Origin: Chiloscyllium plagiosum
Lineage: Eukaryota
Direction: 5' to 3'
NCBI RefSeq assembly: GCF_004010195.1
Contig: NC_057718.1
Coordinates: 98,022,876 to 98,086,875, forward strand
DNA: 64,000 nucleotides
A model generated the notes under the pieces. It was not told the origin of the DNA, did no database searches, and saw only the letters and a program-made list of their open reading frames with translations. A program made the position numbers and the translations under genes. The stretch's first letter is position 1. Each line of letters opens with the position of its first letter. Below, piece by piece: positions 1 to 64,000 of this stretch.

Positions 1-326
1 TATTGCACAATTGAACTTTGGCCAGCTCCTGTCTCATAGCTCCATAGTTCCCTTTATTCAATTGAAATATTGTCTCCCTTTCAAATTGCAGATTGAAGCT
101 TATTGTATTATGGTCACTACTTCCCAATGGCTCCTTCACTTCGAGGTCCCTGATCAATTCTGGTTCGTTGCACAATACCAGATCCAGAATTGCCTTCTCC
201 CTGGTCGGCTCCAGCACCAGCTGTTCTAAGAATCCATCTCGGAGGCACTCCACAAACTCTCTTTCTTGAGGTCCAATACCATCCTGATTCTCCCAGTCTA
301 CCTGCATGTTGAAATCCCCCATTAAC
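1..326 (-). mobile_element. CR1-type LINE ORF2 fragment (APE endonuclease C-terminal part)
   Basis: My minus-strand translation from 322: MGDFNMQVDWENQDGIGPQEREFVECLRDGFLEQLVLEPTREKAILDLVLCNEPELIRDLEVKEPLGSSDHNTISF. It has the APE motifs GDFN, LDL and SDH. Not listed in the ORF track. Confidence 0.9.
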
Positions 327-1219
327 ACATACACACATGCACACACGCGCACACATACGCACACACACACATACACATACACACGCACACACATACACAC
401 ACATGCACACATACACACGCACACATACACACGCACACATACACATGCACACACACGTGCGCACACACACATACACACACGCGCGCACACATACGCACAC
501 ATACACATACACACGCACAGACACATACACGCGCACACATACGTACACACACATACACACTTGCACGCACACACACGCACACACAAATACACACACACAT
601 GCGCGCACACATACACCCCCACGCACACACACACACTCACACACATACGCACACACATACACACGCACACATACACACACATACACATACACACGCACAC
701 ACACACGCACACACATACGCGCACACACATACACACACACAAACGCGCACACACACATTCACATGCACACACGCGCGTGCACACATACATATACACGCGC
801 GCACACACGCACATACTCGCGCACATACACATGCACACATACATAAACATACACGCACGCGCATGTGCACACGCACACACATACACACACATGCATGCAC
901 ACATGCACACACATACACACACATACACGCACACACACACGCGCACACACACATACACGCACACACACACATGCGCATGTGCACACGCGCACACACGCAC
1001 AAATACACGTGCACACACACATGCACATACATACACACGTGCATACACACGCACACATACACGCACACATACACATACGCGCACATACATGCACGCGTAC
1101 ACATACACACACACACACATGCGCACACATACACACACGCGCACACACACACACACACATACATGCACACATACATATGCACACACACACACATACACTC
1201 ACATACACACACACACACA
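325..1219. repeat. Compound (CA)n / CACG / CATA microsatellite, about 0.9 kb
   Basis: Direct inspection; source of the His/Thr and Val/Cys ORFs. Confidence 0.98.
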
Positions 1220-1519
1220 GTAAGTTTAAGGGAAAAGTGGGGAAAGAAAGGAAGATGGAATCTATTACAACTTTAAAATTCTTTGAGGCCTGGAATTGAG
1301 AGAGTGAAGTCTGTGTTCACTGTTTAGCTGTCTTGTTTTCTCATCAGTAGTGAGATCTGTACAATCCTCAGTTCTTGCTGAATGGTTGTTTTCCCAAGTT
1401 GCTTTTTCAATGGGCACATCTTTGAAGAGCGTAAACGTCTTGGAGAGGAAAAAGAGAGATACAACCCAGCTCTTGCTTAAAAATCTAATTTTCCCATCTG
1501 TCCTGGCTCTGCCAAACCA

Positions 1520-1622
1520 GCTTCTGAAACAAAATCAGAAATTGCATGAAAAGCTCAGCAGGTCTGGCAGCATCTATGGAGAGAAATCAGAGTTAACGTT
1601 TTGGGTTGAGTGATCCTCAGAA
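1520..1622 (-). mobile_element. PLE-terminal fragment, family C
   Basis: aaagctcagcaggtctggcagcatctatggagagaaatcagagttaacgtt recurs at about 18350, 28270, 42865 and 63780. Confidence 0.65.
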
Positions 1623-1971
1623 GCTTCGGAAGCGTGGTTACTTGATATATTCCTGAGTTTGGCTCCATTGTCTTTCCAAGCTGAATACCCTGCAGACAAC
1701 CTTTCAACTCCTTGTTTATGAACTTATCACACAAACAGAATTAAAACAAGCAATGCGAATGTTTTGTCTCTAACATCATGATCTGGTTTTACTATCTTTC
1801 GATTGATGGCCATTTAAGTGCAGTGTGACTCAACTTGGTTCTACAGAGCTTACCTCAATCCGGTGGTCAGGTGACCGCAATAGCCATTTTGGGTCAAGTT
1901 TGTTCTTTTTAATTCTTAAAGGTTGTGAGTGTTAAAATCAAGTGATGGAAATTGAATATCAGTTACCCAAG

Positions 1972-2143
1972 GAGAAAGTGAGGACTGCAGATGCTGGAGA
2001 TCAGAGCTGAAAATGTGTTGCTGGAAAAGCGCAGCAGGTCAGGCAGCATCCAAGGAGCAGGAGAATCCTGCTTCCTGAAGAAGGGCTCATGCCCGACACA
2101 CCGATTCTCCTGCTCCTTGGATGCTGCCTGACCTGCTGCGCTT
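1972..2143. mobile_element. Fold-back PLE-terminal insertion, family A, with degenerate hammerhead
   Basis: 15-bp TSD tatcagttacccaag at 1957-1971 and 2144-2158; inverted arms of about 42 bp; ctgaagaagggctcatgccc core. Confidence 0.85.
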
Positions 2144-2425
2144 TATCAGTTACCCAAGTTTGCTATTATCGTAAACAGTGGTTGTGGAAAGTGCGAATGA
2201 AACTATGTAAAGGTTAAGCCTTCCCCCTATTCAAGAATGTTATAGTGGTAATATCAGTGTTCACAGCTCAAATTGTAGATGATCATCTGGGAGGAACAGA
2301 CTTAATGAGCTAAGTGGATTGTTTGCTTTTGTTTGAATTGTTACTTAAGTATGAGTGAATAAAGAATTTGAAAAAATGCAGGAAATAACAGGATTAAAGA
2401 ATGAAAAAATTATTAAAATAACTGA

Positions 2426-2980
2426 TTCGATTTGAGTATTGTTGCATGTACCTAGGTACAGTGAAAAGTTTTGTTTTGCGTGCAGTACAGGCAGATCATA
2501 GCATACAAAGAGCATAGGGTGATTGGACAGAGCGAGGAATAAAATGTTAAAGCTGCAGAGAATATGCACAAAAGGCCAGATCGACATTAGATTGGAAATT
2601 TGCGAGGTCCATTCAGAAGTCGAATAACAGCAGGGAAGAAGGTGTTCTTGAGCCAGTTGGTACATGTGTTCAAGTTTCCATGTCTTCTGCCTGACCGGAG
2701 AGGTTGGATGAGATGATAACCGATGTTGGCTGCCTTTCCGAGGCAGAGAGAATTGTAGATGGAGTCAGTGGTTGGCTTGTGTGATGAACTGGGCTGTGTA
2801 CACAACTCTCTGTAGTTTCTTACGGTCCTGGTCAGTGCAGTTGCCACACCAGGTCCATGATGCACCCAGATAGAATGCTTTCTGTGGTGCATCTGGAAAG
2901 GTTGGTGAGGATCTGTGCGTACATGCCAAATGAGATGTTGAGAAGAGAGATTGTTGTGCCTTCTTGACCATCCCATCAAT
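2426..2980 (-). mobile_element. Rex1/Babar-like LINE 3' fragment
   Basis: Minus-strand peptide ...SGRRHGNLNTCTNWLKNTFFPAVIRLLN resembles the Rex1 C-terminus; related to 61053-61300. Confidence 0.7.
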
Positions 2981-3016
2981 GCTGTGGTTCTGTTCGCCAA
3001 GCTGGAAGTTTTTGTT

Positions 3017-3056
3017 GCAAACGTTTCGTCCCCTGGCTAGGCGACATCATCAATGC
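3017..3056 (-). ncRNA. Minimal hammerhead ribozyme-like motif (family D)
   Basis: GCA-UUGAUGA-U-GUCGCCU-AGCC-AGGGGAC-GAAA-CGUU-UGC; first core base is U instead of C. Confidence 0.7.
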
Positions 3057-3864
3057 TTGGGAGCCTCCTGCGAAGCGCTTCTTTGATGTTTCCTCTGGTG
3101 TTTATAGTGGTCTGTCCCTGCCGCTTCCGGTTGTCAGTTTCAGCTGTCCGCTGTAGTGGTTGGTATATTGGGTCCAGGTCGATGTGTTTGTTGATGGAGT
3201 TTGTGGATGAATGCCATGCCTCTAGGAATTCCCTGGCTGTTCTCTCTCTGGCTTGCCCTATGATAGTAGTGTTGTCCCAGTCGAATTCATGTTGCTTGTT
3301 GTCTGCGTGTGTGGCTACTAAAGATAGCTGGTCGTGTCGTTTCATGGCTAGTTGATGTTCATGTATGCGGATTGTTAGCTGTCTTCCTGTTTGTCCTATA
3401 TAGTGTTTTGTACAGTCCTTGCATGGTATTTTGTACACTACATTAGTTTTGCTCATGTTGGGTATCGGGTCCTTCGTTCTGGTGAGTTGTTGTCTGAGCG
3501 TGGCTGTTGGTTTGTGTGCCGTTATGAGTCCTAGGGGTCGCAGTAGTCTGGCTGTCAGTTCCGAGATGCTCCTGATGTATGGTAGTGTGGCTAGTCCTTT
3601 TGGTTGTGGTATGTCCTCGTTCCGTGGTCTTTCTCTTAGGCATCTGTTGATGAAGTTGCGCGGGTATCCGTTTTTGGCGAATACCTTGTGTTCCTCTTCT
3701 TCTTTTTGCAGTTCTGGTGTACTGCAGTGTGTAGTGGCCCTTTTGAATAGTGTCCTGATGCAGCTTCGTTTGTGTGTATTGGGGTGGTTACTTTCATAGT
3801 TTAGGACTTGGTCTGTGTGTGTGGCTTTCCTGTATACCCTTGTAGTATGCAGGTTCCAGAACAC
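3037..3864 (-). CDS. PLE polyprotein C-terminus: RT thumb/linker plus GIY-YIG endonuclease (5'-truncated, start codon not genuine)
   Basis: VYRKATHTDQVLNYESNHP, LPYI, NVVYKIPCKDCTKHYIGQTGRQLTIRIHEH, REFLEAWH..SIN; uninterrupted frame. Confidence 0.92.
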   Translation of the reverse strand: MFWNLHTTRVYRKATHTDQVLNYESNHPNTHKRSCIRTLFKRATTHCSTPELQKEEEEHKVFAKNGYPRNFINRCLRERPRNEDIPQPKGLATLPYIRSISELTARLLRPLGLITAHKPTATLRQQLTRTKDPIPNMSKTNVVYKIPCKDCTKHYIGQTGRQLTIRIHEHQLAMKRHDQLSLVATHADNKQHEFDWDNTTIIGQARERTAREFLEAWHSSTNSINKHIDLDPIYQPLQRTAETDNRKRQGQTTINTRGNIKEALRRRLPSIDDVA

Positions 3865-3896
3865 CGAACGGAGAATTCACTACAAGGGTGAATTCA

Positions 3897-4028
3897 AAGG
3901 TATGCAGGTTAGGGTAGATTGGCCATGGGGAACTGGGTTACAGGAATAGGGATGGGTCTGGGAGGGATGCCCTTTGAAGGGTCAGTGTGGACTCGGGCCA
4001 AATGGCTTGCTTCCATGCTGTAGGAATT
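3897..4028 (+). mobile_element. HE1 SINE 3' half
   Basis: atgcaggttagg...gggtcagtgtggactcgggccaaatggc..ccatgctgtagg. Confidence 0.8.
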
Positions 4029-4454
4029 CAAGGACCTGTAATGTTTTACAGTTGTCCTTCGAAAGATTTGGGAAGTTAAATGTTCCCGCTCCGACTGACA
4101 ACCCAGTGTAATGACCTAGATGTGTAATTTACTGTCGGAGCTCAATCTAAATGAAAAATTCCCAGTTGTAGAAAAAGATGAGGAACATTTTCAACTTCTA
4201 ATCCTGCCTTTGGTGAAGACTGGCATCAGAGTGATCATAAATTTGTGAGACGAGGTGTAACCATCATTGTATCTCCTTTTTCTCTCTATTTCACTGGGAA
4301 GAATTTGTAGGGAAGTCAGAGGGCCAGATGGCTTAACCCTTCGCCTCCACCCACTCCCAACAAAAAACCTTTAAAGTCAGAGAATGAAGAAAAGCGTCTC
4401 AGCCATGCAATGATAACGTGCAGCACTTGGTGTCAACAAGAGCGGAGTGAGACT

Positions 4455-5212
4455 CATAGAGTCACAGTCATAGAGTCATACAGCACGGAAGCAGACCCTT
4501 CGGTCCAACCAGTCCATGCCAACCATAATCCCAAACTAAACTCGTCCCACCTTTGCCTATATCCCTCCAAACCTTTCCTATTCGTGTACTCACCTAAATG
4601 CCTTTTAAATATTGTAACTGTACCTGCACATCTAACACTTCCTCTGGATGGGGCTCAGTGGTTAACACAGCATTAAGGACAACAATCTGTATGGAGTTTT
4701 CCCATTTCCCTCGTGTCTGCGTGGGTTTCCTCTCAGCGTTCCGGTTTCCAAAGACGTGCAGGTTAGGTGGGTTGGCCATGGGAAATGCAGGGTTACAGGG
4801 GTAGGCTAGGGGGTGGCATGCTCTTCAGAGGGTCAGTGTGGACTCGATGGGATGAATGATCTGCTTCCACACTGTAGGGATTCTGTGATATTCGTTCCTC
4901 ACACGAACCACTCCCTATGTTAAAAACGTTGTCGCTCGTGTCTTCTTTAAATCTTTCTCCTTTCATCTTAAAAATATGTCCCCTCGACTTGATATCCCCC
5001 ACCCCAGGGAAAAGACACCTGCCGTTCACCCTATCTGTACCCCTCATGATTTTATAAACCTCCTCAAGGTTACCCGTCAACTTCCTAAGCTCCAGTGAAA
5101 AATTCCCAACCTCTCCAGCCTCTCCTCGCAACTCAAACCCTCCAATCCCAGCAGCATGCCTGGTCAATCTTTTCTGAACCTTCTCCAACTTAATGATACC
5201 CTTCCTATAACT
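4455..5212 (-). mobile_element. HER1/CR1 LINE 3' fragment with nested HE1 SINE (+, about 4648-4888)
   Basis: Peptide YRKGIIKLEKVQKRLTR...VYKIMRGTDRV; (catagagt)n tail. Confidence 0.88.
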
Positions 5213-5399
5213 CGTCTTCAGGAAGACACCCACTTTCTGCTGGTCCTATCCTCTGGTGGGCAAAAGTCCCAATAAAGAGCTTGCAGCTGGACACAGGAAG
5301 CCCCAATGGCTCCTGGACCCCAGCAGATCAGGGGCAGTGAGTGGGTTGGATTCTAGTGCCTTTCAGAGGTGGTGTTGCAGTGCTTGAACTGGGCGAGTG

Positions 5400-5700
5400 A
5401 CGCAGAGCCCCAGGCTAACGCTGTAGCAGGATGTGGGTTCGAACCCACTTTGGCGGATGATGAAATTTGAATGCAATCAAATTTGGAATTTAAAGGGGAT
5501 ATGAAAAGCTAGTCTAAATAGTGACCACATCATTGCTGTCAATTGTTGTTCAAAACCTGCCCGGATCCCCCAGGGAAGGAAATCTGCTGTCACTCTCCAC
5601 GTTTTAGCCTACCCATGTCTCCAGACCCATAGACATGGGGTTGACTCAGAAATGGCTGACAGAGCTGATCAGTTGGGGCAGGCAACAAATTCAGGCCTTC
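5400..5700 (+). mobile_element. Second tRNA-type SINE family (cagacccacagcaatg / gggcaataaatgc tail)
   Basis: Homologous to 6815-7148, 26255-26590, 28405-28990 and 44040-44360. Confidence 0.6.
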
Positions 5701-5742
5701 CCTGCAAAAAAAGGAAGAAGGGTGGACTTTGAAGTCATGGAA

Positions 5743-5812
5743 GGGGAGAGGAAATGCTATTTGGGGGAGGGGAAATGCTATTTGTGGGAGGGGAAATGCT
5801 ATTTGTGGGGGA
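5743..5812. repeat. 21-bp tandem repeat x3 (ggggaggggaaatgctatttg)
   Basis: Direct inspection. Confidence 0.9.
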
Positions 5813-5974
5813 GGGGCGGCTGAGGCCTTGTCACCAAAGTGCAAAGGTCACCTCCTTGAAGACAGTACCCGCTTCCCATCCCCTCCTTGTGAAATCCGAT
5901 TTTAAAATAAAAGCGAGCTGCCCACTTCCACTTGCCTGCCGTACTAATAATTTCATGGATTGGACACTCCTGGT

Positions 5975-6075
5975 CACATTCCTGCTGAAGAGCTTATGCC
6001 TGAACCGTTGACTCTGCTGCTCTATAGATGCTGCCCGACCTGTTGTGCTTTCCCAGAGCCACACTTTTCGACTCT
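5975..6075 (+). mobile_element. Degenerate family A PLE end
   Basis: attcctgctgaagagcttatgcctgaaccgttgactct...gatgctgcccgacctg. Confidence 0.75.
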
Positions 6076-6489
6076 ATTATTGGTGTAGGTTGAATTTTTA
6101 TAAGCTCGAGTGACCCTTAGTTATTTATTTAAACCAGGGTACCCGACCTAATGTCAGCTGCCCATCTCATCATATCGCCTCCCACACCACCTTCCCAGTA
6201 TCCCATATGATGGTGGTTAGACTGGGATGGTGGTGAGGGGTGGGGGTCACACCACAAACATCCAGCCCCTTGTGTCTGCCAGGTGTGTAAGGCTCTCTAA
6301 CTGCGGTTTTACAGCCTTGTTTACAAACTCCCAATTACAGTAGCTGCAGCTATCTGCCAAGACGAATTACAATGAATCAAGGATGGGGTTGTGTTGCGAA
6401 TTAATGCACAAACGGAGATGGATGTTGTCTCTGCTGTTGTTGTTGCATTGCCATGGGGTTTGGTTAGGGGGGGGGGGGGGGGGGGGGGG

Positions 6490-6652
6490 GAGGGAGCTGG
6501 TTTGCAATGCAGACTGAGCTGATTCAGTTCCTGCACTGGGTAGGGTCACCATCCTTCTCAACCTCTTTCCCCTTGCCTGAGGCGTGGTGACCCTCAGGTT
6601 AAACTCACTGCCAACTCCACTCTCGTGAGAGAGTGGGACTGTGGTGACTTCC
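6490..6652 (+). mobile_element. Third tRNA-type SINE family (gcctgagg.gtggtgaccctcaggttaaa)
   Basis: Homologous to 32985-33075/33595-33700 and to 51810-51960 (-). Confidence 0.6.
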
Positions 6653-6814
6653 GTTGCATTAGCCAGTTGCGTGTTACACTTTGAAGAAGAAAGCATGCAG
6701 CCTTAATCACAGGCAAAAACAAATCATCCCATCAGCTTTACAGCGAGCTGTATGAAACCAGCTTGTGTGACTTCAGATGCAGATTATATAAGTAGGCCAC
6801 GTGTCCTAGTTTTC

Positions 6815-7148
6815 CTAGTGGTATTATCACTGGATTGCTCATCCAGAGACCCAGGTAACGTCCTGGGGTCTCAGGTTCAAATCCTGGAATTTGAATCCAA
6901 TAACAAAAATAACTAGAGTTAAGATTCTACTGATGACCATGAATCTATTGCCGATTGTTGGGAAAAACCCATCCGTTTAACTAATGTCCCTTAGGGAAGG
7001 AAACAGCCATCCTTACCTGGTGTCGCCTACATGTGACTCCAGACCCACAGCAATGTGGTTGAACTCTTAAATGCCTTCTGGTTAATTAGGGATGGGCAAT
7101 AAATGCGGGTCTGGCCAGTGACACCCTCATCGTGTGAATGAGTAAAAG
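6815..7148 (+). mobile_element. Second tRNA-type SINE family, near full length
   Basis: tagtggtattatcactgga...ggttcaaatcc...agggaaggaaa...gggcaataaatgc. Confidence 0.7.
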
Positions 7149-7465
7149 CCTGATCGCAAAATGCTGTGCAAGCCACAAATAACATTTTGAAAATCTTTTG
7201 TAATAGTAAATTGGAATGTACAGGCTCTCTACTCAGCTGGATAAGGACCTCTGTTTGTTACGCTTAGTTTTAAAAGCCGGCTGCTAAGTTGACTTGGAGG
7301 GGCAAAGCAGGCATTACTGCAACCATCACAGGGCCTGTTAAATCTGGTGCAAGAAGCCCAGATTGTATGTTACCTGTCGCTGCTGTTGAGTTTTGTGAGC
7401 AGAGAACCATTCCCCATTGATGTACTAAAGCCTGTTCGATGGTGAATTACAGGAGAGTGACCTGA

Positions 7466-7770
7466 TTAGATTAGGCCCCCTACAGTATGGACACAGGCCC
7501 TTCAGCCCAACAAGTCCACACCAACCCTTCAAAGAGTAACCCATCCAGACCCATTCCTCTATTCTGTATTTACTGTACTAATGCACCTAACACTAGCATG
7601 GCCAATTCACCTAGCCTGCACATGTTTGGACTGTGGGAGGAAACCGCAGTACACCCACGCAGACACGGGAGAACATGCAAACCCCACACAGACAATGGTT
7701 GGAGGCTGGAATCAAACCCAGTTCCCTGGCGCTGTGAGGCAGCAGTGCTAACCACTGAGTCACCGTGCCG
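7466..7770 (-). mobile_element. HE1 SINE
   Basis: Reverse complement of cggcacggtg..cagtggttagcactgctgcctcacagc head; ctaat tail. Confidence 0.9.
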
Positions 7771-8564
7771 TCCTCTAAGTTTTATTCATGTAGGCCTAGT
7801 TTATGTCTGTTTTGCCAGTGGCATAGTCAGCTGCATAGCGAATGTGGCTCGTCAGGAGATACCTCCCCTGTCCTGGTTGGCAAACGGAGGAGAATGCTGT
7901 ACATTGAACAAAGCAGCTTTGGGATCAGGCATTGAGATGTTACTTCAGTACCCCTCTCAGAAATGATGCCCCATTGATTGTGGGTGTATGTGGTGATTGG
8001 ACTGTTGACTTCTTCTAATCAGTGAGCACAGTTGCAGGAATCTAATTTACAGACGACCAGAGGAAGTCAACAAGCATGGAAAAATTACAGATCGTAGATC
8101 AAAATTTGTTGAACTCTGTGTGATACCTCCTTATCCTTTATCTCAATATGCTGAGACCTCACATGGGCAGACTCAGAGTGACAGTCACGCACTCCATTGG
8201 CACATCCTGCTTTCTAGTTTGGCTGCTGTTGTGAGGAGCCCTGTCAGTGTTCATTGCAGCTTTTTGCACACAATCTGTTGAAGATTTGAAGATAGCTGGG
8301 ACAGATAATCTTCCTATCCATCTGGAACTGCATGCACTTAGGCTGCTGGGCTGTCATTCCTTTTGTAAATTGGGCCGGACAATTATAAGGACTCTGGGCT
8401 GGGTCTTGATGTGTTATCTTTTCAAAGCCGTGCGATAATGTGGATTTTTTTTCCCCCTCGTTGGTTTACTTTCGGAACAATCTTTGCAGCACAATGTCAG
8501 TCCAGCATTGCCAGTAGCACGTAAGCACAGCAGCAGTTTGTAAGTGTCCCTCGAAAAGCACAAC

Positions 8565-8890
8565 ACTGGAAATTTGAAATTAGAACAAACGGATGCTGGG
8601 ACTGCTCAGCAGGTCAGGCAGCATCTGTGGAAAGAGACACAGGGTCGGCCTTTCTGGTCACCGTTAAAAATCACACAACACCAGGTTATCGAACAACAGG
8701 TTTATTTGGAAGCATGAGCTTTCTGAGCGTTGCTCCTTCATCAGGCAGCTGTGGAGCAGCGCTCCTAAAGCTAGTGCTTCCAAATAAACCTGTTGGACTA
8801 TAACCTGGTGTTGTGGGACTTTTAACGTTGTTCACCCCAGTCCAACACCAGCACCTCCACATCGTTTCTGGTCACTGACCTTTCATCAGG
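8565..8890. mobile_element. Family C PLE end with nested family B fold-back insertion (8662-8864)
   Basis: 11-bp TSD tttctggtcac at 8651-8661 and 8865-8875; inverted arms. Confidence 0.85.
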
Positions 8891-9897
8891 TATGATCCTC
8901 ACTCATTTCTGGTGCCACAGAGGTTGAGTGTTGTGGCTGTTAGACTCTTGAAGGCTTTCCTGTGTGGAAATGGACAAACACATGCTTGGAGATGTGTTGA
9001 GATGTTGGTCGGATGTGCAAATTGATAACCTTGGAATGGGACTCACACCCAGAGTTTCTGTTTGAGAGGCAACTACACTGCCCCTTTTATCATAACTTCT
9101 CCATTTCTTGTCTTTTAAGTCTTAAATTTGACTCTGAAAATGATGCCTTAATATATTTTTTTCAATACTGCACCAATCGCATGTTGTTAGTGACAAGATT
9201 ATTCCCCCAGCGGAGAGAGTGGAATGGTGATACATTGCTATTTTCATGTCCTGCTGGGTCATCAGATCTCCCACACACTGTAATTGCGAGCTTTGTCGAG
9301 TTGGCATGTTGTACATTTCTCTGCATTTCTCATTACCTCGTGGTAGAGTTGCTCCTAATTAGTGCATACTCATATGCTATTCCACAGTGATAATGCTGGC
9401 AAACTGTAGGGAGGAAATAAAAGTGTGTCCCTGAGTGCCTTTAATCAGAAATCGAATGCTCATCTGGAAGCCTATAATCATGCATTGTGTTGATAAATAA
9501 AATATATTTTTAGAGCCATTATACCACACTGTTCTATTTGTGTCACAATCAGCACTGATGGAAGCACTGTGCAGAATTGTACCCAAAAAAACCAGTACAT
9601 TAGGCAGCAGTTTGTACTAGCTATTCATGAATGTGCATGTCAAGTTATAAATAGTAGCACTTAGTGAGGGTTGCTGGTCTTTTAACATGTTGCGAGCTAA
9701 CATGACTGAGCAATTTTGATCAATGTTTGTCTGGGAACCTTTTTTTGCTAATAAAGATGAAATGGCGATTTCACGTCATTACTTCTGCAAGCCGAGCTCA
9801 ATCTTAATCTGTGGGAACTATCTCTGTCTTTGAATGCATTATGAGGCAGATAGTAATTGCGAAGACCTTTGGAATCTTTGCATTCCTGATGCCGAAG

Positions 9898-10130
9898 ATA
9901 TATAGGAACAGAAGTATGCCATTCTGCCCCTGTTCCAGCATTCAGTGGCTGATCTGTGACCTAACTCCATGTACCTGCCTTTCGCCCATATCCCTTAACA
10001 CCTTTGTTTGACAAACATTTATCAATCTTAGAGTTAATAACTGATCCAGCATCCACTTCTGTTTGTGGAAGAGAGTTCCAAACCTCTCCCACCCTTTGTG
10101 TGGAGAAGTGCTCCCTGACATCGCTCCTGA
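9898..10130 (-). mobile_element. CR1 LINE 3' fragment (continues at about 10890-10990)
   Basis: ataggaacagaagta..gccattc tail; agagagttccaaacctct..gtgtggagaag. Confidence 0.7.
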
Positions 10131-10176
10131 GTGTAAGAACAAGTTACTGCAGTTCCTGCAATCCATACTGAAGACA

Positions 10177-10885
10177 TCAAATGCTGGAGATTATAGCGGG
10201 TCAGGCAGCATCCATGGAGATGGAATAAACTAACATTTTGAGTCTAGATGACTCTTCATCAGAGCTGGCGTGACTTCATCTAGACTCGGAACCTTAGTTG
10301 CTGTCTCTCCATGGATGCTGTCGAGAGTGTGGTGCTGGTCAGGCAATATCTGAGGAGCAGGAGTTTGCACATTCTCCCCGTGTCTGCATGGGTTTCCTCC
10401 AGGTGCTCCGGTTTCCTCCCACAACCCAAGGATGTGCAGATTAGGTGAATTGGCCATGCTAAATTGCCCGTAGTGTTAGGTGCATTAGTCAGAGGGAAAT
10501 GGGTCTGGGTGGGTTATTCTTCAGAGGGTTGGTGTGGACTGGTTGGGTCAAAGGGCCTGTTTCCACACTGTAGGGAATCGAATCTAATCTAATCGACAGT
10601 TCAGGCGTAAGCCCTTCATCAGGAATGGGCCTGGAATTCCTGATGAAGGGCTTTTGCCCGAAACGTTGACAGTCCTGCTGCTCGGATGCTGTGCTTTTCC
10701 AGCATCTTGGTTTGAAAAATGTGATGCTGGAAAAACACAGCAGTCCAGGCAGCAACCGAGGAGCAGGAGAATTGACATTTCGGGCATAAGCCCTTCTTCA
10801 GGAATCTTCCAGCATCTGCAGACCTCACTTTCTCCTGTCCATGGATTTTGCCTGACATGCTGTGATCTCCAGCAGTGGTTGTTTT
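10177..10885. mobile_element. Nested cluster: family C fold-back, family A copies and HE1 SINE (10361-10592, +)
   Basis: Several hammerhead cores on both strands (10228-10265 -, 10636-10670 +, 10770-10805 -). Confidence 0.8.
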
Positions 10886-11364
10886 AAGTATCTCTCCTAA
10901 ACAGTCTGGCCCTAATTGTCAGATGGGCCCAAACCCACCCCCCTCACCCAGTTCTAGAATCCACAACCAGTGGAGATAGTTTATCTTCTCTACCATCACC
11001 TATTAATATACAATGTCACAAATAGCAACTGGTACACATTATTTGGATTTATCCAGCATTGCATCAAGCTGCAGCAACACTCCTTAACTTCTGAGCTTCA
11101 CTGGAACTTGGTGGAAATAACCCTGTTCGAAAGGCCACTTACTGCTTTCTTCCATGCTGCAAGGGAAACCGCTTTTCTGATAGGACGTAGGCCTCGCTGG
11201 CAAGATCTGCATTTGTTCCCTTTCCTGAATGCCATTGAACAGAGTGGCTTGCGAAGCCATTGCAGAGGGCAGTTGCTGTGGGTCTGGAGTCACGTTGAGG
11301 CCAGATTCGGTTGCAGTGTTGTGAGAGAGCCAGCTGGGTTAGAAGCTTAGAATTCCTGAAGCGT

Positions 11365-11665
11365 GGAAGCACGCAATTTGGCCGGTCAAGTCCACAGTGA
11401 CCCTCCAAAGAATATCCTAGCCAAACCCACTCCCTTACCCTATCCCTGTAACCTTGCATTTCCCATGGCTAATCCACCCAGCCTGCACATTCCTGGGCAC
11501 CAAGGGAAATTTAGCATGGCCAATTCACCCTAGCCTGCACATCTTTGGACTGTGGGAGGAAACTGGAAGACCCAGAGGAAACCCTGCAGGAGAATGTGCA
11601 AACTCCACATGGCAGTCACCCAAGGCTGGAATCGAACCCAGGTCCCTGGCGCTGTGAGGCAGCAG
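11365..11665 (-). mobile_element. HE1 SINE
   Basis: Matches other HE1 copies. Confidence 0.88.
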
Positions 11666-11819
11666 TTGCCATGGTCATCATCACTGAGATGAGCTTTCAA
11701 TTGCTGGTTTATTCTGTCCTGGGTGGTATTGGAACTTGTGGCCCCAGAACATTGACCTGTCTCCCTGGATGACAAGGTGTATTACCTTAAAATCCCACTG
11801 GCGAGAAGGTGAATTCAAT

Positions 11820-12915
11820 ATTCGCAAAGTATGTTTGAAACATGGAAAATGTTTAAGAGGATCCTCAGACCTGATTCTGAGAGGTTTCCTCTCGTGGGAG
11901 AATGTGGTATCAATGGGCACCATCTCAGAGTAAGGGCTCACCCATGTAGGACAGAGATGGAGAGGAATTTTTTTCCTCAGAGAATCTGTCGATCTTTTTA
12001 CCTCAGATGGCTCTCATGCTGAGTCGTTAAGCATAGTCAGCTCTGAGGTAGATTTTGAATCAGTAAAAGAAGCAAGGGTTATAAGAAAAGGCAGGAAAGT
12101 GGAATTGAGGATTATCAGATCAGCCATGAGCTTACTGAATAGCAGACTTGATGGGCTGAATCGCCTTTCTGATCCTCTTAACAGTCTTACATTCACAACA
12201 TTTGGCTGATCTCGACAACATAGAAACTAGGAGCAGGAGTAAACCTAACAGCCCTTGGAGGCTGCTCCACCATTTCATATGATGGTGGCTGATCCTTTCT
12301 CTCAATGTCATGTTCCTGCTTTCAGTCCCAGATACCTTTAAAAGCTAAGAATTTACCTATCTCTTTCTTGAATGCATTCGCTGACTTGGCCTCCAGCACC
12401 TGCTGTGGTGGAGAATTCAACAGGTTCATTACCCTTCGATTTCCCTCATCTCAGTCCTCAATAGCCTACCTTGTGTCCTCGGGCTGTCACCTCTATACTG
12501 TCCTCTGCACTCAGATCCCTGCCCCTCGTTCTCCCGGCTTGGCTTAGTTAAAACTACAGAAGCATCTAACACTAGGCAGATATTCGAAAAAGTTGACAAT
12601 GACTTGTTTCTGTATTGGTTAAAGTCTTCAGTGCTTCATAGTATCATAGTAATAGAAGCAAGGGGAGGCCATTTGGCCCGTCGAGCCTGCTCCACCATTC
12701 ATTAAGATCATGACTGATCTATCTGTCATCTCAGCTCCTCCTACCTGCAATATCCCCATAACTCTTAATTCTCCTACCATGCAAAAACTCATCCAACTGT
12801 GTCTAGAATATATTTAACAAAGCTGCCTCTACTGCTTCCTTGGGCAGAGAATTCCATCGATTCACTACTGTCTGGGAAAAGCAGTTCCTCCTCATCTCTG
12901 TCCTAAATCTACTCC
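11820..12915. mobile_element. Three CR1 LINE 3' fragments (11820-12195 +, 12220-12480 -, 12640-12915 -)
   Basis: RTEM.RN.FSQ.VVN.WNSLP.EAVEA peptide; gatcagccatga tail motif. Confidence 0.8.
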
Positions 12916-13404
12916 TCCTTTTGTGGCACATGGTCCTGGTCTTTGATGAAGGCAATGATAGTGACTGCCTGGACGGCAGTGGGAATATTCCAGGAATTGG
13001 TCCCAGATCCCAGGTTTTTTTTATTTGATTCATGCATCAGACACAACCTAAAATAGGGTGTTTACTCTCAATAAATTTCGGCTCTTGTGACCAACTCATG
13101 AAACCCTGTGGGTTTTCCCAGATAGAGTTGCACTTTGCAGTAACTACTCAACTGTCAAAGGCCTCTGAAGGTTTGATGCTGCCAATTACACAGTAAATGT
13201 AATGATATAAAACATGTTCGGGACATGCTAATGCGGTGGTATGCAAAATACCACAATCCTTTAAATGACAATTCTGTGCTTGCTTTTGCATGCTACGGAA
13301 TTGCTGTCTCATGTTTCTGTCCCTTCCTCCTCCCTCCCCCACCTTCCATCGGTCTTTTCCCCCTCCTCTTTCCCAATATCCTACCCACACCTCCCTGAAA
13401 CCCC

Positions 13405-13560
13405 CTGTTCCCTGGTCATCGTTAGACTCTTAATTCCAGATTCCTTTTTGTTGAATTCAAATTCCACCACCTACTGTGGTGGGATTGAAACCCCAGTCCC
13501 CAGAACATTCCTGGGTCCCTGCGATTAACAGTCCAGTGAAAATACAACTAAGCCATTGCC
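13405..13560 (-). mobile_element. Second SINE family, 5' part
   Basis: ttgaattcaaattccacca...gggattgaaaccc...cagtccagtg. Confidence 0.6.
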
Positions 13561-14045
13561 TCCCTGTCTTCCCTATACCCTCTCTCCAACCCACCTCTTT
13601 CTTCCCCCTGACCGACATCCCTCTCCCCTACACCCTTCTCCCCAACACCATCTGTCCNNNNNNNNNNNNNNNNNNNNNNNNNNNNNNNNNNNNNNNNNNN
13701 NNNNNNNNNNNNNNNNNNNNNNNNNNNNNNNNNNNNNNNNNNNNNNNNNNNNNNNNNNNNNNNNNNNNNNNNNNNNNNNNNNNNNNNNNNNNNNNNNNNN
13801 NNNNNNNNNNNNNNNNNNNNNNNNNNNNNNNNNNNNNNNNNNNNNNNNNNNNNNNNNNNNNNNNNNNNNNNNNCATACCTCTCTCCCTTACACACCTCTC
13901 CCCTACACACCGCTCCCCTACACCCCTCTCCCCTCCACCCCTTATCCCCTATCCATGTCTCTCCCTTCCACCCATCTCCCCTCATCGTGCCTCCTCTGCA
14001 TGTGCCCCTTGTTCTGTCCTCCTCCTTCGCCCTTCCTCACTCGCT
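13560..14045. repeat. CT-rich low-complexity repeat spanning an N gap (13658-13873)
   Basis: ctctcccctacac units on both sides of the Ns. Confidence 0.85.
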
Positions 14046-14109
14046 CATGTTTTGGAGATCTGACCTTCCATTCAGCTGATGACACCCAGCACTGCGTTTT
14101 CGTGGAAGC

Positions 14110-14290
14110 TGAAAGTCTGAAATAAAAGCAAGAGGTGCTGGAGGAACACAGCAGCCGTGGAGAGAGAAACAGAGAGAATGTCTGACAACTCCCTTTGAAC
14201 TTGACCTCTCTTTGCCTCTCAGAACCAAGTTCTGATGAAACCTTTGGCCCTACATCACCTCGTTGACCCTGTGTCAGATATTCCTTCAGC
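14110..14290. mobile_element. Degenerate family C-like PLE end
   Basis: ctgaaataaaagcaagaggtgctggagg...ggagagagaaacagag...tctgatgaa. Confidence 0.5.
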
Positions 14291-15274
14291 ACATTCCAGT
14301 CAAGTCCCTCAGGCTGTTTGAAGGGTGCCGTTTCAATCAGTTGTTGTTGTATAGTGAAATACATCTGATAATCCTCTGCGATGCCAGAAATAAGCCACAA
14401 GAAAATAAAACTGTGGAAAATCTACCCTGAAATGTTGGCAGCAAGTCAAAAATTTGGGCTAATTGATCAGCAACATTCCTCTTTTAACTTCTAAATAGAA
14501 CTGAGATGATCCAGCTTAAAGGCTCTTTAATGGTAGTGTTTATACTTGAAGCTTCCATAATAGAATGAGGTTCCTCTTTGTATCTTAATCTTTGTTAACA
14601 GTATATACTCCCCTTAAGAATAGTGTAATTTGGCAACGTAATAAAGTAATGTGACATTATATGGAGTCTTTGCAGTAATCCCAGCAATTTTACCAGCACT
14701 CTCTTTGGCTAATAGAAATAATTTATGTACACGATGCAGTTGGGGTTCATTTCTTTTCTCCTGTGGGAGATCTCTTCATGAAACTTGGAGGGTGTACTTA
14801 TTAGGCTGTTACAGATAACATTATAATAAAGTATAGTAATTAGACCTGTACCACATGTTCAAATTACATTAATTACACAGCAGACTTTCCTTGATAGCTC
14901 AAAATAGTCTTATCACAGCCTCCTTCAGTCTATGTTTTACCTTCGATCCTCATTTTTTCCCGTTCTTTGACTCTTCGGAATGTGTAGCTTCATCTGCTCC
15001 ACTTTCAGCTTCAGAATATTTGGTTGTTTAGCTGGGTTCGGCCGTAATAACCACGATCATTTAAGGACAGTCCATGCTGCTGGACCACAACGATGAGAAC
15101 CAGAGGGCATGTTGAATTGCTTTAAATGCTTTAGGGAGCCTGTGGTGGGGACATTTGTGGGTCACAAAGCATGAACGTGGCCAGGGCAGTCACTTCGAGA
15201 GGATCTTAACTTTACCTGATAGTTTCAATCCTTCTCATTCCCCTTCAACTCTGAGTTTCCCCCCAACACAGTGT

Positions 15275-16780
15275 AACAATAAGGGGTAGGCCATTCAGGA
15301 CTGAGATGGGGAAGAATGTCTTCACTCAGAGAGTTGTGAACCTGTGGAATTCTCTCCCACAGGAAGCTGTTGGGGCCAGTTCGTTAGCTAGATTCAGGAG
15401 GGAGCTGGACATGGCCCTTGTGGGTAAAGGGATGAAGGGGATGGGGAGAGGGCAGGATTGTGATACTGAGATTGCATGATCAACCATGATTATATTGAAT
15501 GGTGGGGCAGGCTCCAAGGGCCAAGTGGTCTACTACTGCACCTATTTTCTATGTTTCTTTACATAGGTACACACACACACATTAAAAGGAATTGTGTGGT
15601 TACAGAATTTGCTGATGATGCAACGATGTGGCAACTTGTGAAGGGGATGAGTCTGCAAATGAAATATATTGGTTAAGGAAGCAGGCAAAGAGAATATATT
15701 GTAGGAAAATGTGAACTTGTCCATTTTGCTAAGAAGTATAGAAAAACAGCATAAAAAGATTTCAGAACCCTTCAGTCCATCAGGATCTGGGGGTCCATGA
15801 ATCACAAAAAAACTTGGTTGCAAGTTATGATAAGGAAAGCAGATAGAATATTGGTGTTTATTGCAAGGAAAGTGGAAATATAAAAACGTGGAAGTTTTTC
15901 TGCACTTGCACAGGGCATTGATGAGACCATACCTGGAGTGTTGTGTACAGTTTCAATGTCCTTAATTACGAAAGGTTATCATTGCACTAGAAGCAGTTCA
16001 AAGATGCAGGGGTTATCTTACCAGGAAACTTTGGGCCGATATCCATTAGGGTTTGGAAGAATGAGAGGTGATCTTGTCGAAACACTTAAGATTGCAAGAG
16101 GACTTGACAGGGTGGTTTCTCCCTTTTTAGGAGAAACTAGACCTAGACCTAGATCTAGATTACCTACAGTGTGGAAACAGGCCCTTCGGCCCAACAAGTC
16201 CACATCGACCCTCCGAAGAGAAACCGACCCCCCTATATTTTCCCCTGACTAATCCACCTAACACTGTGGGCAATTTAACATGGCCAATTCACCTAACCTG
16301 CACATCTTTTGGACTGTGGGTGGACACCTGAGCACCCAGAGGAAACCTACGCAGACACAGAGAGAATGTGCAAACTCCACACAGACAGTTGCCCGAGGCG
16401 GGAGTTGAACCCGGGTCCCTGGTGCTGTGCGGCAGCAGTGCTAACCACTGAGCCACCATGCCGCCCAGGGTGGCACTAGAACCAGGGGACACTATCTAAA
16501 AATAAGCGATGTCTCATTTAAGATAGAGATTTATCTTTCTCTGTCAGAGGCGTTAGTCTGTGGAATTCCCTTCTCCAGGAAGCATCGGAGGCTGGGGCAT
16601 TGGGATATTAAAGTAAGGAGGTTTTGCTAAAACTATACCAGGTGTTGGTTAGACCACAGATGGAATAGTGTGAACAGCTATGGGCCATTTATCTGAGGAA
16701 GGAAGGATGTACTGGCCTTGGAGACAGTACAGAAAAGGTCCACTAGACTGTTTACAGCTATGGGGCACTATCTCATGTCT
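15275..16780 (+). mobile_element. CR1 LINE fragments with nested HE1 SINE (16155-16467, -)
   Basis: RMRGDLVETLKI peptide; HE1 head and tail. Confidence 0.8.
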
Positions 16781-17258
16781 CAGGGAAGCTCTTTCTCTCG
16801 TGTGTGATTGGAAGTTTCATATGTTGCTATCACAGTAAAATAGACGATAGTTATTGACCCATTTCTGACAGGTTGCTCCCTTTTGCAAAGACTTGAAATG
16901 TGTGAAATTATTTGACACTGGCATGTCTGGATGTGCTCAGACTTCCACTCGCTTTATCTGATGTGGATAGGGAGAACAGACAGGAATAGTGTGCTGCTGG
17001 TGCTGTGTCTACACTAGATGCATCCCTTGCCACCCTGGAGTGTTTATTACTAACACGGTGCCAGCATGTGTGTAAAAGCCAGAGCAGAACTCACTGCGAT
17101 TGGTCTATCCACCAGCAATGTCTGTTTACTTTGCAAGCAGAAAGGTGAACAAAGACTGTTGACAGTGTCTATTTACAGGGTCAGCAGGCAGAACTTATGA
17201 CTTGGAGGACCTACTCCCAAAGAGTGTGACCTCTCCTGTGAAATGGAGGAAGTGGAGG

Positions 17259-17672
17259 ATAATCTTCCGCCTTGGGACCCTCCATCCACACGGCATCAAT
17301 GTGGATTCCACCAGTTTCCTCGTCTCCCCTCCCCTCACATTATCCGAGATCCAACTCTCCAACTCGGCACCACCCTCTTGAACTAACCTCCCTGTCCATC
17401 TTCCTTCTCACCTATCCCCTCCACCCTCCTCTCTGACCTATCACCATCACATCCCACCTTCATCTACCTATGGCATTCTGAGCTACCTTCTCCCAGCCCC
17501 ATCCCCGACCCATTTATCTCTCAGCCCCCTTGGGCACCCCACATTCCTGATGAAGGGTTTATGCCTGAAACATCAACTCTCCTGCTCCTCGGATGCTGCC
17601 TGACCTGCTGTGCTTTTCCAGTACCACAGTTTTTGATTCTGATCTCCAGCACCTGCAGTCCTCACTTTCTCC
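17259..17672 (+). mobile_element. PLE 3' end (family A): ORF C-terminus, pyrimidine-rich UTR and hammerhead (17543-17578)
   Basis: Translates IIFRLGTLHPHGINVDSTSF (PLE GIY-YIG C-terminal L.T..P.G.N motif); ends ctcactttctcc. Confidence 0.85.
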
Positions 17673-17890
17673 GTGATAATTATGTAATGACTTCAAGCCA
17701 AATTATTTTCAGTCATATGGTCCTCGGGCATGAGTAATGAGAAAAATGATCCAGTTCCCACTTTTCCAGTGGGGAATTAGAATTTTCAACATGCAACTCT
17801 GTTTGTGAAGTAGTGCAATAAATATTGGCGTGGCCAGTAACACCCACATCCACGAAATAAATCATACAAAGGCAGCAAACTATTTTCCAA

Positions 17891-18191
17891 TTAGATTACC
17901 TACAGTATGGAAACAGGCCCTTCATCCCAGACCGAACGTCCAAAGAGTAATCCACCCCAATCCAACCCCCCCTACCCTGTAATCACCCCTGACTAATGCA
18001 TCTAACACTATGGGCAATTGAGCATGGCCAATCCACCCTAACTTGCACATCTTTGGACTGTGAGAGGAAACCCATGCAGACACAGGGGAAATGTGCAAAC
18101 TCCACACAGGCAATCACCCAAAGCTGGAATTGAACCCAGGTTGGTGGTGCTGTGAGGCAGCAGTGCTAACCTCTGAGCCTCCGTGCCACCC
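17891..18191 (-). mobile_element. HE1 SINE
   Basis: Matches other HE1 copies. Confidence 0.88.
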
Positions 18192-18204
18192 TAATTGTTA
18201 GTGC

Positions 18205-18900
18205 TTTTTTGAGTCACAGGGTTCCAGGTTCACTCCAGGGCGTGAGCATGAAAACAAAATGAAGTATTGAAAGAGGGCGATACTGTTAGAGGTGCCATAT
18301 TTTGGACGCAATCTGATGTAATGATCTCATGAACAAAAACGGAAGTTACTGGAAAAGCTCAGCAGGTCAGGTAGCATCTGTGAAGAGAAATCAACATTAA
18401 TATTTCGCATCTGATGACCCTTCTTTAGAATTGGATTCGGAATGTTAACTCTGATTTCTCTCCACAGATGCTGCAAGACCTGCTGAGCTTTTCCAGCAGT
18501 TTCTAATTCGCAGCATCTGCAGTTCTTCTGTTGTTTTTTAACGATCCCGAGATACTGTTTTGAAGAAAATCAAGGGAGTTGTCCCAAGTGCCTTGGCCAA
18601 TATTTATCCTTCTAAGTTAAAAATCACACAACACTATAACCTGGTGTTGTGTGATTTTTAACTTTGTACACCCCAGTCCAACACCGGCATCTCCAAATCA
18701 TTTATCCTTCACTCAGTGTTACGAAAACACAGTGTGCGGTTATTATCAGGTTGCGGCATGTGGGGGGTTTGCTGTGTATGAATGGTGTTTCATGCATTAC
18801 AACAACAACTGCACTTCAGAAGTATGTTATTGTCTGTAAAACTCTTCAAAACCTATGGTGGTTATGCAAAAGCTATATAAATGCAAATCTTTATTTTATC
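18205..18900 (+). mobile_element. DeuSINE (SacSINE1/AmnSINE1-like) with nested family C (about 18332-18540) and family B (18613-18699) PLE insertions
   Basis: gaagaa..caagggagtt.tcc..gtgccttggccaatatttatcc...cattacaaca...cacttca.aagta...gctatataaatgcaa; family B TSD atttatccttc at 18602-18612 and 18700-18710. Confidence 0.75.
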
Positions 18901-18909
18901 CTCCTCCAC

Positions 18910-19312
18910 CTATTTTCTCTGGAGCCTCGGAGGCTGATGGCTGACCTTGTAGAGGTTTATAAAATCATGAGGGGCATGGATAGGGTAAATAGACAAGGTC
19001 TTTTCCCTGTGTTCAGGGAGCCCAAAACTACAGGGCAGAGGCTTAAGCTGCAAGGGGAAAGATTTAAAAGAGACCTAAGGGGCAACTGTTTCACACAGAC
19101 GGTGGTACGTGTATGGAATGAGCTGCTAGAGACAGTGGTGGAGGCTAGTGCAGTTACAACATTTAAAAGGCTGGTGGGTATATGGATAGGAAGGGTTGAG
19201 AGGGAAATGGGCCAAGTGCTGGCAAATGGGACTAGATTAGGATAGGATATCTGGTTGGCAAGGACTAGTTAGACTGAAGGGTCTGTTTTAGTGCTGTATA
19301 TCTCGATGACTA
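18910..19312 (+). mobile_element. HER1/CR1 LINE 3' fragment
   Basis: LFSLEPRRLMADLVEVYKIMRGMDRV...WNEL. Confidence 0.92.
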
Positions 19313-19654
19313 TAACACCTAGGGCCTTGATGTCTCCTTGTGTGATTGCCATGTCCTTATTCAAACTATTCAAGCATGTCTTTAATTCGTCTCATGATGT
19401 CTTCTGTCTTGTGATAGTGGTGTAAACATTTCACTATTTGCTAACAAAGTGTGTGCGTGTTTGTGTGTTGTGTGTGTGCACGCGTGTGTATGTCTGTGTG
19501 TGTATGTATGTGCTGTACGATTTACATGTGATTCATGGACAATTTCTTCCAGGGTCAATAGCCTTTTCACATTGACTCATATCCTCAGTGCACCGATACA
19601 GACTGATGAGTGAATGTATGAGAAAGGAATGGGACTAGGCTATTTAGTCCCTTA

Positions 19655-20065
19655 TTCTGGATCAGTTGTGCTGGAAGAGCACAGCAATTCAGGCAGCATC
19701 CGACGAGCAGCAAAATCGACGTTTCGGGCAAAAGCCCTTCATCAGGAATAAAGGCAGAGAGCCTGAAGCATGGAGGGATAAACTAGAGGAGGGTGGGGGT
19801 GGGGAGAAAGTAGCATAGAGTACAATAGGTGAGTGGGGGAGGAGATGAAGGTGATAGGTCAGGGAGGAGAAGGTGGAGTGGATAGGTGGAAAAAAGAGCT
19901 AGGCAGGTCTCCATGCTTCAGGCTCTCTGCCTTTATTCCTGATGAAGGGCTTTTGCCCGAAACGTCGATTTTGCTGCTCGTCGGATGCTGCCTGAATTGC
20001 TGTGCTCTTCCAGCACCATTAATCCAGAATCTGGTTTCCAGCATCTGCAGTCATTGTTTTTACCT
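19655..20065. mobile_element. Young fold-back family A PLE insertion with hammerheads on both strands
   Basis: 15-bp TSD ctatttagtccctta at 19640-19654 and 20066-20080; near-perfect arms of over 100 bp. Confidence 0.92.
19935..19970 (+). ncRNA. Minimal hammerhead ribozyme motif (family A)
   Basis: AUUC-CUGAUGA-A-GGGC-UUUU-GCCC-GAAA-CGUC-GAUU. Confidence 0.8.
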
Positions 20066-20204
20066 CTATTTAGTCCCTTAATCCTGTTAATAGTTTTCAG
20101 TGTTTTCTGTTCTTTGTTTGTGTAATTGACTTGGTTGTTCTGCATAGTTGTAGCCCTTTATTGATAGCTAGCCATAACATGGGGATCTGTGTAAAAGTAA
20201 ATAC

Positions 20205-20730
20205 ATAGAACGATAGAGGTCCCCAGCACAGAAAAAGACCATGCAGCCCATCAATCTGTGCCAGTCGAAAACAATCACCTCACTCTTCTCCAGCACTTGG
20301 CCCATAGCCTTGTGTACCATGGCATTGCATGTGAGCAACTAAATATTACTTCAATGTTCTGAGGGTTTCTGTTTCTACCACCCTTGCAGGCAGTGAGTTC
20401 CAGATTCCCACCACCCTCTGGGTGAGAAAGATGTTTCCTCACATTTTCTCTAAACCTCCTGCCCCTTTAACTGTTTGCCCCTGGTCATTGCTCCCTCCAC
20501 CAAGGGGAAAGATTATTTCCTGTCTACCCTATCTACACCTCTCAAAATTTTACAGCTCTCAAACTTTTCTGCTCTAAGAAAAACAACCCTGTTCTATCCA
20601 ATCTCCCTTCCTAAGTGCAATTCTCCAAGCCAAGCAACATCCTGGTAAATCTCCTCTGCACCCTCTCCAGTACAAACATATCCCTCCTGTAATGTGGATT
20701 CCAGAACTGCAGACAGTACTCAAGCTGTGG
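20205..20730 (-). mobile_element. CR1 LINE 3' fragment
   Basis: ggcagtgagttccagattcccaccaccctctgggtga...aatctcctctgcaccctctcc. Confidence 0.8.
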
Positions 20731-20973
20731 CTAAAGAGTACAGGACCAAGGAACAGGGGGACTGCTTCTCAAGCTAACAACCCGAATGGTATTTCTACTT
20801 TTAGTGTTTGCTAACCAAACTGTCTTTGCACTCGACTGCTCTTCAAAGCACAATTGACGATAAGACACAAATGTGAATTGAAATGTTACTCAGCTGTCCA
20901 GTTTTTGCTGTGCTTAAAGGATCTTGGAAAAATACCATTCAGTGTGACAAATAGGAGTGTCTGTGTCAAATTA

Positions 20974-21035
20974 CTCATCGGATTCAATCCAGGCTCATCG
21001 GATTCAATCCAGGCTCATCGGATTCAATCCAGGCT
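20974..21035. repeat. Perfect 20-bp tandem repeat x3 (ctcatcggattcaatccagg)
   Basis: Direct inspection. Confidence 0.95.
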
Positions 21036-21159
21036 GCTTTTCAAGTGCTTGTTGCAGCCAATTGGAATGCAAAATTTTGCAAATTATTCGGAAAGAAATT
21101 TGAATTATAAATAGCAATGGCTGGGTTATCTGGTCTGATGCGCGCACACACACCCAAAT

Positions 21160-21498
21160 TTAGATTAGATTAGATTCCCAACAGTATGGAAATAGGCCCT
21201 TCGGCCCAACAAGTCCACACTGACCCTCCGAAGAGTAACTCACCCAAACCCATTCCCCTTCCCTACATTCCCTAACTAATGCACCTAACGTACACATCCC
21301 TGAACACAATGGGGCAATTTCGCCTGGCCAATTTACCTAACCTGCACATCTTTGGATTGTGGGTGGAAGCTGGAACACCTGGAGGAAACTCACGCAGACA
21401 GGGGGAGAATGTCCAAACTCCACAGAGACAGCCGTCCAAGCTGAGAATCGAACCCAGGTCCCTGGCACTGTGAGGCAGCAGTGCTAACCACTGTGCCT
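21160..21498 (-). mobile_element. HE1 SINE
   Basis: (ttaga)n tail; HE1 body. Confidence 0.9.
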
Positions 21499-21555
21499 CC
21501 CTTAATTTGTCAAAGGAGACAGTTGAATTACAGGAGCCTGATGAGCCAGAAAGTA

Positions 21556-21861
21556 CGGCACGGTGGCACAGTGGTTAGCACTGCTGCCTCACAGCACCAG
21601 AGATCCGGGTTCAATTCCCGCCTCGGGTGACTGACTGTGTGGAGTTTGCACGTTCTCCCCATATCCGCGTGGGTTTCCTCCGGGTGCTCCGGTTTCCTCC
21701 CACAATCCAAAAAGATGTGCAGGTCAGGTGAATTGGCCATGCTAAAATGCCCGTAGTGTTAGGTAAGGGGTAAATGTAGGGGTATGGGTGGGTTGCGCTT
21801 CGGCGGGGTGGTGTGGACTTGTTGGGCCGAAGGGCCTGTTTCCACACTGTAAGTAATCTAA
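21556..21861 (+). mobile_element. HE1 SINE, young
   Basis: A-box/B-box-like head; 9-bp TSD agaaagtac at 21548-21556 and 21862-21870. Confidence 0.93.
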
Positions 21862-22021
21862 AGAAAGTACCAAGAGAACCTGTCGTGGGTTGAGTGTGAA
21901 ATTGAAACTATTTCCCTCTTTTTCTAGAGTCTGTGAGTTCCCTTGGAGCTCCGAATGACAACTGTAGCATGTGCCTATTCAATGATCTTAACTATTCATG
22001 GGAGGCCATTGAGCATCTTAG

Positions 22022-22710
22022 ATTCATAGAGGCATACAATACAGAAACAGACCCTTCAGTCCAACCAGTCCATGCCAACCATAATCCCAAAACTAGACTG
22101 GTTCTACCTGCCTGCGTCTGGTCCCTTTCCCTCCAAATCTTTTTTATTCATGTACTTACCTGAATGTCTTTCAAACATTGTAACTGCACCTGCATCCACC
22201 ACTCCCTGTCCACGTTAATTCTACACACGAACTGCTGTCTGTATAAAAAACGTTGTCTTTGTTAAATCTTTCTTATCTCACCTTAAAAATATGTCCCCGA
22301 GTCATGAAGTGTCAGGGAAAGACACCTGCCATTCACCTTATCTGAACCCCTCATGATCTTTTAGATTAGATTAGATTCCCTACAGTGTGGAAACAGGCCC
22401 TTCGGCCCAACAAATCCACATCGATCCTCCTTGGAGTAACCCACCCAGTCCCATTTCCCTAATGCACCTAACACTCCGGGCAGTTTAGCATGGCCTATTC
22501 ACCTAACCACATCTTTAGACTGTGGGAGGAAACCGGAGCACCCGGAAGAAACCCACGCAGACACGGGGAGAATGTGCAAACTCCACACAGACAGTTGCCA
22601 GAGGCTGGAATTGAACTTGGGACCCTGGTGCTGTGAGGCAGCAGTGCTAACCACTGAACCACCGTGCTTATAGACCTTTGTAAGGTCACCTCTCAACCTG
22701 CTCCACTGGA
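22022..22710 (-). mobile_element. HER1/CR1 fragment with nested HE1 SINE (22361-22665, -)
   Basis: CR1 sequence resumes after the SINE (tagacctttgtaaggtcacctctc). Confidence 0.85.
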
Positions 22711-23470
22711 GGTTTCATTTGCAAAGGCCCAGAGCTTGATTCTTGACCTCGCCTTTCTGGGCGAACATTGCGTTGAGGAGGGTCTGCCGAACCGCCCACA
22801 TTACTCCCCGCTGTATCATTTTCCAATTGCCATGCACTCCGTTCCAGGACCGAGTCACCTCTCCCCCACTGCCAGCACTCACTGTAACCACAGTGCAGAG
22901 CCCCTAGGAGAGGTGCAGGCTACATTTAAGTGGTGTGGTGGCTTCTATTGCTGTAGGCTCCCTCACATACCTGCTCCAGTCCAGTCCAAACAGTGAGGTT
23001 CATGCCACCTACACATTGAAATCATTGAATTGACGGAGCAGCTTACTGAGTGGGCAGCATTGTAATTAATGTTAAGTCAAGTCCCACCTTATGTTTTGTA
23101 CATGACAATAGAAAAGCACTGGAAAGCCCAGCAGAGCAAGTCTGGCAGCATTTGTTGAGAGAGAAACAGAGATAATGTTTCAATCCATCCTGACTCTTCT
23201 TCGGAGGTAACGTTTGGTATTTTTTTACCCTCCCACCAAACCCGCTGAGCTTTTCCCAGTGTTTCATTTGTTTTGCTCTGGGTTTCCAGAATCTGCAAAA
23301 TGTAACTTCCATTAAAGAAACACTATACACGATTTGGCGGTAATAATAATGGCATCTCAGCAATGCTGAAGAACCAGAGACTGTAGTTCAAGAGAAATGC
23401 AAACTCAGATAAAACGAAGAACGACGAGCATTGGAAATCTGGGACAAAGACAAAAATTTAGAATCCCGAT

Positions 23471-24173
23471 TATTATGAAGATGTGGGTGTACTGTACCTT
23501 TAAGAGAGTTAGAAGCTATCAGAACTAGCTGACAAAACCAAGTGTTCTCAATAAGGTAACAATGTAAGACTTGGTCAAAAGCTAGATCAGCTGGTTGTCT
23601 AGAAACGACAAAACAGATTGGAATTAGTCCAATCAGTTTATACCCCGAAAAATGACAAATTCAAATCATGTTTGAGTCTAGTATATTGGCAATCTTAAGA
23701 GCCAATGACACAACCCGATGCTTTGGGGGTATAAGACCGGGGAAAATTGAACAGTTGGGAAGAGAACTGCCAGGCCACCAGCATGTAGAGACTGCCTGAA
23801 AAATAGCTCGCTTAAAGGTACCTTAATCGATCCATGACCTGTGAGGCATAATCCCTAAGAAGAAGATGACACAGGAAGATCTAAACAGAAAATCCAACAA
23901 CTGGCTGGTTTTGAAAACTTAAATTTTTGGTAAATCTTAATCAGAGGGCTTTATCGGACTAATATTATAAATGGAAAGGTTAAAAGATAGGTTAGAGGAG
24001 GGAATTGAAAATAGTTGTTAGTTAATTATTCTCTGTTATACTTTAAGAAATAAAGTTAATTTTTACTTTAAATAGTTCATGACCTCTTGAATTTTACAGA
24101 TTACTGCACAGGATTAATCTTTTCTGTGTTGCTGATTTAAATTAAGCAGGAGAATTTACTCCATTTCATAACA
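23471..24173 (+). mobile_element. Solo LTR inserted into the tail of an HE1 SINE (SINE body 24174-24493, -)
   Basis: Termini t(a)ttatgaa...ttcataaca; TATAAGA at about 23730; AATAAA at about 24049; SINE sequence tagaatcc|ctacagtgtgg is split. Confidence 0.7.
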
Positions 24174-24644
24174 CTACAGTGTGGAAGCAGGCCATTTGGT
24201 CCATCAGACCTACACCAACCCTCCCAAGTGCAGTTCACCCCGACCCATCCCAATAACACTGCCTTTCCCATAGCCACCCCATCTACCCTACTCATCCCTG
24301 AACTCTATGGGGAAATTAGCGTGGCCAATCCACCAAACCTGCACACCTTTGGACTGTGGGAGGAAGCTAGAGCACCTGGAGGAAACCCATGCAGACACGG
24401 AGAGAATGTGCAAACTCCACACAGTCAGCCGAGGCTGGAATCTAACCCAGGTCCCTAGCGCTGTGAGGCAGCAGTGCTAACCACTGTGCTACCCATTTAC
24501 GAGCAGTTAAACATCCTGGGGCAAAAGGGAGTGGAGGTGGGGCAAGCAAAGAAACCAAAGATGTGCCTAGAGTGGGTGCTGTTGGCTGAGAAAGAGAGAA
24601 AGAAACTGAAACAATGAAAAAAGTGAGGAATAAAATGGGGACAA

Positions 24645-25060
24645 AGTTTGACAGTCTGAAATTATTGAACTCACTGTGCAGTTCAGAAGGCTCTGAAGTG
24701 TCAAAGTGAAAGATGAGATGCTGTTCCTGATGCTCACACGAAGCCTCACTGGAACAGTGCAGTCAGCTGAGGACAGAAATGTCAATGTGAGAACAAGGCA
24801 GAGAATTAAACGGGCACGGCACTGGAAACCTGGTGTTCGGCTTGTGGACAGAGTGAAGCTGTTCTGCACAGTGGTAACCCAATCTGTGTGTGGTGGCTCC
24901 AATGTAGAGGAAGCCCCGTCCATCAGCTGTGAAGGCAGTGTTATCGGTTGTAAGGTGTACAAATAAATTGATGCATCACCTGCAAGGAGTGTGTGGGACA
25001 AGAGAAGAAATGCAAGGACAGTTTGCGTCTGCATGCAGGAAAGGGGTAGTGTTTTTTAGC
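24645..25060 (-). pseudogene. Decayed PLE GIY-YIG domain
   Basis: My minus-strand translation: FLYIGATTHRLGYHCAEQLHSVHK..PVPCPFNSLPCSHIDISVLS*LHCSSE..EQHLIFHFDTSEPSELHSEFNNFR. Confidence 0.8.
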
Positions 25061-25375
25061 GGGACTGCGGAGTGAACTGGGGTCCCAGAGGGAAAATCCA
25101 GTCAAACTTTATGAATGACGCAAACTGGTCCGGCTCATCTTGGATGCCTCAGGATGGCACTCCAGTACGGCCACCGCATTCATTTCCAAACGTATTCCGA
25201 ATAAAATTTTTAGTCTTGTATTTTTCCTGGTTTCACTGAGGGAACATGGAATGCCGAAAGGAGATGAGAATCTGTCTCATGGTCCTGCTTTCAGTAGTGC
25301 TGACTGCCTTGCTCGAATCCTTGGCTCCGGTTGGCAATGGTTCCGACACATCGGCTACCTTTGAGATTCTAGGTA

Positions 25376-25533
25376 TAGAGGAACCTTGATTATCCGGCAT
25401 TCGATTATCCGAATCTTGGATGATCCGGACAAGATCGAAAGGCCCCAGTGCTTGGCTAAACTGTGTTATCCAGCATTCGATTATCCGAACAAACACTCCC
25501 CTGTCTGAGGTGTTCGCATCATCGAGGCTCCTG
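25376..25533. mobile_element. Tc1/mariner (Tigger-like) MITE
   Basis: Flanking TA; degenerate TIRs (t)agaggaaccttgattatccg / cgcatcatcgaggctcctg; internal cgattatccgaa repeats. Confidence 0.7.
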
Positions 25534-25875
25534 TATCGTAGAGTTTACAGGTTCAGTTACTGGTAAGTTGCTGCAGTGCATCCAGTAGATGGTACACACA
25601 ACTGCTACTATGCTTTGGTATGAAGGAGGTGAACGGTGATAGGCTTACATGGAGTGCAGCTTTAACTGTGCTGCTTTAACCAGGATGGTGTCAAGTTTCT
25701 TGACTGTTATTTGAGCTATACCCATTGGCTAAGGACTCCCAAGAGTAAACCTGATTATGGCACCTGTTTGTTAAATCAATACCTGTTCACGGCATATTTC
25801 ATTTTGCATTTATATGTTTGCAGCATTCTTAATAAATGTAGACTCCCTGCCATTGTTTGATGTAATGTAACAGCA

Positions 25876-26007
25876 GCTGAAAATGTGTTGCTGGAAAAGC
25901 GCAGCAGGTCAAGCAGCATCCAAGGAACAGGAGAATCGACGTTTCGGGCATAAGCCCGAACACATTTTCAGCTCTGATCTCCAGCATCTGCAGCCCTCAC
26001 TTTCTCC
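25876..26007. mobile_element. Family A PLE fold-back insertion
   Basis: 14-bp TSD gtaatgta(a/g)cagca at 25862-25875 and 26008-26021. Confidence 0.85.
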
Positions 26008-26254
26008 GTAATGTAGCAGCAAACAGAAAACAAAGGGTGGACACATAACATGATACCTTATTGATGCAAAATGAAGAGTCACACTCGGGGTGAATGCCTT
26101 GACAGGGTAATGTTTGCGATGAATTTTCACCTCAAAACATTGAGAAATGAAAAAGTACACATTTCAGTAACTTCTGAAGTTTCTTGACTCTGTACTTAAG
26201 CCAGGAGCCTGTGGCTTGATTCGATAAGATGATTGCTGACGAGGTGAGGGTGGA

Positions 26255-26590
26255 GATGGTGATGTGGTGGCAATATCACTGGACTGTTAGGCCAGAGGTG
26301 CAGATTAGTGTGCTGCGGATGCTGTTTCAGATCCCACAGTGGGATTTAAGCTTGTGGAAGATAAATTCAGTTCGAAATAGGAAGTTGTCTCCGTCGTTGT
26401 CATCATGCTTGCTATCTGGTTCACAAACATCTTGCCACCCTTACCCAGTCTGGCTGACATGTGATTCGAGATCCACAGCAATCTCATTGACTCTTAAATG
26501 GGTGAATACACCTTTCATTTCAACTAGAGATGGGCAATGCGTCCTGGTCTTATCAGCAATGCCCACATCCCACAAAAGAATAATTTTAAA
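26255..26590 (+). mobile_element. Second SINE family
   Basis: Homologous to 6815-7148. Confidence 0.6.
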
Positions 26591-27794
26591 AGAAGTAATT
26601 TAATATAGGGGCCCATCCTTGAATGCATTATACAATCCCAATTATTGATAACTAGTGTATTGTTTGTGAACAAGTCTGCCTGCTGAGCACAGTAACACAG
26701 ACATATTTTATTACTTTATGGGGAGTGTTGAGCTAACACTTATTGCTTTTCCCTAATTCCCCTTGAGAAGGTGGTTGTGAGCTGCCTTCCTGAATCGCTG
26801 TTGTGAACTCCTGGCAGTGGTGTTAGAGGATTCCAGGATTCTGACTGACACTGAAGGAATGCGATACATTTAAGGATTGTGCGTGGCTACATCCTCTCTA
26901 CTTTCTCCAGCCGTTGCACAGATCTCCAGGGCCCATGTGCGGCAACAACCAGAGAATGGGGCGTGAGTGTGTTAGCACGGAGTTGGCACTCTGCTTGGTG
27001 TGCATAGAGCACAGAACATTGGTGAGGGTCCTGTCGGGCAACTTGTAAGTGGTGGTGCTCCAGTGTACCAGCTGCCCTTGTCCTTCTGGGTACTGGTGGT
27101 CAGTGGTTTGGAAGGCACTGTCAAAACAGTGACACTACGACATCCGGAGAACTGGAGCGTAAGGAAATAATAGGATTTATTAATGAGCTGTATTTGAGGT
27201 GCTGCAAACCAGGAAACCGTAGCATTCTGCAAGTTTTACTGACATTTCAGCGAATTCTGTTCTGGTGGCCTGGAAGTACCTGCCTTTGATGGAGGATTGT
27301 CATCTTTGTTGGGTCTGTTGGCAAGATACCTTACACCACTGTGCAGTCATTAGAACTATGGTACTAAATCTCGGGAACTCGATCGCTGTTTCTGGCCGAA
27401 ATAAACACAGCAGTTAATGCACTGTAACTGGCCATATGCAAATGGATGGTAATATAGTTGGCTAATCATTATCATTTCTTTGCCAAGATGGGAGTTTTAA
27501 GCCGGGGCATCTTTTAAAATTGGTGGAGACAGTAATTGTAACTCATTGAAGTTACAAACACAGCTGGGCCATATGCATCATTGACCCCTAAGCCAGACCC
27601 ACATATTCATGGAAAGAATTCCATTTGTTACATATTTTTCAGTGATATTAGTAAGACAGACAATAATGCCAGTGTCAGAGTTTTACATCATAATCTTTTT
27701 GCTTATTAAAAGCTGCTTGAGACAGTTATAGTCTGTAATTGCATCAGAGGCTGTCACTTTTCTTGCACCTCTAATGGCTAATCCTAACCCAGTG

Positions 27795-28058
27795 AGTGTG
27801 TGTATATATCTCTGTATGTTTGTGTCCGTGTGTGTGTGCGCACACGTGTGTATGACTCTGTGTGTCTGTGTCTGTGCATGCATGTGTCTCTGCGAATGTG
27901 TGTGCCTCTGTGTGCATGAGTGTGTGAATGTATCTGTACGTATGTATGTGGCTGTGTGCATGTGTTTATGTGCATGTGTGTGTGTGCCCTCATGTGTGAA
28001 TGTGTGTCTGTGTATTTGTCTGCATGCATGTATGTGTGTGTGTGTATAAACGCACGTG
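27795..28058. repeat. Degenerate (TG)n microsatellite
   Basis: Direct inspection. Confidence 0.92.
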
Positions 28059-28404
28059 CTAAAGAATGCAACAATGTGGCAGTACCTTGAGTTTTGAGTT
28101 AGCACTAATGTGCTAACATTTGTCATGCTAAGAGAAAGTATGGATGCTGAGGGTATGCAGCCATCCACTAACAGAGCAAGTGAGCAGCCCTGAGGTGCAC
28201 CCTGGTCCAATCCGTGAGCCCATCATCCCACCTGTTAGTTAGCAGAAACAGAAGCAGAAGTTCCTGGAAAAACTCAGCAGGTCTGGCAGCATCGGTGGAG
28301 AGCAATCAGAGTTAACCTTTCGGGATGTAGTGACGGATTAGTTAGCAGTGTTGGTTCTATGCTGTCACAGACTCTGAAACTGTGTAGAATGGTGTTTTGA
28401 TTGT

Positions 28405-28990
28405 GCAGTGATGTAGTGGTAATCTCATTGGGCAAGTAATCCAGATCCAAAGTCAAGTAATGTGGTGCTGGCAAAACACAGCCGGTCAGGCAGCATCTGA
28501 GGAACAGGAGAGTCGACATTTCGGGCATAAGTCACAATCCTGATGAAGATCTTATGCCTGAAACCTCAACTCTCCTGCTCCTTGGATGCTGCCTGACTGG
28601 CTGTGTTTGGCCAGCACCACACTTTTTGATACTGGTCTCCAGAAGCTGCAGTCCTCACTTTCTCCTAAGTAATCAAGGACCCCAAACTAAAGTTTTGGGC
28701 ATGTCGGTTCAGATGCCAAGGTGGGCCGATTGTGAAATTTGAATTAAAAGAAAAGCTGGCCTAATGGGGACCCGGTAATTGCTGTTCTTAAAAACCCATC
28801 TGCCTCACCAATGTCCCTTAAAAAAGGGAAATCTGCCATTCTTGTTTGGTCTCCTCTACATCAGATTCCAGGCCGACAGCAGTGTAGTTGACTCTTAACT
28901 CTCCTCTGAAGCAAGCTACCCAGGTTAAGGACATTTAGGAATCAGCAATAAATACTGGTCCAGACAGCACAATCCACATCCCATGAAATA
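28405..28990 (+). mobile_element. Second SINE family with nested family A PLE fold-back (about 28450-28666)
   Basis: aagtaatc repeated on both sides of the insert. Confidence 0.75.
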
Positions 28991-29234
28991 ATAAAGTATA
29001 GTTGGAGCATGTAATGTAAATATGAAAAATGCTCTTCCTACTCTTCCTCACTTTTGGTGTTACGTGCACTGTGCTTGTAAACTTTTGTATTTTCATCAGA
29101 AACACTGATGATATGGTGGGGGAAATAAGAAGTTAATAAAAATAATAAATGTGAGAAATGGTGGGAGTGGAAATGAGTAGCAGGGGAATTGCTCTGTGTG
29201 CAGTGGATCGCTGTCAGATACCACGTAAGTTCAT

Positions 29235-29490
29235 TGGATAGAGGAGCAGAATTAGGCCATTCGGCCCAATCGAGTCTACTTCGCCGTTCGATCATGGCTG
29301 ATATGCTCCTCGCCTCCATTTTCGTACCTTCCCCCCTTAGCCCTTCAACCAATTACCAATTAAAAATCTGTCTAACTCCTCTTTAAATTTACTCACTGTC
29401 CCAGCACCCACCGTACTTTGGGGTAGGGAATGCCACAGATTCACAACCCTTTGGGAGAAGTAGTTTCCCCTCAACTCTGATTTAAGTTTG
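29235..29490 (-). mobile_element. CR1 3' end
   Basis: ataggagcagaattaggccattcggccc...cacagattcacaaccctttggga. Confidence 0.8.
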
Positions 29491-31789
29491 CAATAGTAAT
29501 TTTAATTTGCCACCTTCCTGAATAGAACATGTGGGCTGTGTCTCTCGATCGAAGGTGCTGATGGGAGATAAGACTGCTGCACGTTTCCATTGCTACACTC
29601 CTGTGAATTCTCACGCACCAAGCATGCATTTGGTAGCAGCATAGTCTTTTCTCTTAGCTTTACCCTTGTTAATCCAAAAATATTTGGTCTGTTTGATATT
29701 AAACAACTAAGAACTGCAGCTATTTCCTTTCTGTCTGGGTTGGATCTTGTGTCACCGGGCTGCTGTATGACATTTGTAAGCTGATAAATATGTTTGTGAT
29801 GGGTTGATCTATGGTCCTTTCTGACCTTGAGTGAGTTTTGAGGAGAAAGGGGTTTGAAATCTGTCTTCATCGTTAAGGACTGTGTGCAAGACGCGCTTGT
29901 GCTTCATTACAACTGCAAATACATGTTTGGATATTTTTAGCAGCTTTGAGATTAAAAGGGGATATAATATTCAGAAAGAAATGTGTTCAAAACCAGATTT
30001 GAACGCACTTCAATTTATTTAGTATTTGGCAGGGAGTCAGCAGGTAGCACCTGCACAGCATAAAAACCAGTGCCAGAGTAGGGTATACACACACACAATA
30101 GAACATCTTGAACATACTGAACACTGCCAGTCTATCGCAGAATCTACGTGGGAGAGAAATTGCAGGACAAATTGTGCTCCAATTTATTTTTTGATTGAAT
30201 GCAAATCAATAATTGTGGTACAGATAAAGGTATTGATGTTGTGTTTATGTACTTTACCTGTCTGATTTAACTGGTTTGCCGGTATTTCATGTGAGCTGTG
30301 ACGATTGGAAGTAAGGTTGCCTGGGAATAAGGATGTTTCATTTGGAAGGTTTATTCTATAAATTGGAGTTGTAGCACAGAAGGCGGTTATTTCAGTCTTC
30401 AGCGAGAGAAGAGACTTTGTCCCACTCCTAGCACCTTTTCCCCTTCACCCCGCAAATTCTTCCCTCTTCATGTGCTCATTCCGTTACCGCTGTCATGTCA
30501 CCCCTTCCACCACACAGTCAGGCAGTGCTTTCCAGGGTTGTGCCCACCTCCTGCATGAAAATAAATTTTCCCTAAAGCAGCTGTTGCTCCTTTTGCAAAT
30601 CATTCAAATTCTGTTCTTTCTCGCTCCCAGACCTTCTACCAATCTCTTCCTTGCCATCTATCCTGTCAAGATCTCTCAGAGCTTAGAACACCTTTGTTAA
30701 TCTTCAAGGTAAGTAGCCCATATTTCCCTGAACTGCCCGTGGAACAGAAACCCCTCATTGTCGCAAATCTTTTTGATTTGTCTTTCTGTGTTTGTAATCT
30801 GGTGATCGATTCAAAATTTTAACAAAATACTGAAAATTGGCATTACGATTTTCTGGCTTTGCTGTCTAACATGTTGAAATGTGCATTATTATTTGCAACT
30901 AAGAGGATACTTTTGGTTATTAATGGTCTTATATTTGTTAGTAACAATTAAGCCAAAGGATCACTGTGTTCTAAGGTATCTGTTAGTCACTGGGTTCCTC
31001 AATCCAATACTTAGCAGCAGTGCCTAGAATAGCAAAAAGATTCTAATCTTAGATATGAAGATAAAAAGCTCTATATCCAGGAACTGAATCTTGTACTAAT
31101 TTAGGCATTGCTACCGAGAACTGCGTAATGTAAACAGTTGCTATTAGATGCTTTTTAGATTCAGCATAGAGGCTGCCTTTTCCAAAGGAAAGCTCTGTCA
31201 AACGGTTGTGGATTTCTGATTGTTGCGCTCAAATCTGGGCCTGGCTCTACATTTTGAGGCTATAAATCTGAGGTTTGTCCACTGTATGAAGCAAGTTGTC
31301 GTGGTCCAGGAAGGGCGAGGAAAACAGATTCTGAGAATCACCTCCGAGTTCATGCATCTGGAAAGTAGTGAGCATGTGAAATACTGTGCCCCAGAAAGCA
31401 GGAACAGCATACTGAGTTAAGTGATCATCCATGATCGTATTGAATGGTGGAGCAGACCCGCAGGGCTGAATGGCTTACTTCTGTTCTTAATAACTATGTT
31501 TCTACGAATTCCCCAACTCAAAGGGCAAAACTGTGCTCTACCTTCATAAAAATATTATTTACATGCAGCACTTCCATATAATAAACATTTGGTAGTGTTA
31601 TTATTTAGATGTGGAATCTGCGATGATAAGGGATCATTAAACCAAAAACATTTGAGATGTTTTAAAATATAGCAGTGTGGAGGGTGGGTGAGGTCTTGTC
31701 GAGCACTGAATCGCTTCACTATCTCTGAGCCAGACATCGGGGGGGGGGGGGGGGGGTCAAGTCCCACCCAGGACTCAGTAGCTGCAGAA

Positions 31790-32805
31790 GCAGGGCTAGA
31801 CAGGGTAAACACAGGAAGGATATGCCCAATAACTAGGGAGTCCAGAACCTTGGGCTCACAATCTGAACGTATGGAGGAGAAATGTCTTCACCCAGAGAGC
31901 AGTGAGCCTGTGGAATTCTTTGCCACAAAGAGCAGTTGATGCAAAACATTGAATATTTTCATGAAAAGGAGTTAATATAAGTCATAGGACTAGAGGGATC
32001 AAAGGCCACAGGGAGAAAGTGAGAACTGAGTTGAATTCAGCCATAATCCTATTGAATGGTGGAACAGGCTCGAAGGGCCAAATGGCCTATTCCTGTTTTC
32101 GATGTTTCTAAGTCAGAGCATTGAGTATAGGAGTTGGGAGGTCATGTTGAATCTATACAGGACATTGGTTAGGCTATTTTTGGAATATTGCATGCAATTC
32201 TGGTCACCGTCCTATAAGAAGGATGTTGTGAAACTTAAAAGGGTTCAGGAAAGAATTTCAAGGATGTTGCCAGGGTTGGAGGATTTGAGCTACAGGGAGA
32301 GGCTGAATAGGCTGGGGCTGTTTTCCCTGGAGCATCAGAGGCTGAGGGGTGACCTTATAGAGGTTTCTAAAATTATGAGGGGCATGGATAGGGTAAATAA
32401 ACAAGGCCTTTTATCTGGGCTTGGGGAGTCCAGAACTACAGGGATTCTTTAGCTTAACCTGTCCAGTTTCTTACATTATTAGTGGTAGCAGAAACATTGC
32501 CAAAACTGGGAAAAGGTTGCCAAAAGGTTGGTTTAGAATGAGAGAGGAAAGATTTAAAAGGGACCTAATGGTCAACGTTTTCACACAGACGGTGGTACGA
32601 ATGAGCTGCCAGATGAAATGGTGGAGTCTGGTACAATGACAGCATTTAAAAGGCATCTAGATGGGTATGTTAATAGGACGTATTTAGAGGGATATGGGCC
32701 AAGTGCTGGTAAATGTGACTAGATTAATTTAGAATATCTGGTCGGCATGGATGAGTTAGACCAAAAGGTCTGTTTCTGTGCTGCAAATCTGTATGTTTCT
32801 ATGAC
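31790..32805 (+). mobile_element. Two adjacent CR1/HER1 fragments (31790-32100 and 32105-32805)
   Basis: SIEYRSWEVMLNLYRTLVR..LEYCMQFWSP...RLRGDLIEV; insert at 32442-32528. Confidence 0.9.
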
Positions 32806-33079
32806 TATCTGCCAGTGGTAACTTTCAAAAAGGGAATTGGATGAGTATTTAAAGTGGAAAAAATTTTGTTGGGCTATGGGATAAGAGCAGGTGGGTTGGA
32901 CTATCTGGGTTGCTTCACCAAACAGTAAACACAGCGTTGAGGCACAAATTCCTCTTTATGTGTTGCATGAGGTAAAGGTCTCTCAGAAAGGTTGGTTAGC
33001 TCAGTTGGCTGGGCTGTTGGTTTACAGCACAGAGTGATGTGGGTTCTATTCCTGCATTGGCGAAGTTGCCAGGAAGAAC

Positions 33080-33595
33080 AGTCCTGGCTATTGAGGGAGT
33101 GCAGCGTAGGTTCACAAGGCCAATTCCTGGAATGGCGGGACTATCTTATGTTGAAAGATTAGAGCGACTGGGCTTGTATACCCTTGAGTTTAGAAGACTG
33201 AGAGGGGATCTGATTGAGATGTATAAGATTATTAAAGGATTGGACACTCTGGAGGCAGGAAACATGTTTCCGCTGATGGGTGAGTCCCGAACCAGAGGAC
33301 ACAGATAAAAATAAGGGGTAGGCCATTTAGGACAGAGGTGAGGAGAAACTTCTTCACCCAGAGAGTGGTGGGTGTGTGGAATGCTCTGCCCCAGAGGGCA
33401 GTGGAGGCCCAGTCTCTGGATTCGTTTAAGAAAGAGTTAGATAGAGCTCTCAAGGATAGTGGAATCAAGGGTTATGGAGATAAGGCAGGAACAGGATACT
33501 GATTGAGGATGATCAGCCATGATCATAATGAATGGTGGTGCAGGCTCGAAGGGCAGAATGGCCTACTCCTGCACCTACTGTCTATTGTCTATTGT
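33080..33595 (+). mobile_element. Young CR1 3' fragment nested in a third-family SINE (32985-33700)
   Basis: VLAIEGVQRRFTR.IPGMAGLSY.ERLERLGLYTLEFRRLRGDLIE; (tctattg)n tail. Confidence 0.92.
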
Positions 33596-34494
33596 CCTTC
33601 CCCTCCCGAGGCCTGGTGATCCTCAGATTAAATCACCACCAGTCACCTCTCTCCGGTGAGAGAGCAGCCTTTTGGTCTGGAAAGACTATGGTGACTTTAC
33701 CGTTTCTGTATGAAGAGGAGGCAAGAGAGGGCTAGTAATCCAGAGCTCCTTGTTCTGTTTTTTTTTTAACATGATGATCACATGTCCAGCCCACATTGTT
33801 ATTTTTTGTGGCTGTGTTTTTGACCAATGGTACCACAAGGCCGATGAGCGCCATCAGAGTAATTCTTTCAAACTCATAACCATAGCAAACAATAAAGGTA
33901 TGTTTGTAGAGTCAGATACATTAGGAACAGATAAGTGACTCTTGGACAGGCACATGGATGATAGTAAAATGAAGGGTATGTCAGTTGGTTTGATCTTAGA
34001 GTAGAATGAAAAGTCAGCACAGCATCGAGGTCTGAAAGGCCTGTACTATGTTGCGCTGTTCCAGGTCCAAAGGAAATAAAGAGTCATTTGGAAGAATGTT
34101 CTGGAACAGTAAGAGTTGGTTTAGCTTTTTATCCTATTGTCACAACCTCACTCTCTGTAATTCCCTCTGGTGTTTCACACAGGCAATAGCTATCCCGTCT
34201 CTGTTAGTTTTTGGAAGCAGTGGTTTTTAAAAATTGTCTTTTCCAGTCACTACTGTTGGGGTTTTGCACAAGATGTTTTCCCAGTTTTGGCAATGTTTCT
34301 GTTACCACTCATAACGTAAGAAACTGGACGGTTTAAGCTAAAGAATCCAGCAGACCTTTGTTGCATCTAGCTGTTGCATGCAAACATTACACTCTCATGT
34401 GTGACTTGTCTAACATCAAGCTATTAAGTTACATTGACCAGCATGCATCAAGTAGCACGTCATGCTTCAGGTGATCTCAGGTAAGATGGCATAT

Positions 34495-35145
34495 AGTCAT
34501 AGAGTCGTACAGCACAGAAACAGACCATTCGGTCCAACCAGTCCATGCCAACCATAATCCTAAACTAACTAGCCCCACCTATCTGCTCCTCCAAACCTTT
34601 CCTATTGACGTCTTTATGTAAGTGTTTTTTAAATATTGCAACTGTGTCCACAACTGTGTCCACTTCGTTGGGAAGTTCATTCCACACACAAATCACCCTC
34701 TGTGTAAAAACTTTGCCTCTCATGTCTTTTTCAGTGGCTCTCCTCTCATCTTAAAAATGTGTGCCCTAGTCTGGAAGTTCCCCATCCTAGAGAAAAGACA
34801 CCAACCATTAATCCTGTATGTACACCTCATGACTTTACAAACCTCTATTAAGTCACCTTTCAACCTCCAATGCTGCAGTGAAAAAGGTTCTGGCCTATCC
34901 GTCCTTAATCTATAGCTCAAACCTTCCATACCTGGCAACATCCTGGTAAATCTCTTCTGAACCTTCAGTGGCTCTATAATATCCTTCCTAGAACTAGGTG
35001 ACCAGAACTGGACACGGTATTCCAGAAGAAGTCTCACCAATGTCCTGTATAACCTCAATGCAACTTCCCAACCCCTATACTCAAAGGACTGAGTAATAAA
35101 GGCAAGCTTGCTGAACGCCTTTTTAACCACCCCATCTATATGTGA
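34495..35145 (-). mobile_element. HER1/CR1 3' fragment
   Basis: VVKKAFSKLAFITQSFEYRGWEV..LYRTLVR..LEYRVQFWSP. Confidence 0.92.
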
Positions 35146-35629
35146 CATGCCCTTAGGTCACATACTGTGATACAGTGATAATATCATGACCCTGTCTCTT
35201 AAAGATATACTGCCATACTAATGAAAGTATATAACCCAGTGACTACTTTTTTTCCCTTGTCACATTATGAGTGTGTGTTTCTGACTGTAATGTGACGTCA
35301 TGTCATGTGCATAGATAGATCACAGCGACCATAATTAATGGCTGCTCCTGCATTGGGACTCTGTTTTTTCGCAGTAGTGTAAGGCTCAGAAGTATCACAT
35401 TCAGATGGAGCAATTACTTGTGACCTGATGCTGTTATAAAATATGCTTGGATGCGGCAAACTCCCACAGTGCAAGTTGTGACTGAGTGACACACATGAAA
35501 GCAGTGCCGATGAAACTCTGCATCTGTGGAGCGAAATTGTTTCAAGTTCAGTGACTCTTCTTCAGAACTGATTATTGAACCGCTTTTTTATTTCTATATT
35601 GTTCATTGTAAAACTTCTTCCAGTTCCAA

Positions 35630-35985
35630 GGCGAGGGTGACACAGTGGCTAAGGGGTTAGCACTGCTGCCTGACAGGAGCCTGGGTTCGATTCCATCCTT
35701 GGGCAACTGTCTGTGTGGAGCTTGCACATTCTGCCCATGTCTGTGTGGGTTTCTGCCAGGTGCTCCGGTTTCTTCCCACAGTCCAAAAATGTGCAAGGCA
35801 TGTGGATTGGCCATGGGAAATTTGCCCAAAGTGTTCAGGGATGTGCACGTTAGGTGGGTTAGCCGTGGAAAATGCGGGGTTATAGATTGAGGGGACGGGT
35901 CTGGGTGGGATGCTCTTCAGAGAGTCAGTGTGGACTCGATGGGCTAAACGGCCTCCTTCCATGCTGTAGGGAGTCTGTGACTCTA
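35630..35985 (+). mobile_element. HE1 SINE inside a split family C PLE fold-back (about 35505-36090)
   Basis: HE1 body; flanks gcatctgtgg...cttcttcagaac and cacagatgctgcc. Confidence 0.8.
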
Positions 35986-37669
35986 CAAACAGGCAGATCT
36001 CCGATTTGAAATAGGAACTCTGTTACTTTTCCCACAGATGCTGCCTAACCTCCTGAATATTTCTGATTTTATTCTGTTTTTATTTCCCAGCCTCAGCAGA
36101 ATCCTGCTTGTGTTGCATTGATCATGAGGTTAAAGATTGAAAAGATAGCATTGTACAAATAGAGATGAAAAATAAAACACTCATGATCATAATTATGTGG
36201 CGAATGATGGAGTAAGTTAATTACATTTTCAGATTAAACTGATGTCAGTGTTATGAAACCTGAGTTGCTTTGGCTTTGTGTTTGATGTTAAACAGAGTCG
36301 TTTATGACATAAAGCTGGATAAATTGCTCAGAATCAAATGGAAATCATTATTGTTTTGAAATTCAATGATGATAAGCAGGCATGGTATGAAACATTAAAA
36401 TAAATGACCCTAAGCAAATAGGACTTAGTGTTTGCTGCTTCAGGAAGTCTTTTCAAATAAAGTTTTAAAAGCCTGGAAAACAGTATAGAAATACTGCAAA
36501 CTATATGTTGTTGCCTATGGAAAATGGGAGCAGTTTCCCACTGTATGTGAGACCCGTTGCTTGGCATCAGGTAGAGAAAAGTAATGAATAAGCCATTGGA
36601 TGTATTGTTGCTTGTTTCTAACCTGGACAGGAGAGAGTAATGTCGAAGGAAACATTTCCTGGGACAAAATAATGGAGTTGCTGATAAACAGTGCATTTTC
36701 TTGACATTTCTATATTGTCTTTGCGCTGCTCAACAAATGCATGATCTGCAGAGCAAGTTTGAAAGATTAAGATAAACGTAATCCAAATATCAGCATTTAC
36801 AATAATATGCTTTCTTGTATATTTAATACAACAGTTCCCAGATATTCATAACTTACACACCACTTATTGATGACAGGACTTGATTGAACAAATTGTCTTT
36901 GAAGGGCATAACTAAATCCTTTGTGTCAAAGGGATGCAGGTGACAATTTATCATGAGCAATCAGCATTGAGAGAGGGAATATAGTGAGAAAACATCTCCC
37001 TGGTTACCTTGATAGCCAGACCAATAACTGAAGCCCCACTGCAAAATAAACAAAGCAATTCGATTGCTCGCAAAGGAACCAAGACAGATGCCAGTGAGCT
37101 GGGTTTCTTCATCTGTAGGGCTGGGATGGCTGGTCTTTCAGCTACTCAGTCAAGTTAACATTGCAATGTTTTTCACAAACCTGTGTGTGCAATGATTAAT
37201 TTTAATAGGAATGGTGCTGTTTTGTCAGCGAGGGACTTTTGCACTTACACAAACGTCAATGAGAAATGTAGTCCTGACACTGATGGGGTGGCCAGTTGTT
37301 TGGTTTTGGACTGAATTGCCTGGATTTCAGTGCACATGGAACAGGATGCCCTCAGGACTGGTACTTTGAATCCCAGTGTTCGCAATGACTGACCCCCATC
37401 TGAGGGAAGGGCCATTAATTTGCAGGCACTTGCCAACCAATCTGGCGATGCTTTAGAAATGAATGATATCAAAACCAACCAATCAGAGGCTGGGCCATTC
37501 CAGATTGTCACCAGAGTGGCCTACACAGTTACATGGCAGTCAGGACCATTTCCAGGCCCACTATCGTACCCACATGGTAGGTTCCTCTTGGACCTGTCCT
37601 GCATCTTTACAATGTGGCTTTCAATCATCATGTTAACCTTGTTCACTACAACTGTCATTGAAATCACTT

Positions 37670-38045
37670 CCAGACCACATTTGGAATCCTGCCTTCAATT
37701 CTGGTCTCCCTGCTATAGGAAAGATGTTGTTAATCTTGAAAGGGGTGCAGAAAAGATTTACCAGAATGTTGCCAGAACTAGAGGGCATAAGTTTCGGGTG
37801 AGAGGGAAAAGGTATAAAAGGGACCTAAGGGGCACCCCAGAGAGTGGTGCGTGTATGAAATGAGCTGCCAGAGGAAGTGGTACACTTGCAACATTTAAAA
37901 GGCATCCGGATGGGTATATTACTAGGAAGGGTTTGGAGGCATATGGGCCAAATGCTGGAAAATGGGACTGGATTAGGGATATCTGGTCGGCATGGACGAG
38001 TTGGACCGAAGGGTCTGTTTCTATGCTGTACATCTCTATGACTCC
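37670..38045 (+). mobile_element. HER1/CR1 3' fragment with internal deletion
   Basis: RPHLESCLQFWSPCYRKDVVNLE joined directly to RTRGHKFRVRG. Confidence 0.88.
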
Positions 38046-38969
38046 CACAGGATTGGTCCAAGCTGATCAGGAATCACTAACGGCAGGATGGCTGACTAGC
38101 AGACGCTCCTACTTTTACAGCCTAACGTCAGCGTTTGATGAATTTCCATGTTGTTCAGCAATTTGCGCATTGAGTTCCACAGAGCAGTCATACTGATAGT
38201 GCCACACGTTGCAACCAAGTGTTGGCACATGGCAGGGTTTGGTCATCACCTTCTGGAGGAAGGCCAGCCAGAAAGCTCTCCCACCCTTACCACTTGTCCT
38301 CAGGCGGACCTCATGGACATACCGGATGATAATCAACCCTCGTGGCCAGTGCAGTGTCGGACTCAGACCCAGTGCTCTGGGCCCAGAGACACTACCCATG
38401 ATGACACAAGCACTCCCATTGAATGATTACATTTTGAAATGCACCACTGGTTGTGGAGGCACTAAGGTGTGGAAGTTGCTATGCAAATGCAAGTTCTTTT
38501 CTCCTTCAACAGAGCAATAGCCGTTAACTCTTTTGAGCCACGGGACACTGCTATTTCTGGGCTCTGGAGACAAAGCAACAATACTCTGCTTAAAAAATCC
38601 TCACATCCTTAGCATTTAAACTACCCATGTTTAAATCAGATAATTACTTAAATTGGCAAACAAGTGCTCATGGCTTCATTGTCATCAATCACAAAATTGT
38701 TATCTAGTGTGTGTTTAGTGTTCTGTGGTCTTTGGACAGAAACAGTTGTTCCTCTATGAATTTGTGCCTTATTAAGCTGCATTTTCCTTCTATACATAAT
38801 CTTTTCTATGAACCATGAACACGCAGCTCTACAGTCAAATTCGGTGAAGTAAACAATGTCTCTTTAAGGTCAAATATCTTGTGTGTTTAGTCCCTTTTAA
38901 ACGGTGTGGATTTACAGTTTACGGGACTGACTGCACTATAGTCAAATTTAAAACAACTACAACTAAAAG

Positions 38970-39470
38970 CGATTTCTCCTCCCCTCCTGTTAGCAGCCCA
39001 AAGGGTGCAATATCTCTCCTCGACACCTTCGTCCACTCTTTACTCACCTGCCCACCGGCCCCTTAACAACCATGGCAGCTCTCTATGCAAACGCAAGAGG
39101 TATAACACATGACCTTCGACCTCCTCCTCTCTCATCACTGCTTGAGGCTGCAGGTCCACCTTCCAGGCGAAGCAGTGGTGTCTGTGTAGTTCCCTTGAAT
39201 GAAGCTAGTGTGTTCCCTACTCCCCATGAGGCTTCCTGTCCAATGGCGTGACTGCTTGGCAGAACACCTCAATCCAGCTCGTGAGCAAACAGGACTCTGA
39301 ACATCTGAGAGCCTGCCACCTTCACCTCGATCTCCTGCTCCCATCTCTGTCCTCCGCCTGCTGCCATGCTCCAAAGAACCCCAATGCAAACCTCAAGGAA
39401 GAGCATCTTATCTTACCATGCAGCAGTGCATAGACTTATGGACTCAACTACAAGTTCAACCATTTCAGAC
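38970..39470 (+). pseudogene. Highly decayed PLE linker / GIY-YIG fragment
   Basis: Remnant peptides FSSPP..SLLDTFVHS, AEHL, NLKEEHLIL, GLNYKFNHFR. Confidence 0.6.
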
Positions 39471-39559
39471 CATAAACTCTTGTCTTCTCAATCGATCTCT
39501 GCCTGCATGGAGTGTACACCCTTTATGTTTGCAGTGTTAGCACACAGCATCACCTAATA

Positions 39560-40025
39560 AGTAGAGCCATAGAGATGTGCAGCATGGAAACAGACCTTTC
39601 AGTCCAATGCATGCACGCTGACCAGATTAATGTAGTCTCAAATAAATCTCATCCCATTTGCCTGCAATTGGCTCATATCCCTCTAAACTTGTCCTGGTTA
39701 TATACCCATCCAGATGCCTTTTAAATGCTGTAATTGTACCAGCCTCCACCACTTCCTCTGGCAGCTCATTCCATACACGTACCACCCTCTGAAAAAGTTG
39801 TCCCTTAGGTCACTTTTAAACTTTTCCCCTGTTACCCTAAGCCTATGCCCTCCCCTACTCTGAGGAAAAGACTTAGCTATTCACCGTATCCTCTACATAC
39901 AAGGTCATCCCTCATTTTTTGATGCTCGAGGGAAAACAGCCCCAGCCTATTCAGCCTCTCCCTATAGCTCAAATCCTCCAACCCTGGCAACATCCTTGTA
40001 AATCTTCTCTGTACCCTTTCAAGTT
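39560..40025 (-). mobile_element. HER1/CR1 3' fragment
   Basis: Matches other copies. Confidence 0.88.
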
Positions 40026-40044
40026 TGAAAAGGCAGTCCTGTTT

Positions 40045-40395
40045 TTTCATTCACTCGTGCGATGTGGTATCACTAGCTCAGACCAGCATTTATTGCCCAT
40101 CCTAAATTGCCCCCCCCCCCCCCCCACCTCCCAGGGGCAGGGGTGGGGTAAGAGTCATCCACATTGCTGTGGAGTCACGTTAACCTAGACTGGTTAGGAT
40201 AACAGATTTCCTTCCCTAAGAGAAGTAAGTGAATTCGATTTTTTTTGGAAATGACAGTAGTTAGCATGTGCCATGATCTTGTTTTATTGAATTCAAATTT
40301 TCACCATCCACCATAGTGTGACTTGAACCTATGGCTCTGGAAGCTGAGCCTGGATTTCTGCATTACCAGTCCAGTAGCATTACTACCATCTCCCT
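40045..40395 (-). mobile_element. Second SINE family
   Basis: ccagcatttattgcccatccc...cagatttccttccctaa. Confidence 0.65.
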
Positions 40396-40477
40396 TAATG
40401 CTGTAGGGGAATTTAATACCAGTTTAAAGTAAAGGCTCCACCTGCCTCCCTAATGTCTTGAGAAAGAATAAATATGT

Positions 40478-40752
40478 AGGGTGAGAGGGGAAAGATATAA
40501 AAGAGATCTAAGGGGCAACTTTTTCACACAGAGAGTGGTGCATGTATGGAATGAGCTGCCAGAGAAACTGGTGGAGGCTGGTACAATTACAGCATTTAAA
40601 AGGCATCTGGATGGGCATATAGATAGGAAGGGTTTAGAGGGATATGGTCTAAGTGCTGGCAAATGGGACTAGATTAATTTAGGATATCTGGTCGGCATGG
40701 ACGAGTTGGACTGAAGGGTCTGTTTCCGTGCTGTACACCTCTATGTCTCTAT
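40478..40752 (+). mobile_element. HER1/CR1 3' fragment
   Basis: RGERYKRDLRGNFFTQRVVHVWNELP. Confidence 0.92.
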
Positions 40753-41917
40753 GCCCAGGGTACTGAGTCAATCAGACCTTGGCTTAACAGTTGCCATGAA
40801 AAAGGCCCAGCTTTCATTTTCCTGGACAGATGTTTATTTCATAAACACAAGGTGATTGCTTAGCCCCTTGGCTGATTAGGAACTGACATTCAATGCAAGG
40901 AGGATCAGAACAAGACATGTTGAAATTGTAATTGGTACATTCAACAGCAAACACATTGCAGTATGCTCACAGTTGTATGTTGTGGTACGTCAGACTTATT
41001 GTAGTGGACTTGATAGGGCAGTATGTTTGGTATTGACTGAGGCAGGCATAACCCTAGGTTACTAACTAGGAGACAAAATATTCAGTTTGCAAGTTAAAAA
41101 TGGAGTTGTTGACAGGCTCAAGGAGCTATGCATAATGTCCTCGATGTACATAAACATTATTACTTTGCTCGATATCCCTCAGCCTGGAGTAGCTGTGAAT
41201 CCATTTCTGCTGGTGAGTGTCAAATTGCAGAATACATTGAACTCCTCGAACCGGTTTGAGCTGACGTAATTCTAACTGAGAGACACCCATGGTACCAGTC
41301 AAACTGGACTGATATTGAAATGTGCAGTGTCAGAAGATATATATAAAAGACTCTAACAAATAGGTTGTCTTTGCATTTAGATTGATCAAGCCATTAGTGA
41401 ATTTCTGTTGTATTCCACTGAACATGTACTTCCTAGCTCTGAACAAAATGTTGAAAATCATCAATTCTATTTGCAACCAAATTTGGGTTTTTAGCTTAAA
41501 GGCCGTACACTAGCAATCTCGATCATATGGAGTAATCCAGAATGCCAGTTATAATTATGTGGCTAGATTTGGAATAGCCTGAAATGGTGAAGTAATTGAA
41601 TGTAGTTCTGAACCACTTTAATGTTGATGCCTGATCTCACAACTCGTTGGAAGCAGGATGTGGGGGCAGAGAGAATTTCAACCTTCCAAAATGTTTCTCA
41701 TCTAAAATAGACCTCGTAGTTTTGGATGAAAAATCGAGTCTGAGAATATTGGCTTCTACTCGCATAGATGTTAGGTTACAAGAACTGATAACGGTTGTTT
41801 TACAAAATTATTTTAACCAGTGCAATTCTTTTAAGGCTTCACAATCTTTTAGTAGAAAACAGTAAAAAGGCGTAAACCTACAAAGGCAATCCATCCCAAA
41901 GATGCAGAGATGGAAGT

Positions 41918-42500
41918 AATAGAGTCATACAGCATGGAAACAGACCCTTCGGTCCAACCATTCCATGCCGAGCATTGTTCCAAACTAAACTAGTCCCACC
42001 TGCCTGTTCCTGGCCCATATCCCTCCAAACCTTTCCTATTCATGTCCTTATCCAAATCGATGTCTTTTAAACTTTGGAATTGTACCCAACATCCGCCACT
42101 TCCTCAGCAAGTCCATTCCACATATGAACCATCCTCTGTAAAATGTTTGCCCCATGTCATTTTTAAATCTCTCTCCTCTCACCTTAAAAATGTGCCCCCT
42201 AATCTTGAAATACCCCATCCTAGGGGAAAGACACCTACCATTAACTCAATCCATAACCCTCTCTTTAATAAACTTCTATGAAGTTGCCTCTCACCTCCTC
42301 CGTTTCAGTGAAAAAGGTCCCAGCCTATCCAGCCTTTCTTTATAACTCAAACTTTCTATACCCAGCAACATTCTGGTAACTCTCTTCTGAATCCTCTCCA
42401 GCTTAATAATGTCCTTCCTGTAACAGGGTGACCGGAACTGGACACACAGTAGTCCAGAAGAGGCCTCACCAGTGTCCTGTACAACCTCTACATGACTTCT
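41918..42500 (-). mobile_element. HER1/CR1 3' fragment
   Basis: CVQFRSPCYRKDIIKLERIQKRVTRML. Confidence 0.88.
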
Positions 42501-43802
42501 CTTTTCAGTGAGAGCAGTAATTAACTGTGGTTGTAGATAGAGCACCTCATGTTCAATTAGTATAAATGTACGAAGAGTGAGGTTAAGTAGCAAAATTACA
42601 TAACACTTAAATTGCTTCTCTCATGTTGTGGCTCTAAATATGGAGCCCCATTCAATATGAAGCTAAAATGTCTAAACCAAATATGATAATAAAACAAACA
42701 GCTGCAGGTGTTTGGACATAGAACAGTACAGCACAGCACAGGCCCTTCGGCCCTTCATGTTGTGCCTGCCTTTTATCCTACTCTACAATCAGGAGAAAGT
42801 GAGAACGGCAGATGCTGGGGATCAGAGTCGATGTTGGATCAGAAAGAGAAACAAAAATAGATGCAGAAACTCAGCAGGTCTAGTAACACCTGTGGAGAGA
42901 AAGCAGAGTTCCAGTGACCCCTGTTCAGAGCAGAGTTCTCTCCACAGGTGCTGCCAGTCCTGCCGAGTTAAACCAAATATGATGCCTTTCTGTAAATTTT
43001 TTTTTACACGATCAGAAAAAAGCAGCGTATTTTTGAAAACCCATTTGAATTGTATTCAACTGTTAGGGCAGTACTTGGAAATTTGGTTAATTTTGCTTGA
43101 TTTTGTTGTCCAAACAATTTCAAGGAGAGGGAGTTAGTTAGATTGCAGTCACATCAGCCATGATCACCCTGAATTGCGGAGCTACAGCTTTCCCATGCTC
43201 CCGGCTAATTTAAAACAAGCTGCAGAGCTTGAACACATTCCTTTTGTTTGCAGGGAATGGGTCCCTGTTTATGAATCATTTTTGTCGTGGCAATATCTCA
43301 GCCAGTCAAAGGTGACTTGCCAACCAACCAGCCAACAAGTGCTGTCGCATAAATTAATGTAAATTGCTTGGAATTTGGCATTCTTGCATTTGTCCTGTTG
43401 CAAGATAAGATTTGGCAACTGGTTCTGGAATTCTGGATTTCCAGAATATAATCCTGGAATTCCCTCCCACATGGCATTGTGGGTCAACCCAGAGCAGGTG
43501 GACTGCAGTGGTTCAAGAAGGCAGCTCACCCCCATCTTCTCAAGAAGCAACTAGGGACAGGCAATAAACGTTGGGCCCAGCCAGTGACGCCCACATCCCA
43601 TGAATGAATAATAAAGTCCCCTGTTTCCAGGTTCTGTATTCCATGGCAAATAGAAGTTCCTGTTGTTTTAGTAAATGACTTGCAGCCATAAACTTGATTT
43701 TTGAGGTAAGTGTTTAGTTTTTTATTTGCTCTGACCTATTTAATGCTACTCACTTTGAATGCGAAGAAGGTTGTGTTGTAAAGAATGTCCCAACATTCTA
43801 AA

Positions 43803-43993
43803 ATCAGAAGTCACAAGACACAAACTTATAGTCTAACAGATTTATCTGAAATTACAAGCGTTTGGAGCGCTGAAGATTCACCTGACAGAGGAGCAGCGCT
43901 TCGAAAGCTTGTGATTTCAAATAAACCTGTTGGACTATAACCTGGTGTCATGTGACTTCTGACTTTGTCCACCCCAGTCCACCACCGGCACCT
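43803..43993. mobile_element. Family B PLE fold-back with degenerate hammerhead
   Basis: UCAC-CUGACAGA-GGAGC-AGC-GCUUC-GAAA-GCUU-GUGA; AATAAA downstream. Confidence 0.8.
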
Positions 43994-44667
43994 AAGCACC
44001 ATGGCCATCATTTTAACAAAGTCCATCTTGTGGGCTGATGGTGATGTAGTGGCCATGTCACTGAGCTAACAGGCTACAGGCCCAGGATCATGTTGTGATG
44101 ACACCAACTTAGAACTCAGGATGACAGCTAGTATTGTATTATTAAATCAGGACTGAAAGCTTGTCTCAGTGGCGGTGACTATTGGCGATTCTTGGACAAG
44201 CCCTTCAGGCTCAGTAATGCCATTCACAGAAGGAAATTTGCCATTCCTAGCCTGTCTGGCCTACCTGCGACTCCAAACTCGCAGCTATGGTGTTGACCCT
44301 TTGGAAATGGCCCAGAAAGCCAATCAGTTCAAGGTCAATTAGGGGTGAATCCCTTAAAAAAATAAGGAAGAGAAAACTATAAAAGTACAAGCTCAGCCCA
44401 CAGCTTTCAGCAGAAATTTCAGCTTTCTCTCGCCTCTTCCGATTGGAATGTTATGCTGTCCTCTGGCATGGCCGAGTGCCCAGCAAATCGCTCCATTTCA
44501 GGGGCACTTAGAACCAGGCAATGAATGACAGCTGGGCTAGCGTCACCCACATTACACAAAGACATGAAAAAGATTGCCTTTCAGAGTGGTACTTGTCTCC
44601 CCATGTTCCTGTTAATGTCAGTGACGACCTGAGCCGGTCTCTTTCATTACTGTCCATCGGATTGTAA

Positions 44668-45065
44668 TGTCATAGAGATGTACACACTGTTTAGCCCAAC
44701 TTGTCCATGCTGACCAGCTATCCTAAATTAATCTTGTCCCATTTGCCAGCACATGGCCCATATCCCTCTAATGGCTCATTCCTGATGAAGGACTTTTGTC
44801 CGAAACGTCAATTTTCCTGCACCTCGGATGCTGCCTGACCTGCTGTGCTTTTCCAGCACCACACTATTCTCCAGCATCTGCAATAACCACTTCTGCCATA
44901 TCCCTCTAAACCCTTTGTATCCATGTAGCCATCCAGATGTCTTTTAAATGTTGTAATCGTGCCAGCTTACACCACTTCCTCTGGCAGCTCATCCCATACA
45001 CACACCACCCTCAGTGTGACAAAAGTTGCCCTTTAGATCCCTTTTGAATCTTTGCCCTCTCACCT
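44668..45065 (-). mobile_element. HER1/CR1 fragment with nested family A PLE end (44772-44895, +)
   Basis: 14-bp TSD ccatatccctctaa at 44758-44771 and 44896-44909. Confidence 0.9.
44778..44813 (+). ncRNA. Minimal hammerhead motif with compensatory stem II
   Basis: AUUC-CUGAUGA-A-GGAC-UUUU-GUCC-GAAA-CGUC. Confidence 0.75.
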
Positions 45066-45604
45066 GGATATGTTGTTTCATTTAAACAACATTGCTTGAT
45101 GTGCATTGATCTTTTTCTTTCACTGGATGACTTGAAACTATTTTCATTTGCAGCGGAATATATAGGTCAGGTGGCCAATATTGATAGGGGCCAGTGAAAA
45201 CAGAAAACGCAAGAAATCTTTGGGATATCGGGCAGCACCTACATCAGAAAGAGCAGAGTCAGTGTTTCGGGTCATTGACCTTTTATCAGAACCCGGGCTA
45301 TTTTGACTTGGTTTTTATTGAACCTTTAGCCCTGAGCCTTTACTGGATAATGGAAGTCAAAACTGCACTGCCAAATGCCTAACAGTAATTCTTCCTGACT
45401 TGAACAGTTTTCAGCTCAAATACTCAGTGCTGAGGTGCTAACAGGGTCTAGAATAGCTGGCTCTGAGGAGCTAGTATGAATTGGCACCAAGGGATCTGTT
45501 CTTTCACACAAAAACATGTTCAATATTCATAAGAAATTGATAGAAATACACAATTGACTGATTCGACAAAAAAAGAGGTAGCTTATTGAGTTGTGAACAT
45601 TTGG

Positions 45605-45945
45605 TAAATAGACAAGGTCTTCCCCCTGGGGTGCGGGGGGGGGGGGGGGGGGCAGAACTAGAGGGCATAGGTTTAAGGTGAGAGGGGAAGGATTTAAAAA
45701 GGACCTAAGGGGCAACGTTTTCACACACAGGGTGGTGCGTGTATGGAATGAGCTGCCAGAGGAAGTGGTGGAGGCTGGTACAATTGCAACATTTAAAAGG
45801 CGTCTGGATGGGTATATGGATAGGAAGGGTTTAGAGGGATATGGACCGGATGCTGGCAAATGGGATGAGATTAATTTAGGATATCAGGTCGGCATTGACA
45901 AGTTGAACTGAAGGGTCTGTTTCTGTGCAGTATATCTCTATGACT
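45605..45945 (+). mobile_element. HER1/CR1 3' fragment
   Basis: RGEGFKKDLRGNVFTHRVVRVWNELP. Confidence 0.92.
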
Positions 45946-46615
45946 GTAAGTATGTTTATAACAGAATTGACCCTTCTTCAGTCATCGGTACGGTTTCATT
46001 TGCATTAAATCTAAAGTGAGTCATTTTAGACTCATATTTCAAAAGAAAAACCTTTCCTCAAGAGCATAAGACATAGGAGCAGAAATTGGTGATTCAACCT
46101 CAACACGTCAATCCTGCCTTTTCCCCATTCCTTTGATTCCCTGAATGATAAAAACATCTGTTTGTCTCAGCCTTGAATATATTTAACACCACAGCCTCAA
46201 CTGCCCTCTGCAGTGAAGCATTCATTACCCTCTGAACAAAGAAGTTCCTCCTCAACTCTGTCTTCAATGTGTGGCCCTTTATGCTGAGATAATGCTGTCT
46301 GGTCCTCGACCTTCCCATAAGAGGAAACAACCTCTCCACATCTACATAGTTGAGTCCACTGAGAATCTTGTATGCTTCAATAAGGTCACTTTTCCTTCTA
46401 CATTCCAATGAGTGCAGATCCAACCCATTCCACCTCTCCTCATAGGATAGTCCCTCCATACCTGGAAGTCACAAGAAACCAGGTCATAGTCCAACAGATT
46501 TATTTGAAAGAGTGAACTTTCTCTTGGCTACCTTCAATGCCAGAGTATCTTTCCTTAGATAAGGGGCCAAAAACTGTTCACAGTACTCCAGCTGTGGTAT
46601 GACTAATGCCTAGTA

Positions 46616-46833
46616 CAGGCAGTCCCTGAGTTGTCCTGTTCTGAGTCTGTTCACAAGTCAATTGTACGCAAGTTCAGAATGCAATACAGGGAAATATTAA
46701 TTAATTGTGTGTAAGTGCAGGTAATGTTCATGTGTCTGATATTTAAAATGCTTATTACTACGCCCCTATATGGGATCGAGTTCATAAGTACGAGCATTTG
46801 TATGTTGAATGTTTATAAATTGGAAGCCTCCTG
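46616..46833. mobile_element. Tigger-like MITE
   Basis: ta|caggcagtccctgagtt ... aattggaagcctcctg|ca, degenerate TIRs; interrupts the CR1. Confidence 0.6.
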
Positions 46834-47203
46834 CATAGTTTTAGCAAAACCTCCAACTTTTATACTCCATTTCCTTTGAAATAAAGGCCAACATTCCATT
46901 TGCATTTCTTATTGCCTGCTGAACTTCGATGCTAGCCTTGTGTGATTCATGGATGAGGACTCCTGACATCCCTCTGTTATGTCACTTTCTGCATTCTTTC
47001 TCCATTTAAATAATATTCAACCCCTCTACTCTTCCTGCTGACTTACATAACTTCACATTTTCCCACATTATGTTCCATCTGCCAAGTCTTTGTCACTCAC
47101 TTCTAGCCTGTCTGTGTCCTTTGCAGACTCTTTGTGTCATCCTCTCCACTTACCTTCCTACCTACTTTTGTGTCATCCACAAACTTGGCTACGGATACAT
47201 TCA

Positions 47204-47319
47204 GAGCTGAAAATGTGTTGCTGGAAAAGCGCAGCAGGTCAGGCAGCATCCAAGGAGCAGGAGAATCGACGTTTCGGGCATGAGCCCTTCTCCAGCATCT
47301 GCAGTCCTCACTTTCTCCA
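47204..47319. mobile_element. Family A PLE insertion
   Basis: TSD acggatacattca / acgggtgcattca at 47191-47203 and 47320-47332. Confidence 0.8.
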
Positions 47320-47511
47320 ACGGGTGCATTCACTTTCCTCATCCTGATCATTAATGTGTGCTGTCCATGATTGTGGTCCCAGCACTGATCCCTGTGGCAC
47401 ACCACTAATTACAGGCTGTCATTCTGAAAATACCCTCTTTACCCCAACTCTTTGTCTTCAGTTAGTTAGCCAGTCTTCTGTCAATAGTAATATAATCCTC
47501 TAAGAGCGTAA

Positions 47512-47761
47512 TATGGAGATATCAGTGTTGGACTGGGGTGTACAAAGTTAAAAATCACACAACACCAGGTTATAATCCAACAGGTTTAATTGGAAGCACT
47601 AGCTTTCGGAGCGCTGCTCCTTCACCAGGTGATTGTGATGAAGGAGCAGCGCTCCTTTGATGAAGGATCCACCTGATGAAGGAGCAGCGCTCCGAAAGCT
47701 AGTGCTTCCAATTAAACCTGTTGGATTATAACCTGGTGTTTTTAACCTTTTTAACTTTGTC
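47512..47761. mobile_element. Family B PLE fold-back insertion
   Basis: Inverted arms; hammerhead cores on both strands. Confidence 0.88.
47670..47704 (+). ncRNA. Minimal hammerhead motif (family B)
   Basis: CAC-CUGAUGA-A-GGAGC-AGC-GCUCC-GAAA-GCUA-GUG. Confidence 0.8.
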
Positions 47762-49201
47762 CAACAGCATAAGTTCTGATTACGATGCCTAACGTGTGAG
47801 ACCTTATCAAATGTTCTCTGAAAATCCAAATAAGTTATATCCAGTCCTTCCCCTTTATCTATCTTGCTTGTTTCAAATTACACAGTGCGGATTGACAAAG
47901 CATTGTGTTGAATTGTGTGTGTGCGTCTAGTTTTGTAAATCCTTTGTAGTACCTACTTGGTTTGCCAAATTACAGTGCAGAAACTGAGGGCTGGAATTTC
48001 CCTGAGTGATATGGACAGTGCCCAGACAGCTGAAAAAATTGGCAGCATTGAAAACAAAATGAGATTATCGATGTCAAGAGAAAATGTTCCATTTTCCATC
48101 CAAACTTTGAACACCAATATGAGGATCTCATGACTGGGGAGTGAGAGGCCTCTTAATCAGCATTCCCTGATTATCTGTTCTCGCCTCATTGGTATTACAG
48201 AGTGCTGCTCTCCTACCCACCAGAGAGAAACTGGACAGTGACAATCCCAACATGAAAGTCAGCACAGGTACCTTGCTAACTTTCCCCAATGTCTCATGCT
48301 ATGTTCCTTGGGTAATGGGTAATGACTGTTAGCAGTGGCATGCATCCAACTCCCCCCCCCCCCCACCCTAGGGTGTTCACCTCACTTACAACACAGAATA
48401 CTGCACACCGATGCCTTACATTGTAATCTGCTGCCAGACTGATTTGCACACAGGGATGGGCATTGGAATCAGGTATCTCAGGTAACTTGCTGCCTTACTG
48501 CCCACTCTTACGCCTACGTTGTATACTCACACGTCTCCACCTTGCCTTTTGGTCATCATTGAGAGACCACAGACTCACTGTACTTCTGTCTTGCCTTGGC
48601 GCTTAGTGCAGACATAAAGCCAGGCAGTTTTGTCATGTTTGCCAGCTGTGATCTGTCAGAAGAGCAGATGGCAATGTTTTACATCAATCTCACACCTGCA
48701 CCTTGTGCCAGCAGCTTATTTAGCACACGCACACTGAATGAACCAATTGACCATGTCTCAAAGGCTCAGGGGAGGAATCCTCAAACAAGGCAGAGGGGGT
48801 GGTCATTGGTCAGGAATGATCAGTAAAGTAAGTGAAGAGCATTGTCTAAAATCAGTCCAGCCCTTTGAGCAGGTAATTGGGGGATTCAGTATCATTACAG
48901 TCCAGGGATTGGGCTACGCTCAGTCCAGGAATTTAGTGATAAAACAGTCAGGGAGCAGCACAGAGATCAGCCCAATGTCCGACCACTCATCAGTAAGGAC
49001 TGTCCTTCCAAGTCTGTCAGTGAAGTGGGACCCTGGTCAGCCCTGATCAATAACAAAACGTTGTGCAGCCCTAGGCGTTAGTGAAAGAGAAGCTCTCCTT
49101 CAGTGAGAATTCTAGCTCGAAGAACAGGTATTCTGTGTCACTTCATTCTTGTCACCATGGTCGCTGTGGCGATCGATCGGGTACAAGCTGATGTAAAGCT
49201 G

Positions 49202-49512
49202 GGGCGGCACGGTGGTTCAGTGGTTAGCACTGCTGTCTCGCAGCGGCAGGGACCCAGGTTCAAATCCAGCCTCGGGTAACTGTCTGCATGGAGTTTCCAC
49301 ATTCTCCCCGTGTCTGCGTGGGTTTCCTCTGGGTGCTCCAGTTTCCTCCCACAGTCCAAAGATGTGCAGGTCAGGTGAATTCACCATGCTAAATAGCCCA
49401 TAGTGATAGGTGCATTAGTAGGGGAATGGGTCTGGATGGGTTACTGTTCGGAGGATCGGTGTGGTCAGGTTGGGCCTAAGGGCTTGTTTCCACACTGTAG
49501 GGACTCTAATCT
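49202..49512 (+). mobile_element. HE1 SINE
   Basis: gggcggcacggtggttcagtggttagcac...ctaatctaa. Confidence 0.92.
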
Positions 49513-50309
49513 AAAAAGGTAACGCATTTATGAACTCGAACTTGTATTTGCAAGAAAGTGCCAACTGTGTCCCTGTGTGAATCCTCGGTATTTTTTTTCT
49601 TAGTTCCCTCTCACCAGATGTGCCATGTTGGTTGTTTGTATCTGGCATTGATCGGCCTGGTGCACAGTTGGGCTTTGTGTATGGCACCTGTGATGGAAAT
49701 CTCAGCAGCGGGAAGTCTGCCTGCCACTGGAGAGTGTACGTGAGAGTGAGAAGCAGCATCTTGGAGACCATGGAGGTTCTTGTGAGGCTGGAGAATCAAA
49801 AATTGTTTTTGGTAGGGTGGGGGTGTTTAGGTGCGAATGCCAAATTTGAAGCACAAACAGACTTCTGTAGCAGTGTCCGAATGGCGTACTTCTGCTCTTA
49901 TTTTGTATCTGCGTAGAACTCGGAAATTGCCAGAATCAGCTTTGCAAAATGTTATTCACAATTGTCACTTACAAAGGTGAACGTAGAAATACAATATCCC
50001 CTTAAAATGTTTACTGAATGAGGTTTCTCATTGGTAGCTTTACTGAAGGAAGAGGCATTTCTTACTGACATTGTTTCAACTGTGGAATGTTACAATGAGT
50101 CCGATTTTATTCTCTCCCTAAACTTTTAAACAATTCTGAAAATTCCAGAGGCAGAAATGATTAATTTATTTTTAATGAATCTTGCATATTGCAAGGCAAA
50201 TTATTTCACGCTGACAGACAGCTTTTCCATGGACAGTGTTTTAGAACCCGTAACTATGAGTGTAGAGCGTTGACAGTCATTTTTATTTTGACATGGGGAT
50301 GAGTATAGC

Positions 50310-50720
50310 TGTGTGTGTGTGTGTACGTACGCATGAGTGTGTGTCTGTATGTATGTTGTGTGTGGGGTGTGTGTGTGATGTCTGTGTATATCGTGTGTGT
50401 GTGATGTGTATGTTGTGTGTGTGTGTTTGTGTATGTGTGTGTGCTTGCATGTGTGTGTGTGGTGTGTGATGTCTCTGTGTGTATGTTGTCTGTGATGTCT
50501 GTGTGTGTGTGCGTGTGTGTGTGTTTGTATGTATGTGTGAGGTGTGTGATGTCTGTGTGTGTGTGCGCGTGTGTGTGTTTGTATGTATGTGTGAGGTGTG
50601 TGATGTCTGTGTGTGTGTATGTTGTGTGTGATGTCTGTGTGTGTGTGCTTGCATGTGTGTTTGTGTGTATGTGTGTGTGTTTGTGTTTATGTGTATGTGT
50701 GCGTGAGTGTGTGTGTCTCT
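50310..50720. repeat. Compound (TG)n microsatellite with tgatgtctg units
   Basis: Direct inspection. Confidence 0.95.
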
Positions 50721-50959
50721 CCCACACCAGTTTTTTAAATCTCTTGAGCTCCTCACTGCATCATTCTATTCCTGCTTCAGTTTCTAATTCCCATGTATCT
50801 CGAAGGTCACAGTAGCTCCAGCTACCTGGCACTGAATGGCTAATCCAGCTGTGTGCCTGGTTTCATTCCTTGAACTTCTAGAATGCAGATGTGGGTCTGC
50901 TGGCCAGGACCTGGAATGGGAGATGATCATGGTTTTAGCTGGGCTTCATTAGTGTGATG

Positions 50960-51965
50960 GTAAAGGTAAAGTTGTCAAGGTTTTGCCAGAACGTAGGGCT
51001 GCTCTCCTGTTTGAAAGATAATGATGGCTAACCTTTTCACTCTCATTTCTCTTCTTACTTTGTACCTAAGCTTTTTTTGTACCCAGGTATGTTGATACCT
51101 AAGGTGGCACCTTGAAAGTGGAGTTGCAGGTAGAGAGGATAGTGAAGAAGGCGTTTGATATCTTTCCTTTATTGGTCAGAGCATTGAGTATCAAAGTTGA
51201 GAGGTCATGTTGCAGCTGTACAGGACATTGATTAGGCCACTTTTGAATAGGCCACTTTAGGAAAGATGTTGTGAAAGGGTTTAGAACAGATTTACAAGAA
51301 TGCAACCAGGGTTAGAGGGTCTGAGCTACAGGGAGAGGCTGAACAAGCTGGGGCTCTTTTCCCTGAGAGGTGACCTTATAAAAGTTTATAAAATCATGAG
51401 AGGCATGGATAGGGTAAATAGGCAAGGTATTTTCCCTGGGTTGCAGGAGTCCAGAACTAGAGGCCATAGGTTTAGGGTGAGAGGGAAGAAATTTAAAAGG
51501 GACCTAAGGCATAACTTTTTCACACAGAGGGTGGTGTGTGTATGGAATGAGCTGCCAGATGAAGTGGTGGAGGCTGGTACAATTACAACACCTAAAAGGC
51601 ATCTGGATGGATATATGAATAGGAAGGGTTTCGAGGGATATGGACCAAGTGCTGGCAAATGGGACTAGATTAGGTTAGGATATCTGGTTGGCATGGAAGT
51701 GTTGGACCGAGAGGTCTGTTTCCATGAAATTTCTATGATTTTATATGTGCGACATTATACACTTTTCACTGTACTCCTGTATGTGACAATAAAATCTAAA
51801 ATTGAAGCAACTAGTGGTGCTTTAACCTGATGATTTACACACCTCAGGCAAGGGGAGAAGTTGAAAGGAAACTCTTTCATGGTCACCTCAGCCAGTGCAG
51901 GAAGAGAACCCACACTGCTGATATCACTGTGTATCGTAAACCAGCCATCCAGCTAACTGAACTAT
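50960..51965. mobile_element. Triple nest: third-family SINE (-) containing a Rex1-like tail containing HER1/CR1 (51110-51740, +)
   Basis: PGLEGLSYRERLNKLGLFSL..KVYKIMRGMDRV; cttttcactgtac...gtgacaataaa tail; SINE halves on both sides. Confidence 0.75.
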
Positions 51966-54900
51966 AAGGATACCACAATGCAGTTTTAAATTCCTGGACA
52001 TTAGAAGCAGGGGTTTGCAAGGAAGAATTGTCTTGCACAGCCAAAGGTTGTGCCCTGCAACTAGCTGCCCTGCAAGGCTGCTGTAATCAAGGCAAAAGTG
52101 ATTTCAGAGCAATTTCAGGCAGGGTGGTTTGTACGTGAGAGTGTTCAGCACATGGTTCAGCAACCTTGCTCCACTAAAATGCCTTTGGCCTGTGTCAGCT
52201 CTGGCTTGCACCCTTGTAATTTGCTTTTCCACAAGCAATACAAGATTTGCTGACCATTTCCCAAAGATCTGACCACTGAGCTACATCGAGGTGCCCAACT
52301 GGAGTCAGTTACATTGACCATTTCAGCCATTCCAATGTCTACACGTCGAACTTGCAAAAACATGGAATGTTGCAGAATTAACTTGCTGTCTTGTTTTTCT
52401 TTATTTTGTTGAAATGTGGATTATACTTCTGAAATGAATCCTCAGTTTTTCGTAAGGTTTCATGTCTTGGATAAGGAGGCTTGTCAGCATTCAAGTTTTG
52501 GCTAAACCTCTCCCTTGAGTAATGATTTGTTCATGAAGCTTGTTCTTCACTTTAGTTTGTAAAGCTTCTGCCTTGCTTCTGTCCAATGGTTAGCCATTAG
52601 CTGTATGAAGATGCCTTCTGATTTTGTTTGTTACTTACAAATTAAGGCAGGAATGTCGTCCTCAGACAACATTTGCAGTTTGTGTATTGTGTATCCGTTG
52701 AGCTTCTGCTGTCATCTTTTAGTTCCTAATTTTCTCATCTTGTGACTCAGTTCTTATTCTGGTTGCATACTTGTGGTATTCTATTGTGGGTATAATCAAA
52801 TTTGTATCTGCTCCCTCGCACAAGCTAACTTCTGGGAAACTACAAACGGAGGTAAGTCTTCTTTGCTTTCAAGTGTGGTCTCAAAGCAAACTTTTAAACT
52901 TTTGATATGCACATGTATCTTCACATGTTGCTGCAAGTCAATCAGATGTGCTTGGTCTCCAGTTTTCAACCAACCTTCGTCTTTTGTGCACCTTGACAAA
53001 TATGTATGCAAAGTAAACTAAATGAGGCAGCAATGTTACATCTGGCGACTTTTGTCTGATTCTGGTGGAACATGTTACTTGTTGATTTACTCTTTGCAAT
53101 TTATTATTCTTTGAATTGCAAATGCTTTGTGACATTTGGATAATCTCCCAGGCAAATCTTTGAATACAACATAATCTACTTCTGCAGAGAATTTCTTTTT
53201 GAAAATGTGTTTTTCAACATTATTAGTACTTCTATTGTGGTCTAATCAGTACTCTAGAAGTTTTGTAAAGCAGTCTTTGAAACAGGAATGTTTGCTGTTG
53301 TCCTCGTTGTTAAAATGGTTGCGGATTGTAAGGCATAAGAAGAGGGATGTTTCTGTTATCTCATTAGTTGTTTATTGGCTAATGAAATATCTGTGGCATA
53401 GCTTTAGATTTTAACAAGCCAGACTCCTCCGATGTGTTAATCATAGATGTGTTTTTACAAGAGTTAAATTGCTCCTCGCAATTTTGCTAGAGGTCATGTG
53501 CATTGTGTGCACTGCTTTACTTTATGTCTCTGCCAGTTATCATCCTTGCTCTGTGCAGCAACTGTAAGTACATGATCTTTGGCTGTTGATGTGGTGCAAA
53601 TAGAAGCTCCATACGGTATCAGAAGAAACTTGCCAAAACATGCAAGGAGCCTTGCTTTGCATGTCAGAAAATTTAAATGTGCTGTGTCAGCTGTTTCCCA
53701 GAATCTGGAGTGGGCAGCGTGAGGTTAGGAAGTTGGCTCTGGAGAGTTATCATTATGTGTTTGTCAGCTAAATTTTATATTAATAGCCGCGTAAGGTCTG
53801 TAGTTACAACATTGGACATAACCGATCTGCTGACCTTAAAAATGATGATTGGTGAGCCCAGCACTACGCAGACTTGAGAGTTTACTTTCCTGACATGACT
53901 CGACTGAGACACTTGTTTTTTTGACACAGCCTGTTCCTTTAAAACATAATTGGATCCACCCACATGCAGAGAGACAGGATATTCCTTGGTATGTATAACG
54001 CTGTCGTTTTACATATCCTGCTTTCCATTCAGGTGGTGTTTACTGTGCGGCTGCTGTCTCTCACTGAAGCTCAGTAACAAAACCAGGCAAAGGCTGCAGA
54101 TTTCCTCCTGGGTTCCCTCACTCCGTTCTTATCCTGTCGCTGGACTGGAAAGGTACACCGTTCCCATATTGAAGGAGTCACATGTAGATTGCTGGTGGTA
54201 AGTTCATTGCAATATTTTTTGGTGCCGTTGAATGTAACTTGACACTGTAAGTTGCTGAAGACATTCTGCAGAATTTGTTGTGCACTGTGCCAGCACTAAC
54301 GTGGCTAGATACTGTCAAGTTCTTATCACGGGATGATACCAATGTCCTGACTCTGGGACGCCATCCTGTTCACACACTCTTAGTAACTGCTCAGTTGGCA
54401 TCCCATGTACCCCATGCATGCCAGAGTAATGCCTGGTACTTTGCGTGGATTCCGACTGTCCCGGATGCCCCATGACTCTGCCAACCGTGAGCAGTGTGTG
54501 AGCATCTGGTACCTTGTGCGGTCCATACCCCAACAGCTTCTGTTGTGCAGACGCTGCTTAATAGGAGGACTCAGAAAAGATTGAGGCTCGCAGTGTCTTG
54601 AGCTGCCACAGACAGCCAGAGTGTAGAGACCCTGCGACTCGCACTGAAGGACAATGGTAGAAATGCCCATCGCGGACAACCATCCCCTCCCTGAGAAAGC
54701 ACTTTACAATGGAGCTGAGCTGGAATGGTCTGTATGCACTGAAACAGGGTTGTCCATTGTGATGGTGTTGTAGTAATACACCCGGCAGGAAGGGTATCCC
54801 TTATTTGGACCATCAGAGTGTAGAGTTGTGGATGGGGAGGATCAAGCAGTGCAAAGGTACTTTCCTCTGGGGAGAGGGGCAATGGGTAATGAGAAGTTGT

Positions 54901-55574
54901 TGGAAGCACTGAGCAGCCAAAAGCTGCTGGAGCGACTCTGGAATTGTCCTCAGGCTCTTCCCAGGGAAGATAAGGAGGAGATGTGCCCTGTGTTGGCCTT
55001 GACATCTCTGACATTACGGCAGCTACAATGCCGGGGGTCCAGAGGTCCTGCTCCTCCAACCTCCACAAAAAATACCTCTGGCCCCTGTCAACCCCGGCTT
55101 GTGCCTTTGCAGTTTGTCTTCCCCCAAGAGACATGGATCATATTTCTGAAGGTCTGACTGGCAAGCAGCATCAAGGTATCCAATCGGGCACAATCAGAGA
55201 ATGACAGCGGCCATTTCTACCACTCCTGTGTCTACCTGTTGAACTTGAGGACACAGTTGGAATGTAGCAAATTGGCTCCCCAGTTCGCTTCCTGGCTCAA
55301 TTTCCTTACTTTTGATGATGGATGCAATCGTTTTCAACAATGAATGACATCCTATGATTTCTGAAATCTGAGGTTTCACCTTTGCCACTTTGAAGGGCTG
55401 GGTGAGAAGGGAGTTGGTGGAACATCTGGTGCATCCACAGGGAGGCACCACACTGAGAGACAGAGTAGTGCAAACAAACCTGTGACACAGGCAATTACCC
55501 AATGGATTCTTACCGGGAGAGGGTTTAATTTTAATTCCCTTCAACTTCACAGACTGCTTTGTAATGTAAAGATC

Positions 55575-55772
55575 TGAAGATGTGCAGGTTAGGTGAAGTG
55601 GCCGTGCTAAATTGCCCATAGTGTCCAGGGTTGTGTAGATTAAGTACGTCAGTAAGGGGTAAATGTAGAGCAATAGAGTAAGGGGAAGGGGTTTGGAATG
55701 GTTACTCTTCGGAGGGTCAGTGTGGACTTGTTGAGCCGAAGGGCCCGTTTCCACACTGTAGGGAATCTATTA
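55575..55772 (+). mobile_element. HE1 SINE 3' half
   Basis: Matches other copies. Confidence 0.88.
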
Positions 55773-56385
55773 TTCTATGTTAAAGTTTCACAGAATTTTT
55801 AAGCTTTGAAGGCAAATTCCAACAGAAAACTTCAAGCCAAATAAACTTGAACCATACTTGACATTCAGACCAATGATTGCTGGCATTCCTATAAGTCTCG
55901 GCTGGACTTTGAGGAACACCAGTTTGAGAGTGATCCATCTTTTATAACGATATTAAACACTCATTTTGTTAGCTTGTTCAAACAGCTGCTTGCAACAATA
56001 AATTTTAAATGGAAATCAGTCAGTGTTAGGTAAAGTTGAGTCTTGTAATGTACGCTGAATATTTGTGACAATGCCGGCAGATTTCAATGAATTTTTAATC
56101 GCTATGGATCAGATTGTTTTTTTTTGACTTAGCAATTGTCTTTGAACAGGCAGCAGTAATGTCCCTATCTATAAGCCAGGAGCCTGGGTTCAAAGTCCCA
56201 CTTACTCCAGAGGTATGTCATAATAAATCTGATCAGGCTGATTAAAATTATCTCTAACTGTGATACCAGCAGGCAAAATCACTTCTGTAGGTAGTTAATG
56301 GTTGATTCAGATAACACATTGGGGGCCCCCATTTAATACACTGTCTGAATATTTGGCAAAGTTGCCGTCATGTGGCTTTGTTTTT

Positions 56386-56718
56386 GGGCGGCACGGTGGC
56401 ACAGTGGTTAGCACTGCTGCCTCACAGCGCCAGAGATCCGGGTTCAATTCCCGACTCAGGCGACTGACTGTGTGGAGTATGCACGTTCTCCCCTTGTCTG
56501 CGTGGGTTTCCTCCGGGTGCTCCGGTTTCCTCCCACAGTCCAAAGATGTGCAGGTTAGGTAAATTGGCCATGCTAAATTGCCCATAGTGTTAGGTGAAGG
56601 GGTAAATGTAGGGGTATGGGTGGGTTGCGCTTCGCAGGTCGGTGTGGACTTGTTGGACCGAAGGGCCTGTTACCACACTGTAATGTAATGTAGTGTAATC
56701 TAATCTAATCTAATCTAA
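56386..56718 (+). mobile_element. HE1 SINE, full length
   Basis: tRNA-like head; (tgtaa)/(tctaa)n tail. Confidence 0.93.
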
Positions 56719-56780
56719 TGTTTTAATTAGCTGCAGATTGATAATATTTTATGCAAATTCTCCCCTGCCTTGACAATTGT

Positions 56781-57016
56781 TGAAATAACTCTACGGGGAC
56801 TGGTATCCCATCATCAAGTCACCTTTCATCTATACGTGTATCCTACATGACAATCGCCCAGCTAGCTCAAATCTGGCTCCGAGTGTGAGCAGAATCTCTG
56901 ACACTCCTGTTTGTATCTGTCAGCCAAAGTTCCCTGATTGGGCCAAGTTAAAAGCCCCAATCAGGGAACTCATATTCTGTGAGGTCCACCCGGCTGCCCT
57001 AATTCCAATTACTACA
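56781..57016 (-). mobile_element. Short solo LTR (Gypsy-like)
   Basis: Minus strand TGTAGT...TTATTTCA; flanks attgt/attga; inverted CCAAT pair. Confidence 0.65.
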
Positions 57017-57028
57017 ATTGAAATTAAA

Positions 57029-57142
57029 CTGAAGGAGCAGCGCTGTGAAAGCTAGTGCTTCCAAATAAACCTGTTGGACTATAACCTGGTGTTGTGTGAT
57101 TTTTAACTTTGTACACCCCAGTCCAACACCGGCACCTCCAAA
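57029..57142 (+). mobile_element. Family B PLE 3' end, truncated within the hammerhead
   Basis: tgaaggagcagcgctgtgaaagctagtgcttccaaataaacctg. Confidence 0.85.
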
Positions 57143-57761
57143 TTACAATAGTAACACCATTCAGTGAAAGCAAGATATTGGCAATAGGCTGCCAAATGTT
57201 TTGGAAATGATCACAAACCAAAGCAACAATTATCGCAAATAAATCATCACACAAGGGACACTTCATCATTGTACTGTCATTTTTACCATCTAAATTATGG
57301 GCTTACCTCAAGATACCATTCAGTTTTTACCATGAAGGGAGGGTTGTACTTTGAAAGCAAACTGATATGGACACTCACTCATCTGAACAATGTGTGTGCT
57401 TGTGCTTTTTATCGATTTGACTACATTGATTAGTGCTTAAAACTTAAAAGCCTGTTTTCAAAGGGTGATGAGCATCGAATTAATCTCGGAAAGTTATAAT
57501 TGGAAATTCTTGCCCAGCTATAAATAATGTGCACTCGCCTATGGATTATAAATATACAGGGTGATATTTTAACAAGCCAGACCAGTGCTAGTCTGTTGTG
57601 TGAAAGTCAGTGTACGAGTTGTTGTAATTGCTGGCTCTCGATCGCTCTCATTTTGCATTTTCTACTGTTCTAATTCACATTTAAAATAACATTGAAAGGG
57701 AGGCATTTGATAAGCGCAATGTGGAATTACCAATTAAAGGTGCATTAACTCAAATATTGGG

Positions 57762-58045
57762 ATCGCAGTGCAGGTGGGTCAGTGGTTAACACTGCTGTCT
57801 CCCAGTGCCAGGGCCCTGGATTTAAGTCTATCCTCCGGGCGACTGCCTGTGTGGAGCTTGTACATTCTCCCTCTGTCTGTGTGAGTTTTCTCCGGGTGCC
57901 TCAGTTTTTTCTCACAGTCCAAAGATATGCAGGTTAGGTGGATTAGCCATGGGATATGCAGGGTTATAGGTAGATGGTATGTTCTTCAGAGGGTTGCTAT
58001 GAAATTGATGGGCTGAATGGCCTGCCTCCATACTGGAGGGATTCC
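57762..58045 (+). mobile_element. Old HE1 SINE
   Basis: Diverged match. Confidence 0.8.
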
Positions 58046-58431
58046 ATAATCTGAACATGGCTACGCCATCTACGAACAGATTAGCTTTCCACTGGCATTT
58101 TTTTCCATTCACTTGTTATGGGCATTACTAGTGAGGTACCCCTAATTGCCCTTCAGAGATGGTGGTGAGCTGCCTTCTCAAATACCCCTTTGTCCACAGT
58201 GTGGCTGTGAACCAAGCCAGACCTGGGAAGGATGCCTCATTACCTTCCCTAAACGCCGTCAGGATTTTTCCACACGACAACAGTTTCATCGTCAGCATTA
58301 ATGATCCAAGCGTTTTTTTTGTTGTAAATCTTATTTAGTTGATTGAGTTTCAGTTCCCCAGCTGCTGTGCTAGCATTTGAACCCATATCACCACAGCTTG
58401 GGTCTGGGCCTCTTTTACAGATCTAGTAACA

Positions 58432-58652
58432 GCGAGCTTTGAGAAGAGTTGTAGCTCAGGTTGAGATTCTGGATGTAGGTTTGCTCACTGAGCTGGAAGG
58501 TTCGTTTTCAGACATTTCATCATCATACGAGGTAACATCTTCAGTGAGCTTCCGAATGAAGGCTTCACCAGAGGCTCAATTGAAGATGTTAACTAGTATG
58601 ATGATGAAATGCCTCAATATGAACCTTCCAGCTCAGTGAGCAAACCTACATC
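58432..58652. mobile_element. Family D PLE fold-back insertion with degenerate hammerheads
   Basis: 14-bp TSD cagat(ct/cc)agtaaca at 58418-58431 and 58653-58666; homologous to 2980-3070. Confidence 0.85.
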
Positions 58653-58669
58653 CAGATCCAGTAACATTT

Positions 58670-59140
58670 TTGTTTTAATTAATTCATGGGAGATGGATGT
58701 CACTGGCCAGACCAATGTTTATTGGCCATTCCTAAGTGCCCAGAAGTCAGTTGAGTGTTAGCCACAGTGCTGCGAGTCTGGAGTCACATGTAGGCCAGGG
58801 TAGAGTCATAGAGTTGTACAGCACCAAAACATATCCTTCGGTCCACCTCGTCCATGCCGAGCAGATATCCTAAATAAATCTATGCCATTTGCCAGCATTT
58901 GGCCTATGTCCCTCTGAATCCCTTGTACTTTGAGTAGTGAGGATGGCAGATTTCCTTCCCTCAAGGATATGAGTGAACCAGATGGGCTTATCCCGACAAT
59001 CAGCAGTGGCTTCATGGTCATCATTCGACTCTTAATCCCAGATTTCTGTTGAATTCAAGTTCTATCATCTGCTATGGGAAGACCTTATCTGAGTGTCTAG
59101 ATTCATAGTCTGGTGGTAACACCATTAGGCCATCAACTTC
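58670..59140 (-). mobile_element. Second SINE family with nested HER1 tail (58803-58922)
   Basis: tctggagtcacatgtaggccag|...|gaggatggcagatttccttcc. Confidence 0.7.
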
Positions 59141-59446
59141 CCATTAAATTCCCACCTTATTTCTACACCCCTTTTCAGAAGCCTATTACCCTACCAGCTT
59201 TTTTGAAAGAGCTATGGATTAATCTACTCTGCTTTTTCAACACATCTTTGTTCATTTTCTCCCCTCCTGTACTTTCCCATCAGCAAGGACAGAGAAGCCT
59301 GATGTTAAAATGGCTTCCAGCATGTGTGGCAAATGCCGTTTTGGACATGTGGTTTCTCTTCATAGAGAGAGATATGGGGGAGAGGGAGTGCAATTCCGTC
59401 TTGCTGCTTTTGGGTCCCTTGTCTTTGGCACAGCGTGCCTCAGCTG

Positions 59447-59725
59447 TCAGCACTGCTGCCTCACAGCGCCAGGGACCTGGGTTCGATTCCAGCCTCGGGC
59501 AACTGTCTGTGTGGAGTTGTACATTCTCCCCATGTCTGAGTGGGTTTCCTCCAGGTACTCTGGTTTCCTCCCACAGTCCGAAGATGTGCAGGTTAGGATG
59601 GATCGGCCATGGTATAAACCCCAGGCAGGGTTTTGGAGGTGGTGAGGGCCGGAGTGGAATGCCTCTTGGAGGGTCAGTGCAGACTTGGTGGGCTGAATGG
59701 CCTCTTCCTGCAGTAATCGGAGTCT
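59447..59725 (+). mobile_element. HE1 SINE
   Basis: Matches other copies. Confidence 0.85.
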
Positions 59726-60638
59726 GTGACACAGTCCTAGCTCAGGAAATGCCAGTGTAACGCGGGGGGGGCAACTTGTTCTGCTCACTTAAGTGCGATT
59801 CAAATTGTGTGACTATTAATCCCTGCCAGAAAGGAGTTGGGGGGCCTTGCAAATAGATGTCCAAAGGTGTCAGCTGACATCCGACTGGCATCTTTGTATC
59901 AATCTGCCCTTTTAAAAATGCAGTGTCCTGAACCAGCCACAAGCAGGACCTCGTAAAGGTTAGTTAAAAGAACACTCCCCTGCCATCATGCCAAACACTG
60001 TGACAGTTTCTGAGACGTTTTGCTGAGAATCTGTAGCAGTGCTGGGAACCTAAGTGCTTGGAATAGCTTTACAGTTGCCCAGGGGAGCCCTTCTTTCTGT
60101 GACAGGATCCCTCCATGCACTCTCGCTGTTGGGGGATGAATGGGCATTGGAGACTGGAGGAAATAGACAACACAGACCCCTCTCGGTGTGCTCCACTATC
60201 CTGTGATAGAGAAGGTGAAGCTTAAATTGCGGAGGAGTATAAAATCAGGCCTTGCTTCCCGAGATGAGAGTCACGCAGGTTTGTGTCTTCTCCTTTCAGA
60301 AACAGTCGCTGAGCTGTTTTGCCTGTGGCTACTGTCAGGTTGCTGAAGGGAAGGACATCAAGAGTCAGTATGCAGCCTGTGCTCATGTTAAGAAGATGAC
60401 TGACATTGTATGATTCTCGCATGCCTCGTGGACAAACTCAAGTGATAGGATACCCTTTTGGGATTTATAAAGCCTTTAAGCCATCCTTTAGGTAAAACAT
60501 CAGGCACCATGTACTTCCCTTTAAGCAAAACCATGTGAATCTCCTCAGGATTCTGGTTGTTCAGCCAGTGTGTGCTGACTGCCATGCCCTTTGGTACGGC
60601 TGTGATTTGGTTTGATTTGATTTATTATTGTCACATGT

Positions 60639-61039
60639 TCGAGGAGAAAGTGAGGTCTGCAGATGCTGGAGATCAAAGTTGAAACTTTATTGCTGGAACA
60701 GCACAGCAGGTCAGGCAGCATCCAGGGAACAGGAGATTCGACGTTTCGGGCACAGGCCCTTCTTCAGGAAATGTGATAGGTGGAAAGAGGTCAAGGTGAG
60801 GGTGATAGGTCGGAGTAGGATGGTCCATCCTACTCCGACCTATCACCCTCACCTTGACCTCTTTCCACCTATCACATTTCCAACGCCCCTCCTCCAAGTC
60901 CCTCTTCCCTACCTTTTATCTTCTCCTGCTGAACACTCTCTGCTCATTCCTGAAGAAGGGCCTGTGCCCGAAACGTCGAATCTCCTGTTCCCTGGATGCT
61001 GCCTGACCTGCTGTGCTGTTCCAGCAATAAAGTTTCAAC
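60639..61039. mobile_element. Very young family A PLE double fold-back inserted in a Rex1-like LINE tail (60604-61300, -)
   Basis: 13-bp TSD tattgtcacatgt at 60626-60638 and 61040-61052; host peptide LLLGRRYKSLKRCTDRFKNSFFP. Confidence 0.92.
60946..60981 (+). ncRNA. Minimal hammerhead motif (family A, best-preserved copy)
   Basis: AUUC-CUGAAGA-A-GGGC-CUGU-GCCC-GAAA-CGUC-GAAU. Confidence 0.82.
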
Positions 61040-61591
61040 TATTGTCACATGTACCAAGACACACTGAAACGCATTGTTTTGTGTGCTGTCCAGGCAGATC
61101 AGACCTTACATAAGAACACCAGGGTAAAAGAACAGAATGCAAAATATAATGTTACAGCTGCAGAGAAGGTGCGGAGAAATATCAACTCTAATGTATGAGA
61201 GGTTCATTCATAAACTTGACAAAATCAGGGAAGAAGCTGTTCTTGAATCTGTCGGTACATCTTTTCAAACTCTTGTATCTTCTGCCCAGCAGGAGAGAAT
61301 ATAACTGGAATGGATGTGTGCCCACTTTCCTGGCAGCTGCTATGACAGCTCTACTTTGCAGCTTTTTTCTGTTTCCTTTCTCCTCTTCCCCTCCTCCCTC
61401 CAGCCCCGTCCACACACACGCTTTTTTTGACCCTTCCTAGCCAGTAGAAGGCTGGAAGATTAATCTCATAAACTTGACAACAGCAGGGAAGAAGCAGATC
61501 TTGAATCTGTCGATACTTTCCTGAGGGCACTTTCCTGAACAGTTGTCACCAAATGACTCTACATTGGACAGGGCACCAGTAGCACCCATTA

Positions 61592-62060
61592 CATAGAATC
61601 CCCACAATGTGGAAAAAGGCCCTTCAGCCCATCAAGACCACACCGACCATCCAAAGAGTAACCCACCCAGACCCATTCCCCTATTACTTTACATTTAAGC
61701 TGAAAATGTGTTGCTGGAAAAGTGCAGCAGGTCAGGCAGCATCCAGGGAACAGGAGAATCGACGTTTCGGGCATAAGCCCTTCTTCAGCCCTCTGATCTC
61801 CAGCATCTGCAGACCTCACTTTCTACTCTACATTTAACCCCTGACTAATGCACCTAACCTACGCATCCCTGAACACTATGGGCAATTTAGCATGGCCTAT
61901 CCACCTAACCTGGACATCTTTGGACTGTGGGAAGAAACCGGAGTACCCGGAGGAAACACATGCAGACACGGGGAGAACGTGCAAACTCCACGCAGTCACC
62001 CGAGGCTGGAATCGAACCTGGGTCCCTGGCGCTGTAAGGCAGCAGTGCTAACCACTGAGC
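61592..62060 (-). mobile_element. HE1 SINE with nested family A PLE insertion (61699-61823)
   Basis: TSD tact(t/c)tacatttaa at 61685-61698 and 61824-61837. Confidence 0.88.
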
Positions 62061-62314
62061 AACATCTGCCAGGTCAAGTTGTTGGAGTTCACAAGCTTCC
62101 TCCTCACTTCTGGTGGTTCTTCCATTGCGGCCTGGGACCTCAGTCCTATATGGATGCTGGTTTGGCCTGCGCTACCTGTGCTGTTGTCTAACAGGTAGAG
62201 TTTGGTTTAAGCTGCAGGCAAGCACAAAGCTTGGAGGCTGTGGCTGAATACCTGCTTTCTTCTTAAAAAGATTGAGGAAAGCAGAAGGTTGGCCATCACC
62301 ACCAGACCTAGACT

Positions 62315-62645
62315 GAAAATAAAGGGGATCAGATTTAGGACTGAGTTAAGGAGCAACTTCTTCACGCAAAGGGTTGCATTCCTGAAGAAGGGTTATACCC
62401 GAAACGTCGACTTCTCCACCTCCTGAGCTGTGTTCCTCCAGCCTTCTGCTTGTAAGCATTGAAGCAGTTGAGGCTATCTCGTTGAATGTTTTAAAGGTAA
62501 AGATAGATTGTTGAAAAGTAAAGTAATTAAGGGTTATGGTTTTTGGGTGGGTAAGTCCACCAAAAGATCAGCCATGATCTTATTGAATGGCGCAATGGGC
62601 TTGATGGGCCAGATGGCCTACTCCTGCTCCTAGTTCTTATGTTCC
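62315..62645 (+). mobile_element. CR1 3' fragment with nested hammerhead-bearing PLE fragment (about 62377-62452)
   Basis: AUUC-CUGAAGA-A-GGGU-UAU-ACCC-GAAA-CGUC at 62378-62408. Confidence 0.82.
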
Positions 62646-63744
62646 TATCTCTAGAAATCCCAAATCCAACGAAACATTCCAACATTCCAAGACCCTTCTT
62701 ATTTTGATTGCATTCTGGAATACATACCGCAGTTACCCAAGTCCCATAGCGCCTTTCCAGTCTTCCCTGAAGTGGAAGGGGGAGGCCATGTTCCCAGATC
62801 CCTGAGTTGTTTAGAGCATGCCATCCCCTCCTTGTGGATGCAGATCACATGCTTGTCATCAGTGAAGGCCAATCTCCCATTGTTGATAATTCTAACTGAC
62901 ATGGCATCTCTACTTGCATTGAAGAAAAGTACACGAATTGCCTTGAACAGGACATCAATTGGTAGCGTGTCTCAAAAACATACCAAGAAATACATTCATT
63001 TCTGCTGTGCTCCAGTAGGGAGCAGCACCTGGACATTGGGCACAATATGAGGTGATTCTGATTCCCCACTCGCTTTGACTGAGGCTGACAACTGGAGACC
63101 TACTCTGTTTTCACTCGCATTTCTTACAGAAATACCTCTTTGCTGAAGTGGTGGTACGTAAGTGGAAGACTGCGCTATCAGTATGGGTGGTAGGTCAAGA
63201 AAGCTTTGTGTGTTTTGAGGACAATTGCTTTTGCCAGCAAAGCTGCTGTTTGATGGTGCCTTGTGAATCATGTTGAGTAAGCCATGATGGAAAGGGTGCT
63301 GCACTAGATCTGCTAAAGTGAGAACTTTATTGGAGATTAATCTTCTAGGACCTGAGGCCTTTGCAAAACATCATGCCAAATGCAGCCAGCTACATCTAGA
63401 TCTTGCTCGTCTTGCCACAGACAATGCACATCATCAGGAAGGGCTCATCATTTGTAATCTCCTCAAATGTTCCAGCTGACATCGGATTTGAGTTCCATTG
63501 CAATTCAGTGTGATGACAAAGGAAGAAAGATAGCTATAATTAGTAATCCAATATCATAATACAGCCTGTACCTGCACTGAATACTGTTACTGAAATGCCA
63601 GAAGTGATTTTGGCTGCTTCCTGGCCTTGTACGAGAGGTGAATTGACAGTATTCACAGTTTTACTTTGAATTTGCTTTGGGGAAAAAAAATCAAAGTGTC
63701 TGTTGAAATTGAGTGACTACTTTCCATTATAACAAGAGCAAACC

Positions 63745-63852
63745 ACTCTGGATGCTGGAGATCTGAAATAAAAGCAGAAAATGCTGGAGAAGCTAAACAG
63801 GTCTGGCAGTATCTATGCAGAGAGAAACAGAGTTCACACTTTGAGTCCAATA
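63745..63852 (-). mobile_element. Family C PLE end
   Basis: gatgctggagatctgaaataaaagcagaaaatgctggag...caggtctggcag. Confidence 0.7.
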
Positions 63853-63854
63853 TG

Positions 63855-64000
63855 ATTTACAAGGATGTTGCCAGAGTTGGAGAATTTGAGCTATAGGGAG
63901 AGGCTGAACAGGCTGGGGCTGTTTTCCCTGGAGTGTCGGAGGCTGAGAGGTGACCTTATAGAGGTTTACAAAATTATGAGGGGCATGGATAGGATAAATA
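63855..64000 (+). mobile_element. HER1/CR1 fragment running off the window
   Basis: FTRMLPELENLSYRERLNRLGLFSLECRRLRGDLIEVYKIMRGMDR. Confidence 0.92.

Follow-up and report, generated by a model that had tools for sequence, protein, structure and literature searches.

Minimal hammerhead folds in the terminal repeats of shark PLEs: truncated, mostly head-to-head insertions and what their junctions suggest

The motifs dispersed through this DNA are very probably minimal hammerhead (min-HHR) folds in the terminal repeats of PLEs that encode a reverse transcriptase (RT) and a GIY-YIG endonuclease (EN). They occur in truncated, mostly head-to-head insertions that decay neutrally and are likely silent. 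Two rules describe the junctions of these insertions, one for their paired 3' ends and one for their 5' ends, and from them we infer how the elements may insert. Positions are those of the window, the whole stretch of 64,000 nucleotides of Chiloscyllium plagiosum DNA that was analysed; other loci carry L numbers.

Hammerhead Motifs in the Window

The features on which the analysis rests are as follows.

60946..60981, + strand: family A minimal type I hammerhead, stem I 4 bp, stem II 4 bp, ACGU palindrome
60824..61040, + strand: direct arm of a Neptune-like PLE, its final 217 nt, terminating at the "short" end
60641..60823, - strand: inverted arm with an internal deletion, terminating in a "tail" of ~35 nt (about 60641-60676)
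60736..60771, - strand: second family A hammerhead, within the inverted arm and absent from the first-pass annotation
60626..60638, + strand: 13-bp target-site duplication, left copy
61040..61052, + strand: 13-bp target-site duplication, right copy
19654..20060: older family A inverted insertion with hammerheads at 19935-19970 (+) and 19714-19749 (-), short and tail ends, duplication present
10591..10671: family A head-to-head pair, 10636-10671 (+, stem I 2 bp) and 10591-10626 (-, decayed)
47669..47705, + strand: family B hammerhead, AGCU palindrome, predicted cut after 47701
47538-47637: inverted partner arm of the family B hammerhead at 47669
10201..10320: family C inverted pair, with a motif at 10228-10266 (-) that is without G12 and C15.2
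2980..3834, - strand: family D, 5'-truncated Poseidon-like PLE, hammerhead at 3016-3057
58432..58656: family D2 inverted insertion, hammerhead at 58507-58548 (-) with the palindrome lost, tail and short ends, 14-bp duplication
1541-1610 (-), 18346-18521, 28261-28330 (-) and 35535-35569 (-), with L182:7945-7982 elsewhere: family E copies

The stretch from 60641 to 61040, lying between the 13-bp duplications, is a single insertion event. Its direct hammerhead is predicted to cut after 60977 and belongs to a young subfamily of family A, whose 40 scored copies among 832 candidates are 99-100% identical. Rfam microRNA matches at 60777-60871 merely reflect the palindrome of the two arms; elsewhere in the window, degenerate long CA/TG microsatellite arrays (325-1219, 27861-28047 and 50310-50716) draw spurious matches of the same kind.

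The first-pass annotation had named seven motif copies, all of which are present where it placed them, and both of its predicted cleavage bases, 60977 and 47701, were reproduced. It had assigned them to the minimal type I PLE hammerhead with one extra base and a 4-nt palindrome, and the core, stems and palindrome are all found. The CUGANGA and GAAA core and an NUH cleavage triplet are present, broken in the window copies of families C and D, as are the extra base after A9 and the palindrome that replaces stem III, ACGU in A and D and AGCU in B. Several of the named copies are damaged. Those at 19935 and 10636 do belong to family A, with stem I reduced to 2 bp. The family C motif is there, but the window copy has lost G12 and C15.2, both CpG changes, while other C copies retain both. 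Of the two family D copies, the one at 3017 has U in place of C3 (C3U), where most genome copies have C, and the one at 58508 has lost its palindrome. The estimate of over 20 copies in 64 kb is true of remnants, which number 39, but only seven motifs retain both an intact core and the palindrome.

A strict descriptor (stem I, CUGANGA, one extra base, stem II, GAAA, four bases) finds five matches in the window, against a mean of 0.015 and a maximum of 1 in 200 dinucleotide shuffles; with the palindrome required, it finds four against none. A covariance model (R1), built on a MAFFT alignment with the family B rows one column off and therefore under-scoring B, gives 18 window matches. The Rfam hammerhead models are absent from the 55 matches at E values up to 10. 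When one natural copy from each of seven families is aligned in register, 53 of 56 stem cells are paired, against a shuffle mean of 30.4 and 0 of 20,000 shuffles, and the MAFFT alignment, with its B rows one column out of register, holds 40 double-sided stem changes against 13.1 in shuffles; these shuffle figures should not be read as probabilities, since the descriptor had a part in choosing the representatives and the families are related to one another. Subfamilies of a given family differ from each other at N7, loop II, N17 and outer stem I, and within families non-CpG core positions differ in 1-6% of cells. The proposal that stems I and II covary around a conserved core thus stands between families (the 53 of 56 cells) and fails among the copies within one family. 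The motifs themselves are confirmed as real. A further, decayed hammerhead family, E, has a GUU/AAC stem I and a stem II of 5 bp, and its downstream sequence is common to A and C.

Parent Elements

The parent of family A is seen at L061, where a 749-codon open frame contains RVT_1, which passes the cut-off (E 1.2e-8), then a CX3CXXC linker, and GIY-YIG, which narrowly misses the cut-off (E 2.9e-4). A motif identical to that at 60946..60981, together with the tail, lies 178 nt past this frame. Longer family A copies extend upstream into the GIY-YIG frame, and their 5' ends are spread without a break into the ORF. Among named relatives of the RT, shark and ray proteins come nearest, with 65-82% identity; the remaining relatives, unnamed or from marine invertebrates, stand at about 50%. 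The search for a full-length family A source element found none, its 5' walk ending in a Pro-rich repeat. The Pro/Thr-rich tandem repeat at the N-terminus of the family A ORF varies between copies (L149:1150-1300, L168:120-310), and an inverted arm at L033:206-1012 holds ~8 tandem copies of a 102-bp segment from the terminal repeat of family A.

Family B motifs have a decayed RT-thumb, CX3CXXC linker and GIY-YIG domain upstream in L066, L083 and L070, the parent frame being absent in two of the five loci tested. The window also holds older, decayed, A-like fragments of the GIY-YIG end, at 17172-17378 (+), upstream of a hammerhead at 17543, and at 24637-24915 (-).

Family D lies directly behind a linker-less GIY-YIG endonuclease frame in the window (3519-3040, -), whose stop codon falls within loop II of the hammerhead at 3016-3057, and RT motifs of this family are found in L102 and L106. 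Four long family D "open frames" proved to be products of N gaps. In 33 of the 36 copies with a tail, the frame that starts at the family D ATG reads through the tail without a stop. The family D ribozyme overlaps two codons, the stop of the upstream ORF in loop II and, in the core, the ATG at which the next unit starts, which places three constraints on about 40 bases.

One family D locus carries its hammerheads in tandem. L255:1611-3346 (G000:C1:33540000-33545500) contains two same-strand hammerheads 1.19 kb apart, with the RT internally deleted and the ORF N-terminus kept; its order is an inverted copy with tail, a ribozyme, the ORF from the core ATG, the internal deletion, the EN, a second ribozyme and a short end. 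This partial tandem of pseudo-LTR layout is the sole true head-to-tail tandem found (tandem in 0 of 5 same-strand close A pairs and 1 of 2 close D pairs) and offers a natural substrate for testing dimer cleavage.

A cysteine linker between RT and EN is present in A (CNRRRCNTC) and B (CHGRCCKTC) and absent in D. A CX2-5CXXC linker with a C-terminal GIY-YIG has been described as marking the Neptune clade, Poseidon being without the linker (PMC8557442). By this motif rather than by a tree, A and B appear Neptune-like and D Poseidon-like; Nematis shares the linker. The first-pass annotation had regarded these motifs as non-autonomous families. Identical motifs sit right behind RT and GIY-YIG frames, so A, B and D are instead the 5'-truncated ends of RT + GIY-YIG elements. 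Family C, seen as short pairs only, shares downstream sequence with A, and no parent ORF could be tied to its motif.

Junctions of the Insertions

The first rule concerns the paired 3' ends. The hallmarks of EN+ PLEs are present: an inverted 5'-truncated copy, a tail of 30-40 nt and a target-site duplication, which is clean and 12-15 bp long around inverted insertions. Among 87 inverted insertions with such a duplication, 73 join one tail to one short end and none has two tails. The first set, covering all families (n = 67), comprises 58 tail/short, eight tail/unclear, one short/short and no tail/tail insertions, with tail/short in 15 of the 16 that form its unbiased subset. A held-out set (n = 20) comprises 15 tail/short, four tail/unclear and one unclear, with no short/short and no tail/tail.

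The second rule concerns the 5' ends. Half of the held-out ends (20 of 40) fall at -35..-29 from the cut site, where stem I starts, a peak that had been noticed in reference copies and was put to the test on sequence not used before. At direct inverted junctions, a sample that favours short arms because the reference flanks are short, ends at the start of stem I account for 12 of 26 in A and 8 of 14 in B, and ends at the cut site for one each. Family D shows no such peak among its few, scattered ends. Genomic ends at -3..+3 were considered as a sign of cutting in the cell and are not enriched (2 of 40). Two other sources of the pile-up at -32 were discarded: a splice acceptor, as no AG precedes it in the family A reference copies printed, and stem I microhomology, as partner arms begin at many positions. 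The 5'-end position in family A has TCATTC, which we take to resemble the initiator consensus. In Drosophila, Penelope transcription starts in the terminal repeat, from an internal promoter (PMC2377424).

Proposed Mechanism of Insertion

The two junction rules suggest priming on both target strands from an RNA that is not cleaved. Element RNA of families A and B would start at or just before stem I, as read from the DNA junctions. Nicks by the RT-endonuclease in the two target strands would lie about 13 bp apart. At two internal sites, separated by about 35 nt, one cDNA each would be primed, and both cDNAs would be extended towards the 5' end of the RNA, where they would be joined. Tiny, ribozyme-only insertions would come from priming at the 5' repeat-ORF junction, and longer, truncated ORF copies from priming at the 3' junction. 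The template would be mostly uncleaved, since the cDNAs continue beyond the cut site as far as stem I. Cleavage would be relevant only in rare tandem source elements, likely with the help of the element protein. The anole protein provides the precedent: it cuts and extends both strands, has two internal start sites and uses uncleaved RNA, and although cleavage needs the protein, insertion does not need cleavage (PMC11167929). Asymmetric two-strand priming of this kind, with a tail-site and a short-site cDNA copied from uncleaved RNA that starts at stem I, and with the ribozyme as a 5'-end switch that would shed a ~32-nt leader outside copying, is offered tentatively, at somewhat less than an even chance.

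The motif might instead be a protein-binding, promoter or translation-start structure that undergoes no cleavage in the cell, with the pile-up of 5' ends marking a polymerase stop. Few genomic ends lie at the cut site, the start codon of family D is inside the core, and Naiad elements spread without canonical hammerheads (PMC8557442). RNA reads point the same way as a weak test: those of one polyA single-cell sample, about 2% of the run and from a library unsuited to cleavage ends, show no pile-up of read ends anywhere on the element, cut site included. A structure of this type would not account for the retention of every catalytic position and of the palindrome at 15.2/16.2 across Neptune-like and Poseidon-like families, and the anole motif does cleave with its protein, with rescue at C3-G8 (PMC11167929). 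A purely structural role is on balance rather unlikely, while still deserving serious weight.

The main mechanistic rival is that the inverted insertions arise by self-priming or fold-back rather than by priming on two strands; self-priming with an antisense template was proposed by Arkhipova in 2013 (PMC3846280). Some junctions are palindromic, and a variant at a true polymorphic site is common to both arms in 10 of 11 family D pairs (14 of 15 close D pairs when read by eye). Because the arms mostly share a variant, one template lineage suffices, and the idea of two template RNAs per insertion was abandoned, as the two arms are in agreement up to about 200-290 nt from the ends. Truncation of one arm is independent of the other, however, and the short arm exceeds the tail arm in length in 4 of 8 D pairs and in 10 of 12 A pairs, the latter count being biased by several A loci picked with a query that itself stopped at the short end. 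Such pairs are beyond what a simple fold-back from the tail could make, and the clean 12-15 bp duplications at both ends also argue against it. Self-priming is accordingly judged improbable, and two-strand priming is retained as the working model.

Some arms do disagree. In four long-armed A insertions the arms differ at shared polymorphic sites; an apparent discordance of family D arms at two CpG sites was a query artefact. Long insertions contain assembly gaps and, probably, mosaic fills. L019 and L021 lie on different chromosomes with different duplications, yet their 1.37-kb interiors are 99.7% identical, odd junction included, which points to gap filling in the assembly.

State and Abundance of the Dispersed Copies

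The dispersed copies decay at the neutral rate and are probably silent. Of the copies scored, 10 of 52 in A and 7 of 32 in B no longer have G12, which lies in a CpG, and a free loop CpG is lost in 14 of 64; the match between the two rates makes the copies look dead. Same-family neighbours less than 300 bp apart in 380 kb of held-out sequence (n = 46) are head-to-head in 40 cases, tail-to-tail in four and direct in two. A read-through RNA of a head-to-head pair would carry one sense and one antisense motif, so that the ribozyme would pair with its own antisense. In predicted folds of read-through RNAs of the 60946 and 47670 insertions, the probability of stems I and II is 0, and stem I is not formed even in a lone arm with natural flanks. 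The energy model places the active dimer at -13.1 kcal/mol, two monomers at -14.2 and the inactive dimer at -18.3. Given the head-to-head arrangement of neighbours, dimer cleavage by dispersed copies appears doubtful. The many inverted pairs constitute a large potential source of dsRNA in read-through transcripts.

RNA reads align to the motif in both orientations and extend into many different flanks. At L061:6538, 163 reads run from the tail end into one flank with AATAAA (agreement 0.91), pointing to a single, strongly expressed transcript whose end lies just past a family A copy.

Short copies could also be independent non-autonomous families, SINE- or retrozyme-like, that are transcribed, cleaved as dimers and multiply themselves. 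Many insertions are indeed ribozyme and tail alone, such copies could be transcribed if they share the internal promoter of Drosophila Penelope (PMC2377424), family C is seen only as short pairs, and PLEs with retrozymes are reported in one chondrichthyan (bioRxiv 10.64898/2026.07.22.740005). The location of identical motifs right behind PLE ORFs in A, B and D, 5' ends continuous into the ORF, just two direct repeats among 46 close neighbours and no tandem array of the motif in the window leave this origin with only a slim chance, and the copies are best regarded as truncated ends of coding elements. Co-option of dispersed copies to cut or regulate host transcripts, for which their great abundance, the reads on both strands and the intronic position of 30% of whale shark PLEs (10.1101/443036) could be cited, is highly improbable in view of the neutral CpG decay at G12, the antisense arms that would sequester the fold and the lack of an identified host exon in the window (Pfam matched none of 123 frames, made up of 122 of the 328 candidates and the family D endonuclease frame).

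Across the genome, the exact, intact core is found at least 95,022 times: 69,636 in A, 13,741 in B and 11,645 in D, while each of the reversed controls gave 0. Twenty 10-kb stretches picked arbitrarily (191,896 bases) contain 56 remnants and 15 motifs that pass the descriptor; on the assumption that these stretches are typical, the genome would hold ~1.0 million remnants and ~278,000 motifs (156,000-458,000, Poisson). Reported motif counts are about 4,000 in coelacanth and 9,000 in Xenopus (PMC4209133), and a section title gives "up to 120 000" for axolotl (PMC7229834). What is added here is scale, at least 95,022 exact cores against 4,000-9,000 in coelacanth and frog, as obtained by a different counting method.

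Relation to Known Systems

Earlier work covers the ribozyme class, first described in print in 2014, as well as the inverted layout and the optional tail. The min-HHRs of metazoan PLEs described by Cervera and de la Pena in 2014 (PMC4209133) are type I without a real stem III, as here, and share the extra base between 9 and 10.1, G10.1-C11.1 and the palindromic 15.2/16.2. They too are mostly dispersed single copies, with some opposite-strand pairs 100-700 bp apart; the text and supplementary file 2 of that report name no shark. PLEs are expanded in whale shark introns (10.1101/443036). Truncation at the 5' end, an inverted 5' copy and a tail of 30-40 nt, as in A and B, are described for the Neptune clade by Craig in 2021 (PMC8557442).

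The closest likeness of family D is to the Anolis Poseidon element PAc of Frangieh 2024 (PMC11167929): in both the start ATG lies in the ribozyme, 28 nt before the cut in family D and 26 nt in PAc, the tail ends about 104 nt into the ORF, and there are two 3' ends about 35 nt apart. That paper states neither the rule of one tail and one short end nor the pile-up of 5' ends. Non-LTR retrozymes (PMC7229834; bioRxiv 10.64898/2026.07.22.740005) share type I hammerheads, occurrence in animal repeats and a link to PLEs. As described in these sources, they are non-coding head-to-tail tandems, whereas the copies here are head-to-head truncated ends of coding elements, with 2 of 46 close pairs direct and an ORF upstream.

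A published description of families A-D or of the two junction rules was absent among the matches listed; the families may already be named in Repbase, Dfam or the literature. The families of the window are mostly fossil, and the mechanistic gain is modest and testable. The junction rules bear on how PLEs insert and on whether the hammerhead cuts the template, and can be tested in the anole in vitro system or in long-read shark genomes. If the proposed mechanism is true, about a million ends in this genome would be a genome-scale record of PLE insertion.
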